From positions 1-64,000 of the forward strand of contig CDMY01000312.1 of the NCBI GenBank assembly GCA_001179505.1: a stretch of 64,000 nt of DNA, given 5' to 3'. The number at the start of each line of letters is the position of its first letter. Positions within the stretch are counted from its first letter, which is position 1. The notes beneath the pieces were generated by a model. The model was not told where the DNA came from. It made no database searches and saw only the letters and a list, made by a program, of their open reading frames with translations. Both the position numbers and the translations under genes were made by a program. The stretch is from Vitrella brassicaformis CCMP3155. Lineage: Eukaryota; Protista; Chromerida. Shown here piece by piece: positions 1-64,000 of the stretch.

Positions 1-1152
1 ATCAGCTGCAGGTGTGCGAGGCCATTTCTTAGCACGATGTACACAGCACATACCAACCCCCTCAACCAGGTGCGGAGCCCACGGTTGGCCAGTGCATCCC
101 ACGGCACCGTCGACCAGTCTGTCTCTGCGCAGTCAGAAGGTTAGAGTGAGGACAAGAAAGCCAGAAGATGCATGCAGGCAGACAGCCACACCTGTTCTTT
201 GCCTCCCTCTCATTGTGTATATGCAGGTGGTGTCGTGACCGAGCCATTCCGGCCGCTGTGGCCGAGCAATCAGCAGCATCCCGCCCTCCGGCGGCGTTCT
301 TCTCCATCCTCAACGGCCATCAGAAACCCAGGTGGGAGGGTGGGGACACTGCCCACGTGCCATCTATCACTCGACCATGGCCATGGCCGTGTCCATTCAC
401 CCCCGTATCAGATAAGGAGGAGGGGCAGAAGGAGGGGTGATGTGCTTTTGTGCCAGATGCTAAGATGGTGGTGGAGCCTTCGCCTGCAGCATCTGCAACG
501 GCCGCGCCACCGCCTCTGGTGAGCGACACTCATTGACACCCATCCATTCATCCGTGCCCAAATACATGCCCCTGTCTGTGTTTCCTCCAGCTGATCGTGA
601 AGGAGAGTTGGGGCTAGTCGTCAGCGTCTTCATAGCGCTCGACGAGCATACCGCGATCGATCGGTACAACGAGTGGCTGGTCCAGGGAGGGCCTTCGGTC
701 AGCAAGCATGCACCTTGTTGGCCATCAGCATACCAGCTGCTTGTGTTTGCTTGTATGCCTGTCAGGCTCCTTGATAGAGGAGATGTGATAGCTTCGGCGA
801 GCCATCACTTCACGCAGCCTTCCTGTGCCCAGTTGCCGAAGTGCCCGCAAGCGTTGGACAGCAGAGAGCAGGTAGAATACCACCACACCCCACTGCTGTC
901 TACGCTTGCACGGATGTGTGCGCCGCTGCCATGCAGGGGTATGAGTCGGGGGAGTCGGTGAACGTTTCTATCACTGGCGTCGTGAATCTGCAGCGCCACA
1001 GCGTGCAGATCGACTCGGGAGACGATGCGCGCCTTCTCCCCACCCCCACCCACTGGCGGGTCAGTGCACTAATGTCTCTCGTCTTCTTGCGTGCACCTTC
1101 ACCATCCCCTCGTCGTCTTTGCGCCTCTGCTCTCCTGCGCCTCCTCAGGTGA
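1..1152 (+). CDS. 3' part of a multi-exon hypothetical protein that starts before the window
   Basis: Plus-strand acceptors (tgcag, gccag, tccag, gtcag at ~226, 457, 589, 767, 936) open exons such as DREGELGLVVSVFIALDEHTAIDRYNEWLVQGGPS, LLDRGDVIASASHHF and GYESGESVNVSITGVVNLQRH. No family recognised. Confidence 0.45.
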
Positions 1153-1771
1153 GGGTGGTTTATTGGCGGCCCTTCCATGCAGCGCAAGTGCACGTGGCTG
1201 CAGCAGCAATGGGGCTACATAGATAGATAGCTACATGGATGGATGAGAGCAGAGGTGGACTGCTCAATGATGTCTGCGGATGTAGGCCTCTGCATTCTCG
1301 TGTGTGTGTGTATGGCTGTGTGAGTAAGGGGTGGTAAGAGAGTGAGATCGAACCGAGGAGACCGAGGAGACAGCAGAGACGGTGCAATCTGAATGAAAGC
1401 TCAGTGTCCGAGACATGCATGAGCCTCCAAACATGTCGTACCATGACACCCCAAGTACCAGGGCTCCGCGCCCGGTGGTGCTCCTTTTAGTTTGTTGCAT
1501 GGGTGGATGCGATGGTCTGCAAGGGTATATGGAGCTGGACAGTGCTCACACGAGATGAACAAACAGGACTGCAGGTGTGTGTGTGTGTGTGTGTGGTGTG
1601 TTCTGTGAGCAATCACACGGCCATTCACAGAAGCATGGAAGTAACGCTCAACCAGGAGTTCAAGTCTGCCGAATCCTTGGCATGTCTCATGCAGCCCAGC
1701 AACCAGCTACTGCCCTTCTCCCCCCCCCTCTTCAGCCTTCGCGCCTCTGATTCATGAAGTGACAAACCATG

Positions 1772-3843
1772 TCATGGCAGCATGCCATGGTCCTTCATCC
1801 AGTTGCGCTGCCTCAACACCTGGTAGGCGAATTTGAAGTAGTGCACGTTGGTGTATCTCAGCTGACTGGCGAAGCCATTCCACCAGGGGAAAAACTGCTC
1901 ACACACCTACACATGTACACACACGATGTAGACACACGATGATGCCATATAGTCCATCGTACCTCGCTGTTGATGTCCTTGAGATCCGGATAGTTGGCCA
2001 TGTTGTGCACGCCCCAACACCTTGGCCTCGTGTGGCCAGACTGGTGCACGCGATCGATCACAAAGCGATCCTTGGCCAAGGCCCTCACCTCCTCGGTGGC
2101 CCCCGGCTTCGCTGCCTCGATGCAGAAGTGGTCGGACAGATGACACGCATCATCGTATATGATGGTCATCGGCTCGACGATCCCCATGTCCAGCAGCCGC
2201 CGGCGAAACTTCGCCAGCATCCAGGCGACCTGTGTCGTGCTCTCTGGACGAGGCAACACACAAAAGTCTGCCACGCGACCGCAGGGATGGATGGCCACGA
2301 GGATCCCGCTGGTCTTGTCTCCGATCCTCACGACGCTCATCGACCCTGGTTTGTCCTTGTGCGTGTTGCAGTCCTGGGAGCAAACACAGCCAATCAGGCA
2401 AAAGAGAAATAGGCATACGAGATATTCACGTGAGTCATCTCTGACCTCGGAGCGGTGTTGATGTGCGTCTGCTTCCTGCGGCTTGGACCCCCTTGCCGCC
2501 TGCTCCTGAGGTATCGATTTCCAAAGCAATAGGCCAGAGCGTCTGTTGCTTGTGTTCTCTGCATGCCCTGCAAGCATTCGTACCGACTGTCCTCTTTCAG
2601 CCGCAGGGGCAACCACTGGGGCAGCCATGGAAACCTGCCCCCATTCCAGTGAGACAAGAAAGGGCGCTCTAGCACTTTGGTGCGTATAAGCCCGAGGTAC
2701 TTGCCTGTCCGGCGCCCATGTTGTCCTCCATTGGGTCCACATTCATGGGAGCGCAGTCTGCTGACGACGCAGATACTCCGGTCGCCTGCACAGCCAATGA
2801 ATGCACTGAAAAACCCCTTGAAAGGCGTCCAGTGTAGCTTCCGTACCTGATGCGATCCACCGTTGTGCTGTGGCGCAGCCACCGATGCGAGACAAGACAT
2901 GTCGGTGTCACCGTTCACCAGTACCACACAAGACATCTCGGTATCACCACCACAGCCCGGCGCCTGCCAGAAGTGTGACAGGGCCATGATGGTGGAGACG
3001 GCTAATGGGCCGACAGGCAACCACATACCTTCGCAGACACGCCGCTGTCGCCCGACTTGAGCAGCTGCAACACCGAAGAGGAAGATACATTGCTGCTGGA
3101 GTCTGTGTTTGCTGGTGGGCCGTACACAAACCTCTAGGATCCTGTCGGTCTCTGCCTCTTGGTCTGTGTCGCCTTCACGAGTAACTCCTCCCTGCACTCA
3201 CCCATTCACCCCACGATGTTGTTTTTCGTCGGGCTGGCAGAAAAGCTCGTCTGTCCTTACCCCAGCTGCCTTGCTCTTTGCGCCTTTCTGACGTGCGTGT
3301 CTCCTCGCCAGTCGAGCACGCCCCACGTGTCGCTCAAGGAGGCGATGACGCTCCTGCTCTTTCACCGCAGAGCATGTCTTGCCGTCCTCAAAGACGAAAG
3401 AGTCGATATCCGCGTCACACAGGATGTCCCGTGCACTGACCTCTGGCGCAGCCGGCGGGCGAGACGGAATCAGCTGTCGCTCTGCCTTTCTTGCTATCGC
3501 CAACTCTTCCGCACTAGAGAGTGACGCAAGCTGATGGCGCTGCTGGACGGGCGCGCGCCGCTTCTTCGGTGGTGAGCAGGATCGATCGGGGGCGTTCCTT
3601 TTCAGGCCCGCCCTGCGACCGCCATGATAAAAGGTTAGGGCCATCTCCGCCCCGTCCTTTTTCACCAGCTCCTCGACCGGCGCCCAGTGGCTCTGTCGCT
3701 CTTCGAGTCCCTGCCCATCTATCGTGTGGTACCGATAGTAGGGCCTCATGTCCCCCGTCTCTCGATCCCGCCGCTCCTCATGGCCGGTCACGCTGAGGAC
3801 AAAGGCGCCCGCGATGGATGGCCGAGGCTGGCCGTCCTCTCCT
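1772..3843 (-). mobile_element. Spliced KDZ (Kyakuja-Dileera-Zisupton) transposase-domain gene with an upstream chromodomain-like segment
   Basis: Exon 1963-2373 encodes DCNTHK...TSGILVAIHPCGRV...ESTTQVAWML...TIIYDDACHL...FVIDRVHQSGHTRPRC...DLKDINSE. It splices in phase 0 to exon 1772-1906, VCEQFFPWWNGFASQLRYTN...*. These match the KDZ motifs YDxAC, IDxxH-x2-GH-x-C and NxExCEQ. Upstream exons join in compatible phases up to ~3843. Confidence 0.82.
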
Positions 3844-3899
3844 AGGTGCTTACGTAGACATGTGTGAAGTCAAGAGTCAATGTGTGATTCAACTGACCA

Positions 3900-6170
3900 G
3901 CTGGCCAGACGCATCTATCTCGTCAGTGACATCACTATCGTCGTCCTGGAAACCAGTCTGCTGGACCACACACAAGCAGACACAATGTGAGCAAGGGAAT
4001 GTCTGAGAGTGTGTCATGATACCCCTCTGTGGCCGCGTCCCTCCCTCCTACGGCCGCGTGGGGGCGCCCGTCGATCGGCGGGAAGTGGCGCATCGTCCTC
4101 CTCAAACAACTGTCCACATGACTCTACCTGCAAACAGGAAATGGCCGTTGTCGCCCATGGATTCACTTGTGTGTGAATATATGCGTACGCTGTCCGCTGC
4201 TTCTGCTGTTCCAGTGCCCCCTTCCCTGCGCGATGGGGGCCTGTCGAATCGGCCCTGCAATCGCTGAGCTAATTTCTAGTCCTCCTCCTCCATCTCATCC
4301 GTCTGGTTGATGTCGTCATGCACTTGCCTGGCATATTCCTCGTCGAACTGCAGGAGACACATAGAAGGGGAATGCCGACAGATGGGAGTGATGCAGCTGA
4401 TGTGAGTTGTGGGTTATATATATGCGTCCAACCTACCACTGGATTCGCCACGTAGCCTAAGGGTGAGGCAGCCGCTGCAGCAGCAGCTGCTGCCGGTGCA
4501 GCTGGTGCCGATGACGGTGACGGGTGGGGGTTCTGAAGGGCAGCCACCGAAACAGACACATGGATGACCGTCAAGACAGCCGTGTATGGAGCAATGTGTG
4601 TGCGTACTTGGGGGGGTTGATAGCCACCACCGCCACCACCACCACCAGCAGCAGCAGCAGCAGCGGCAGCGGTAGCTCCAGATGAGGGTGCGTTGGAACC
4701 TCCATGTCTCTTGAAAACGACACCAACATAGGCAGGAAGAAGCAGCCATTGCGAGACATAGCAGCGGCAGGTTTGGTGGCCACATGATGTCGTGTGTATG
4801 TGTGGAGGATGCCCACCGGTTGTGCGTGTGGTGCGGGGTGGCCGCCAAACAACACAGAATCGCCCGGAGCAGCCCCACCGCCCACCTTTGCCTGCACACA
4901 TCCATCGAACAACAACGACGTGAATGGAGTTTGTCCGCCATTGAATGGGGATAAGGTGGGGAGGGGGGAGGGGAGAGCGTATGTGATGATGCCTACGTGA
5001 GGGGAGTGGGGTGAAGGTTTGGGGGAGGCCTCGCCTACACCAGTTCCACCAATCTGCGCACACACCAAGACAGCCAACAACAACAACGCGCCCGATGACA
5101 TGGGTCTGTTTGGATCGTTTTCGTGTGCACAGTGGTGTGCAGGGCCGTACCTGCGCGCCAGTGTTCGCTTCAGCTCTGCGAAACCCATAGATCTTCATCT
5201 TAGGCCCCTGCATGCGTCCAATACATTCACCACTTATACTCACATACGTACATGTGCATCAGTGCGTCTTGGCGAGTCATGTGAGTGGGAAGGACGTACC
5301 TGACCCCTGTCTGCCGCTTCCTGTGGTTGGTCGTCGTCGCGCTCTAGGTCAATGTGGATGGGCTCCCGCGTCTGCGCTACGCCCCCAGACACACCCTTCC
5401 CTGCTCGGCTGCCGGTGCCCCTGCTGCTACCGGCCAGCCCAGACGCCAAACCGCCACGACCTATCCCGTTTGACACACGAACAGGGGGATGCAGGAAAGG
5501 AAATGAATGGTGTTGTGTGACGTACCGAATGGTGCAGACCGGCCGAGACCAAACATCTGTGCATCAACCGACACATGCAACAAAAAAGGGTGAATGGATG
5601 TGGTGTTGGGGGTGGGGAGCCTCTGGTGTAAGATACCTGTTGGTGTTTAGAGGGGGCCAAGTTCCAATCGTACGCCGGCCCCTGCTGTTGGTGCGGGTGA
5701 CTACTCGACAACATCTGCTCCGACCCAATGTCGTCCCGCTGCACAGCCACACATCCATCCATACAAATAGCAGAGTGAACCATGGGTGAGGTTGTGTGCC
5801 GCTGGATGGGGGTCAGCTTCGCGTACCTGCTCGGCCTCGTAGAGAGGGGAAGAGACCTCCTGTTGACCCACAACAGACAAGCCCCACACATACATACACG
5901 CATCCACCACGCAATGGATGGAAGATCTGTGCAAGCACGTGCGCACCATGGGAGCATACGGAACATCAGGTTGGTCCTGGGATGACGAAGCAGCGGCGGC
6001 GGCGGCAGCAGCAGGAGCTGGTGGCGACGGCACGGCCGACGGGGACGCCAAACCGCTGTCACGACCACCCTGAAAGGCGACACCCACATCGACCAGCAAA
6101 GAGACGATTCATAGAGTCGGTGAGGGAGGATTTGGTGTTGTCGACTTACCTGCCCTTGGTCCGTAGAGGT
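3900..6170 (-). CDS. Upstream low-complexity exons of the same KDZ locus, with one in-frame TAG at 4276-4278; the 5' end is lost in the gap
   Basis: A series of short GT-AG exons, mostly phase 0, encodes Ala/Gly/Pro/Gln-rich sequence (e.g. GGRDSGLASPSAVPSPPAPAAAA, REPIHIDLERDDDQPQE, FDEEYARQVHDD...EED*KLAQRLQ). They lead in frame into the 3843 exon. Confidence 0.55.
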
Positions 6171-6239
6171 GTGGTACGATGCAGTACGACCCACCTGCAA
6201 CACACACCGCAAACAGGCACACACGCACCACACCAATCC

Positions 6240-6539
6240 NNNNNNNNNNNNNNNNNNNNNNNNNNNNNNNNNNNNNNNNNNNNNNNNNNNNNNNNNNNNN
6301 NNNNNNNNNNNNNNNNNNNNNNNNNNNNNNNNNNNNNNNNNNNNNNNNNNNNNNNNNNNNNNNNNNNNNNNNNNNNNNNNNNNNNNNNNNNNNNNNNNNN
6401 NNNNNNNNNNNNNNNNNNNNNNNNNNNNNNNNNNNNNNNNNNNNNNNNNNNNNNNNNNNNNNNNNNNNNNNNNNNNNNNNNNNNNNNNNNNNNNNNNNNN
6501 NNNNNNNNNNNNNNNNNNNNNNNNNNNNNNNNNNNNNNN
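6240..6539. other. Assembly gap (300 N)
   Basis: Run of N. Confidence 0.99.
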
Positions 6540-6829
6540 CGACCCCCCTCGGGGGGGCTCCCCCCATTCCGGGTTCGAGACCCCCCGGTCCCCCATTGGG
6601 GGCCGGGGGAGGGTACGGCCCCCATGCATGCCTGAAATGCGGCGTCTCCCCCAGAGAGACGCCAAGCAACCCCCACCTCGCGCCCCCACACCGTGCCGTT
6701 CGGCCGTTGAGCCGCCATTCGAAAGCCGAGCCCCATGTCCACTTTTTGATTCACCACGCCACGCCAAGGCAGGGCGGCCTCTTCGTCCTTGGCAAGACGT
6801 GTTCCAGGACGAAAGACGATCAGTCCACG

Positions 6830-8224
6830 ATGACGAAGCGTGCCCGCACAGCCGCGAACGCGTCGGCGGCCTCCTCGGCCGCCTCCCACACGCAAAGCCG
6901 CTTCCCCGACGTGCTTGGTGAAGCGGGCATTGTTTTGGCGGACTTCCTCTCTCCAGCGGACCTGTATGCCCTCCGGCGCACCTGTCCCGCGGGGAGACAT
7001 CAGCCCGGCGACGTCTACTTCATCCACCGCATCAACCGCTGCATCGCCGACAAGCAGATAGGGGGCTTGCTGACATTCGACGCCAACTACCAGCCGGGGG
7101 ATGGCGAGGACATGCCGCGTGTGGCGTATCTGATGCAGCTGCTGTACGTGCTGGACGAGGGCGGCCAGTGGGGTCTGTGGATGGGCCCTCTGCGCATCGC
7201 CCGACACGGACGGCTGGTCCAGTCGCTGCCCATCAGTGTGAGGCCGGCGGACGTGCGGCGTGTGGGGTCCAAAGCGGTGTTCGACGGCCGGGCGGACAGC
7301 CTCAAGCAGTACAGCCTCTTCGGCCACCTGATGGGGCAAGATGGGGTGGTGGCCCTGAGACAGATCGACGGCATCGAGCAGCTGGGTGAGACGGTGGTGA
7401 CCGTCTACACTCAGGAGACCCTCCCCGCCGACCATGAGTTCGCCACTTCGTTCGACCCGACGGACCCCATCGTCAGAGGTGGGCGAAAAAACACCAGCAC
7501 AGTGGCACGACAAGGCGATGCTAATGTGTGGAGCATGGCTTGTGTGGGTTCCTTAGTCAACAATGAGGTGGATTATGCGAGTTTCCGACAGCTGGCCATC
7601 TTGCGGTGAGGCAGGCGACGCCAGCCATGCCACTCGCACACAAGCAGACGACACATAACCTGTCTGCTGTGTGTATGCGCCGCCTCGTTTCTTCGCCTAG
7701 TTTTCCGTGTGAGGAGCAGCTGATGTGTCATCGCACGGACCTCACCGGGGACAGCTCACGAGCTGCCCTGGCTAACAGACTGCTGACACAAGTAGGGACT
7801 ACAGACGTCTACGCTTACCTACTGTCAATCAACTAACTTATTGCTGCAGGCGGCCATTCCCTGGGGTCGCCAGACCAGAATGGTGAGCATCGACGACCAT
7901 CGCCGGCGGAGTGGCTCCATCTACCTGTGCGGAGAGGGCCCGAACGACAGCTTTGCTGCCCGCGTCCACATGACACGCCAGCCAACCTTCTGGACAACTG
8001 TCCTGTACACCACTGAGGCCCCCAGACCGCAAAAGGAGGGATCCCTTCGTTTCCCCCGGACAGCGAAGCTGACTGCAACCTGTCTCGGGCGCAACGACAA
8101 GGAGCGGCTCTTCGATCATTTGAGGTATGAGCAGCTGTCGTTTAGGATCTGCCGGAAAAGCACGAATGCAGTCGCCCCGAAAGCAAAGGCCAAGGCCAAG
8201 GCCAAGCCCAAAGCAGCACCGTAG
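6830..8224 (+). CDS. Lineage-expanded Vitrella-type hypothetical protein, multi-exon
   Basis: ATG at 6830 (MTKRARTAA...). Core LLYVLDEGGQWGLW..LPISVRPADVRRVGSKAVFDGRADSLKQYSLFGHLMG and C-terminal IYLCGEGPNDSFAARV..LYTTEAP resemble the paralogous segments at 50134-52055. TAG stop at 8222-8224. Confidence 0.7.
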
Positions 8225-8408
8225 GCAACAGGAGACACGCAGAAGTGGGGGGTGGGGGGTGGGTGAGGTGGGTGGGGCGATAGCTAGATGGATAAGTCGG
8301 TCGAGTGCCTTGTCGTGTTTGGACTTGACTGTACGGTGCGTGAGAGAGTCAGTCCATGCAGTGAAGGGGACTGATCGATGTGGCCAAACACGTCGCGTAA
8401 GTCAGCAG

Positions 8409-11400
8409 TCAGGAAGTGGCCAATGGGTTCAACGGGTTCATGCTTCTGCAGTGCCTGCGTGAGGACTGTATGTGTTCGAGGGTCTGTCTGGTCTGGTGTC
8501 ACTCACGTCTTTGTTTTGTGGTAGCCATGACAGACAGTCTCATCGTCATGTGATATGATGGACATGAAAGACAAACATGTCAAACCGTCACTGACTGTGA
8601 CTTCACATGCAATTCAGCCATCCACCTGTCCGTCCATCTGTCCACCCATCTGTCTGTCTGTCTGTCTGCCTGTCTGCCGCCTCTCACTGCCAATGCACAA
8701 TCGCCGTGTGCGGGTGGTGCAGTATGTGCAGCCACATGTCATTGCCATTGAAGAACCGGTCACTGCCCACCACCACCAAGTGGCGCCTGGCACGGCTGAG
8801 GGCCACATTGGTGCGGCGGGGGTCCTCACAGAAGTCCTCGCTCGACGACTTGCCGCCGCTGTTGCGGCCCCCCGACCGGGCGAAGAGGCCCCCGCCGCCG
8901 ATGCTCTTGCGCTTGGGCGGCTGAGATGCGGCGGGATTGGCACTGGCAGCAGTCGGGCTGGTGGTGGTGTTGTTGTTTCGTGTGTGTGAAGTGGATGATG
9001 GGAATTCTCTGCGGACGGTGGATAGGAAAATGATGTCCTTCTCGGCGCCCTGGAATGCGTCGACCGTCGAGACCTGAGGGACGACACACATGCACAGCGA
9101 ATGGGGCATTGTTGTGGTGTCTCTTCTGTGCTCTCGTGAATGGATCAAACCTGGATGTGAGCTCTGCCTTGGAATCGCGCCTTGACCCTCTGGTCGATCT
9201 CAAAGGCTTGCTCTGCGCCCACACACCACACACCATATGCATATGCGCACACACACAGCCCGAGATGTGTCTGCAGGCCGCCGGCGGCTTACTTCTGTAC
9301 AGCGATATGACTCCGATGGACGCCCCCTCTGGCCGGTTCTCTCTCTGGAGCGACTGCAGTGCATCCTCGATCATGTTGCAGATGGCCTGCGCCTCGTACT
9401 CGTTGCGATAAGACACACCGTTCCTAACCTCCCTGTGCCAATGACCCCACACACCACACACACACGTTTTTTACCCACCTTCGCGAATGCATTCTTGTTG
9501 TGTCTCTGGCTGCTTGCATGCGCACTTGTTCTGTGGGTGGTTGGCCTGCAGGACGACAGCGCTGAGCGGCGCCCAGTTGTCGATGATGGGGGCACGGTCG
9601 CTCTCAGTGACGCCGTCCCACAGCTCGCCCTCGCCGTAGAAGAGCTCGCGGCAGAGACACGACAGGTGGGGGTGGCAGCGGTACTGCGTGCGCATGGGGA
9701 GGGGGGCGATGGGAGGGGGAGGGGCCATGTGTGCCGACGGCAGGGGGGCACCGTCCTCTGGGTCTTCCATCCAAAGACGGTCGAACAGAGACATGCAGAG
9801 ATTGCTGTTGCCCTGCATTAGTGAGTGACATATGGATGGACACACACGGAGATGTGGGGGTGGGTGGGTGACCTTAGTGATGGGAGGTAGTTGGTTTGGG
9901 TCTCCGATGGCCATCCACCGCAGAGCCCGGAAGCGCACGAGGACGGCGACCGACTGCGGCTCGATCAGCTGAGACGCCTCGTCGATGAACACAAACGGAC
10001 AGCTGCCCTCCAGCCTGTTCGGGCAGACCTGGATGGATTGATGTGTCTCTGTGTGTGTGTGTGTGTGTGTGGATGTGTGTGTGTGGATGCCGACCCGCCG
10101 AGCGCTTCGCTTTGCATGGCTGTGGCGCATGTGGTGGCGATGATACGAACACGGCCCTTCCAGTCCTGCACACACACAGACGGACACATGGATGCCCAAT
10201 CCCGCCCCTTCCTCTCCGTAAAACCACCTTGAGTTGGGGTGGGTATTTGCCCTGGTCGACGAGTGTCTTGAGCTGCAGCAGCTCCTGACGCAGCAACGCG
10301 TCAAGGTCCCCCCCACCCTGCTGCCCCTGCTGCTGCTGGCGGGCCCGATTGCTGCTGCTGCTGCTGCTGCTGCCAGTGCCCAGCCTGAGGTTGAGGGCCT
10401 CGGTGAACTCCTGCAGACCCCTCTTCCTGTCCGTAACCGCACTCGCCGCATACCTGATCCACACACACACACACACACACATGGGTGGGTGGTGGGTGGA
10501 TTGGTGTCTTGTGTTGGTGCATTGAGGTCACTTGAGGACGTTGGGTTTCATCTCCTTGGGTGAACCGATTCGGATGAGCTGCTCTTGGGGCATGCCGATG
10601 GCGGCCAGCTTCTCCACCACGCCGTCGACCGCCACGTTGGTGTTGCACACGAGCAGGATCTTGCTCTTGCACCCCTCGGCACACAGCACCCTGATCGACC
10701 CGACCCACACACCCAGGTAGGTAGGCGTCCATCCATGATCCATGCCAGCACCCATGGCTCCGTTACTTGGAGAGGAACATGAGAGCCGCCGCCAGCAGGG
10801 TGGACTTGCCGCTACCGAACACGCCGTGGACCAGCAGGCAGGGCGCCTCGGGGGTCCCGGCCTCGTCAGCACTCCTGCATGCTGCCGATGCTGCTGCTGC
10901 CGATGCGGCGGCTGCTGCTGCGGCTGCTGCAGACGACGATCGTGGGTTGTCATGGAGATCGTTCTCTACGTCGAAGTCATCGGGGTCCGCTGCAGCCGCT
11001 GCAATCTTGGCACGATCGAGGTCGTCATACTCAAACCTGACGACGGACGGCAAAAGGCGGAAATCGGAGTGCATTCAGGTGTTTGTCTGTCTCGATGGGG
11101 TGCGTGCGAACCAGTCGGCGATGGCCTGTATGACGCCAAGCTGGTCGGCGTTGAGGGTGGGTGAGTTGTAGGTGACCTCTTCAAGCAGCTCCTCCGCTCG
11201 GTAGCTCGTCACCTTCACCTGTGTGTGTGCACACAAACACACCGCACCACAGCCGTGGGCGAGGCTCTCTGTCTGATCGTGTGTAAGTGTGTGGCTCGTC
11301 TGTCTGTCTGTCTGTCTGTGTGGCTGACCAGCTCGAGTTGAGTGCACCAGGGGGAGGAGGAGGACGGAGACGCAGACGCGATGCTGAAGGAAGATACACA

Positions 11401-14400
11401 GGGCGGGGAGGGGAGGAGGAGGGATACGCCCTTAGGTGGTGGTGGTGGTGGTTCTGTGTCCCTCTTTCACCGCAGGCAACAGGCCAGTGCGGTCATGTTG
11501 GGGTCGAAATTGTTCCCCACGCCCAGGCCACGAGACTCAAACATCTTGCGCTTGCTGCACACACACACACACACAGACACACACAGCTCCCTGTTTGTGT
11601 CTCAGGTGTGCAGCATTCGCTTACCCGTTCTTGCTGGTCTGTCTGCCATTGCTGCTGCTGTTATGGTTGCTTGCGCTGCTGGACGACCTGCCGTCTCCCA
11701 TGTGCACATCACCGCCATGACCATTCTCACTGCCACTCCCACCACCAGCTGACACGGACAGAGCGACCTCCGAGCGAGGCGTGTTCTGACACAACACAAC
11801 ACACCATATACGACACCACTTATGTGTGAGCAAAGACCGTCCCTCCCTCTCTCTCTCTCTCTCTCTCTGCATGCCTCATAGAATCTGAGCAGCCCCTGGA
11901 TCAGTTTGAACTCCGTGGGGAAGTCAGCGATCCTGGTGGCGACGCCCATCTGGACCGCTGCGTCGTTGTGCGTGAGGGCCTGGATGGCCTCCACGCTGGC
12001 CTGGTTGATCGGCTGCACCTCCAGCCTGCCGTTCGGCGTCACACCACGACCAATGGCCCGCACCAGAATGGGAGGACGGTGGGGCGACTGCGGGGGGCAC
12101 TCGATGGCAAACACATCGCCTCTGGGGACACACAAACACACAAAAAAGGAGTCTTTGGTGTTGGTTGATGTGTGTGTGTGTGTGTGTGTGTCGTGTTGGT
12201 GTGTGCGACTGACTGCCTGCCGATGCCTTTCCACTCGTTGGTGTTTATCTGAGCATTGCGGCCTCCGCCCCAGCCGTACCCATTATACCCCCGGCCGCCT
12301 CCCCAGCCGCGCCCACCGCCCCTCTGCTGCCAACCACCACCGCCACCGCCGCCACCGCCGCCGCCACCACCGCCCTCACGACGCGCACGCAAGAAATCCA
12401 GCTCACACCTGCCCAGTCGCAGTGCAGAGACACACATGAGTGGTTTGAAGAGCTGTTCGTTCGCATTGCAGTCAGTACTTGTTGTATGTGACGTCTTGGC
12501 CTTCCTCCTCCTCCTCCTCTGAGCCGTCGCCGTCCTCTTCATTGTCATTGTCGTGTTCCACCACCATCTCGCCCTTTGCGCGTTTCTTGGCTCGCTTCCT
12601 CTCCTCCTGTTTCTGCTTGTTGAGCTTGCGCTTGCGATCCTGGTTGACCTTCTTCTGCTTGGCCTTGTCGACGGCGAGGCGGTAGCGGAGGGTCAGCCCG
12701 TGGACACGCGGGAGGGGGCAGCGGACGTTGTCACCTGCGGAGAGGGAGGGAGGGAGGGAGGGATGTCTTATGTGCGTGGTGGCTGTGGCGGACCTCTCTT
12801 GGTGGCTGAGAGCTGTGCGGCTGCTTCGACCATCTGTGTGTGCATCTGGTGGAGGATGGCGTTGATGTAGTGGAGGGCGTAGCTCATGCGCGTGGGGTAG
12901 TGGTAGGACAGCTCAGGCACGGGCAGACAGGCTTCACGCTGGGCCTGAGGCGACACCTAGACCAACCAGACACACAACAACACGAACGAGGCAAGCATCC
13001 TCTCCTCTGTGCATATTTCTGTGTGTGTGTGTGGTCACTCCCTGACCTCCTGCGATAGCGTCGGTACGGCAAACCGGCACGGCAAGAAGGCCATGTTCCC
13101 CTCCTTGCCACCGCTGTCAACCGCCACCCCCACCATCCCTCCCCCCGACACATGGGTGTCCTCCTTCCACGCACCCATGGCCGGCAGACGATCCAACGCC
13201 ACAAACCTAGGCAGACTCCCTCCCCCGGCAGCCCCTCCCCCAGAAGCGCCGCTTGGCTGAGACATCAGCGACATGAGCTGTGGGGGCGGGCGAATGTTGG
13301 CACTGGCGTGGAGATTGCCTCGCCCACGGCCCCGACCGATGGACGCCCGATTGATGGACAGCTGAGGCGAGAATCTTGGTCGTGCAGGGAAGGGTCGGGT
13401 CGGGGCGGGGAACGGTCTCTGTGACTGTGGCTGTGGCTGCGATTGCTGCTGTGCGTCGGCCATCGGGACGTCCTGGTCGACGGCACCTGGACCGTCACCA
13501 CCACCATCTGCAGGTGAAGCGGGAGACGCCGATGCAGAGGGATGCAGCAGGCCCCTTCGCCGGCCGCTCGAGTTGTGTCGCCGGTTGGCTGCCGGCATAT
13601 CCTCCTCACCGCCACCCCCATCCTCGCCACTCAGCTCACGGCGCATCTTCTCGCTCAGTGGCTTTCGGGGCCTGTTGTGAGCAGGGCCTGGCTGCGGGAG
13701 GTCGCGAGAGGGCGATACTGCATAGAAGGCCGCCGCGTGATTGGCCTTGGGTGATGTGAGCATGGGTGGCTTGCGAGGGGGCGGTGGACGCTGCGGCTGC
13801 TGTACGGGCTTGAGAGGGGGAGGGCGTGGGGGTGGTGGTGGTGGTGGGGCATGGGAAGGCGAGGCGGGAGCGGGGTTCCTCTCGCTGTCGATCTCGACAT
13901 AGTGGCGGGGGAAGATGTCGTTGGCGTTCTCAGGACTGATGACAGAATGCAGACAGACAATGCGCATCAGTGGATGGATATGGGGCGGTGTGTTGTACGA
14001 CACCATCCTTCATCTCACTTGAAGTCGTGTATCGATCTGATGGAGTGTCGTGTGGTCCTCTCCAGCACCCCACCCCTGCTCTCGCCGTCATCCGCCAGCC
14101 CATGCAACGACAGCTCCACGTACTCGCCCTTCTGCCGCACCACCACCACACCGTCCTGCTTCTGCCTCTTGACCTTGTTGTGTTTCTGGTGCGTGTAGAG
14201 GCACCCGAACTCCCGCATCTCACCCTCTGCTGCTGGCGCGCTGCAGTGACCATGGTCCTCCTGGGCCGGGGGCGATGGGTGTGCATTGCTGCGTGAAGCG
14301 GAGGGTGGCTGTAGCCGGCGCTGCTGCTTCTGGAAGGGGCGGGGAGGGAGGGGGTCCGTCGGCATGTGTGGCGGCTTGCGGGTGGTGGGCTGGTGTTTCT

Positions 14401-15269
14401 TGTGTGCCTCGAGTTCCTTGGGCAGCTGAGCGAGTTCGGCCATGACCTCGAGCATGATCATGCCGGCCTCGTCGTCGAGCGGCTGCGGCGCCTTGGGGTA
14501 CGGCACCGGCGCACCGGGGGGCAGGATGGCTTTCACCTCCTCCCGCCAGCGCTCGATGGCCTGCATGTACTCGATGGAGCAGCTGATTTTGTCCTCAATC
14601 GCCGCATCCACCAGCTCACTCGGCCACTTGGACGGATGCACACCCTCCCAATCCTCCAACCCGCCGTCATCAGCATCGGGCGGCGGTGTGTCGTCAATCA
14701 CGATGGGCATCGGTTTGGGGTCTGCAGCTGGCGGGCCGGGTACGGGCGAGCGGAAGGGCCGTGAGAGTCCCTGCCGGACACGCATGCCTAGCTGCCTGGC
14801 AGCGGGTTTGTGTGCGATGGGGCGGGGTGGGGCGAAGGCTGCAGAGGGTGCAGCAGACTGGGCCGACGGGGGGATGCCGCCGATCTCGTCTGATGCATCA
14901 ATCTGGAGGACGTGAACGGGGAAGATGTCGCCAGCATTGTCACCACTGCAGCGGGCAGAGCAACACACAGCAACACACAGCAGCACACAGCAGCACACAG
15001 CAGCACACACAGACAGGAGAGAGATCTCGCCGTCGGTGTGTTCCTCTGGTGATTTCTGTTGTGTTTGCTCACTCGAACTCATCGATGGACTCAAGGTTGT
15101 GGTCTGAGCTCTTCTCTACCTCCGCTCCCCGCCTGCCGTTGTCCAGCGCTTCATAGAGGACGGCCTCGACGTGGTGCGGGCACTGCTTGAGCACCAGGAA
15201 GCCGTCCTTCCATGCCTTTTGTTTCTTGGTCCTCTGGTGGCTGTACAAACACCTGAACTCACGGCTCAT
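8409..15269 (-). CDS. ZGRF1: ZGRF1-like SF1 (UPF1/DNA2-type) helicase with two N-terminal DUF2439 domains, multi-exon
   Basis: The N-terminus MSREFRCLYSHQRTKKQKAWKDGFL (ATG 15269) and a second copy EFGCLYTHQKHNKVKRQKQDG (~14200) are DUF2439-like. Helicase motifs: LVHGVFGSGKST, NTNVAVD, FVFIDEASQ, IGDPNQLPP, QYRCHP, NEYEA, STVDAFQGAEKDII, DPRRTNVALSRARRHL. Confidence 0.88.
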
Positions 15270-15458
15270 CACGGCGGCAGGTAAGAAAGAGCGGCGCGGC
15301 CAGTTTATCCATAAAAGAGCCGACAACCTGGCCAAGATCTCCGACCAGCTAAAAGAGTTGTCTGTCCCCTCTCGGGAAGCTGTAGTCAAAAGGATCTTCA
15401 GATCGTAGCTTGTTTGTGGCCTTTCTCGCATTTGTTGAGCCTTCCTCCTGAGCCACCG
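15270..15458. promoter_or_regulatory. Putative bidirectional promoter between ZGRF1 and the small plus-strand gene
   Basis: About 190 bp between two divergent start codons; inferred from position only. Confidence 0.4.
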
Positions 15459-16212
15459 ATGGCGTCGTCTTCGTCTGCCGTGCCTCGCCCGAAGGGCAAA
15501 GCCAAGGCCAAGGCCAAGGGCACTGCCTCAGAAGGGTCTCCTACAGCAGATACGTCGGGAGCTGAAGAGCGCCAAGCGTGACAACGAGCCGCAGCACATC
15601 GGCCTGGACGGTGTGGAGATCTGCGGCGTGCTGGAGGACCTCTATCCCGTCGACCGCTACCACGATATGGATGATGCTCGCTACCTTGTCAGCCCTGACA
15701 GGGTCATGTACCCCTTCCCGAGCATCATCATCACCAACGGATATGGCAAATGTGAGCAGCAGGGAGGATATGAGGTGGTTTGATGGTTGCATGTTGCTGT
15801 GATTCATTGATGTGCAGATAAGGTGGATGTGGCCATCAAGGCGTCGGATCCGGTCGGCTGGAGGGATGCTGGGAGGGAAGGATGTGTTTGCCCGATCCCT
15901 GTGCGCACACTTGGTCGCTCCTCTCTCTCTCTCTCTCTCTCTCTGCGTGTGTGGTGCAGGCCAAGGGTGTGACGATGGGTGACGCCGCCAGGGTCATCAA
16001 CGAGCTCAGCCAGAAGCAGAAGGATGCCATCCTCCACAACTCCTTCGACGGCGACTGGCCTGACCACCAGTGAGTCAACCCCCCCATGCACACACTGTGG
16101 CACGCCTGTCTGGTGGTGTGCTCATGTGTCTTGTGTGTGGGGGTCGGTCAGTTTCCTCGAGGGCGCCATGCGCGTGAGCTGCGGCGTGTACACTCCCTAC
16201 TACGGCAGCTAA
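15459..16212 (+). pseudogene. Small multi-exon hypothetical protein with an apparent +1 frameshift near 15518 (pseudogene or assembly error)
   Basis: MASSSSAVPRPKGKAKAKAK continues as coding-like LPQKGLLQQIRRELKSAKRDNEP... only if one G of aagggcactg is removed. Later exons KVDVAIKASDP, AKGVTMGDAARVINELSQKQKDAILHNSF and FLEGAMRVSCGVYTPYYGS* have proper splice sites. Confidence 0.5.
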
Positions 16213-16506
16213 ACCAACAACCAACCAACCAAAAGACATCACGTAAGTGACGACACATCGGTCGGTTGCGTGGGGCGAGGAAGGTGGCAAATGTGTGTTG
16301 TGTTGTGCAGTGAGCTATTGAAGATATTACCACCGTCGTTAGTACTATGACGATGCACAGTGGGCTCGATGCCCCATCAGTTTTGATGATGGATGGATGG
16401 ATGGATGGATCTAGGAGGGAAGGGCAGATGAGGTGGATTGTTCGCCGTGATGATGATGCTTAGGTAGGTAGCCACACCCCTCCCCCCCCCCCCCCCCCCC
16501 CCCCCC

Positions 16507-16806
16507 NNNNNNNNNNNNNNNNNNNNNNNNNNNNNNNNNNNNNNNNNNNNNNNNNNNNNNNNNNNNNNNNNNNNNNNNNNNNNNNNNNNNNNNNNNNNNN
16601 NNNNNNNNNNNNNNNNNNNNNNNNNNNNNNNNNNNNNNNNNNNNNNNNNNNNNNNNNNNNNNNNNNNNNNNNNNNNNNNNNNNNNNNNNNNNNNNNNNNN
16701 NNNNNNNNNNNNNNNNNNNNNNNNNNNNNNNNNNNNNNNNNNNNNNNNNNNNNNNNNNNNNNNNNNNNNNNNNNNNNNNNNNNNNNNNNNNNNNNNNNNN
16801 NNNNNN
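16507..16806. other. Assembly gap (300 N) flanked by poly-C on both sides
   Basis: Run of N between C homopolymers. Confidence 0.99.
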
Positions 16807-17899
16807 CCCCCCCCCCCCCCCCCCCCCCCCGCCACTCATATGCGATGGTTCACGCTGCTGCGGTGTGTACAGAGCCGTTCTGTGTTGCCTGAAACGTTGC
16901 TGTGCGGCGATCGTGGAGGTTTTCTTATCGATAATGTCGATAGCGAGCGTCTGCTTACGATGAACGAATGACACATGATCATGAATAAGCTCGTTCGGAT
17001 AGCCATCCATCGACTCGGCACGCTCACGCCCATCGTCCACACACATACACACACATGAATGCAGGCAGGCAAGCTATACACACGCGCGCAACACATACAC
17101 ACAGACACACAGACACAGCAGGGAGGCAGGCAAAGCCATCCATCCAACCATCCATAGTGTCGGCACGGCACGTCAATCTGGACGCCATTCTCTGTCTGTC
17201 GTAGCACGTTGAAAAATCAGAGAGAAACCATCACTCTGCACACACACAGCCACACCCGACACACACGCACGAGGCGATGATAAATACTTACCGATCGGCT
17301 GTGAATGAATGTGATGTGCGACATATGTACAATGGCGTGTGTCTGTGTGGGTGTATGTTGTGGGCCGTGCGTGCAGTGGCGGCTTCTCTCCGTATGCATC
17401 GTATCAGTCAAGCCAGCGATAGATAAAAGGGCAAAAAGGGCACACACATCACATCAGCAGGTAGGCATGCAGTGGGTCTCTGAGATAACAAATGCAGCGA
17501 GCGGAGGCGGGCTGAGCTGGCCAGGCCAGGTCTCGCCAGGCCTCCACTCATGTGGTTATGATCAACCAACCGGCAAAAAGTGATCAATCAGTCAATCGAT
17601 ACAGGCGATGGATGGATGAGACGTGTGTGCGATGAAGGCATGGCATGCAGACAGTCGTACGACTTCGTATATTTGTGTATGTGTGTGTATGGTACACTTC
17701 ACTCTCTCCCTCACTCATCCACATGAAGGCGGGCATGAACACACACACGTACCCACGAGTGTCTGTGGTGTGTGTGGTGTGTGCTGTGTGTGTGCACCAC
17801 TGTGCAATGATATGACGCCATGTCAGTCCCTCAGCAAGTCGTCCGTCAGGAAGTCGGTCCTATCACCCCACCCCCGCCACGCCACGCCACAAGACCCAC

Positions 17900-19000
17900 A
17901 CACAACATACGCACACACACAGAGAGTGTTAAACAGGTAAAAAAGAGCGGGGGGAACCGTCCCCCGCGCAGCGCACGTCAGTCAACATGCATAACTTGAC
18001 AAGAACTGAGCAGCAAAAACGATCGAATCAGTCAGTCGACATCAATCAAGTAGGTGCACCGTTCGGGTGTCTGTCGGCAGCGATGCTTAGACGGTCGTCT
18101 GTGCGGTGTCGCTGGCTGGTTTGCTTGGCTTACTCCGGTATCTCTCTCTCTCTCTCTGTGTGTGTGTCCCTCTCTCTGTGTGTCACCGGTAGGTGAAAAT
18201 ACACACATCCACAACAGCTGTCTGCTCCCCATCCAGTCAAGTAGGCGGACTGTACACAATCCATCCATCCGTCCACCATCCATCCTACAGCTGCGGTGGG
18301 TTTCAGTCATTCGCCATTGCCTCTTCCCATGTGTCCATTCATTCGGTCGGTCAGTCGGTCGGCCGGTCGGTCGGTCGTTCCGGCAGGCAAGCAGGCAACA
18401 CCCAAGGTGCGGACAGACCACGCCACGCCACGGCACGGCAGCCACATCGGTCAGTCAGTCAGTCAGATAGCATTGCAGAGTGTCTATCCACATAGATGTA
18501 CGTGTGTGGGTGTGGTGTGTGGGCGTGGACCAGCAAACGAGGGGAGGGAGGGGAGGGAAAAGGAAAAAATCTCGAGACAGACAGACAGACAGATGAATGG
18601 ATGGATGGGTGGATCGAGATCGATCAGTCGGTCGGTCGCTCGAGCAATTAAGTAGAGAGAGAGATAGATGGACGGATGACGGACGAGTCCGTTCGTTAGA
18701 TCACAGCGCACTAGCTAGTGGACAGATGAGATGAGACGAGATGAGATGGGTGAGTGAGGACAACCAACCGACCAGACAGACAGACAGGCAGGCAGGCAGG
18801 AGGGCAGGCAGAGCGTCTCTCTCCATGGCGGGTGGGTGACGCTGCTATAATACAGCCAGCCGTGTTTTACGTGGTACCATAGCAAGGCGATGAGCCAGCC
18901 AGCAGACCATCTCTCTCTGTTCGGTTCTTCCTCTCCTCCCTTCTGGCTTATCGATTTGAGACGGACAGGCAGACAGACAGACAGACCAGCCAGGCAAGAA
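17900..19000. repeat. Microsatellite-rich non-coding tract ((GATG)n, (CAGA)n, (GTCG)n, (CAGT)n, (GAGAT)n)
   Basis: Dense short tandem repeats with no credible spliced ORF. Confidence 0.6.
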
Positions 19001-19149
19001 ACGACCCTATTATCACTCTCCTCCCCACATCAACAGGCAGGCAGTCAGTCGATTCAAAGAAACAGCAAACCAAGACGACAGACAGACCTCGTCCATGGAT
19101 GCGCTTGACGGCGGGGCATGGGTATGTGTGTGTGCGGCTGGTCGGCTGC

Positions 19150-22100
19150 TCAGTGGACCGACGGCAGCTGCACCTCTGTTGGAGTGGGGCACACCTCACG
19201 GCTGAAGTACTTGGCCTGCGACCCCTGCACACACACCCACACAAACAGGCAGACAGTGAGTCTATGCCGATGGATGGCCTGGCTGGCTGCCGTGTGTGTG
19301 TGTGTGTGTGGCTGGTTTGTTTGTACGTTGATGCTGTGGAGAGTCATGGCGATGCTGAGGTCCGCTGCGGCGTCGCGCATCTTCCGCAGACACTTACGGG
19401 GCGAGAAGGCAGCTCGGTAGGTCTCGCCAGCCTGGGGGCTGCATGCCATGCCATGGCACCCCACACCACACAGTACACACACGTGTGCAGAGGAGGTCCT
19501 TTCTTCTCACCGGAGTGATTTGGTCTCCTTGAGGACGACGCACGGCCGCGAGTGGGGGGAGGTCATGCTGACCTGCACGCCGATCTTCAGAGAGGCGATC
19601 GAGGGGCTCTCAAAACTGATAGATGACACACACAGAGACGCAGAGAGAGAGAGAGACGACATGAGCAGACACGCAATGACAAGCAGCTCACAGACAGGAA
19701 GGCAAGGCATGTATGGAGAACGTGTGTAAGGATGCATATATCTAATCAGCCAGCCACTCAGTCAAGTGCAGGCGCAGATCAGTCATGCGTGTCACGGCCC
19801 CCCCCCCCCCCCGCCACCGCCCCGCCCCCTCCTCCCCTCCGCCGAGCTCTGCCGGGCCGCCACACAGTAAGCGCTTGCCGGCCGGCTGTCGTCATGCATC
19901 GATGAATGAACGATAATCGGACAATCGGGGGGCACAATCTTATAAGGCACTGACAAGTTCTAAGGCATTTCCCACCCTTGCAATGCACTGCTGCCTCGGT
20001 ACACCACCACAGGGTACTCACGCGCCTCGACGAGACGCCGATCCACCTGCTGCCGCCCGTCGCCGTCGTCGGCCGTCTGCTGACGATGCTTGCACTCGCC
20101 GTGCTCGAGCTTGATGTGTCGCTGGGCAACCAGGGCCACCTGGGTGTTGTAGTTGCGGTGCACGAGGGCGTGAAGCGTCTTGGGAGGGGGGGCTGGCAGC
20201 AGGCCGAAGTAGGTGGAGGGAGGAGGGGGCAGGAAGGACACGACCGTGACAGCAGGGGCGGGCAAGGCCAGAGCAGACGTGCCAGTGCGGGCTGGCGATG
20301 GCAGAGCTAAGTGGTAGGTGCGGCCCACAAATCTGCCGCTGGCTGACAGCTGACGCCGTGCAGGTGGTGGTGGTGGTGGCATGAGCAGTCCAGTATGGGT
20401 GTGTGTGTGGTGTCCGTGTCGTGTTTGTCTTGTCTTCTTGTGTGCTTGTGGGTGGACTGACAGGATGTCGAGCGATGCGTCTTCGTGTGGTCTGCGGCCG
20501 GATGGGTAGAGCTCCAGCCGGACGGGCGATATGCCCGACAGACTGGTCGGCTGCGATAGCAACAACTTGCCCACACCGTAGGTCTGCTGCTTCTGCAACT
20601 CACACACACACACACACAAACAAACACGGGAAGGATGGCGGATGCAGTGTGTTGGGATGTCCTCTTGATTCTCTGACCTCTTGGAAGTCAGCGATGGTCC
20701 AGGTCAGGGTTTTGGCGTCACAGTTCTTGAGCTGGGTGAGCTTGGCATTCTGCTCACGCAACGCCTTAGCCAAACGGTCAATCTCCTCCTGCAAAGCCTG
20801 CAAGAACACACACACACACACACACATGAATGAGACAGATGTACCCAAGTGTCCCGTATCCCATCGGCATACCCGCCGCTGAAGCTCCTCAAGGCGACGT
20901 TTCTCCTCGTCCATGCGCGAGGCGTTGCGGAAGTTGGCGCTGGCCTGCTTCCCGTGCCGACGGACCGACTCAACCTTAGTAGTCACCACCTTCGCTGTCT
21001 CGCCGACGGCCTTACCCTTGCCCTTGCCGTTGACCTCCTCGCCGTCTGCTGTCTTGCCGGCGTCATGCTTGCTGAGGATGGTCTGGTTGAGGTACTGCCC
21101 CACACACATCTCGAGGTTCTCCTTCTGAGCCGCCAGGGAGGACTCGTTGATGACCGGCTGCGGCGGGCTCGCCTGGTCGTTGTCGGCGCCCGGTGTGCGC
21201 GTGTATGAGACCATGAGTGTGGCGTTGCCCATCAGGCTGGGAGCCAGGGAAAGGGACAGCGGCACCAAGACAGCCTCGTACTTCCCGGGGCTGCCCTTCT
21301 TGGCAGAGAAGGGCCGGTCCTCCCACCTCAGCTCCATCTCCTCAGCATACGATCCGCGCTTGCACGTGGGTGGGAGGCCGCCGTCAGCCTTGACATTGCC
21401 GCTGCTGCTCTTACTGCTGCTGCTGCCGCCACTGCAGGCGTGGCAGTGCTTCTCATGCGAGGAGAGAGGGTACGACAGCAGATGGGGCGCTGGCACGTGT
21501 GCCGGGCGGGGGAGGGCGGCGTGGTCGCTGAAGGGGTAGAAGCCGCTGAACGCCGACCGCGTGTGCATGACCGTGGGCTGGCTGACATTGAGGAAGAACA
21601 GCGGCACCGTGGTGTCCTCCGGCTGCTTGCTGATGCGCTTGAGGTCGTTGGCGAGGTGGACGAGGGGCAGCTGGTCGGCGGGCGAGAGTGAGCGCGCGAG
21701 GTTGGAGAGGTCAGTGGCCTTGGTGTGGATGGCTTCGTGTGTGGTCTGCAGTTCCTGCTCGAGGAGTGCGATGCGTGAGCTGAGGTTGGCGTTGCGCTCG
21801 CGCTCGAGGGCGATCTCGGCGCGGAGGGCCGCCGACTCGTGCGAATGGCTCGAATGGCTCGACACAAACGCCTTTTCACACACACACACACACACGTAAA
21901 CACCCGCATGGACGTGTCTGGCAGTGTGATGGCGGACGTGTGTGTGTGTGTGTGTCGCGTACCATTTGACTGAGTGCGAGGCATACGATAGCGATGCCGA
22001 CGACCTTGAGTGCCTGGGAGACCATGCTCCTGACCTTGGGGTCCATGCCCCCCCACACGCCCTCCAACCACTGACGCACCTCAGCAATGCCCTCGCCCTC

Positions 22101-22645
22101 AGTCAAACGGTCAACAGCCAGCCGCAGCGGAGCCGCCAGGCGGGCAGCCGCCTGGTGGCCAGTGGCGGTGCTGCTGGTGGTGCTGCTGGTGTTGGGCTGT
22201 TTGTCGCGCGGCGGGAGGAATGCCGGCCGCTTGGCTCCACCACCGGGGTGGTATGACTGCGTGAGATCGTCCCATCCGGAGACGTCGTTGATGCGGACGG
22301 TGATCTTCTCGCGTGCGGCGGTGGCTGCCTTGAGGAATGCCGGGTAGCTCTCCTTGGTCAACACGACCGCATCCAGAGTGTCGATCACACCTGCAGGCAC
22401 CGGACAGACAGACAGCAACCATGTGTGCAAAATTGAGGCGAACAGCAGCAACAAGGAAGCCAGGTGAACAAAGCTGTCTGCCCTTTGCGCAGCCAGCGTA
22501 CGTACGTACCCGTGACTGAGATTTGCTTGGGCGTGTAGCGCTTCCCCTCGCAGACCTGCTGCTCGAGCTCGCCCAGCGTCTTGGGCAGCTGCGGCAGGCG
22601 GCTCACACCCATGTCAGCATTGACAACCTTGATGGGCACGGGCAT
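19150..22645 (-). CDS. Multi-exon protein with one hydrophobic helix, coiled coils and a C-terminal MATH/TRAF-like domain
   Basis: ATG at 22645 (MPVPIKVVNADMG). Hydrophobic VVGIAIVCLALSQM; coiled coil ALRAEIALERERNANLSSRIALLEQEL; MATH-like TLTWTIADFQE...SQPTSLSGISPVRLELYPSG...DILFESP...DLSIAMTL. Confidence 0.6.
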
Positions 22646-23225
22646 GATTGACACAGCACAAGGGGGCAATACCGATATGTACGGGCGACGGTCAGAGGGC
22701 GGGCGGGCCTGCCTTGTGCGAAATCGGGTTGGGAGGGGATGTGCGGCCGGGCGAGGGCAGGAGGTGGGCTCAGCAAAGGGAGAGAGGGAGGCTGAGAGAG
22801 AAGGGCAGTCACAAGCGGGATGGAGCCGGGCGAGCGAGAGGCGTCAGCCGAATGGCAAACAGGCAACACAGGCGGGCAATGCCTGCCGTACTCAGCACCT
22901 GCGAACGCAACAACCCACGTCGCGAATGCGAGCTTTCAATCGTTTGTGTGGGGGAGAATCCATTTTGGACGCCTTTTGCCCTCATGGGCGGCACCAAGAG
23001 CACAGCTCTGTCCAAATGGTGCAAAAGAAACGGAAAATTCTCTCCGTCCGGTGATTCAACAGAGATGTGGTAAGCAACCAAGGCACAGCTCACACACGGC
23101 GAGAGGGGCTGCAGTCTGAGAGCCAACGTGTTTGCGCATCTGTGTGTCACAGAGTAGAGGGAATCCTATTTCCCTGTTGATGGATTCACTGACAAGGGCC
23201 CGGGCCGCCAGCCAACTACAAGCAG

Positions 23226-26200
23226 ATGGGCTCTTCTGAGCGGACACTGCTGGGCCGGCTGCTGTGGCAGCCCCTGGGCGCCAACAATAACGCTCAGCAC
23301 TCTCACGATGCGATGCCGCTGTCGGATGCCCATGTGCTGCTGTGCGAGAGCAGCGGGTGGCTCATTGTGGTGGGGTGGAGCTCTCGGTGCCACATGTCCA
23401 TGCTCTGGTGCGCACACTGCAGCTGATCTAGATGCAAAAAGGTCCGCAATTCTGCCCTCGTCGTTGTGTGTGTGGTTTGTGACCCTGGCTGCCTGCAGTA
23501 TATTTGACATATGTAAGGAGCAGTGGGAGGCCCCCATGTATATGCACACCCGGGCATCGCACCCCGTCCGTCTGGAGGGCAACGGCGCGAGGGCCAAGGA
23601 CATCTACCTCCTGCACTGCCCGCCCGACACGCCCACCTGCCCCTCTGATTGGCGCTATGAGGTGCTCGACTGCGGCATCGAAAACACCAGTGAGTGAGCT
23701 GAGTGAGCTGCGTGAGCACGACACTCCGTCGTGGCATATGGAGGGGAGGGGCGGCTGGCTGCTCCTGTGTCATTCACACGTCGCAGGCAGCCCGAGGATT
23801 CACAACCTCAAGACCTGCACGTCCGGTGGGACCAGCGGGCAGGACGGAAGAGAGCCAAAGCGAAGGCGAGTCTGTTTGTCTATTTGTCTGTCTGTCTGTG
23901 CGCAGGCATTCCGCCCAAGAAGCGGCAAGGGTTTTGCTTTGTGGGCTGCCGGGACATGATGATCTTCTGCGGAGGGCATCAAGTCTTCTGCGGTGGGCGC
24001 CGGTGTGTGCGTGCAGTGCATTACACCCACGTCCACCTATGTTGGTTGATGCGTGTGTGTGTGCTGTGCTTGGGCAGGTGACAGCACTGGTTCGGTGACT
24101 TATGCGTTTTGTCCTGACCGCGAGCGCGAGGGCAACTGGGTGTGGATCCAACTCGACTACACCACCCAATTCACCACGTACACACACACATATGGGCATC
24201 GTATCGGCATGCTCCTTCTCTCCATGGTCACACATGAGTGCACTGCAGTAATTTCCCCCCCTTCACGCCCTACCTGAGCTGCCGGTGGGGCGCCTCATGT
24301 GTCTACGACCGCTCAGCCGATGCTGTCTGGATGTTCGGGGGCCTCATATACGGCAACACGGCACACACACCACCACCAACAGCAGCAGCAGCAGCAGGGG
24401 GCGGCCAACGATGGCGAGATGGTGCGTCGCGTGATCGCCATGGCGACGGTCGGTACCCCACCCCGATGGACCCCAGCCACCACACGCCACACGTGCCCAT
24501 GTCAGTCAGTGCGAGAAGGCTCATGCATTGCCTGACAAATGGATGGATGGATGGATGGATGCTGCTGGTCTGTGTGTGTGTGTCAGAGTGACAGCGGATC
24601 TGTATCGGTTCTCTACGCATCAGCTCACATGGGAGCCCATCAGTGCGCCGAGCTCGCCACACGCCCACCCTCACCCACACGAGCAGGACGAGCACAGCCA
24701 ATGCCCCGCCCCCATCAGCCTTTCTGAGGCGGCGGGCCACGTGCGGTCGGCCAGCAGGGGCGAGGGCGTAGGGCCGACACCGCTGCATGGGTCGTCGCTC
24801 ATGGTGATACGGGGAGGGCTGCTGGTGTATGGAGGATTCAACGAGGCCAACGACGTGTCGAGAGCCATCTACTGGTGGGTGGATGGGTCGGTGGATGAAT
24901 GGATGGATGGGTGTGTGGGTACCTCTGCTCTCTGTGTGTTCTGTGTCTGTCGTGTGTGTAGGTATAGCCATTCGGGTCAGATTTGGCACCAGCTGCATCC
25001 CGGTTTCTTCCCTTGCCCAGTCGTCAAGGTATGTGGGTGGGTGCAGGGTGACCGAACCCCTCCACAACACGCCCCTCTCTGTGAGTTTGGCCGTCTGTCT
25101 GTCTATGTGCCGCATCTGCAGGGCCTGTATGAGTCGCCATGTGCCGTCATCTTCGAGGGCCGACTGCTGTCATACCAGGTATCACATACACACACACAAA
25201 CAGGCAGCTCGTCTCGCCGCTAACACGCCAGTGGGTGCACACACGAACAAACAGAATGTTCCCAACGAGCATGGCGATCGTCGCGACGGCCACGTCGCCT
25301 CCCGCCCCTCCGTCTACGCCCTCCCTCTCGACTGGTAACTGGTAAAACGGTCCGGCAGCAGGTATCTTATACTATAGATGGATGTCTGCGTGTCTCTCGC
25401 TGCCTGCAGGGATTTCGTCAGCGGCCTGCGCCCGCGACTCCGCGCGCGGGCCATCGATCTGCTCGACGACGAGGAGACCCACGACGTGGCCTTCCGTGTC
25501 GAGGGCAAGGTCATCAAGGCGCACAAACCCATCCTGGTCAGGCACAGAGAGATCCACCACGAGCAGACGACTGCACGTGGTGAGCTCGTGCTTCGCTCTG
25601 TGTGTGCAGCGGCGTTTCTCGCCACTGCTAGGAGAGAAATGTGACGCCTCCCCAGCTGATGGGGATCCCATTGCTCTTGACCTCTCGCCGGTTCTGCGGG
25701 CCGCCAGGGGCAAGGATGACACCGACGCGCCGAAAAACGGGTAGGTGCGTCAAAATCAAGGGGCGATGGGTGCAGCGCATTGCAGAGGATGATGATGGTG
25801 TTGTTGGTGTCAAGGTATGACGTGTTTCGGCTGGTTTTGACACACATGTATGAGGGCTTTGAGCGAGTGCCGAGCCCAGCCGAGTCGGAGAGCCTGCTCT
25901 ATGCGGCACACCACCTGGACATACCCCTCCTCGAAGCGCAGTGCCAAACGGTTGGTTGGAAAGACAGACGCAGGGTGGAATGGTCGATGTGCAGATCTTG
26001 TGTGTGTGTGTGTGTGTGTGTGTGGTCAGAGTGTGCCACTACACGACAACAACGTGCTGGAGCTCTTCCGCATCGCATCAGAGTGGCACCTCGACAAACT
26101 CCAAATCAGGTAGGTGGGCGGAACCACTCACCCACTTACACATTACTGCGTGCATACACGTGTGTGTGTGTGTGCGTGTGGATTCGTTGAGGTGCAAGAC

Positions 26201-26735
26201 GTACGTCTTCAACCACATGGACATCGTGCTGCAGCTCGTCCCGCCAGGCCGAGACGTCGCCGCCAGCCCCCCCGCACTCTACACCCAAGACGGCGCACCC
26301 CACGCCGCCCCCGCCACCCATCCCCAGCTCCACCCTCCCCCACACCAGGCCCCGCCAATCATGCAGTTCCGACCCGGCCCCTTGCCTCCGCCATACCCCT
26401 TCCCACCCGTCCCTTCATACGATGCCGCCGGCAACCTCGTGTGGCCGTGGCCGCACCCCCCGATGTACCCAATGCCCTTCCCGGGTGCGATACGGCCACA
26501 AGTGAGGCCCCAGCAGCAGGGCGAGATTGGGGCGGGGGCCGAGGGCCCGATGCCCTCGCCTGTGCCGGTGCCATGGCCGTACTGGCCTGGCCCTGCGCGG
26601 CCGCCATTCCTGCCGATGCCGCCCCCACCAGGGGCCGGGCCGCCCCAGGGTGCTGGTCAGCGGCCGGCGATGCCGCCACAGGCGTCTGATGGAGGAGGCA
26701 TGGCGCAGTGGCAAAGCAGTGTGGGAGACGGATGA
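23226..26735 (+). CDS. Kelch-repeat plus BTB/POZ protein (LZTR1-like layout) with a Pro-rich tail, multi-exon
   Basis: Kelch GG motifs (MMIFCGG, VWMFGGLIYG..DLYRFSTHQLTW, LLVYGGFNE..AIYW); BTB HDVAFRVEGKVIKAHKPIL, VFRLVLTHMYEG, LLYAAHHLDIPLLEAQC, NVLELFRIA; PPPYP-rich end with stop at 26735. Confidence 0.82.
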
Positions 26736-27134
26736 GCTGCTGCGGTGTGGGATGGGTGCCTTGACGTGTTCGGTAGCTGTAGAGGTGCGGTGGGCCCGAT
26801 TGGGGCAGACAGGTTCATTGGTGTCATTGGTGAAGTGAGATGTGCAACGGACGGATCTTTGCACATGATTGCGTGAACGACGGTCTCTGGTGTTACATAT
26901 TTGATCGGCGCTGAATCAAACCACCGAACTACCACACTCGTGTCACCAGACTACCACACACCTTAGGACGTCCCGCATACTGAAAACAGCGAGGGCATCT
27001 ACACAGCCGACACATGGGAGTGATTAGAACACGGAGCGCGACGGACAGACAGACAGACAGACAGATAGCTGCAGACAGAAGGTGGACATAGAATACATCT
27101 GCACACGCGCGCCATGATGGATGGATGGACTTAA

Positions 27135-29282
27135 TCATAGCTGCAGGTTAAAGGTCTCCTGACAATGAAAACCCAGCGACTGCAACGTGGCCTCCGACAC
27201 ATCCCCAACACCCTGCACATCCACACACCCGCACACACACATACACACACAGGTGGGATCTGTTACCCCCTTGCCCACCGCAGCACTCGCTCACATGTGT
27301 GCGTGGGTATGCGACGATGCGGCCTCCCGCCTCGCGCGTGTAGCGCTTCGGCATAGACAAACTGACAGACAGACAGAAGGAGAGTCAGGTATGTGACTGG
27401 CACATGCATCACACAGAGTACTGTATGTGTCTGCAACCGTTCGTTCTCTCATCAGGTCGCCCACCCCGCAAATGAGACAACGAGCGACCAGGTGCCCCTC
27501 ATGCTGAGCCTGGGTACGATGCCGCTCAGGTCCTCCCTCTCTAGCCAGTGAAACACACCCTGTCGGTCAGCCACCACACATGGGACAAACACACACGCAG
27601 CAAAGGAATCACTCCATCCATCCATCCAGATGTGCATGAGTGCATTCGTACTTTGATGGTGTGTGAGGGCGCGAACTTGCGAGTGATGCGGGCGCCCGAA
27701 GGGAGACGAATCTGCCATTACATATATTGAGGTCAGTTGGGAGGGAGTTTCTCTCTCTCCTGCCCACCGACCCCACCCACTCTCCTCCCATCACCTGTAC
27801 AGCACACGTGGGGCCAGACGTGGGCTCCTCAGGAGGCGGGAGGAGCGCCTGCACACACACACAGAAACACAGACAGACACAGACGCACTCACCGAGTACC
27901 TGTGCTGTGCAGGTACGACACACCCATTATGGATGGACCCACACAAACACAAACATTACCTGCTGGTGGGTCTCCAGCGACAGTCGCAGCGCCTCAGCCA
28001 GCTCAGGATCCACGCACACAGACCGCTTGCACAGGTCGTCAAGGTTTCGCGCGTCGGCAACGGCGGGGGGCGGACAGCTAGAGTGTGGTTCAACGCTGTC
28101 GTTGTTGAACAGGCAGTAGGCCTTGCGACTCGTGCTGCCTTCCGTGAACTCCTGCATGCGACGCGCCACCTCCTGCAGCTGGCTCGAATCGTAGCTGCCG
28201 AAACACCGACCCCGGGCACCATGCAGCCGGAAATACAGCCCCCACGAGCAGCACGAGTCAACGCTCGCTGGCGGGTGCCAACCTGACGCACAAGACCATG
28301 ACCGACAGACAGACAAGGATCCTCCTGCATGGCTGCATGCCATGCGTGGCTGGCTGATGGATGACCAATCCCGCCTCACCGCTGTCCATCTGGGCGGCCC
28401 ACATCTTTCCATTGCTTTTCATTTCGTTGATGAGGTGGGTGCGCGCGAGGCACCAGTCGTTGGCCCTCAGCACATCATACACCTCCTTGGTGTACCACGA
28501 CGGATGCCGGAACTCGAAGGCAAAACGACCTTGACTGCCAGAAACACACAGAGCATAGTGAATGGTGTTGTTCACTAAGGCACTCAGTCACTCACTGACC
28601 GTTAGAGGGCAGAACGGTCGACAGATCCTTGAGGCGCTGGATGTTGCGCCGGAATGAGGGCGGGCACACGAAGAGAACAGGGCCGAGATGGTCATCGAGG
28701 AGCAAGCAGCCGCCCCAGAATGTCTTCCACTGCTCCTTGAAGCCGTCATCCACCAGCAGCTGCTTCTCGTCGGTGAAGTACTTGTTGGCCTTGATGGCGT
28801 ACGTGAAGGACGGCCGAGGAGCTTGTGCCTGAGGTGGCCGCGAATGAATGAGCGGATGGCATGAAGGGCACTGACTGCCGGGTCACCGACCTTCCAGCCG
28901 CGCCACGTCTGCTCGGGCGCAATCACGTAGTAAGTGGCGTTGATCTCCACACAGTCAAACTCGCTAGAAAACCTACAGGCCACACAAAGCCACAAACACG
29001 CACAGACAGAAATCACGCCACACACAGCGCTTCGTCGTCTGCGCTTCACATCCAGTGGCTTCACATGGATGCGTACCATTCGAACTGTTTCTTGGACTTT
29101 GCTTTGAGGTCCGTGGGATAGTACGGGCCGCACCAGTAGTTATAGTAGTACCCGCTCGTGCCTATGCGGATCTGCGGCGACCCGAAATGCGTGCCTCTCG
29201 ATGATGAGGCATCTACGCGAGGGGACTTGTGAGATGATGACGCTGATCCAGATGGCTCCGAAAGCGCCCGCTTGGATGCCAT
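27135..29282 (-). CDS. DUF72 (YecE/YunF-like TIM barrel) protein fused to a UIM-like helix and a C-terminal UBX domain, multi-exon
   Basis: DUF72 motifs IRIGTSGYYY..W.GPYYP, FDCVEINATYY, FTYAIKANKYFT, LGPVLFVCPPSF, FAFEFRHPSWY, YFRLHG, YCLFNND. These are followed by ELAEALRLSLE (UIM-like) and CAVQ|IRLPSGARITRKFAPSHTIK|GVFHWL...MPKRYT...|TLQSLGF..FNLQL* (UBX-like; exon 27652-27711 is an exact 20-codon phase-0 exon). Confidence 0.8.
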
Positions 29283-29576
29283 CTTGAGATCGGGCGGTTT
29301 CAGCCCGGGCGAAACCCCATCTCAGGGCATGGCGGCGACGATGGATTGATTGGTTGCTTTCTGCCTTCGGTTCCTCGTGCGAGCTTAGATAATGTGCGAT
29401 TTCCGGATCATATGACGATTGAATTCATTCAGAGAAGGTTTTTGTTGACTCGTCGCACACACCACGCATTGACAAACAGACCAACGATATAAAATGCAGC
29501 CAGCGATGATGTTTTTCTACACCCGCAGGCTGTTTTCATCTTGGCTCCCTGTGTGCTTTTGCCCCGCTGCAAGTAC

Positions 29577-30040
29577 TCACACATCTTGGTCTTGATTGTA
29601 CCGGCGGTCTCCGTTCTTCACTCGTGAGAGATATAAAATGTAGGCAACGATTGCCTGTCGAGGTGCACACATGGCAACAAACAGTCGGTCCGCCCATTGC
29701 ACCCATACATGCATACCTTCAACTTGAGTTTCTGATAATTGAGGCCGCCAGATGGACTGCCAGATGGGCTGCTCCCACTGTCGCAAACCACCGCTGCCGT
29801 CCTTGACGACGAATTTGTACTCGACAAGCCCTCTGCCGTCCGGCGGGAGTTGAATGGTGGGCGACGTCCACTCTGGGAAGGTCTCGGCACACGTGGCCAA
29901 CGGGATGGCCTTGGTCGGGTTCCAGCCGCCAAAAGTCGAGTCCGCACCGACGACACACACGCGCTCGCCCACTTGGGTCCCCACGCACATAGACACGGTC
30001 TGCGCACGTACTCCATAGACAGCCCAAACCTCCTGCACAC
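29577..30040 (-). CDS. CBM20 (starch-binding) domain protein, apparently stand-alone; start uncertain
   Basis: YGVRAQT..GERVCVVGADSTFGGWNPTKAIPLAT..FPEWTSPTIQLP..VEYKFVVKDGSGGLRQWE matches the CBM20 pattern. Confidence 0.7.
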
Positions 30041-30401
30041 GATCACCCACACGTGTGCAGACCGTGTCTATGTGTGTGTATCTTTTACCTCGCATCGGCT
30101 AGGTTCGTCCTCGTATCCGAACAAATCCTCCGCCGCAAATGGGCAGGCCTCGGATAGACCTCAACTTCTCAAAATCCTCGCCAAATGTAAACTCTTGATG
30201 GGGCGTCTCAAAATCTCGCCTGTTCTTCCCACGCCTTCGCACTCCGTTTCCCACAGCTACAGCACCACGAACTCGTCAGGGGCGCGACACGTCAAGGAAA
30301 AAGGCGGACAAAAGGCGGCACTTCGGATCGACATCGCTGTACGGGTCTACAGTGCGGCGCCTGGCTGCCTTCGCACAGGAGGCTTTGACTGACCTGGCGA
30401 G

Positions 30402-31487
30402 ATGATATTTCTCGTGTCGGTGGTGGTGGCGCTGTGCCTGATAATCCGGCTCTTCCCCTGGCTGCTGTACCGCGGCAGGAACATGCTCCTGACCATTTGC
30501 GAATCCGTTTGGTGCTGCTTCGTGCGCTCTCCCGATGACAGCTCATACGAGGACCATGCCTATGACTGCGAAGACGACGACACCAACAGCAGCGTGGTCA
30601 AGTGCATCGACCTCACTGTCTTCGAGTACTCCGAGAGCAAAAGGGCCGCGATGATGACGGCGGACACTCAGTCGGGCCCCACGAGCAGCACCGACAACAG
30701 CAGCGCCGACACGTGCAGCACGTGCGGGAGCAACAGGGACTCGGCAACATCTTCATGCGCAACCGACCCGTCGTCCATCACGCCCCCCACCTCCCCCCAC
30801 CCCTACAGCACTGACGCCAAGAGCAACCGCTCCAACACAGACGCGAGGCAAGAACCATTACCCCCCCGAGCGCCTCCCCCATTACCGCCATGCAAGCCTT
30901 CATCTGGTGGTTCCGTCACGTCGTCCTTTTCCCTGACTGGCAATGAGGTCTGCTGCGTGTGCCTTTGCGAATATGAGGAGGGGGAGATCTGTGCGCGGAC
31001 GTCCAACCGCGACACCGGCTGCAGACACGTGTGGTAAGCAGTCAGCTGACTGACCATGCAGTCAGTCTTCACCCGTCATCCATCTGTGTGTGTGTGTGTG
31101 TGTGTGTGTGGATGCAGGCACAAGAGTTGTATAGAGAACTGGATAAAGGAAGGGCACTGGTCGTGCCCCATCTGCCGCGCGTCGCTGCTGTCCTCTTCCT
31201 CCCACTCCCCGCCCCACTGCTCGCCCCGGCACGAATCGCCACCCGTCGGCCCATTACAAATGGCCGTCGGCCCATCCTCACGATCGACGGCCATGACGCC
31301 CCCTTTGCTGCAGAGCATCCTGCGGCCCCACGCACGGGCGGTGACGGCCGGTGCCGGCTCGGCCATTCCTGCTGCTGCTGCTGCTGCTGCCGCGTCGAGT
31401 GATGGGAGCCCTTCTGAGATGGAGAACGAGTGCATCGACATTGAGTCTGTTGAGGACAGTGACGTCGATGAGGACGACGTGTCGTGA
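30402..31487 (+). CDS. RING-H2 E3 ubiquitin ligase with an N-terminal membrane anchor (ATL/RNF-like); exons 30402-31033 and 31118-31487
   Basis: Hydrophobic N-terminus MIFLVSVVVALCLIIRLF; CCVCLCEYEEGE...CRHVW|HKSCIENWIKEGHWSCPICR joined across a GT-AG intron. Confidence 0.88.
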
Positions 31488-32612
31488 CTGAATGGAGTAG
31501 ATCTGTTCCTGTGGCCTGCTCGTGTGTTGATGATCTATTTATTGCATTTTTCCTCCCCTAGCTCAGATGTGCGTGTCGGCTTTTGTTTTTCCTTACTGTC
31601 TTTGGTGCCTGTACGTCTGTGAGTGTGTGGTTGATTGTGAGATGATTATTGATCGCTGGCTGAGGGCGTGGCGTTTTTCGGTATCCATTCTTTGTGCGTA
31701 GCTGTGCTGTTCTGTGTGGCCTTAGCTCATGCATGCGATGCGTGTGTGCAGTCACTCCTTTTTTCGCACGGACTGACTGACTGACTGCAGCTGTCCGATG
31801 GATGAGACAACCTCTGCCCGTGTGACTGTGTATGTGTATGTGTTGACAAAGCTAGTTGTGAGTGCAATCGCACTGGTGAGCTCTGATGTCTTCATGTCGG
31901 TGATGCACGCATATGGGATGTTTGTTTGACAGACACTGACGTACACAGCAACACCCATACACACCATCACATGATCACACTATGGATGGAGGGATGGATG
32001 GATGGATGTAGCCCGGTTACGGCGTCTTTGTCTGCCTGTCTGCCCGCCCGGCCACCGGCTGTCTACTGACAGCACCGGAGGGACGGCCGTCAAACCATTC
32101 ACTTGCCTCTTCTCGTCTTCTTGTCTTTGTCAGCGTGCCCCTCCCTCCCTCCCTCCCCGCCCCCCCGACCTGTGCATATCCCATATCCATCCATTGACCC
32201 ATGCTGGTGCGTGCCTGTGGTTTGATGGTTTGTGTGAGTGAGTGTGACGTGACGGCCGGGCGTTTTGGTTTTGTCAGCACATGAGGTGCTCCAAAGAGAC
32301 CCCATGCATGCCAATAATGGTAGTAGTAGTATGGCAGCAATGCAAGGAAGGTGGGTGGGTTGTGAGGGTGCGTGAGAGAGAGTGTACAGGTAGAGAGGGC
32401 GAGAGAGAGAGAGAGATGGCATTGATGTGATGTGGTGTGTGTTCATTGTATGTGAAAGGGTACGGACACACACACGTGGAGGGAGGGAGAGATGTGGACG
32501 ATCGTATTCATTCACGCATGTAGTCAACGCAGTCATCAGACAGGTCAAACCCATTCGATGCTCAGGCAAATAAATACGAGTGTCTTACTCAGCCAACTAC
32601 AGTCTCCCTCCC

Positions 32613-35600
32613 TCACTCAGATGTATCCATGGGCGCCACCCCGCCATCATCCCCACGGTCATCCCGTCCCCCTTCGCCCTCCACATTCCTCTGGCCCATC
32701 TGTTGAAACGCCGCCTGGGGGATCGCCGTGTTGTGGTTGTTGCCCTCCCGCGCCAGCCCGCCCGCTCTCCTTCTGAAGAGCGGTGGGTCAGAGCGCACAA
32801 AGGGGGGCGAAGATGGGTTGCTCAATGCGCCGAGCCGCTCGCCCATTTTGTGGGCCGCTCTCTCGATGGCCGGCTGCACGTCGGTGAGGGGAATGCGTGT
32901 GTCCGGGGGTGGGAATGCTGGGAGTGGGGGAGAGAGGAGGGGGTGCGAGCATGACGACGGTGTGGACGACAGCACCAGCTGAGGAGGGAGGAAGAACGCG
33001 TCAGTGAGCGAGAGACATCCCCATGCGCAGCAAAAGTGTGTGTGTACCTTTGTCGCGTCCGATCTGAAGTGCCATATGTGTTGGCTCCTCTCATGCCACT
33101 GCCACTCGACATTTCGCGCCATCAGCCACCAGTCCCACCCACCATCCTCATCGCTGCAAACCGGCAGATGCCGCGTGACGTCCCATGGCAGCTGCGACGA
33201 CGATGCCTCGTCTGATGCAGATGCAGCCGCCGGTCGGTGTGAGAGGACGGATGTGTGTGGGGGGCTTTGGGTGTGCTGTGGGCTGGGGCTGGTGGGGATG
33301 GTGGGGGCGTGAGTGACGATGGGCCTCACGAGGCGCTCCAGTTGCCTGACAGCAGAGACAGAAGGTGTCCTGTCCGTTGGTCGACGGCAACGTACTCCTT
33401 TGCTCTTGTGGGTTCTTCTGTGGCCTTGACGGTGAGCTCACACAAAGCGCCGCTGCTGCACAACAAACCTATCTGCAGACAGACAGACAGGCAGACAGGC
33501 AGGCAGGAGACACACGCGGACGTCACAAGTGTGGATGGGATGGGTGGTCACACAGATGCACACATCACATGGCCAACCTTGACTGTCCACTCAAAGGCAG
33601 ATGAGCCGTCACCCTCCTGCCGCCCAAACCGGCTCTCCTGCACACACAGACAGAGAGATACACAGTAAGTCAGACATCAAGACCGCTCCTCTCTCTGCGT
33701 ACCTTACCTGTTTCTGCACCTGCGATACGCACACGGGTATGCCGATGAGGTCATACCAATGGCCCTTGACCAAGCCCAACTCGTCCGGTGCGGCAGGGGC
33801 GCGCAGCTCCCCCTCCCAGTGCCGGCCCCAGTGCTCCAGATCCACCACAGATGATGTGTCGTCACTGTTGTCGGTGTCATCCCCTCCGCTGCCCCGGCCC
33901 GTGACGGTCAGTATGTGTGTGAGCGACAGGAGTGGGGCGAAGCGGAGGGCGGGGAGGGAGGAGGGGTTGACGGACAGCTGGGGCGCCACGAAGGGGTCGA
34001 GGAGGCTGCCCTTGCCGGGACGATGCTCGCCAGCGACGTTAAACCGCGTTCTGACACCCACCCCCACACAGCACAGAAAAGTCCATCCATCGTCCGTCCC
34101 CCCAGTGTGTGGGTGTGTGTCCCTTCTCTGTGCCACCTGTTTTTGCCGTGCATCTTGCCGTAGAGTCTGATGGGTGGGCGAGTCTTGAGCCGTGACCCAC
34201 CGGCACTCGCGGCCGACGGCGGGGCGAAGTAGTGCTGTATTGGCCTCAGACACGACAGGCGCAGGCGGTGCCCAGTCTTGATGCCCTGATGGGGCTCCTC
34301 GCCATCCAGCTGATGGATCAACACACAGCGGTGATGGTGCTTATCAGAATGGATGGATGGGGCCTTACGTTTGAGATTGTGATGAGGGTCATGTTGTCGC
34401 ACAGCTTGGCGAGCTCGTCCTGCCTGTCGATGCACTTGTCGCGGAGACCACCGCCACCAGCAGCAGTCCACTGGAGGGCTATGCGTGTGTCGATGGCGAT
34501 GAAGGACACCTGCGAGGCCACCTCGTTCGCATGCTGATGCGTCATCGACTCGATACGCTCTGCGCGCCCAAACAGAGACAGACAGACAGACAGGGAGGGG
34601 TGGGTGGGGATGTGGGGGTGTAGGGCGGGTTGGCTGGCTCACTTCGCATCTTCTCCTGGAGGTCGTGGCTCTTCTTCTCCAGCCGCCTGATGCGCGCCTC
34701 TTCTTTGGCCTCCTCCTTGGCCTTCTCTTTGGCCTCCTTCTTTGCTTGCTCGTCCATCTCCTCCTCCTCCTCCTCATCATCACCACCACCACTGTCCTCA
34801 TTGCCTTCCTCGTCGCTGTCGCTGCCGTTCTGCTCGCGCCTGTCTTCCTCCTGTACGGCGGCCTCCATCTCCTCCAAGCACTCGTCACCCACCTCCTCAC
34901 GCACACGCTCGCACTCCTTCTCCCATTGCTGACATACATGGGCAGACATGGGACACTGGTGCGTGTGTGCAGGGAGGGCTGGTTGTGGTTGTGTGTGGGT
35001 CGTCGCTCACATTTTCTTTCTCGGTTTGTTCTGAGTCTGTTCTGAGTATGAAGACCGGCTTGGCGGCTACCTCGGCGTTGCCCTCGCTCGCACGGCCTCG
35101 CAGGTACTCACTGACACAAGAGACAGACACACACGCAGGAGAGAGAGAAGCGATTCTTCCGTGTGTGTGGTGTGTGGGATGTGTGGGGCCCGTGCTCGTG
35201 GGTTTCTCTCACCGGTGTGCGAGTGGGAAGACGGCAAGCACCACCACGTCGACCAGCTCAACCTTCCCACCGCCAGCCATGATCTCTGCGCCCACCCCAC
35301 CCCAACACACACACACACACATGTCATGAGTCATGAGAACCGTCCCGCTTTCCGCCCCCCACATCACACACACCCATTTCTCACCCTCGACAGACTGTAT
35401 CATGGGCCCGGTGGCTTTCCGTCTGCCGAGTGGGGTCGACTGAGGGATCGGGTGCATGGCGTGGTAGTGGATCTTGAGCGCACACTCGGCCGGCAGGTCC
35501 AGCGGGGGACACGGCGGGCCGCGGTTCTCCAAGCACGCACCAGACACCGCCACACGGAAGACCTTACACAACACATGAAGTGGATGGAGATGGATGCATT

Positions 35601-38600
35601 CAAGCTGGCGTGGTGTGTGGTGTGGTGTTCACTGACATGGTATATTGACTTGACGATTTCCTGGGTGTGCTGGTCGGCCAGGCTGCCCTTCAGGAGGTAC
35701 CAGCCGTCGGTGGCGTAGACTGTCGGCAGCATCTGGCCCTCACCGTAATGCAGGTGGAGGTCCAAGACCAACGGAATGCCCGCTGGCTCGTCACCTGGAC
35801 ACACATCAGCGCCACACACAGCCACATACCATACGTGTGTGTCTCCCTCCATCTCTCTCTCTCTCTCTCTTGTCGCGTCTGTCTTGCCTTCTGCGATTTG
35901 TTTGATGGGCGATCGATAGCCCTCCCGCTCCTTCTTGGCCCGTGCATGCAGCCACTCGAGCAGCCGCCTCAGCCGATGGGTGGGCGGGGGGTGGCGCTCG
36001 AGCAGCGAAGAGAGGGAGACGGATGAATTGGCGGTCACCAGCCGACGCAGCTGAAAGGAAAACAAAAACACAGAAGATGTGTGTGGTGTGCTTGAAGGAG
36101 GGTTTGTGGGCGTGGTTCTCACCTTCTGCCGCCAACGTCTGCATGCGTAGAAGACGGTCAGGCGCCAGTGGTTGTGGAACCACTTGGTGTCAAACGGCTC
36201 GCAGGCCTCGGCAGCCGTCTTCCTGTCAAGTCCATCCACACCCAACGCGTCACGCAGACCCTTCCTGCACACCACACCACACCGCACCATCACACACACA
36301 TCCGATGGATCGATGACACAGTCACGTGTGCCGAGCTGCCGTCCGCACCTGAACAATGTGAAGACCTGTTTCCACCCCATCCACTCGCCGCCCTCCCCAT
36401 CCTTGACCACACACGTCTCGGCGGTGGTCAGCCGCACACACTCCGCCCCGGGCGCACTCCGCACCTCACCCTCACTCAAAGCAGCCACCGGCTCCATCTG
36501 CATGTCCTCCTCTACCCCTTCCCCCTCAACATCCCCATTACCGTCTCCCTCTCCCTCTCCCTCCGTCTTGTCTGTCTTGTCGGTCAGCCGGCTCACCCCA
36601 ACCCCCCTCCCTGCCCCTGCCCCTGGTGGCGCTGTGGCCACCCTGCTGTGCAGCCCGCCACGAGCGAATGGAGGACGAAATGGCTTCGTCCCGCGTCCAC
36701 CTCTCCCTCTCATCATCGGTGGACGATGCAGCGGACGGACGCCCAATGGACGTATCTGCGGTGGGCGAAAGGCGCGTGGCGCCGACAAGGGCTGGGGTGG
36801 TGCTTGCTTGGGTAATGCGGGGGCGGGGGCGGGGGCGGGGGCGGGGAGGGGGAGAGGTGAGCTGCCGTTGCCCTTGTTGTCGTCATCGTCATCGTCATCG
36901 AAGATGGCCTTGACCTTGGCCATGGCGGCGTCGCTGACTGCGACGGGCTTGAAGCCCCCTCCCTTTGTGAAGCCGCCAAGGACGGCTGGGCGGCCTACTG
37001 CTGGTGGCGAAGGGAGAGGGGCAGGGAGAGGTGGAGGGAGCGGGGGAGGTCTCGACGGTCGGCTGTCACTGCCCATCTCAATGCTCATCCGCCCGTTGCT
37101 GTAATCGTCGTCCTCGAGCATGGCCGCGCGCCGCTTGCCCATACCGGTGCTGAATTCTCCCATCGACGCTGCAGCCCCACTGGGGAGAGGGGGGGGCGGA
37201 GGGCCGGCAGCAGCAGATGCGGCAGAAGTGGCGGCAGCAGGGTCGTCAATGCCATCGAACAAGTGCGCCAAACGGTCGCGGTTCTTGGCCGACATCTGGA
37301 TGTTGAGTTGATTGCCCTTGCCGGTGGTGAAGCCCATCGGACGGGGGAAGGAGGGAGCGACGAATGCGGGCGGGGGTGGGGGCGGGGGAGCCACAGCATC
37401 CATGTCGTCATCGTGCTCATCCATCTGTCTTTGGTTGTCTTGTTTGGATGGCCGGCTGTCGCTGCCCATCCCCATCCGCCCGTTGCTGCGGTCGTGGTCC
37501 TCAAGCGCATTGATGGCCGGTGGCTTGTCCATGCCGCTCCTGAACCCACCCATCGACGCGCCACCCGCATTGGGAGGACGGGGTGCCGCAGGGCCGGCAG
37601 CGGCAGCAGGATTGTCGATGTTGTCGAACAGATGCGCCAAACGGTCGCGGTTCTTGGCCGACATCTGGATGTTGAGTTGATTTCCCTTGCCGGTGGTGAA
37701 GCCCATCGGACGCGGGAACGGAGCAGCGACGAATGCGGGTGGAGGTGGGGGCGGCATGTCGTCCATGTTGTCATCATCTTGCCCATCCATCTGGTCGGCA
37801 GGCGGCTCGGGGTCGTCTTGTTTGAGTGGCCGAGAGTGGCGGGTCGAGGTGACGTTCTGGAGCAGACCTGCCTTGGCGGCCCCCTCGATGACCTCGTCAG
37901 GGGCCAGCAGGCGGGTCGACGGCGCACCCACGGCAGCACGAATCTTCTGAAGGGCAGGGTTGTCCACACACTGAAAGAAAGAGAGAGAAGAGCAGAAGGG
38001 AACAGAACATTGATATGAAAGCTGTGTTGGTGGACCGGTATGCATTTGCCCGACGCGGTGAGGAAAGAGAAGCTCTTGGGCAGCTTGCGAGCCGCTCCCT
38101 CACCAGGCCGCTCCTCGCCCTGCCTCCGGCTGTCCTCACCCACCAGAAACGCCTCGACCTCCTCTTGAGCCGCCCCGTCGTCCATCCTCTCACCCACACC
38201 CACACCGCCCACATAGAAACCCTTCACTGACACATCACGGCTGACACCACCACCCTCGGCCCCATCATCCCCCTCCTTCGATCGCCGTTTCTTGGCCGCT
38301 TTCGACGGCCCCCCTTGGTCGCCCCCGTCCGCCCCATCCCCTTCTCCCTCTCCCACTGCGTCATCATGCTGCTTCCGCTTCGCTTTCTTCATGTTGTAGA
38401 ATGACGACCTCGCGCCCCTCGGCCGCTTCCCGACGATATTCGGGCGGCCACCTCTGAGGCCCCTCTGATAGAGCCCGGCAACGGTGCTCTTGACGCGGTC
38501 GCTCCGTGTCTGCTCGTCCTGCTGATTGCTGCCCAGAGGCTGCTCCTTGCGAGGCGATAACTTCAAGGGCCGACCACCACTGCGGCGAGAGGGGACGGAT

Positions 38601-39064
38601 GGCGAGCGATTTGCTACCGCGCTCTTGCGTTTGCGTATCTGACGGGATGACGGTTGTGAGGGCGGCGCGGGGCTTGCGTGTGGCGGTGAGGGAGAGGAGC
38701 CTGGCCGAGGGAGAGCAGCAGATGCGGGCGATGTGCGGACCACGGGTGAGCGGGAAGGTGCAGGCTCTTCACGGCTCTCGGCAGGTGGAGCGGGAGGGCT
38801 CAGGAAGGAGTCTTGAATATATGCCTGGAGCTGAGGGTCTGCAAGAGAACAGAAGGCGTGGACATTCAGGTGACCTTGCCGTTGGCGCTGTTTTGTGGTG
38901 GTGTACGCCTCACCTTGGCAGATCTCTTGCCATGCGGCTATTCCATCATCACTTGGCAATGCGAAGAAGTCGATGTGCGCCCCATCTCCTCCTTCGTCCA
39001 TCCTTTTGTCGAAATTTACAAGATTTACAGACACCTCCGCTTGGGTTCCTCCCCCCTCCACCAT
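32613..39064 (-). CDS. BRCA2: BRCA2 homologue (BRC repeats, helical domain, OB folds, tower), multi-exon
   Basis: BRC-like FLTASGKCIP..ALQKIRA, 2x GFTTGKGNQLNIQMSAKNRDRLAHLFD and GGFTKGGGFKPVAVSDAAMAKVKAIFDD. Helical domain WFHNHWRL; OB1 RSPIKQIAEG..LVL..ATDGWYLL..GACL..CPPLD..LKIHYH; OB2 GGKVELVDVVVLAVFP and FILRTDSEQ; acidic tower helix. The start is ATG 39064 or 39001. Confidence 0.88.
37060..37770 (-). repeat. Tandem duplication of a ~369-bp BRC-containing unit within BRCA2
   Basis: About 80 bp at 37264-37343 and 37633-37712 are identical except for one base. The offset is 369 bp (123 codons), and the flanking PPPPAFVA and SNGRM..GSDSRPS motifs are also repeated. Confidence 0.92.
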
Positions 39065-39084
39065 AAACCTGCCTCTTTCTGTGG

Positions 39085-41544
<2,460 letters not shown>

Positions 41545-41741
41545 TTGTGTCTGCCTGTGGAACGGAGGTGTGCGCGTGCATTGTCAGTGTGTGACATCAG
41601 ATTGAATGCTGTAGATACGTCCATTCAGAGCAACACACACGTATCGGGAATCGAGTCGCCTCATAGTCCCATCCACCACCCATCCATCCACCCACAAGCC
41701 ATGGATGAATGCCCCCACGATACAGCACGTATGCATATGGT

Positions 41742-42853
41742 CTAGTCATCAATCACAATGGGGTCATCAGCATCCGCCCTCGCAGCCGATGCAGACGCCC
41801 TCCCGCCGCCCCCTCCCTCTGACGACCGCCTCGCCACCATCGCCCGCATCTTCTCCAGCCGCTTCTTCTCCTTCTTGATGGCCTTCTTAGCCGAACCCGA
41901 CCCCTCACCCTTCTCGCTCTTCCGCCTGTCCTTCCTCCGCTTCTTGCTCTCGCGATCGCGCCTCCTCTCCTCACCGTCATCCGAGCTGTCGACCTCCTCC
42001 TCACTCCGCCGCCTCTCTTTCTTGGATTTCCTCTTCTCCTTGCCGCCCACTGCAGCGTCGTTGCTGCGCCGGCTGCGTCGCCGCTTGGCCTCAAGGCGGT
42101 CCATTTCTTCCTCCTCATCTAGCTCGGCCTCGTATGCCCGTCCGTGCCTCGACCGCCCCTTTGGCTCACTGCTGGCGGCCGCCTCTCTGTCGCGTCTCTT
42201 CTCCTGAGCTAGTGTGAGGGGGGGCTGAGCGGTGTAGTGGGAGACGATGCGCTTGGCCGCGGTGGAATCCACCTGCATGGACCGCTCTGAAGACACACGA
42301 CGGAGAGGCAGAGAGGGACGTGTATCTGTCGGTGGCTGGTGGTGGTGGTGCTTACTCTGTGGCAGTGCGGGTTTGGACGAGACCTTCTTCATATACAACT
42401 TGACACGATCCTGACGAGATGACAACGAACGAGGGATCCGATGAGCGTGGGGATGTAGATACGAGGCTGTTCTGTAGCTCTCTTACCAGCTCCTGCTGGA
42501 GCGGATGTGCCTTCGGATCAATGCCCTTCACGCGAAGCAACACTGAACACACACACGGATGGAGGCGTCCGTGATCCATCCATCCAGTGTGAGCATCGCC
42601 GCCTTACTGAATTGCACAGATGTGATGGTGTACGCTAGCAGCGCATCCAACTGGACACACTCAGCAGCTGAACACACCCGAGAACACACCGCAACACACG
42701 AGCACATGTGCCTGCACTCCTTTGCTCCCATGTTTGTTCCCTACATGTGAGCTGGTTCTGCAGTTCGGTCAGGTCCCGCTTCAGCAAGGGCTCCAGGTAT
42801 TCCTGCAAGTCGTCAAATGCTCCTCTGAACCTCTCCAAGGCCGATTCGGCCAT
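41742..42853 (-). CDS. C1D: C1D/Rrp47 family exosome cofactor and nucleic-acid-binding protein with a Lys/Arg/Glu-rich tail, multi-exon
   Basis: ATG at 42853 (MAESALERFRGAFDDLQEYLEPLL); VQLDALLAYTITSVQF, LLRVKGIDPKAHPLQQEL, RVKLYMKKV, VDSTAAKRIVSH. Confidence 0.8.
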
Positions 42854-42891
42854 CGACAAGACTACAAGTTGATCCTCAGCCCTGTGCGAGG

Positions 42892-45074
42892 ATGGCACGA
42901 CACGCGAGGAGCGCGAAGGATCCACAAAACGCCCAACCACAAAATCTTGCGACCTCAAAGAGAGCAGCAGCGGTTTCAGGCAGCCCCCTAGGCGAAACAA
43001 ATGAGCTCGCAGGTGGGAAAAAACGGCCGTTTGTTCAGTTGCCCCGGCTCACGCGAGAACTCCTGAGGGAGAAACATCCCCTCAATATCATGGACCACAG
43101 CATCCCGGAGTCGGCCACTACCACGACCCCATGCGGACACACGCCCGACATCAAGATGGAGATCTTCCGCAAAGTGCGCGCATTCGGCTTCCGCGACGCG
43201 TCCGGGGTACTTGATACGCTTCAGTCGGTGCAGAGGGGAGCGGGGACTCTCCCTTGCAGATCTAAAGGGAAGATGCCTTCCACGATATCGGCGGACGAAG
43301 TGGCTCTTTTCTTCTTAGCTGTACTTGCTCTGGCCCTTTTCTGGCTGCCCTTCCGTTCGAAAGCCTCGCGGCAGCCGCGTAGGGAAACGAGAGAGCGTCT
43401 GAAAAAGGCGGATCCCCTCGATGTCATGGACCATTCCATTCCCGAGTCGGCCACCACGACGCCTTACGGACACACGCCCGATGTCAAGATGGAGATATTC
43501 CGTAAGGTGCGTGCATTCGGTTTCCGCGACGTGGCTGTCGTCGGCCACTACTACGGATCTATGCCGCGCGTGGAAGATCAATTCAGCCAGCTGCTGCGGG
43601 CAGAGGAGCCTCGGATGAGCGGCTGCTGGTTCATGCTGTCAGCTGGTGAGCAGGGCGGCACTGCAGACAGTGCAGCGTAACATTGGCCCGCTTGTGTTCG
43701 ATTTGTGTCAGGCGATGAAGACGCGTTGGCGAGGCTGGATGCATCTGGCGTCCCCAATGTGATGCTGGACTACACATTCAGCAACCCCCGCACAGGCACC
43801 AGCTCACTCGACAGCCTCAAGGCCACCATCGCCCGCATTCAGGAGTACTTCAAGAAGCTCGACAGGGAAGTGATCATGTCCGCCAATGCTGACGGTCTGC
43901 CTCACCTCGACCGTATGGTCAGCCGGTCGGGCTACCAGCATCTGAAGCGCAATCACCTGTACATCAACTTCGTGGATCTGCTGGACTTCAATGTCAGCAT
44001 GGATGCGCCGAAAGTACAGGTGAGACAGCGCATGAGCAACTAGATACGGTGGATTCTGCAGCCTTCGTTGTGTTGGTGCGCAGAAAGTGATCGGTTACCT
44101 GAGGTCCAAGAGCATTCCGATTCTGAAAGGCATCTGTTTTGAGGGCGCCAGGGGCATCGCCTTCGCTGATGAATACGGCAAAGTGACTGAACGTCTCCGG
44201 TGAGTCCTGAAACGACTAAGCAGAGGCGCACCCGCTGCATATCTGTTCCTGCTGTTCTCAGGTCGTCGTTTCCTGCGAGTCGTTTCAAGCTGCTGGTGCA
44301 CTCACACGCCGGGCCGCATGGCGACAGCTCACAGGCGGTGGCATTGGAGTGTGTGCGTCGAGGGGCGGACGGCATCTGGGCGGGGTTTATCCCTCAGGCC
44401 GCCCAGACAGGCCACAACTGCTCCTTGCAGTACCTGGGGTACCTGCACAGCTGCGGCAACAAACAGGTCCAAGAGTTCTACAAACTCAACACGGTAAGTA
44501 ATCAACTCGGCTCGTCACGAAGGCCTCAATCAGGTCGCTGTCTGTCTTCGCCTGAGGTGGTTTGTCTTGCTGCAGGCCGCTGAGACGGCTCGTTCGCTGC
44601 ACGAATTGAGCTTCCCCGACGAACCCATCCCGCCTGACTGCCCCATGTTTGGCAGCAACTCCTACTCGTGGGTCCACACCGTCTTCAGACACGACCAACA
44701 GACACCGCAGGGGCTGCCTGCACGAGTGGTATGTCGACATGGAAGCGGGCCATCAAGATTACTTGTTTGGATGCGTACAGGTTGGTGCGACAGAGAGCGC
44801 GCGGCTCGCTCCGATGACGACCGATGTGGACATGCTCATCGAGCGACTGGATGGCCTCATCGGCAACGAATTTTCATCGATGCCGGCATACAAGAAGGAA
44901 GGCTACGCCCAGGTCGTCTCGTTAACGATTCAGCTGCTCCTGCGTGAGGGCTACCGGTGCAACTTCAACGATCCGGACAACATTAGATACATCTACCAAC
45001 ACGTGAGAAGAACCGCAAAGGGAGAAAGAACGCAGAAAAGCACAAGCGAGCCTTCGCTTTTTCCAGGTTCATAA
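42892..45074 (+). CDS. DRE-TIM metallolyase/HMGL-like TIM-barrel protein with a duplicated N-terminal fragment; the likely true start is ATG 43273, followed by a signal or anchor helix
   Basis: MDHSIPES..GHTPDVKMEIFRKVRAFGFRDVAV; KGICFEG; FKLLVHSH..QAVALECVRRGADGIWAG..AAQTGHNCSL; IPPDCPMFG. The fold call rests on motif resemblance. Confidence 0.62.
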
Positions 45075-45089
45075 GGTCTACAGGGGACT

Positions 45090-45867
45090 TCCTGAGAGGA
45101 ATCTGCTCATCAATGATGAGGGCTCGATCATAGAGCAGTCTCACATGCCTTACCTGCGGGATTGGCTGAGACGGCCGTCCGAAGACGTACGACTCTGGCT
45201 GCTCTATAGGTGAGATGAACGTGTGCGTATCAAGGGTCGTACACGAAAGAAGTGTATATCTTGTCTCTTGGCCAGCTCGACACGTGACGTGGACAGCTTC
45301 AACAGCCTCATCAGCAAGGTGGGATCGACTCGTGGCCTACTCTTCGCCATCAAGCACAACAACAAGAAGTTTGGCGTCTTCTTCGACGGGCCCCTCAACC
45401 AACCCAGCAATCCGACATCCACTATGACGACCAGAGGCGACCTCTTCCTATTTTCGCTCAGAGGCAGCTTTTCTCGGCCCACACAGATCCATCCACCGCA
45501 AGACAGACAGCGGGTGGACGTGGCCGGGAAGGACGGGGCTGTGCAGGGCAGCGGCATGTGGTCCGGCAAGATCGTGATGGCAGGCGACTACCTCTGGCTG
45601 GGGTTCTCGTGGTCGTCCACCCCGTCCCCCTCCATCCTCAGCTGTTGTCACGGGATCCCCAAAAACATCACACCACCAGGATTCACCGGCAGGGAGGTGA
45701 ATGCGCTCACCTCCCAGACAGCCAAGCAGTTAAGGGGTGAATACACTCTGGCAGGCAGCGGCTTCTTCACAGCTGACGTGATTGAAGTGTATCAGGTGGG
45801 TGCGAAATACACACACATCTGCACCACAGCGATGACCCGTGTGATGCATCGTGTCTGTAGGTTGTGA
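45090..45867 (+). CDS. TLDc-domain protein or fragment
   Basis: SIIEQSHMPYLRDWL..LLY|STRD..FNSLISKVG..LLFAIKH..FGVFFDG..LFLFSLRG..LWLGF..LAGSGFFTADVIEVYQV. No clear N-terminal region. Confidence 0.72.
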
Positions 45868-46415
45868 GAGGCCGCGCCCCTGCCATCAATCGTGACTCCC
45901 TCCTGCCCCTGCCCGTCGACTTCCCCCGGCCTCTCTCTGCGAGTGCTCTGTCTTCGACTGAGAGGACAAACCGCACGGCAGCATGATCGACTGTCCACGG
46001 TGTGATCTCTACATGAGGATGCCTCCTTGTCTTGTGAGAATCGCAGTGCTTATTGCAGTCGGGATTACGTGCCCTTGGTGTTTGTATGTTCCGTGTCGTG
46101 CTTTTCTATCTGAGTCGTTCCTGTGCTTTGTGCAGCTGTCGATGAGCAGCCGACAAATTTGATTTTTGGACATGTGAATGGACTTGGCAGACCTTTCTTG
46201 ATCGAGACGTTCGTCTGTCATGCAGTCGGATCGAATGCAACAAATACATGTGCGTTGTCATGCATTCACACACGCACGAGACGAAACAGAAACACGTCCG
46301 CACACTCTGCACAGGTGGTCACAAAAGGAAAAGAGAGAAAGATGGAGAGAGCCACAGACAGAGAGAGAGATAGCTACCCTTCCTTGCTGTAGTTTGAGTG
46401 GCCTATGTTTGTGTG

Positions 46416-47319
46416 TCAGTTGTGGGGTTGGCGTCTATGCAGCTTGATGGCGGGGCGCAGGGGAATGTGCACACGCTGCTGGCCCTCCTGCAGAAACACA
46501 CACACACACAGACACACATGCAGCCGCGTGTTTGTACTGCGATTGCACGTGTTTGCACTGACCACTTGTGTGTTGATGGCTTCCATGATGTCACTGCGCA
46601 GCGAACAGCGGTCACCTGCACCAGCCAGTCATGCGGACGCATCGATGCATGCATGAATGTCTATCCAGCCCTGTGTGTGTGTGTGTCTGTACGGGTGTCA
46701 GCCTTGGCGAACCACACCTCCACACGCACCGAATCAGACTTCTTCACCTGCACACACCGACGGACCGGACCATTCACACACGGTCCTCCCGCCCCCATAG
46801 GGTCTACTCCTCACCATGCGCACGCCCGTGATGATGGCGTATGGCTCCACCGACGCCCCGATGCATCCCAGCACGGCATGCGTCCACACGCGGTAGGCCT
46901 CACCCATCGCCACACTGGCCGGCACGCCAGCGTCGGCCAGGTCCATCGTCAGCACCACACGCTTGCCGCCCACGTTGTCCTTGTCCTCCTACATCGGCAG
47001 CACGTCGTCCTTGAACACCGCAATCGCACCATAGCAACTGACACACACAACGGACATGCGATGGCGGTGCCACGCCATCTTTCCATCCCCGCCGCGGATC
47101 AGATTCTATGTGCATTTTGGCTCCATTCTGCCCCTTGGCCGTGGCCGTTCACCTGTTTGCATCGAGCATGTGTCCGGAGATTTTGAGCCAGAGCTTCCAG
47201 AAGCCCTTGGCGGTGGCGAAGTCGCCCAGCAGCTTCAGGCTATCGATGTACGAGCTGTGGCTACCCGTCAGCTGGCCGAAGACGCTCCAGTTGTTGCGCA
47301 GAGGCAGATCGCACGCCAT
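46416..47319 (-). pseudogene. EIF4E: eIF4E-family cap-binding protein gene with TAG in place of the conserved Trp of PMWED
   Basis: MACDLPLRNNWSVF..SSYIDSLKLLGDFATAKGFWKLW; AIAVFKDDVLPM*EDKDNVGGK (TAG 46989-46991); RVWTHAVLGCIG..ITGVRM|VKKSDSVRVEVW. Confidence 0.8.
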
Positions 47320-47556
47320 CTTGACCAACTGAAGGCGAAATCCAGCCTTATCAATCGCGGACAAAAACGTAGAGACAAAGATCGATGAGGTAAACGTTTA
47401 CAGAATGGGAGCCAGGTGCGACCCAGGCCCTGCTGCGTGCCTTCGAGCCATGGGCCCTGCTCTTTCTGTGTTTTGCACTGCCTCTTGTGTCAGGTGAGAG
47501 GTTCCCGCTGAGGACAAAATTGGAGACAAAAGAAAGACTGACGCCGTCGCTCTCCG

Positions 47557-49365
47557 ATGTGTGGTGCAGCCGTCTCATCCCATGATGCTTTCTGCGAACA
47601 CCCCAAGTTCTCTTTGCCTGTGAAGGGAGCCGACACAGTCGAAATCGACCTGTCGGCGGTACCCTAGTCGGCGGTTGTCAATCTTGCCATCGGGGCCGGC
47701 TTCAAAATCGTCGAGCATCTGAGGGATGCGCCCTCCTCAGGAAAGCTGCAAGTGGGGAGCAAAGACGACCCGAAAGGTGCCCACTTGCAACGCTAAGACA
47801 TGGTCGATTGGCGATGTCTCTGTCTGACTGTCTGTCTGTCTGTGGGTGCATCAGTGCAGATTTGGTGACGTCAGCTGATCGTTTGAGTGACGAGTACATC
47901 CGGGGTGGCAAGTGGACCGAGACGGGCAAGACCACCATTAACGACAAGGGCAAACCGGAGAAGGAGATGGTCTTCAAGAAGACAGAAGGCCTGACTGCTC
48001 TCCGGCGATGGAAAGGCATCGACGCGCTCAGTGAAGAGGAGAGCACCGAAGGGTTCCCTGAGGCATACTGGCTGGTGGATCCCCTGGACGGCACAAGTGT
48101 CTATGCCGACGATGCCAGGGTCTGGATCAAGCACGCCAAAGGCCTCTCTAAGACTTCTTCTCGCCTAAGGCTCTACCAAGAGATGAAGAAAGTCCTCTTT
48201 GCGGAATGGACGGTCATGGTGGCCCTCATCCACAAGAACAAGGCAGTGGCGGGAGTCATCACCGTGCCATGGAAGCGCATAGCATACTATGGCGTTGTCC
48301 CCAGTAACGATGTGGCTGTCGAGGGTTCCGATGCGAGACGCGCCTGTCGTCTGGTGTACACGGGAGACAGCTCGTGGAACGAGGGAAGCGCCCGCAGCAT
48401 GCACGAGAAAGCGACATTCAATGTGCCGCTGACGGCGTATGGCGAGGGGTGTATCCAGGGAGTGTCTGCCCCTTACGTCAGGCCTGGTAGCCTGGTGCAG
48501 GCGATAGGCAGTGACATGAACCCCAACGATGCCATCGACGCCTACGAGTACTTTCTATCGCGCCATCCTGACGGCCCGAGGTTTGAATTCCGGCAGGTGC
48601 AGGCAAGCGGGAAGAACTTTCAAGGATTTGGCTCATTCCTGGTGGGTGAGAGAGGCGGGTCTGATAGACAACCAACGATGACAATGAATGAATGTGTTTC
48701 CCTTTCCGATGTGTGTGCAGAAATTTCTGATGGTTTTAGACCCTGAGTTGCTGTGGTTCTACGACCTTGGTCATGTCTCGCGCCGGCCAGAACCTGTTTG
48801 TGGGCCGTCGATGCGTCCATCGAAATTTGCCAAGAGAAAGCTCTACAATGTGGTACGTACGGACGAGACACATGGGCGTCCTTTGGCGATGGAGATCTTG
48901 TGTCCCTCCCCGCGTCCCTTGCCGCATGCAGATCTATCCCCGGATCGCACCCCTTAAGGAATGGGACACAGCAGCGGCACACGCAATCCTGAACGCGGGA
49001 AGCGCCATGATTTTGCGAGTCGACTGCGTCAACGAGGGCAACCGGGAGTACGGACAGGAGACGGGACCGTTTAGCTTCAAAGTGAGTGGGGAGGAGGTGG
49101 GTTACTCGCGGACAGAGGGGCCCGACCAGTGTGTCGCCAACACAAGGTGGGTGAGTGTGGCGCGGGATGGACAAAGACGCTGGCAGGAGCATATGGCATG
49201 TGTCTCTTCAGGCACCATCAAGATGTGCCTACCCTCAAGACGAAGAAGGAGTTTCAGGACTACTTCATCGCCATGGGGCCGCTTGACCTGACTGACAGCG
49301 GCAAGTCCCTCACACAAATGCTTTCCGGCCATTGCCTCAAAGACCCAAACACAGAGGACAAGTAG
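47557..49365 (+). CDS. CysQ/PAP-phosphatase (inositol monophosphatase superfamily) with an in-frame TAG at 47665-47667 inside a 15-bp insertion
   Basis: LAIGAGFKIVE..DLVTSADRLSDEYI..LSEE..YWLVDPLDGT..EWTVMVALI..AVAGVITVP..YYG and IYPRIAPLKEWDTAAAHAIL. Confidence 0.78.
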
Positions 49366-49767
49366 GCAACGAACCGATCAAGCGAGACGTGCTGTCCGTG
49401 TAGCCATGGATGCGTCTCTGCAGGACGCCCATGACTTGCCTGCAGCGGATCAACACATGCACTGACGAGAAGATGATACACTTGCCTGAGTGCCCATCAG
49501 CGGCCCACGGGCGGACACCCGGCGACCAGCACAAGAAGCCCGCTGTCCGCGGCAAGCCGACGGCACACAGTGGCTCATCAGCTCTGGAAGTACGAAAGCA
49601 GACCAGCAGACCAAGCAGAGGATGTGTGCGCAGCCATGTGACTGACCGTGCAATGTTTCACGTGTGTGCAGATGCCCGTCTAATCGGCCGGTGAAGAGAG
49701 AGGAACAATAGAGACGAAAGCTCTATGTCAGCACGCAAGCGTGACGTATGTGATGGGTCGATTGAGC

Positions 49768-49807
49768 GAGTGGGTGTGTCGTGTTGAGAGTGAGGAATGA
49801 GCTGTGT
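49768..49807 (+). repeat. 40-bp direct repeat, copy 1
   Basis: gagtgggtgtgtcgtgttgagagtgaggaatgagctgtgt, 36/40 identical to 54549-54588. Confidence 0.8.
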
Positions 49808-50133
49808 CGCGAACACAAGGTGGGTGGGTGGGAAAGGGGTGGACCAAGACACTCGTGCAGGTGTTGATCCTTCTAATTTGTGTTATGTACACACATTGAT
49901 ATAAAGGGCACAATGAAAGAAAGAATGTGTCTGAATGTGTCTGACACATTGATTCATGTCACCATGCAGCACATCACATCCATCAGGCCAGGCCAACTCC
50001 AAATCGATTCGACTGACGTCAATCATGCATGCCGCCGTCCAGTGAGTGAGCCGATTGCTGCACAAACACCAGCCACCACACACCAGCTGAATCACGGTGT
50101 CTGCAGTGCATGTCGTGTGTACAGGTGTGCGAC

Positions 50134-53100
50134 TTACCTGTCTCGCTCAGCTACCTCGACCACCGCCCACCGCACCGCCGACCACCGAACCTGACACACC
50201 AGAAGAAGAACACTAACACTAGCTGTGGATGACGAAACTGACTTACCGAGTTCCCCAGTGGCATCCCGCTCGCTACGTACCGAGTCACCGGCACCACCAC
50301 CACCACCACCATCACCACCACCTGAAAACAAACACAATGTAGCCCGTGAGGCTTCGCTTGTCTGCTCCATTCTCGTGCGTCGATCCCATCCCACCTGGTG
50401 TTCATCCATACCTGTAGCTATCGCCTCACTGACCCCCGGGATCAGCCACGCATCGCCACCCATCCTCGTGGCTGCGAGGGCCGCTGCCAGGGGACTGCCC
50501 GCCACGCCTTCGCCATCGCCATGGGGCTCCTCGCTGCTGTGGAGGGCGATAGACGACCCACCAGAGAATGTGGTCATCTTGATTTGTGCCTCCACCTTAT
50601 CACCGCACAAGATGACCCGTCGCGTTGTGAGGCCAGTGTACGGGTCGGTGCAGTCGATTACGGTGTGGCTGCCCCATACTGGCGACCGCTGGGCCATGAG
50701 CGCAGTGATGCTATCATTCGCGGCAGACGACGCAGGAGACGCAGGATACACCATGCTGGCTGACATACGCGACCTCCGCTCGGCCGTCCTGATGCACCCT
50801 ACTGTGACCGACGAGGGCTGAGTAAGTGGGGGAGGGGGGCGGGCACTCACTGGGGGAGGGGGGCGGGCAGCCGCACGAGTCGGGAACTGTGCGAGTGGGA
50901 GCTGCCGCTGGGCTACAGGGCCGCCGGCACCACCACCATCACCACCACCTGCACAGACACAAACACGCCCACAGAGTCTGTGAGGTTTTGCTCGTCTGCT
51001 TCACTCTCGTGTGTCGATCATCTCCCCTTTTATATTCGATTCTCCACACATACCTGTAGCTATCGCCTTCTGGACGGCCGGGATCAGCCATGAATCGCTA
51101 CCCATCCTCGTGGCTGCGAGGGCCACTGCCAGGGGATTGCCCGCCGCGCCCCTGCCATCACCTCGGGGCTTCTCCGTGCTGTACAGGGCGATAGTAGATG
51201 GCGGACGAGAGAGTCTGATCCAGACGTGTGCCGCAAACGCGTCCCCCGCCTTGTCACCGCACAGGAGGACCCATCGCCATTTGTCGCCAGTGTGCGGGTC
51301 GGTGTCGACTACTTTGTGGCTGCCCCATAGTGGCAACGGTTGGGCTATGAGCGTAGCGATGCGGTCATGCGCGGCCGATGGCGCAGGATACACCCTGCTG
51401 GCTGACATGCGCGACCTCCGCTCGGCCGTCCTGCAAGTGCGAAGAGGAGAAGACACCGTCTTGTGTTGCCAAGACAACGGCTGGCTGCGTACCGAGCGAG
51501 CCGAGAGAGAACAATATCGCTGAAACTCTGATACGCATCACCTGCAACTGCAGAGGGAGAGACAGAGACATCCAGGAGACGACACAGATGAACGTGCCAG
51601 TTCTCCCCCATTTTCGTCTTCGTCTTACAGCTGCACGGGGGGTCTTTGCTACCGGAAGCACGCACTACCACAGCTTCTCTCCCCAGCATCTCTCCCCCGC
51701 CATCAGTCCGCGTCAGCGCCATGTCACGGCCCAGTCGATGGCCGACGAGGGACCATTGCCGGAGGCTCGCTGCACGCCTCTCGAATGTCGCGCGGCTGCC
51801 CGCACGCTCCACGTCGCCCTCGTTCAACTGCATGGGCAGCTGCTGGATCCACCTGTACCGTTTGGCGAGGCGGAGCAGCGCCGCACTAGCCGCCCAGTCG
51901 CCCCCGTTCTCGAGGAAGTACTGCAGGCGAATCAACTGACGGGGGCTGGCCGACTGACGCAGCGGCTGGTAGTCGATGACGCCGAGAAGGCCCTTCTGCT
52001 CGATCAGGCCATCGATGGCCGACGTCACTGCGGCCTTGTCTACGGCCACCTCCAACTGCGGACAGACATCAAGGAAAAAAGTTTCTCACACGCGGATGCA
52101 ATCGCATTCATTCCCCTCGTCAGTTACCCTTTGTCTGACCTGATACACCTCCAGCCGCTGTGCGGTGAACTCGCGCTCGTCCCCGCCTTTCAGCCTCAGG
52201 CGACACCGACGAAGATCGCCGCCCATACCCAGCACCAGGCAACCGCCGCCAATGTACAGCCTCCCGCCACCAGCCCCAGCGACGGTCACACGCTGCTCGC
52301 CCTGTGGCACCTCCACCTCTTCCAGGCCCTTGGTGGACGTCTCACGCATCGAGAAGAGGGCCACGGGGCACTCGATGGTGCGAGGGGATGTGGCACTAGG
52401 GGGCTGGATGAGCCGCCCGTCGATGTGGGATGCCTTGACACGGCCATCGTCGTCCTGGGGATGGACGACGAGCACGAGACCTTGGGCGTCGCCCACCTGC
52501 TGCAGCAGCTTGTCGAACGATGAGCGGTGAGCATCGCTCCTGCACCGCACAGACACACGAACACACACATGATGAGGGAGAGAGGGGTGTCTGTCGGCTT
52601 GGTTTTCCTGTCTGCGCGCCTCACGTGAAGAGGCGGTGTAGCTTGGCTGGCTGATTGTAGGTGATCGTGCGGGCGAGCTTGTGCATATCGTGGTCGGTGA
52701 GTATGTGTGGGTAAGTGTGCTTCAGCATGCCGTACATGTCGCACGCGAGCAGCAGCTGGTCCATCTTGTCGCTCGTGGTGGTGGGCGGGGCCACTGGGGT
52801 GCAGTCAGGCAGGATGCGACGACGACGCGCATAGTCGACGATCCTGCAGGTTTGTTGTTGCACGTGAACTCTGCTTCGGTTGGCGTGTTTCTTACTCGCT
52901 GAAGTGGTCGGCAGGTATACGCTTCACCGGAGCACTGTACCTGCAGGGCGACAGCAGTCCACACATACACGATTCATCCCCTCACTGTCCCGGTGAGTGT
53001 ATGGGTCCCGGTGGCTGTGCACTTTACAAGTCGAATCGATTTCGCAGGCTGCTGGTGGTCTCTTGAAGAGTCGACTGAGTGGTGCTGATGACCACATAGG

Positions 53101-54078
53101 GCCGCCTGTCGTCCTCCAGATCGGGCCACTCGTCGTCCTCCGACACTACTCGGATGGAGCGAATGGACTCATCACCACTCAGGGGCCGCAGGAAGGGAGC
53201 GACCGCCTGTGACGCACACACAGAGCCACGGACCAGTCCATCGACCCAGTCCGTCACCTTTTGTCTCTCCCTCTCTCCTCCGCCCCTCTCACCTTGATTT
53301 CGCCCATCACTTTGTCGTATCGGGCCTTCTTCGCCGCCCGCTCGCTCTCCAGCTCAGCTAACCTCGCAGCGAAGGTCTTGGCGAACCTCTGCATGACACT
53401 CATGAGGCCCTTCAGCTGCTCCGGCAGCGCGACGGCCGACATGGCGGGCGAGGGTGGTTCTATGTGGTCGTGTGCCGCCTCGCCGTCTGCTGCTGCAGGG
53501 GGTGAGAGCCAGAAGCGGATCCAATCGCACACACCACCTGCTCACTCACACACAGCACGGGAAGAGCAGTGAGTGCATGTGGTGGCTGGATTCAGCCCAC
53601 CGCTGAAGAGTCCGGCTCGTGCCTTGCTCTTCAACAGATCCACTCCCTCCTCCCAGCCCTCCTCGCTCATCTTGCTAAGGATCACTTCGAAGGCCCGCGG
53701 GTCCGCATCGATGAAAATCCGCTGCTTGTCGTCCCTCGGCAAACGGCGGTCCCACTTGCCTCCGAACAGGGAGGCCATCACCGAGCCGTCCGGCCGTGTG
53801 ACGTCCTTGCGACGGACAGTGAACGACCGGCCGCCCACGTTGAGGTCCAGCTGGTCATCGCCAGAGGCCGCCGAGCCGTCGGATGCGCCATGAAGACTCA
53901 GCAGCTCGTCGATGTCGTACGATGCGTCGATGCGGTTCTGCTCGGCCTCGAGCTCCTCCAGCGGGCCCACGATCTGTCTGTCAATCGCGCAGAGGGCTCC
54001 ATGGCGCGAAAGCAGGTCGCGGTCAATGGCACTTGGCAGGTCCATTGCCACTAGCAGTGAGGCGTCGGAGGCTGACAA
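50134..54078 (-). CDS. BTB (KCTD/T1-type) - coiled coil - TLDc - Vitrella-family domain fusion, with a tandemly duplicated C-terminal module
   Basis: BTB LDLNVGGRSFTVRRKDV..SVMASLFGGKWDRRLPRD..RIFIDADPRAFEVIL; TLDc SFDKLLQQVGDAQGLVLVV..EFTAQRLEVYQ. A phase-0 intron joins it to LEVAVDK..LIRLQYFLENGGDW..LRQWSLVGHRLG. The C-terminal module (CRTAERRSRMSAS..LCGDK..LYSTE) occurs twice. Confidence 0.68.
50220..51435 (-). repeat. Tandem duplication of a ~0.6-kb coding module (about 50870-51435 and 50220-50795)
   Basis: Both copies share gcgacctccgctcggccgtcctg, catcctcgtggctgcgagggcc, tacctgtagctatcgcc and caccaccaccatcaccaccacctg. Confidence 0.85.
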
Positions 54079-54548
54079 GCAGGAGAAAGAGCCGTCCGCG
54101 GGTGAGATGAATTCATGGACTCGTTCTGCTGCCTCTTACCCGTCCGGATCACCCGCCAAATTGAATCGGAGCGATGATGCGTCTGAGTGCGGCCGTCATG
54201 CCGCCGTCAGCAACGTCCACGGCTGGAAAGGCGTCTGCAAGTGTCATTCATCGCCCATCAGAAGGCAAGATCACCGACGGAAAGCAGATCAGTGAGGCTT
54301 GCTCCATGCCTCCCGACTGCTACACTCCTTGTCCTCTTCCCTCCAGCTCAGCAGCAGCGGTTTCAGGGAGCACCCTAGGCGTCCTGACGGCCAAGTCCTC
54401 TGTAGGTCTGGACCGACAGGAAACTGCTCAAGGCGACCAATGTTTCCTGTCGGTGCAATGTTTCGCGTGTGTGCACTGCCCGTCGGCCGGTGTGTCTGTG
54501 TGAAAGGAGACAGAGAGTTCCTTTTCAGCAAACGATTGTTGGTCGGCT

Positions 54549-54588
54549 GAGTGGTCGTGTCGTGTTGGGAATGAGGAATGAGCTGTGT
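54549..54588 (+). repeat. 40-bp direct repeat, copy 2
   Basis: gagtggtcgtgtcgtgttgggaatgaggaatgagctgtgt, 36/40 identical to 49768-49807. Confidence 0.8.
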
Positions 54589-55122
54589 ATGGCGGTGAGA
54601 CGATCCTCACGTATGTGTATGTGTGTATATGAGACAAACAGCTGACTCGTTAGAAATCGGTTCACATCACGTCCGCAGTTACGAATCCAGCCTGTCTGCC
54701 CTCTGTCTCGCCTGCATCGACACGGCAGCACGTAAGTGGCAGCTCCATCGACAGCCGACTGTGATGGAACTGTGGCTTACGTGCCGGAAGCTCATGCACA
54801 CCAAGACAGAAGACATGTGGTCACAATGAAGGACAGGAAGCTGTCAGAACACGGCTGTTTTCCGTCTTGCTCGCAACTTTCTTCTCGTCCGTCCCCTCCA
54901 CGCCATCCCACTCAGTGACGCGATGTGTCAGCGTCACTGAGTTGGATGACCTGGTTCAGACGTACCGGGGGAAAGCTGCTGAGCGAGGGGAAAGCAACAC
55001 AGGCCGATCCGTAGCTCAATCGTCCAAACAGAAAGCTATACATTCAAGTCAGGATATCTGTCTGTACATGATGAAAGCAAGATGCCACCATGCGATGTCC
55101 CCCGCACTGTGTTGCTATGTCG

Positions 55123-56072
55123 CTATGCGCCCCTGCACGGCTCGTCGTTCTTCCCCTCCAGCAGCCTCACCCGCCGCACCAGCTCCGCCACATGCCGGTC
55201 GTGCACCTTGATGGCCTCCAAGAAGTCGCCAAGACGATAGAGGTACTCTCGGTTCGGACCAGAGGGGCCCTGATATATACACACAGCACACAGAGAGGGA
55301 GATGGGTCCATTTGCTCATTGTGACTTGTGTGTGAACTCACCGTGGATGAGAAGATGCGGTGTGCTGCCTGCTGCAGCCCCTCGTCGCTCTCGTCATCGA
55401 AGGCATCGTATGCGGGATTGGTCTCGTTCCCGCAGTAGGCCAGAGCCGTCACTCGCCGGCCGCCCTCCTTCCCGTCAGCGCACCACTCAGTCACATCCAG
55501 CAGCAACCGAGAATACCTACAAATACGTCGACAAGCGCATCTTTGCTCGTGCAGATTCATGCGCACAGCTGGCCTCCGCTCACCCTCCCTTTTCCCTGTA
55601 GTCGAGTGCATCCAACACCTCCTCGACGCGCTCGTCGGGTATTCTGTACGCGACGCCGTGTACGAGGCCTTCGGCCTCAGAGAGGGGGACAGATGCGGGG
55701 TGGGCGTGCTTGACGAGCGTCACCACACGGCCGGGGGAGGCGGGCGTGCCGCGGTGATCCATCGACGCCTGGAAGAACTTCCTCTCATACCCCTGACATG
55801 AGATGACACACACACACACAGACGAAATGTTTGCATGTCCTCTCATGTGTGTCTTCCGTCTCGTGCTTCCGCGCACCCACCTGGATGAAGCCCACGAACT
55901 GTTCCTCGTACGGCACGTCAGCCTTCCAACAGAGCGAACCATAGCCGAAGAGCCACAGCGGGCTGGGCACGACAAAGGAGTCGTCTGCCCGTGCCCTGGA
56001 GCCAACCCAGACGCCGAGCGTGCTGTCCCAGTGCGGCTCTGAAGGTCCATCATGATCAACCGTCTCACGCAT
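55123..56072 (-). CDS. CHAC: ChaC-family glutathione-specific gamma-glutamylcyclotransferase, multi-exon
   Basis: LWLFGYGSLCWK..GFIQ|GYERKFFQASMDHRGTPASPGRVVTL..HGVAYRI..LDYREKGG|Y..GPSGPNREYLYRL. Confidence 0.92.
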
Positions 56073-56342
56073 CGCGCCGGCAGGACACGGAGATCTGTTC
56101 TCAGCGGATTTCACCTCTTGCAAGCAGCCTGCGCAGGCGCATCCACAGGGGGAGGCACTCCCTTTGCCAAGCTCGCCAAGTCTAAGCTCGCAGATGCCGA
56201 GGTGAGCGAAGGCGCTGAGAGGAGTGACAAGCAGGTGGCGACAACAAAGCAGCACCAGTGGTGACGTTGGATCTACGAGAAAGGAAAGGGAGAACAGATG
56301 ATGTATTCTAACGCACCGGTGGCCACACACTCCGCAGCCACG

Positions 56343-57655
56343 ATGTCCACCGGGCCCAACACGCCCATGGTAAGCCGAGCAGATGGCCGCCGCGACGGCA
56401 GATGAGGCTCCTTGAACTGATCCCCTTATGGTTTGTGTGCAGAACGCGCCTCTCAACGCGCCGGCAACAAACGGCGAAGCGGAGACCATCAAGATGAAGA
56501 TCCTCGTCGTCGGGGAGTGCCGAGTCGGTAAGACGCACCGCCGACACTCTCAGTGTTCTTAACTGACGGCGGCCCGTTGGTGTGTTTGGGTGTTTGTGCT
56601 GCTGCGCAGGCAAGACTGATTTGATCAAGAGCTTCACGGAGGGCCGTGCGCTGCAGAGGAGTCGCGGTTCAGGCCTGTCGACCATCGGGGCGGAGTTCTC
56701 CACCAAAGACATCAGGCTCAGGAACGGCGTCGCCGTCAGGGCGCAGATCTGGGATATGGGTAAGTCACCTCCCCCACCCCACCCCTCCCAGCCCGGCACA
56801 CATAGAACGGAGAGACTCCCTGTCTGTCGTCTGCTCTGCTACCTCCCTGCAGCTGGCCACGAGAGGTATCGTGCGGTGTGTCGCGCCCACTACGGCAAGG
56901 CGCACGGTGCGCTGGTGGTGTACGACATCACCAACCGGACGTCGTTTCTGCAGTGCCAGCAGTGGATCACGGAGCTGCGGCATGGCAATCCCCGCATGAC
57001 GCTGGTGCTGGTGGGGCAGAAGAAGGACATGAACGAGCACAGGGAGGTCGCTGAGGAGGAGGCCATGAGCTTCGCCGAATTCAACGGTCGGTGTGTCAGC
57101 AAGGGAGAGGAAGACAGAGAGGGGTGTGTTGTGTGTTGTGTTTGTGTAGAGTGTGGTGTGTGGTGTGTGGGGGTGCGGTGTGTGGGTATGTCTGTGTAGA
57201 TATGAACGGGTTTGTGGAGACGTCCGTGGCGACCTGTGAGGGCACCCAGCGGGCCTTCACCGACCTCATACACAGTAGGCATAATCAGTCAGTGCTCCTA
57301 CACAGCTGCTGGACGTCTCTGAGCGCCTGTCTCCCTCCCTTCGTCCCTCTCTGCAGAGATCTACTTCCTGCAGATCAACCCCGCGGCCGCCGGGCCGACA
57401 GACCTCAGCATACAAGGTCGGTGGTGGAGCGACAACACCATGCCGGAGGGGAGGGAGGGAGGACACAAACACATCTCTCTCTCTCTCTCTCTGTGTGTGT
57501 GTTGTGTGTGTGTGTGTGTGTGTGTGTGTGGTTGTTGATCAGAGCGTGAGATTTTCGCTCACCTAGCGTCGCAGGACGTCAAGAATGGCGACAAGGTCAC
57601 CATGTGCTCGTGGCTGCCCTGCTGCTCTAACCTCGAAGCAGCATGTAACTTTTGA
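56343..57655 (+). CDS. Divergent Rab-family small GTPase (Rab2/Rab11-like), multi-exon
   Basis: KILVVGECRV|GKT, TIGAEF, AQIWDM|AGHERYRA, YGKAHGALVVYDIT, LVLVGQKKD, VETSV; tail ..CCSNLEAACNF*. Confidence 0.88.
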
Positions 57656-59608
57656 TATACAACACCACCCACCCAATTAGTCAACTAGCTAAACACACAC
57701 TGACACACACACACAGACCCATAGGGCAGTCAGTCAGTCAGCGAGAGGTAGGGTATCTATGTAGCGATCTAGCCTCCCTGTCTGTCTATGGTGCAGGCGC
57801 GTATGTGTATTCATGCTGCATTAACACGTGCACCGGCACGCGCGGACAAGAAGTGCAGACCGATCTTCAAGAGACGTAACCTACAGACGCCGGGGAGGGG
57901 GGAGGGAGGGGGGGGCAAAAGTGGTGTTGTCGTGTTTTCTACGCGGTCTCGCGCGTCGTCGTTCTTGTCCACCGTGCCACGCTGAACCATCATCTGTGTA
58001 CACGGATGATGGTCTGGCGTGGCAAGGTGCGGGAGCAAACGACGATGCAGCCGACTGCTACCACATGTAATTGGGTGGGGGAGGGGTGGGGTGGGGTGGG
58101 TGAGGGTGTCAAAAGTGCACACATGTCATGTCATGGGGGCTGGTGCGCCATGCTGTGAGTTTTATAGCGTGGTGTGGTGTGTTGTGTTGTGTTGATCGAT
58201 CAGTCAGTCAGTCAGTCACCGCTGTAGTATCTCTCTCTGTACGTGTGTGTGGACAAATGCGTGTTTATCACATCAGATGAGGCCGGGGCAGAGCAGAGCA
58301 GAGCTGAGCTGTGTGTGCCGCCTGCTGCTGGGTACGTGTGGGGGTATGGGTGCAAGGAGGGTGGGTCTTCCTAATTAGTACAGTTCACCCACGAGAACGG
58401 GACAAGCAATGTGTGTGTGGTGTGTGCTCGTGCGGTGGTTGGTTATTTCCTGGATAGGTGTGTGTATGTGTGTGGGCTGTATAATTCACTCAAGGACAAT
58501 GGACGACTGGATGGATGGACTCACACGTGTCATTGTGATGATAATAATCCCTTTATGTGATGTGACGTGACTGACAGTCAGGCAGGTCCAGCCCTCCAAC
58601 TCTTGGTTCCCTCAAACCTCGCTCAACACACACACACACACACACACATGCACTCTCTCTCTCTCTCTCTTGCCGCAGCGTGACTGCAGTGAGTGCATCC
58701 CTGCACCCCTCACTCAACTCACAAACAAATACGGCTCTCCTCTCCCTCTCCCTCTCCCGCCTTCAAGGATATGCACACCCCTCTATCTATCCTACACAGC
58801 GCATGACTGACATCACAAACCACACACATACAGAGAGAGACACGTCCATATGGTACACACACACACGAGTGAGCGCATTGCAGAAAGGTCCGGCACTGTA
58901 GATGAGAAACGGAAAACAGAACAGAGGACCCGCCCGCAACACCACGAGCAGCTCGACGCCTCGTCTGCCCTCCGCCATGTGGCGTGCACACATCGTGACT
59001 GAAACTGGGGCCGTCCGTCTGGTGGGACAACGCCCATTTCGCCCTCGATGTGTGCACGGGACACTGGCGGACTGGCAACGAACGAGGCAGTGAAGAAATG
59101 TCAATGGCTTCCTGTCTGTCTGTCTGTCTGTCTGTACACACGACAAAGCAACGCACGGCAGCCGTATTGACACGCGCAGCAGCCAGCCATCTGGTCGGTG
59201 GGCAAAAGGGCCGAATCGAATTGGGGGGCGTTAGTACCAGAAAAACCCCTCAGGCACACTGTAACACCTCGGAGGCTAACACGGGAGGGACGTGTGTGTT
59301 GGCCTCCATTGTCTGTCTCTTATCATCAATAGCCACGACGGGCGGCCCGGCACCGGGTGCCCGGATTAAACGACGAAGACCAAGCACACACACAGCACCG
59401 TGACGACACACTCACACACACTGCGCCCCCTCTCTCAGAGTCTTACTGCGTCCCTCCCTACCTCTCTCTCTCTACACGACTTACGACTTACACACACACT
59501 GCTCCCTCGCTCGGTCAACGGGCCTACCTCTCTCTCTGTCTACCACGCGACGTACACAAATATGACTAACAGCCAGGGGCGCTATCTCTCGGTAGGCCAC
59601 CATGATGG

Positions 59609-61545
59609 TCAGCACGGCGTGAGGACGTCCGCTTTGTCTTCTTCCGCCGTCTGCTCTAAGATGGGATCATCCCCGACCACCAGTGTGTCTTCCTCTAGTT
59701 CGTCGTCGTCAGAGAGCTCGCCTTCATCCAGCTGCAGACAACACAGCACAGCACAGCACAGCACAGCACAGGGATGCACGGCGATCGATGCATCCATATG
59801 AGAATGTGCGTGTGTGTGTGTGTGTACCTTTCTGGCGAGTACTGCGACGAAGACGCCTTCCCTGTTTGTGGTGATGACCTTGTACCCCGCCCGCCGGAAG
59901 TACTTGGGGAGGTTGATGGAACAGAAGTCCGCCAAATAGGGCTCGATGTAACCCGTGATCTCGGGCACCTATATCACACAGACACACACACACACGCACG
60001 CACGCACACAAGCAGATAGGCGTCTATATATATCGCTTCCCAGTGCGTGTGTGGCTCACGGCTAGCTGTCTTCTTATTGTGGGCGACTCAGGGTCTTGGT
60101 CGACGAACAGGAAGCAGCCGCCCTTGCGCAGTATGCGATGCGCCTCCTTCAGTATCTGCAAAACACACACAGAGAGAGAGAGAAAGGGCCGCACACGTAG
60201 ACATACTCGTTCGCATGGTTGGTGGTGGGTGGGAAAGAATCGACCCACGCACCCTGAAGGTGACCCCCTTGGGCAGCTCGTGCGCCACGGCGAACATGGT
60301 GACCATGTCGAACGTGTCATTCTCGAAGAACGTCTTCTCGCCCGCCTCGTGGTGAAACACCATATTGGGATACCGATACCTGCACACACACACACACACA
60401 CCAATGAACACACAACACCTCCGCGCCTCCTCCCTTGTGTGTGCCGATGCCCCCCACCTGGCGACAGCAATCATGTGTGGCGAGAGATCCACCCCCTCCA
60501 CCTCTGCGTTCGGATAGCGCGCCTGCAGCAATGCAGTCGAGTCGCCCGTCCCGCAGCCCACGTCAAGGATGCGCTTGATGCGCGACACCGGCACCATGTC
60601 CGCCGTCGCATTGACGTCCTCCTGGCCAGCCTGGTCCACCAGCACCGGCACAGCGGGCAGCAGATGGTCGACGTGCACCGCCGCGCCCTCCTGCTGCCAC
60701 TCGTCAATCGACGGCACATGTGTGGACGGGGGGCCGGCAGACTCGATGTCGTCCTGCAGGCGGTTGAGAGCCTCCTTGCGGAAGCAGCGCACCCCTTGGA
60801 ACAGCATCATGGTCGCACTCATGGCCGCTGACTGCTCAACGGCCTGAGTGATGCACAAGTTGCCTCCCAGAATGCCGTGGATGGGCGCCTCGAAGTAGGC
60901 CGGGATGACCGTCCGCCCGTCCGTCGCATTGCGGACCCTCTCCGACCAGTCGATCCACTTGAAATAGTCTGATTCCTCCCAGTTGATGCCTCTCGCCCCT
61001 GAGGCCGCCTTCATGTGGTCCCGGAAACCGCGCAACACCGCCCGCAGGAAGAGCGACTCGGGCCACATCCTGCGCAATCTTTCCCTCAGCAGCCGTGCCC
61101 CACCCCGCTGTCGCAAGCCCTTGGATGGGGCGAGCCTCTTGAAGAGGCGGCGCCAGAACGGCCGGCGGATGGGCTTGGCGGATAGTGCAGGCGCCTCCAC
61201 TCCTTCTGTTTCATTGAGCAGCATGAGGGTCGCCCCGTACTCGTACGCAGCAGCTTCCTCCAGGTCTTCAGGCAACGGAGGAGGCTCCGGCTCGCCGTCG
61301 GTCTGCTTGTCGGTGTCGCATTTGCGTCGATAGCGAAAGGGCAGCCACGTCTTGGCATGGAGAGGGAACGCATCATCATCCTTGTGTCGCGTCGAAGATG
61401 GATGGCGCGGTGACCACCGGGAGGGCGGGCGACTGCCAGCGGGATGCAACAGAGGGGAGGGCGGGATGAGGGAGAGCTGATGGGAGGGGAAGATGGCGGC
61501 TGCGAAGGCGGACCTCCACGACACAACCATCAGCAGGGGCGCCAT
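59609..61545 (-). CDS. Class I SAM-dependent methyltransferase (Methyltransf_11/25-like) with a probable bipartite plastid-targeting presequence
   Basis: ATG at 61545 (MAPLLMVVSWRSA-FAAAIF) followed by a Ser/Pro/Arg-rich transit-like region; PAYFEAPIHG..GNL; RILDVGCGTGDST, GVDLSPHMI, DTFDMVT..HELP, ILKEAHRILRKGG. Confidence 0.85.
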
Positions 61546-61822
61546 GATCCATCGGTGATGTCGTTGCCGAAGTCGCCTCTCTCTCATGTTTTCTGTTTGA
61601 TGAGGGCTCTCGCTGCGTCGCTGTCTGTCCGAATTCATGAGCACGAAGAAAAGTCGGCTGTCCACCGGGATATCTAGGGCAGATGTGAAACCGCGCAGGG
61701 GAACCACTACCCCCAAAGTTTCCCCCCAGCCAACTACTCAGTGCCGTGCTGTCGCACTCCTGCGAAAAGTACTTGGCTGCAGGAAGAATAGCTCGCCATG
61801 CAGTTGTGACTCCATCGTGCCC

Positions 61823-63941
61823 ATGGGCACGATTCCCTCGTTGTTTCACCGCTCTCTGTCCTTCTTCAATCGTCGTCGTGTCACTGACGGCAACGCGTCA
61901 GCTTCATCCTCATCGTCTGCTCCTCTGATGAGCGCCTCATCGACGACGGTCGTGTGGCAGTGGGAGACCGACCACAGCGGGTGGTGTCCGTGGGACGGTC
62001 ACGCACAGCGAGATCTCGAGAGGCACTTCCACAGCGGAGGTCAGCGGAACTTCGACCTCGGCGTCGGTTCCAGGACTTACGAGATTGACTTCAACAACAT
62101 GCTGCAGAGAAACAAACACACCGGTAGGTACCTGCCAGAAAGGGCACGTGTCTGTGTCCGGGGAGCTGAGCTTGTCATCGACTGTCGTGTCGTCTTGGTG
62201 GTGGGGATGTTGTCATGTTAGGTGTGCAGAGGCGCATCCGGCGGGAGGTGGGCAACTTCGTGTGGGAGTTCGATGCAGGCGGGCAGCAGGGGTGGACTGT
62301 GTAAGCCACAAGACACACACACACACACACGCGACGGTGTGTTATGCATGAGCATGGTCCGTGTGTCTGTTTGTGTGTGGCAGGTTTGACGCGCCCACCG
62401 CGACTCAGCTGGAGGTGGAGAGCCACCTGTGCGCCAACAACGGCCAGGTGACCTACACCCACCACAACCAGCGCTACGAGGCCAACCTCTTCAACCGCAA
62501 GCAGACCAACCTCCACACCAATCAACAGCGCGACATCAGGCGCAGGGACGTCATGCCAGGCGCCGCCCCACACCCCCATGGACATCACCCCCAGTCCCAC
62601 CACGCCCGCCAATCCGCCGGCCGGTCTCACGCACAGTCGTCTGGACACCGACACGGACCCTATCATGGCCACGGACACGGCGGCAGGCATTCCGGCGGCC
62701 GTCGGAGCGGCCATGCGGCCAGTGCTTCGGCCTCTGCTGCAAGTGGCGGGTCGATCGCGACACACTCATTCGGCAGCGGGCGGAAGATCTACACGTACAA
62801 TGACGAGTCGATTCCGCAGGAGGACGTGGACTCGGTGCTCGAGGATGTGCCGGACCGGCCAGAGAGGGAGGGAGAGGGAGAGGGAGAGGAGGGGGAGGGG
62901 GAGGGCGGGGGAGAGGCGTGTGCCGTCTGCAGCATATGTCACGACGAGTTGCGTGAGGACCTGGTGAGGTTTGTGGGCGACTGCCCCCACGTGTTCCACC
63001 GGGAGTGTGTACACAATATGGCCAAATACGGCAGCGGCCACCTCAAGTGCCCCCTCTGCAACGCGGTCAAGCTCTACTCACATGGATCGCAGCCCAGTGG
63101 TCAGTCAGCTGAACACACACACACGCGCGCACACACAGACATCTGGATCGTCCACACATCACATCTGCTCGGGGTGTGTGTGTCAGGTGCGATGGAGTGG
63201 ACCACTGGTGACGAGCCGGTCTTGAAGGGCCACGAGGGCACCAAGACCGTCACCATCACTTGGTCATTCCCAGACGGAATACAGGGTGGGTCTGCCCTGC
63301 CCCTCACACACATAGACAAGGAGAGCGCTCACGCATGCCACTGTGTGTGTGCTGGTTTGATCAGGTCGCAAGATGATGAGTGAGGGACACCGGTATCGCG
63401 GCACGAGCCGCACCGGCTACCTCCCCGATACACCCACTGGACGCGCCATCGCACAAATGTTCATCAGATGCTTCGAACACGTACGTTGGTTGCCCCCCAC
63501 ACACACCCACACACCCCCCCACACACCAATGCCAATGCGACGTCTCTGTGTGTTGTGTTGTGTTGTGTGCAGGGTCACATGTTCACAGTGGGGTCGAGTG
63601 TGACGACGGGCGCCGAGAACACGACTGTGTGGAACGGCGTCCACGTCAAAACCAAACCTGTCGGAGGTAGGACCATCACACTCACGCTCACCACTCAGGC
63701 AGCACAGGAGGGCAACCACACCCATTTCCCTCTCTCTCTGTACCCCCCAGGGTCGGCCAACTTTGGATACCCCGACGATGGGTACTTCAAGCGCGTGTTG
63801 GAGGAGCTGGCGGGCAAGCACATTCTGCCCACACAGGAGGAGCGCGACGTGCTTACAGCCCAGGGGGTCATCGAGCAAGCGACGTCCGCCAGCGCATCGA
63901 CGTCCGCATCCACACCCGCAACCAACGCCGTCAACCCGTGA
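61823..63941 (+). CDS. DTX: Deltex-like E3 ligase (two WWE domains, RING-H2, Deltex C-terminal domain), multi-exon
   Basis: WWE1 VWQWETDHSGWCPW..YEIDFNNMLQRN..G|VQRRIRR; WWE2 FVWEFD..W..YEANL..QTNL..RDIRR; RING CSICHD..CPHVFHRECV..KCPLC; DTC GSQPSG|AM..ITWSFPDGIQ..RTGYLPD..FTVGSSVTTG..VWNGVHVKT..FGYPDDGYFKRVLEEL. Confidence 0.9.
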
Positions 63942-64000
63942 TCCTCCCGGCCCACCTGCCTGTTGACATGCGGTGTTATCCTCTGAGATTTTGGTTTGAT

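What the first reader, a model, noticed from the sequence alone, without database searches (positions are those of the whole stretch)
1772..6170. Intron-rich KDZ/Zisupton-type transposase fused to chromodomain-like and ubiquitin-binding-like motifs
Seen: one spliceable frame links a long disordered N-terminus, two MIU/UIM-like helices (FDEEYARQV; EED*KLAQRLQ, ~4250-4350), a chromo-like segment (FVLSVTGHEERRDRETGDMRPYYRYHTIDGQGLEERQSHWAPVEEL, ~3680-3810) and a KDZ core that still carries the conserved YDDAC, DRVH..GH..C and NSEVCEQ residues. Known: KDZ transposases pick up accessory domains (Zisupton carries a SUMO protease; fungal KDZ elements associate with TET/JBP genes), and chromodomains direct integration in chromoviruses. 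Inference: this is either a DNA transposon that reads chromatin and ubiquitin marks or a domesticated host gene, given its many host-style microsatellite introns.
Basis: partly seen in the sequence, partly recalled or inferred. Interest (0 to 1): 0.8.

Follow-up and report, generated by a model that had tools for sequence, protein, structure and literature searches.

The report
Transposase-derived KDZ gene in Vitrella
This is a transcribed, nine-exon gene of the alga-like alveolate Vitrella brassicaformis that descends from a KDZ-type DNA transposase; it looks like a kept remnant rather than a working transposon, and it is not fused to the ubiquitin-motif region upstream.

Summary
They lie in the last two exons of a minus-strand gene with CDS 3749..1772, nine exons and 479 aa. 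The product is the public uncharacterised protein CEM01858.1 of Vitrella brassicaformis.

The "one spliceable frame" is not supported. RNA contigs show stops at TAG 4278-4276, TGA 3891-3889 and TGA 3872-3870. The disordered and UIM-like part belongs to a separately annotated upstream ORF. Three RNA assemblies break at about 3758-3781, just upstream of the ATG.

KDZ ancestry is solid:
- Pfam KDZ scores just under its cut-off, while the paralogue passes it.
- phmmer finds relatives that pass the Pfam KDZ cut-off.
- The core folds with pLDDT above 90, and its nearest predicted folds are all KDZ clusters.

It does not look like an autonomous element:
- It has no CxC zinc modules.
- Asn212 sits where relatives, and by inference integrases, have the first catalytic Asp.
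- I found no terminal inverted repeats.
- Only one old paralogue turned up (core dS about 1.5, dN/dS 0.21).

The chromo-like segment gets weak structural support only, and its first strand lies upstream of the start codon. The UIM/MIU claim fails.

My verdict is a probably domesticated or fossil KDZ-derived gene. It is a new member of a known kind and of modest interest. First readers of this scan also noted KDZ-like genes on two other pieces of this genome; I did not test those.

The parts
3261..3749 (-). Coding exon 1 (residues 1-163), starting at ATG 3749-3747. The exon itself runs 5' to at least 3781 in KDZ-only RNA contigs and to 3957 in merged contigs.
3132..3191 (-). Coding exon 2 (60 nt, phase 0).
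   Evidence: Spliced RNA contigs; exon-wise translation matches P0001.
3029..3064 (-). Coding exon 3 (36 nt, phase 0).
2847..2963 (-). Coding exon 4 (117 nt, residues 196-234). It holds the degenerate 'GC...VVLVNGDTD..C' remnant of the family's 'GC..hhhDG(N/G)xK..C' first strand at 2927-2901. The Asn212 codon is at 2915-2913.
   Evidence: Strand 208-214 in the AF2 model. Fold alignments start at residues 203-205. MAFFT column match. My own HMM of that strand does not score this segment.
2705..2785 (-). Coding exon 5 (81 nt), followed by a GC-AG intron at 2704-2635.
2584..2634 (-). Coding exon 6 (51 nt).
2446..2505 (-). Coding exon 7 (60 nt).
1963..2373 (-). Coding exon 8 (411 nt, residues 299-435). 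This is the KDZ core: CNTHK, PCG, ES, YDDAC (2157-2143), DRVH..GH....C (2055-2017) and NSE.
1772..1906 (-). Coding exon 9 (residues 436-479, starting VCEQ) plus the stop TGA at 1774-1772. The 3' UTR continues to at least about 1720.
3657..3809 (-). Chromo-like stretch. The first strand is coded at about 3803-3768, upstream of the ATG. The second and third strands and the helix lie inside the CDS.
   Evidence: AF2 single-sequence model with mean pLDDT 64. VIA-align top hits are chromo and chromoshadow domains with Z at most 4.4. No Pfam or profile support.
3870..3872 (-). In-frame TGA that closes the KDZ reading frame upstream of the ATG.
4189..4347 (-). Last coding exon of the separately annotated upstream ORF. 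FDEEYARQV...EEED is followed by TAG at 4278-4276. The 'KLAQRLQ' motif lies after that stop.
3889..4127 (-). Spliced transcript segments downstream of that TAG (exon 4127-4023, intron 4022-3958, then exon from 3957). They stay open in the same frame for 86 codons, up to the second stop TGA 3891-3889.
4540..5164 (-). Block of the upstream gene that is 82% identical in DNA to the paralogous locus (L005 10219-10825, partly repeated in tandem there).

Best explanation
The locus holds an expressed, intron-containing Vitrella gene that descends from a KDZ (Kyakuja-Dileera-Zisupton) DNA transposase. It now behaves like a host gene, either domesticated or a long-kept remnant, and not like an autonomous transposon.

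Shown here:
- The 479-aa product keeps the C-terminal KDZ RNase H-like core with its conserved Cys/His cluster and acidic residues.
- It lacks the CxC zinc modules that full-length relatives carry.
- It exists as two anciently diverged, selectively constrained paralogues.
- It is a separate ORF from the upstream low-complexity gene.

Inferred:
- Asn212 occupies the position of the first catalytic Asp. The protein therefore most likely cannot carry out full cut-and-paste transposition, and acts instead through nucleic-acid or chromatin binding, or at most as a crippled nuclease.
- The N-terminal chromo-like piece is a truncated relic.
For: Gene model:
- Spliced RNA contigs give nine exons. Their exon-wise translation equals the public protein P0001 = CEM01858.1 / A0A0G4EU97, which also occurs as a 'complete' MMETSP ORF.

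KDZ ancestry:
- ESM features are nearest fungal KDZ clusters, score 0.95-0.96.
- Pfam KDZ gives E 4e-5, 23.9 bits on the whole protein and 25.9 bits on residues 290-479, against a cut-off of 26.6. The paralogue scores 30.5-32.5 bits.
- 104 phmmer hits were found, and 55 of 105 aligned proteins match KDZ.
- All nine nearly invariant family residues are present.
- The core has pLDDT above 90.
- It shows an RNase H-like fold, Z up to 8.8 against integrase, Mu, IstA and Hermes cores.
- All ten listed nearest ESM Atlas folds are KDZ, CxC or Chromo+C2H2 clusters, or unnamed ones. The best TM normalised by the matched model is 0.73.

Not an autonomous element:
- No CxC Pfam hit was found, and no tblastn trace of the relatives' N-terminal halves appears anywhere in the 64-kb window.
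- Asn212 aligns with the Asp of the family's DG(N/G)xK strand. By range arithmetic it also aligns with HIV/ASV/MVV integrase D64/D64/D66.
- No terminal inverted repeats were found, and there is a single copy in the window.
- Only one paralogue has E below 1e-10 among 1.84 billion representatives, and no further relative appeared in the word search, whose length filter (263-838 aa) hides shorter kin and also hid the known paralogue's cluster representative.
- Paralogue core: dS 1.5, dN/dS 0.21.
- The last intron position is shared with the paralogue.

Separate from the upstream ORF:
- Stops lie between the two ORFs.
- The genome annotation calls two genes.
- Three RNA assemblies break at 3758-3781, and contig depth is 3-4 times higher over the KDZ exons.
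Against: - The Asn212 assignment rests on a medium-confidence strand (pLDDT about 65), a MAFFT alignment of a low-complexity stretch, and arithmetic on alignment ranges. My own HMM of that strand does not score the segment. Nearby Asp214 and Asp216 could substitute.
- Purifying selection is also expected between diverged active elements.
- KDZ elements can be 10-30 kb (PMC12477816), so inverted repeats could lie beyond the contig start or the assembly gap.
- Genome-wide copy number was not measured. Two other untested first-reader notes report KDZ-like genes elsewhere in this genome.
- No orthologue in another species was found, so there is no evidence of syntenic conservation.
- Some RNA contigs physically join upstream exons to the KDZ ORF, and the same is seen at the paralogous locus.
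Confidence: 0.6

Rival explanations
1. It is a decaying fossil: a transposase fragment that is transcribed by chance and has no function of its own.
For: - The CxC modules and the canonical first-strand motif are missing.
- The chromo-like fold is cut by the start codon.
- About 250 residues of the product are predicted disordered.
- The upstream neighbour carries a premature-looking stop.
Against: - The nine-exon ORF is intact and correctly spliced.
- All nearly invariant core residues are kept.
- dN/dS is 0.21 at dS about 1.5 against a paralogue that also has an intact ORF and transcript.
- The core is modelled at pLDDT above 90.
Confidence: 0.2
2. It is the transposase gene of a still mobile, possibly very large, KDZ element whose ends lie outside the region examined. 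The upstream low-complexity gene would be an accessory passenger.
For: - Upstream block and KDZ core occur together at two loci.
- KDZ elements are often giant and carry accessory genes (PMC12477816).
- The second Asp, the Cys/His cluster and the CEQ Glu are kept.
- Other KDZ-like notes exist for this genome (untested).
Against: - Homology between the two loci ends at the stop codon and at the upstream block, with no shared flanks or inverted repeats.
- The copies differ by dS about 1.5.
- There is no CxC DNA-binding module, and Asn replaces the first Asp.
- The neighbours look like ordinary intron-bearing genes that overlap its transcript.
Confidence: 0.1
3. One reading: one long protein joins the disordered, UIM-like region, a chromodomain and the KDZ core, made through a minor splice form and read-through of the TAG.
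For: - After TAG 4278-4276 the frame stays open for 86 codons across two spliced exons.
- A hypothetical 49-nt GT..AG intron (3897-3849) would put that frame in frame with the KDZ ORF and would include the first chromo-like strand.
- Contigs from three samples join these exons.
Against: - The TAG is present in all DNA and RNA runs laid, with no variant listed.
- No contig splices the 49-nt stretch, and its acceptor is a poor AAG. The better YAG acceptor is out of frame.
- The same kind of contig also merges a convergent gene on the other strand (L002), so merging is not proof of one mRNA.
- Assemblies break at 3758-3781.
Confidence: 0.05

Closest known systems
KDZ (Kyakuja-Dileera-Zisupton) transposases, Pfam PF18758
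   Same: - The core is homologous: the CNTxK, PCG, ES, YDDAC, DRxH..H....C and N(T/S)..CEQ motifs are present.
- It has the RNase H-like fold.
- Its nearest predicted structures are KDZ clusters.
   Different: - It scores just under the Pfam cut-off (23.9 and 25.9 bits against 26.6).
- It has no CxC1-6 zinc cluster.
- Asn replaces the Asp of the DG(N/G)xK strand.
- No inverted repeats were found, and only two old copies are known.
- The gene has eight host-type introns.
Chromodomain-bearing KDZ relatives (for example P0025 with Chromo and C2H2 fingers; amphioxus P0004/P0108; rotifer P0005)
   Same: - These are the best sequence and fold neighbours of the core.
- The Vitrella gene has a chromo-like stretch as well.
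   Different: - In these relatives a Pfam-detectable chromodomain lies between the DG(N/G)xK strand and the CNTxK motif, about 65-75 residues before the core.
- In Vitrella the chromo-like piece lies N-terminal of the strand remnant, about 255 residues before the core.
- It is not detected by any profile and is cut by the start codon.
Domesticated DDE transposase genes in general (from my own knowledge, not tested here: SETMAR/Metnase, THAP9, PGBD genes, RAG1)
   Same: - It is low-copy, lacks ends, is expressed, and its transposase core is under purifying selection.
- The Metnase transposase domain appears among the fold matches.
   Different: - No orthologue or synteny in another species is shown.
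- No function is known.
- It descends from KDZ. I do not know of a described domesticated gene from that superfamily; this rests on my own knowledge and on library searches.

Membership tests
KDZ transposase domain (PF18758) | Significant sequence homology to KDZ cores. | tested here: met
   - Pfam gives E 4e-5, but 23.9 and 25.9 bits, just under the curated 26.6.
- phmmer gives E 9e-10 to P0003 and similar hits that do pass the cut-off.
- 55 of 105 aligned proteins match KDZ.
- The paralogue scores 30.5-32.5 bits.
KDZ transposase domain (PF18758) | Conserved core residues of the family. | tested here: met
   C329, E342, Y371, D372, C375, D405, H408, H412 and C417 are all present, and so is VCEQ.
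KDZ transposase domain (PF18758) | RNase H-like fold closest to KDZ models. | tested here: met
   - The core has pLDDT above 90.
- Z is up to 8.8 against integrase and transposase cores.
- The nearest Atlas neighbours are KDZ and CxC clusters.
Autonomous KDZ transposon | First catalytic Asp in the 'DG(N/G)xK' strand. | tested here: not met
   The aligned segment reads VVLVNGDTD, with Asn212 at the Asp column. Integrase D64 maps to residue 212 by range arithmetic. The alignment is of modest reliability.
Autonomous KDZ transposon | N-terminal CxC zinc-chelating modules. | tested here: not met
   There is no CxC Pfam hit in P0001, whereas 5 relatives have CxC5. tblastn finds no trace of the relatives' N-terminal halves in the window.
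Autonomous KDZ transposon | Terminal inverted repeats, target-site duplication, multiple similar copies. | tested here: inconclusive
   No inverted repeats were found in 1-9000, and only one diverged paralogue is known. The contig start and an assembly gap limit the view, and the whole genome was not searched.
Chromodomain (PF00385) | Match to a chromodomain sequence profile. | tested here: not met
   There is no Pfam hit even at E up to 5. A family-specific chromo HMM gives no hit. hhalign gives probability 0.3%.
Chromodomain (PF00385) | Three-stranded sheet packed against a C-terminal helix. | tested here: inconclusive
   - A single-sequence AF2 model (mean pLDDT 64) gives strands 14-25, 32-42 and 52-55 and helix 56-62.
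- By VIA-align about half of the top 50 matches are chromo or chromoshadow domains, but Z is at most 4.4.
- Foldseek finds none.
- Within the full protein the region has pLDDT below 50.
Chromodomain (PF00385) | The whole domain lies inside the translated ORF. | tested here: not met
   The first strand is coded at about 3803-3768, upstream of ATG 3749. No in-frame ATG lies between the TGA at 3872-3870 and 3749.
UIM / MIU ubiquitin-binding motifs | Profile match, and a place in the same polypeptide as the KDZ core. | tested here: not met
   No Pfam hit was found on either piece. FDEEYARQV is the tail of the upstream ORF, and KLAQRLQ follows its TAG stop. By direct reading, the Ser of the UIM consensus is His here.
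Domesticated transposase gene | Low copy number, expressed, purifying selection. | tested here: met
Domesticated transposase gene | Orthologues at a conserved position in related species. | tested here: inconclusive
   Outside Vitrella no hit has E below 1e-10. Twenty of the weaker hits were looked up and none is from Chromera. Synteny could not be examined.

The most novel reading that the evidence does not exclude
Vitrella keeps a two-gene module at two loci: a G/A/P-rich repeat gene followed directly by a KDZ-derived ORF. The KDZ cores have diverged to dS about 1.5, yet a 0.6-kb upstream block is held at 82% identity, and transcript contigs of both loci run from the upstream gene into the KDZ ORF. 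This could be an exapted, co-transcribed remnant of a chromodomain-bearing KDZ element. Such elements would be a clade of DNA transposons with a chromodomain inserted inside the catalytic fold, and so possibly chromatin-targeted.
Probability: 0.12. Interest if true: 0.55.

Novelty: new member of a known kind. Interest (0 to 1): 0.3.

Why it matters
It adds a transposase-derived gene from the little-studied KDZ superfamily in a chromerid, a free-living relative of apicomplexan parasites. It corrects a tempting but wrong fusion model. The protein is already in public databases as 'uncharacterised', so the practical gain is an annotation: a KDZ-derived protein that is probably catalytically impaired.

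The wider lead is that many marine relatives carry a true chromodomain next to the KDZ core. That would be worth a dedicated look as a possible case of chromatin-guided DNA transposition.

Tried and rejected
- Pfam on raw ORF pieces found nothing, because the domain is split over two exons and diluted by intron translation. It appears only on the full public protein.
- The 267-aa frame-1 ORF at 3197-2397 looked like a KDZ N-terminal half. RNA shows it is not the coding frame.
- A phmmer search and a self-built iterative chromo HMM found no match to the Vitrella N-terminus. hhalign was not significant.
- A self-built HMM of the family's first strand scored other relatives strongly but did not score P0001.
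- Foldseek against the PDB was weak for both models. VIA-align was more informative.
- The repeat search found only low-complexity inverted matches.
- The introns are not related to each other, so they are not an introner family.
- The word search with the core found only the protein itself. Its length filter hides the 229-aa paralogue.
- The founding KDZ paper (PMC3918813) is not held, so whether chromo-KDZ fusions were already described could not be checked.
- I never joined exons myself for any search. The spliced product was studied only as the public protein P0001, which the representative search returned and which equals the exon-wise translation.
Full report
**Where and what.** The window starts at position 1 of contig CDMY01000312.1 of Vitrella brassicaformis CCMP3155. 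The finding lies on the minus strand. An assembly gap (N run 6240-6539) sits just upstream.

**Checking the observation.**
- YDDAC at 2157-2143.
- DRVH..GH....C at 2055-2017.
- NSE|VCEQ, split by a 56-nt intron (1962-1907).
- The FVLSV...HWAPVEEL stretch at about 3809-3672.
- FDEEYARQV and EED-stop-KLAQRLQ around 4347-4255.

A first Pfam scan of eight raw ORF pieces gave no KDZ, Chromo or UIM hit at E up to 1. A language-model look-up of the core exon pointed to fungal KDZ clusters at 0.95-0.96.

**The gene model from RNA.** Contigs of three RNA-like runs, laid on 1600-6230, show GT-AG joints that a DNA run lacks. Transcript contigs from three other samples map the same way.
- The exons are 3957-3261, 3191-3132, 3064-3029, 2963-2847, 2785-2705, 2634-2584, 2505-2446, 2373-1963 and 1906-~1720.
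- One intron (2704-2635) is GC-AG.
- Translating exon by exon in the frame set by the stop TGA 1774-1772 gives an ORF open from TGA 3872-3870, with its first ATG at 3749.
- An exhaustive HMMER search with the core exon returned a 479-aa public protein (P0001 = CEM01858.1 / A0A0G4EU97, also a 'complete' MMETSP ORF) that equals this exon-wise translation.
The spliced product was examined only through P0001.
- The long frame-1 ORF at 3197-2397 is not coding. The real exons there are short and lie in other frames.
- All seven internal coding exons are multiples of three, and all introns are phase 0.

**Not one frame.**
- The genome annotation calls a separate 337-aa gene at 6736-4276. Its last exon ends ...FDEEYARQVHDDINQTDEMEEED, followed by TAG 4278-4276.
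- On the transcript the same frame then stays open for 86 codons over two more spliced exons and stops at TGA 3891-3889. The KDZ ORF is in another frame.
- A hypothetical 49-nt intron (3897-3849) would bring the two frames together. It has a poor AAG acceptor, and every contig keeps it unspliced. The better acceptor at 3843-3842 is out of frame.
- Some contigs join upstream exons to the KDZ ORF. One of them (L002) also runs on into a convergent plus-strand gene, so merging does not prove one mRNA.
- Three assemblies break at 3758-3781: X1 ends at 3781, X2 has a gap at 3758/3764, and L003 has an N scaffold there. Contig depth is 3-4 times higher over the KDZ exons.
- I read this as a separate KDZ mRNA that starts a few tens of bases before the ATG.

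**KDZ ancestry.**
- Pfam KDZ matches P0001 at E 4e-5 with 23.9 bits, and 25.9 bits for residues 290-479, just under the 26.6 cut-off. It covers profile positions 83-202 of 217.
- The Vitrella paralogue (P0002/P0106, CEM22088.1, contig CDMY01000550.1) scores 30.5-32.5 bits.
- Of 105 aligned proteins, 55 match KDZ, 11 Chromo and 5 CxC5.
- All nine nearly invariant family residues are present in P0001.
- AlphaFold2 with that alignment models residues 300-479 at pLDDT above 90. Most of residues 1-298 are below 50.
- The model aligns to retroviral integrase, Mu, IstA, Tn5, Hermes and Mos1 cores, with Z up to 8.8.
- All ten listed nearest ESM Atlas models are KDZ, CxC or Chromo+C2H2 clusters, or unnamed ones.

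**Signs that it is not a working transposase.**
- Long relatives carry a 'GC...hhhDG(N/G)xK..R..C' segment 78-215 residues before the CNTxK motif.
- In P0001 the aligned segment, 88 residues before CNTHK, reads GC...VVLVNGDTD..C, with Asn212 in the Asp column and Asp216 in the Lys column.
- AlphaFold makes 208-214 a strand (pLDDT about 65). The fold alignments begin at residues 203-205 and pair them with integrase residues 56-59. By simple counting this puts HIV D64, ASV D64 and MVV D66 on residue 212. This is an inference. My HMM of that segment does not score P0001.
- No CxC module is detected. tblastn with 40 long relatives finds nothing outside the two core exons in the whole window, apart from one marginal hit (E 0.002, 33 residues at 3055-2957) that I took for low complexity without inspecting it.
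- No terminal inverted repeats flank the locus.
- The window has one copy.
- Only the paralogue has E below 1e-10, and the word search found nothing more.
- Between the paralogues the core has dS about 1.5 and dN/dS 0.21, and the last intron is at the same place in both.

Together these facts fit a long-resident, constrained, transposase-derived gene.

**The chromo-like segment.**
- No sequence method supports it: Pfam, a family-specific chromo HMM that finds about 20 relatives, and hhalign at probability 0.3%.
- A single-sequence AlphaFold model of 79 codons (3842-3606) gives three strands and a helix, with pLDDT up to 87 locally and a mean of 64.
- By VIA-align its best matches are Chd1, HP1, Oxpecker, Chp1, CHD4/6, Rhino, SUV39H1 and cpSRP43 chromo or chromoshadow domains. 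About half of the top 50 are of this kind, but Z is at most 4.4. Foldseek lists none.
- The first strand is coded upstream of the ATG, probably near or beyond the mRNA start.
- In relatives the true chromodomain sits between the DG(N/G)xK strand and CNTxK. Here the piece lies N-terminal of the strand remnant.
- I rate it a possible relic, at about one chance in three.

**UIM/MIU.** These motifs are not supported. There is no profile hit. One motif is the C-terminal tail of the other ORF, and the other follows its stop codon.

**The paralogous locus.**
- Besides the two core exons (68-69% DNA identity), the loci share a 0.6-kb block of the upstream gene at 82% identity. The block is similar in all three frames and is partly repeated in tandem at the other locus.
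- The paralogue's transcript contig also runs from upstream-gene exons into a 229-aa KDZ ORF.
- The block is far less diverged than the coding core, which suggests gene conversion or a younger repeat. I could not resolve this.

**Verdict.** It is a new member of a known kind and of modest interest. The scan's first readers noted KDZ-like genes on two other pieces of this genome, which I did not test.

Noticed in passing
Relatives P0025, P0004/P0108, P0034, P0049, P0074, P0089 and others: About 20 relatives of the core carry a clear chromodomain placed between the 'DG(N/G)xK' strand and the 'CNTxK' motif. They come from marine metagenomes, amphioxus and a rotifer. Some also have C2H2 fingers. 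This may be a chromodomain inserted inside the KDZ catalytic fold. I could not check whether it has been described.
   Followed up: partly
window 4278-3889 (minus strand): The upstream ORF stops at TAG 4278-4276, yet the frame stays open for 86 more codons across two further spliced exons, to TGA 3891-3889. It looks like a recent nonsense change, or like introns in a 3' UTR.
   Followed up: partly
window 5164-4540 and L005 9841-10998: A 0.6-kb block of the upstream G/A/P-rich gene is 82% identical between the two paralogous loci, although the KDZ cores have dS about 1.5. The block is partly repeated in tandem in L005.
   Followed up: partly
window 6197 to 5683, and 6185: RNA-like contigs of two runs show a joint that goes back 515 bases, with 13 extra letters. 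They also carry a loose end at 6198 leading to unseen sequence beyond the assembly gap. All four runs read C where the window has T at 6185.
   Followed up: no
window 3749-1772: All seven internal coding exons are multiples of three and all eight introns are phase 0. The introns are 56-78 nt, unrelated to each other, and one is GC-AG (2704-2635).
   Followed up: partly
window 67-1772; L002 1920-3255: One transcript contig runs from the KDZ 3' end into the spliced exons of a convergent plus-strand gene, so the two genes' 3' ends overlap.
   Followed up: no
L005 10001-12394 (P0106, CEM22088.1): The public 426-aa model of the paralogue looks chimeric. Its N-terminus reads two tandem copies of the upstream block in different frames and removes stretches that the transcript contig L006 retains. 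UniRef names it 'ISXO2-like transposase', but Pfam finds only KDZ.
   Followed up: partly
window about 8684-9150 (minus strand): ORFs here carry superfamily-1 helicase motifs (DAFQG.E.D, NVALSRAR). They are part of a 1675-aa annotated neighbour.
   Followed up: no

What the first reader, a model, noticed from the sequence alone, without database searches (positions are those of the whole stretch)
27135..29282. DUF72 TIM barrel fused to UIM and UBX: a candidate p97/Cdc48-recruiting enzyme
Seen: the DUF72 frame runs without a stop into ELAEALRLSLE and then through small phase-compatible exons into a UBX-like domain (QIRLPSGARITRKF..T..; MPKR at the usual FPR loop; TLQSLG at the end). Known: UBX domains bind p97/Cdc48, UIMs bind ubiquitin, and DUF72 is a mostly prokaryotic family of unknown function structurally compared to UV-endonuclease-like TIM barrels. 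Inference: a bacterial-type enzyme has been wired into ubiquitin/p97 extraction, possibly for DNA-protein or nucleic-acid damage processing. I do not know this fusion from elsewhere.
Basis: partly seen in the sequence, partly recalled or inferred. Interest (0 to 1): 0.82.

Follow-up and report, generated by a model that had tools for sequence, protein, structure and literature searches.

The report
Eroded DUF72-UIM-UBX fusion gene copy
A real, transcribed gene of the alga-like alveolate Vitrella brassicaformis joins an uncharacterised DUF72 barrel enzyme to a ubiquitin-motif-plus-UBX (Cdc48/p97-docking) tail, but this is the more worn of two copies in the genome: its docking loop, two pocket residues and its main splice form are all damaged.

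Summary
On the minus strand, 29282-27135, ten GT..AG exons encode DUF72 (Pfam 147.9 bits), a UIM-like helix and a UBX domain (30.9 bits). The organism is Vitrella brassicaformis. The public model (403 aa, 'UBX domain-containing protein') misses the last two exons.

- The scan already found a 54%-identical paralog on another contig (s1-215892). It has two UIMs and a canonical R...FPR loop, so the fusion predates the duplication. I found it in no other organism.
- In this copy FPR has become FAG, followed by four exonised intron codons. 'MPKR' is therefore not the FPR homolog.
- The UIM falls below the Pfam threshold.
- Two DUF72 pocket residues that are near-invariant in 54 relatives are replaced (His to Asp116, Gln to Val150).
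- Both transcriptomes use a cryptic acceptor 5 nt upstream at exon 4, which gives a 194-aa truncated ORF. The 447-aa fusion needs a splice form I did not see.
- The barrel sits in a clade whose named members are all eukaryotic, so recent bacterial transfer is not needed.
- Its fold is as close to sugar isomerases as to UV/AP endonucleases.

Best reading: a diverging or decaying paralog of a lineage-specific Cdc48 cofactor family.

The parts
29283..29370 (-). 5' UTR as far as the transcript contigs reach. It holds two tiny upstream ORFs and an in-frame stop before the ATG.
   Evidence: X6 record 20 and X5 record 18 end at 29370/29368. Translation.
29077..29282 (-). Exon 1: start codon, Ser-rich N-terminal 35 aa (conserved in the paralog) and the first DUF72 strand (IGTSGYYY).
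   Evidence: Joint 29077|28972 in X5 and X6.
28891..28972 (-). Exon 2: DUF72 (VEINATYY motif).
   Evidence: Pfam DUF72 E 7.5e-5, profile 15-40. Both joints in RNA contigs.
28600..28828 (-). Exon 3: DUF72. It holds Lys109, Asp116 (family His) and Val150 (family Gln).
   Evidence: Pfam DUF72 38.1 bits, profile 44-108. Residue table.
28380..28534 (-). Exon 4 as spliced in both transcriptomes. The frame-keeping acceptor, orthologous to the paralog's, lies 5 nt inside it, so that exon would start at 28529. Use of 28534 shifts the frame and gives a stop 22 codons later.
   Evidence: Joint 28534|28600 skipping 65 nt in X5 and X6. Three-frame translation. DNA alignment with the paralog. Pfam DUF72 profile 112-138.
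27960..28282 (-). Exon 5: last third of DUF72 (YFRLHG, LFNN) running without an intron into the UIM-like helix.
   Evidence: Pfam DUF72 profile 154-203. 100% match to P0001 224-330.
27972..28010 (-). UIM-like motif DPELAEALRLSLE (residues 314-326). The core Leu-x-x-Ala-x-x-x-Ser is present. It scores below Pfam's UIM threshold.
   Evidence: No Pfam UIM hit. Aligns to FAF1's pre-UBX helix at E 7.3e-5 and to the paralog's second UIM, which does pass Pfam at 22.9 bits. Predicted helix 315-331.
27795..27848 (-). Exon 6: Pro-rich linker and the first UBX residues.
   Evidence: Joint 27795|27711 in X5 and X6. Its length fits the contig records.
27652..27711 (-). Exon 7: UBX strands 1-2 (IRLPSGARITRKF). 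The signature Arg is present.
   Evidence: Pfam UBX E 1.3e-3 on 20 aa. P0001 342-376 matches UBX profile 4-38. Aligns to p47 and FAF1 UBX.
27465..27559 (-). Exon 8: UBX helix and strand 3. It ends in FAG where the paralog has FPR.
   Evidence: Joints 27652|27559 and 27465|27361. Alignments.
27295..27361 (-). Exon 9. The first four codons (LSMP) are exonised intron, then KRYTREAGGRIVAYPRTH follows. This exon is missing from the public gene model.
   Evidence: Joint 27361|27465 in X5. X6 record 19 covers 27294-27362. The acceptor shift is shown.
27135..27212 (-). Exon 10: end of UBX (TLQSLGF...NLQL) and stop TGA at 27135-27137. This exon is missing from the public gene model.
   Evidence: X6 record 19 and X5 record 16 join 27211/27212 to 27294/27295. 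68% identity to the paralog's last exon.
26400..27134 (-). 3' UTR. It overlaps the 3' end of a convergent BTB/Kelch gene on the plus strand, and the transcript contigs merge the two genes.
   Evidence: X5 record 16 and X6 record 19 run on to 26400 and beyond. BTB hit. Called gene with Kelch/BTB.

Best explanation
This locus (Vitrella brassicaformis CDMY01000312.1, 27135-29282, minus strand) is the more derived of two paralogs of a lineage-specific gene family. In that family a eukaryotic-clade DUF72 TIM barrel is followed by a FAF1/UBXN7/PUX-style cassette: a UIM helix, a Pro-rich linker and a UBX domain, encoded by mini-exons.

How the family probably works (inferred). The barrel's conserved phosphate-binding pocket holds a ligand that is still unknown; damaged nucleic acid and a sugar phosphate are both possible. 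The UIM binds ubiquitin or NEDD8 on a neighbouring protein. The UBX docks on the N domain of Cdc48, so that the unfoldase and the DUF72 ligand site are brought together.

What is shown. The fusion arose before the duplication, because both copies share the architecture and the intron positions.

What this copy has lost:
- one UIM;
- the FPR docking loop, now FAG plus a 4-residue insertion from a shifted acceptor;
- two near-invariant pocket residues (His to Asp116, Gln to Val150);
- productive splicing as the main form, because a cryptic upstream AG at exon 4 is the form assembled in both transcriptomes and breaks the frame.

The ORF is otherwise intact over 447 codons, and dN/dS against the paralog is 0.36. 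I therefore read it as a partly disabled, diverging copy. At most it makes small amounts of a fusion protein that is probably non-catalytic or altered in specificity and binds Cdc48 weakly or atypically. It is not the fully working p97-recruiting enzyme that was proposed.
For: - Architecture and transcription.
- Organism, public model P0001 and paralog P0021 (54% identity, DUF72 + UIM + UBX).
- Same intron positions in both copies.
- The two copies are sisters (SH-aLRT 95) inside a 16-row clade (99) whose named members are all eukaryotic.
- FPR to FAG, and LSMP from loss of the acceptor (AG to CG).
- R...FPR is the p97-binding signature of UBX domains: PMC5389986.
- His and Gln are replaced here, while the other 54 aligned family members have Q in 54 of 54 and H in 52 of 53 filled positions. 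These positions match Tm1631 His79 and Gln114, which were modelled in silico as contacting DNA and phosphate: PMC3828134.
- Cryptic acceptor used in X5 and X6, giving a 194-aa ORF.
- dN 0.29, dS 0.80.
- This copy has the longer branch, 0.46 against 0.32.
- The tail resembles FAF1's pre-UBX helix plus UBX (E 7.3e-5), p47 UBX, and UIM-UBX clusters of plants and algae.
Against: - Contigs keep only the commoner path at a 5-nt bubble, so a substantial in-frame isoform may exist.
- The ORF has no stop in 447 codons, and the exon-9 acceptor shift kept the frame. Both speak for continued selection on a full-length product.
- Asp for His could still act in a pocket.
- p47 binds p97 with FPN, so the loop tolerates some change. 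An M-P-K-R stretch next to the loop might substitute.
- The paralog also lacks an invariant residue (Arg to Trp at the Tm1631 Arg191 position). The changes may therefore reflect a family-wide shift of function rather than decay of this copy.
- No binding or activity was tested.
- This copy's full UBX could not be folded, because a spliced product has no reference.
Confidence: 0.5

Rival explanations
1. A fully functional p97/Cdc48-recruiting enzyme. The in-frame splice form is made in useful amounts. The barrel is catalytically active, perhaps on damaged DNA or DNA-protein adducts. The UIM binds ubiquitin and the UBX, with its MPKR-bearing loop, docks on Cdc48.
For: - An intact 447-codon ORF through ten exons with the 28529 acceptor, which is the orthologous one.
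- Most DUF72 motif residues are kept: S43, E78, N80, Y83-Y84, K109, E178-F179-R180, R241, Y253.
- A confident barrel model with pLDDT above 90 and Z 24.9 to 1VPQ.
- UBX above the Pfam cut-off with the signature Arg present.
- dN/dS of 0.36.
Against: - Both transcriptomes assemble the frame-shifted joint.
- FPR is FAG with a 4-residue insertion.
- His116 and Gln150 equivalents are lost, against 52 of 53 and 54 of 54 relatives.
- The UIM is below threshold.
- The DNA-repair link rests on in-silico work only. The fold is equally close to sugar isomerases.
Confidence: 0.25
2. An expressed pseudogene. Since the duplication this copy has lost function altogether. Its transcripts are by-products that end in a premature stop and are of no use to the cell.
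For: - The frame-shifting cryptic acceptor is the assembled form in two studies.
- Four independent erosions are present: one UIM lost, the FPR loop changed, and two pocket residues replaced.
- This copy has the faster branch.
Against: - There is no stop or frameshift in the exons themselves over 447 codons at dS 0.80.
- The exon-9 acceptor shift is in frame.
- All nine introns are still spliced precisely and the transcript is present at a depth like its neighbourhood.
- Tail and barrel both show dN/dS near 0.35 rather than 1. That value averages both lineages.
Confidence: 0.2
3. A gene-model artefact: two neighbouring genes (a DUF72 gene and a small UBX gene), or a chimeric assembly, read as one.
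For: The public model stops before the last two exons. Transcript contigs here also merge with the convergent neighbour.
Against: - Spliced contigs from two studies run from DUF72 exons through the UIM into UBX exons, with GT..AG joints on one strand.
- The frame is continuous from exon 4 to the stop.
- An independent paralog on another contig has the same order and the same introns.
- DNA run X1 covers the whole stretch in pieces without differences.
Confidence: 0.02

Closest known systems
Vitrella brassicaformis paralog P0021 (CDMY01000405.1, 529 aa; earlier scan finding s1-215892)
   Same: Same order (DUF72, UIM, Pro-rich linker, UBX). Same intron positions. 54% identity overall and about 70% in the tail. 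The two are sisters in the DUF72 tree.
   Different: The paralog has two UIM exons joined by a 13-nt micro-exon, a canonical AFPRKRY loop, a single clean exon-4 acceptor, and keeps His and Gln. It has Trp at the invariant Arg (Tm1631 Arg191) position.
UBA/UIM-UBX cofactors of p97/Cdc48: FAF1, UBXN7/UBXD7 (yeast Ubx5), plant PUX8-type
   Same: A C-terminal cassette of a UIM-type helix, a short Pro-rich linker and UBX. P0001 315-374 aligns to FAF1 at E 7.3e-5. The paralog's tail matches UBX/UIM clusters by language-model features (0.91) and by model structure (TM 0.56-0.68). The UIM of UBXN7 docks on neddylated cullins (PMC3349548).
   Different: There is no UBA or UAS domain; a DUF72 barrel takes their place. 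In this copy the R...FPR signature is broken.
Enzymes that carry a p97-docking module: OTU1/YOD1 (UBX-like + OTU), and the green-algal Josephin-UIM-UBX and UFD1_N-UBX clusters
   Same: The design principle of a catalytic or substrate-handling domain joined to a UBX-type docking domain (PMC5389986; Atlas clusters).
   Different: Those enzymes act on ubiquitin itself. DUF72 has no known activity and no known link to ubiquitin.
DUF72 / YecE family (PDB 1VPQ Tm1631, 1VPY and 1ZTV EF0366)
   Same: Pfam 147.9 bits. Modelled barrel Z 24.9 at rmsd 2.8 over 243 residues to 1VPQ. Most motif residues are kept.
   Different: Most members are stand-alone prokaryotic proteins of about 235-280 aa. This one belongs to a clade whose named members are eukaryotic, has an insert before YFRLHG, lacks the His79 and Gln114 equivalents and carries the UIM-UBX tail.
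UV damage endonuclease (UVDE) and endonuclease IV
   Same: The same xylose-isomerase-like TIM-barrel superfamily: UVDE 2J6V Z 11.6, Endo IV 1QTW Z 12.4, ASFV AP endonuclease Z 13.4. A repair role for DUF72 has been proposed in silico and from gene neighbourhoods (PMC3828134, PMC11791011).
   Different: They are no closer than sugar-phosphate isomerases and epimerases or MbnB (Z 12-14). DUF72 crystals hold no metal ions. No nuclease activity has been shown for any DUF72.

Membership tests
DUF72 (PF01904) | Match to the family HMM above the gathering score | tested here: met
   147.9 bits against a cut-off of 25.3 on P0001. Colinear hits on exons 2-5.
DUF72 (PF01904) | TIM-barrel fold of the solved members | tested here: met
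   AlphaFold2 with 56 sequences gives pLDDT above 90 over residues 36-310. 1VPQ Z 24.9, 1VPY Z 24.3, Foldseek E 6e-14.
DUF72 (PF01904) | Complete set of near-invariant pocket residues (Ser, Glu, Asn, Lys, His, Gln, Glu-Phe-Arg, Arg, Tyr) | tested here: not met
   Asp116 replaces His (52 of 53 filled positions). Val150 replaces Gln (54 of 54). The rest are kept.
UBX domain (PF00789), p97/Cdc48 cofactor | Match to the UBX HMM above the gathering score | tested here: met
   30.9 bits (whole P0001) and 34.8 bits (residues 335-400) against a cut-off of 21, covering only profile 4-39. The paralog scores 37.5 bits over profile 4-62.
UBX domain (PF00789), p97/Cdc48 cofactor | Beta-grasp fold of the whole domain | tested here: inconclusive
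   The spliced tail of this copy has no reference, so it was not folded. The paralog tail with 4 rows gave pLDDT 46, with strand-strand-helix-strand order. P0001's partial UBX gave pLDDT 50-72. The Atlas's own model of the paralog aligns to UBX clusters at TM 0.56-0.68.
UBX domain (PF00789), p97/Cdc48 cofactor | R...FPR signature in the strand 3/4 loop that enters the N-domain cleft | tested here: not met
   The Arg of IRLP is present. FPR is FAG, followed by the inserted LSMP. The paralog has AFPRKRY. The signature is defined in PMC5389986.
UBX domain (PF00789), p97/Cdc48 cofactor | Physical binding to the Cdc48/p97 N domain | not testable with these tools
   Needs a pull-down or a complex model. 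No multimer tool was available and the spliced tail has no reference.
UIM (PF02809) | Match to the UIM HMM above the gathering score | tested here: not met
   No hit on P0001:300-345 at E up to 10. The paralog's second UIM scores 22.9 bits in the whole protein and 29.3 bits in the excised piece, against a cut-off of 21.
UIM (PF02809) | Core Leu-x-x-Ala-x-x-x-Ser on a single helix with acidic flanks | tested here: met
   L317, A320 and S324 are present, with D314, E316 and E326 as flanks. Predicted helix 315-331. Only two acidic residues lie upstream of the motif.
UVDE / endonuclease IV repair nucleases | Closer structural kinship to these nucleases than to other xylose-isomerase-like barrels | tested here: not met
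   UVDE Z 11.6 and Endo IV Z 12.3-12.4. Sugar isomerases, epimerases and MbnB score Z 12-14.2. Rows within 1 Z unit count as tied.
UVDE / endonuclease IV repair nucleases | Metal-binding catalytic residues and nuclease activity | not tested
   Model coordinates are not exposed. DUF72 crystals lack metals according to PMC3828134.

The most novel reading that the evidence does not exclude
The two Vitrella DUF72-UIM-UBX proteins are not enzymes but ligand-reading Cdc48 adaptors. After the fusion the barrel was freed from catalysis, and each paralog lost a different invariant pocket residue (His and Gln here, Arg in the other). It now serves to recognise a phosphate-bearing lesion or modification and to call in Cdc48. 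This would parallel the way the dead transglutaminase fold of XPC/Rad4 reads DNA damage (that comparison is from my own knowledge). The frame-shifting acceptor of this copy would then be a regulated unproductive-splicing switch rather than decay.
Probability: 0.12. Interest if true: 0.7.

Novelty: new variant of a known kind. Interest (0 to 1): 0.4.

Why it matters
DUF72/YecE is a large and widespread family with three crystal structures and no demonstrated activity. A natural fusion to a ubiquitin-binding motif and a Cdc48-docking domain is one of the few contextual clues to what it does in eukaryotes. The clue points to work on ubiquitin-marked complexes that need an unfoldase.

The value of this locus lies mainly in comparison. 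Together with its better-preserved paralog it dates the fusion to before a duplication. It shows which parts are dispensable: the second UIM, FPR, and the His and Gln of the pocket. It also corrects the public gene model.

The importance is limited for three reasons. The fusion was seen in one species only. The cleaner copy was already reported by this scan. And this copy may make little or no full-length protein.

Tried and rejected
- Word search with the 161-aa ORF over exon 5 found nothing, because the length filter shut out the 403-aa model.
- PDB search with the 20-aa UBX exon alone found nothing.
- Atlas search with the 31-aa exon 8 gave no usable hit.
- Word search with the paralog's tail (residues 395-529) returned only the two Vitrella proteins, so the donor of the tail could not be traced that way.
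- AlphaFold2 of the paralog tail with a 4-row alignment was too poor to search with (pLDDT 46).
- The full spliced tail of this copy was not folded or scanned as one piece. It has no reference and I did not type it in.
- A metagenome scan with exon 5 found no relative.
- No tandem second copy is present in the window (tblastn).
- Recent bacterial transfer was rejected on the tree. The caveats are that the eukaryote rows were gathered with the C-terminal query and that several rows have no taxon.
- 'Two genes' was rejected on the spliced contigs.
- An N-terminal stretch of the Myrmecia relative looked UBA-like by eye, but Pfam gave nothing, so I dropped it.
Full report
**What is there**

The minus strand between 29282 and 27135 carries a ten-exon gene in a 57-63% G+C eukaryotic sequence with short introns of 62-111 nt. 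Every intron is GT..AG.

Pfam DUF72 hits fall on exons 2, 3, 4 and 5 in profile order: 15-40, 44-108, 112-138 and 154-203. The 20-residue exon at 27711-27652 alone gives a UBX hit at E 1.3e-3.

An exhaustive search with exon 5 returned a 100%-identical 403-aa protein, P0001. It is the public model of this locus. NCBI lists it as an unnamed protein of Vitrella brassicaformis CCMP3155, UniRef calls it 'UBX domain-containing protein', and it lies on contig CDMY01000312.1 at the window's own coordinates. On P0001, DUF72 scores 147.9 bits and UBX 30.9 bits, both above Pfam's cut-offs.

**Transcript evidence**

Of the runs that hold the stretch, X5 and X6 come from two studies of one organism label. 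They hold only about half of its words, and their contigs are spliced, so they are RNA.

Their joints confirm exon ends at 29077, 28972/28891, 28828/28600, 28534/28380, 28282, 27795, 27711/27652, 27559/27465, 27361/27295 and 27212. The e5/e6 joint at 27960|27848 is not listed, because a repeat there was skipped. It follows from the 114 contig letters that lie between exon 5 and exon 8, which equal 54 + 60.

X5 record 16 runs from exon 3 to beyond the stop. X6 record 20 runs from the 5' UTR to exon 8. DUF72 and UBX exons are therefore on one molecule.

The public model reads through the exon-8 donor (ending ...SFAGWAT) and misses exons 9 and 10. With them the product is 447 aa.

**The frame problem**

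Both transcriptomes join 28600 to 28534, a 65-nt intron. Exons 1-3 and exons 4-10 are then out of frame, and the first ORF ends after 194 codons.

The frame is kept only with the acceptor 5 nt further in, so that the exon starts at 28529. The gene predictor used that acceptor. DNA alignment shows it is the one orthologous to the paralog's single acceptor. The AG used in the RNA is an extra, upstream one.

Contigs keep only the commoner path of such a small bubble.

**The paralog, and what it shows**

P0021 is 529 aa, lies on another contig and is 54% identical. It has DUF72 (155 bits), a Pfam-significant UIM (22.9 bits) preceded by a second UIM-like exon, and UBX (37.5 bits). This is the gene the scan reported before as s1-215892. 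I reached it independently.

Its thirteen exons share the intron positions of this gene. It has in addition an intron between barrel and UIM, a second UIM exon and a 13-nt micro-exon.

In a tree of 55 DUF72 sequences the two copies are sisters (SH-aLRT 95). They sit inside a 16-row clade (99) that is separated from the bacterial and metagenomic rows. The named members of that clade are two liverworts, a trebouxiophyte alga, a dinoflagellate, Spongospora, an MMETSP protist and a bdelloid rotifer.

So the fusion predates the duplication, and the barrel need not be a recent bacterial import. None of the 19 other exhaustive-search hits carries UBX, and nor does any of the 118 non-Vitrella proteins listed from the word search. 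The word search lists only 120 of 1156 hits. It also missed several eukaryotic relatives, so absence elsewhere is likely but not proven. A metagenome scan was blank.

**Erosion in this copy**

1. *Docking loop.* UBX domains bind the p97 N domain through an R...FPR signature (PMC5389986). The paralog reads WSLVAFPRKRY. This copy reads WSLVVSFAG|LSMPKRY. By intron position and DNA alignment, FPR corresponds to FAG. The old acceptor AG is CG here, and an AG 12 nt upstream is used instead, which adds LSMP in frame.
2. *UIM.* Only one UIM is left and it fails Pfam's UIM model. The Leu-x-x-Ala-x-x-x-Ser core is present, and the segment aligns to FAF1's pre-UBX helix plus UBX at E 7.3e-5.
3. *Pocket residues.* Among the other 54 aligned family members, the positions of Tm1631 His79 and Gln114 hold His in 52 of 53 filled positions and Gln in 54 of 54. 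Here they are Asp116 and Val150. These residues were modelled, in silico only, as contacting DNA and the scissile phosphate (PMC3828134). The paralog keeps both but has Trp at the invariant Arg (Arg191) position.
4. *Splicing.* The cryptic acceptor described above.

Against full decay, the exons hold no stop over 447 codons. Against the paralog, dN is 0.29 and dS 0.80, a ratio of 0.36 that is similar in barrel and tail.

**Fold**

With 56 aligned sequences the barrel of P0001 is modelled at pLDDT above 90. It matches the DUF72 structures far above everything else: 1VPQ at Z 24.9 and 1VPY at Z 24.3.

Below them lies a plateau of xylose-isomerase-like barrels at Z 11.6-14.2. AP endonucleases, Endo IV and UVDE stand there among sugar isomerases, epimerases and MbnB. 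The fold therefore does not favour a nuclease over a sugar-phosphate enzyme. The repair idea rests on modelling and on gene neighbourhoods in prokaryotes.

The tail could not be modelled well. The paralog's tail gave pLDDT 46 with four rows, and this copy's partial UBX gave 50-72. The Atlas's own model of the paralog aligns to UBX clusters at TM 0.56-0.68. Its sequence features match UBX clusters at 0.91. These clusters include plant PUX8-type UBA-UIM-UBX proteins, FAF1-like proteins, and green-algal Josephin-UIM-UBX and UFD1_N-UBX proteins.

**Reading**

The family looks like a Cdc48 cofactor in which a DUF72 barrel has replaced the usual UBA/UAS front of a FAF1/UBXN7/PUX-type protein. The UIM of UBXN7 binds neddylated cullins (PMC3349548), so ubiquitin and NEDD8 are both candidate partners.

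For this locus I commit to 'diverging, partly disabled paralog' at 0.5. The fully working enzyme-adaptor stands at 0.25, an expressed pseudogene at 0.2 and an artefact at 0.02.

Notes of this scan list other Vitrella genes with p97-binding modules on unusual partners: AP2-SHP-UBX, PEX14-PUB and a dead phosphatase-PUB. I did not check them. If true, they suggest that such tails are shuffled often in this lineage.

**Limits**

- No binding, activity or protein evidence was obtained.
- Isoform proportions are unknown.
- The taxa of several rows in the eukaryotic clade are unknown.
- The full tail of this copy was never scanned or folded as one piece.

Noticed in passing
window 29580-30095 (-): An ORF with a clear starch-binding CBM_20 hit (E 3.8e-14) lies just upstream of the DUF72 gene. 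It is not among the called genes of the public contig. No transcript contig of X5 or X6 lies over it, apart from a trace of X6 depth in one bin. It may be an unannotated or silent gene fragment.
   Followed up: partly
window 27135-27452 (-): The public gene model (P0001) reads through the exon-8 donor and stops at 27452. RNA contigs show two further exons (27361-27295 and 27212-27135) that complete the UBX domain.
   Followed up: yes
window 26400-27211: The 3' end of this gene overlaps the 3' end of a convergent BTB/Kelch gene on the plus strand. Assembled transcript contigs merge the two, and one of them has a depth of 314.
   Followed up: partly
window from about 32613 upward (L002 1-1670): A large gene with a BRCA-2_OB1 domain lies about 3.3 kb upstream, beyond a RING-H2 gene. 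No functional link is implied.
   Followed up: no
L001 5559-5846: The paralog has two near-duplicate UIM exons, each ending in THQQ or THEQ. In the annotated model they are bridged by a 13-nt micro-exon (5685-5697). This looks like a tandem exon duplication, or like a loss in the window's copy, where barrel and UIM share one exon.
   Followed up: partly
P0021 position aligned to P0001 R241: The better-preserved paralog has Trp at an Arg that is invariant in the other 54 aligned family members. So both Vitrella copies lack some invariant pocket residue, but different ones.
   Followed up: partly
ESM Atlas clusters: Green-algal protein clusters combine Josephin + UIM + UBX and UFD1_N + UBX. UBX tails on unusual partners may therefore be common in algae.
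   Followed up: no
window 29283-29370 (-): The 5' UTR holds two very short upstream ORFs (2 and 6 codons) ahead of the main ATG.
   Followed up: no
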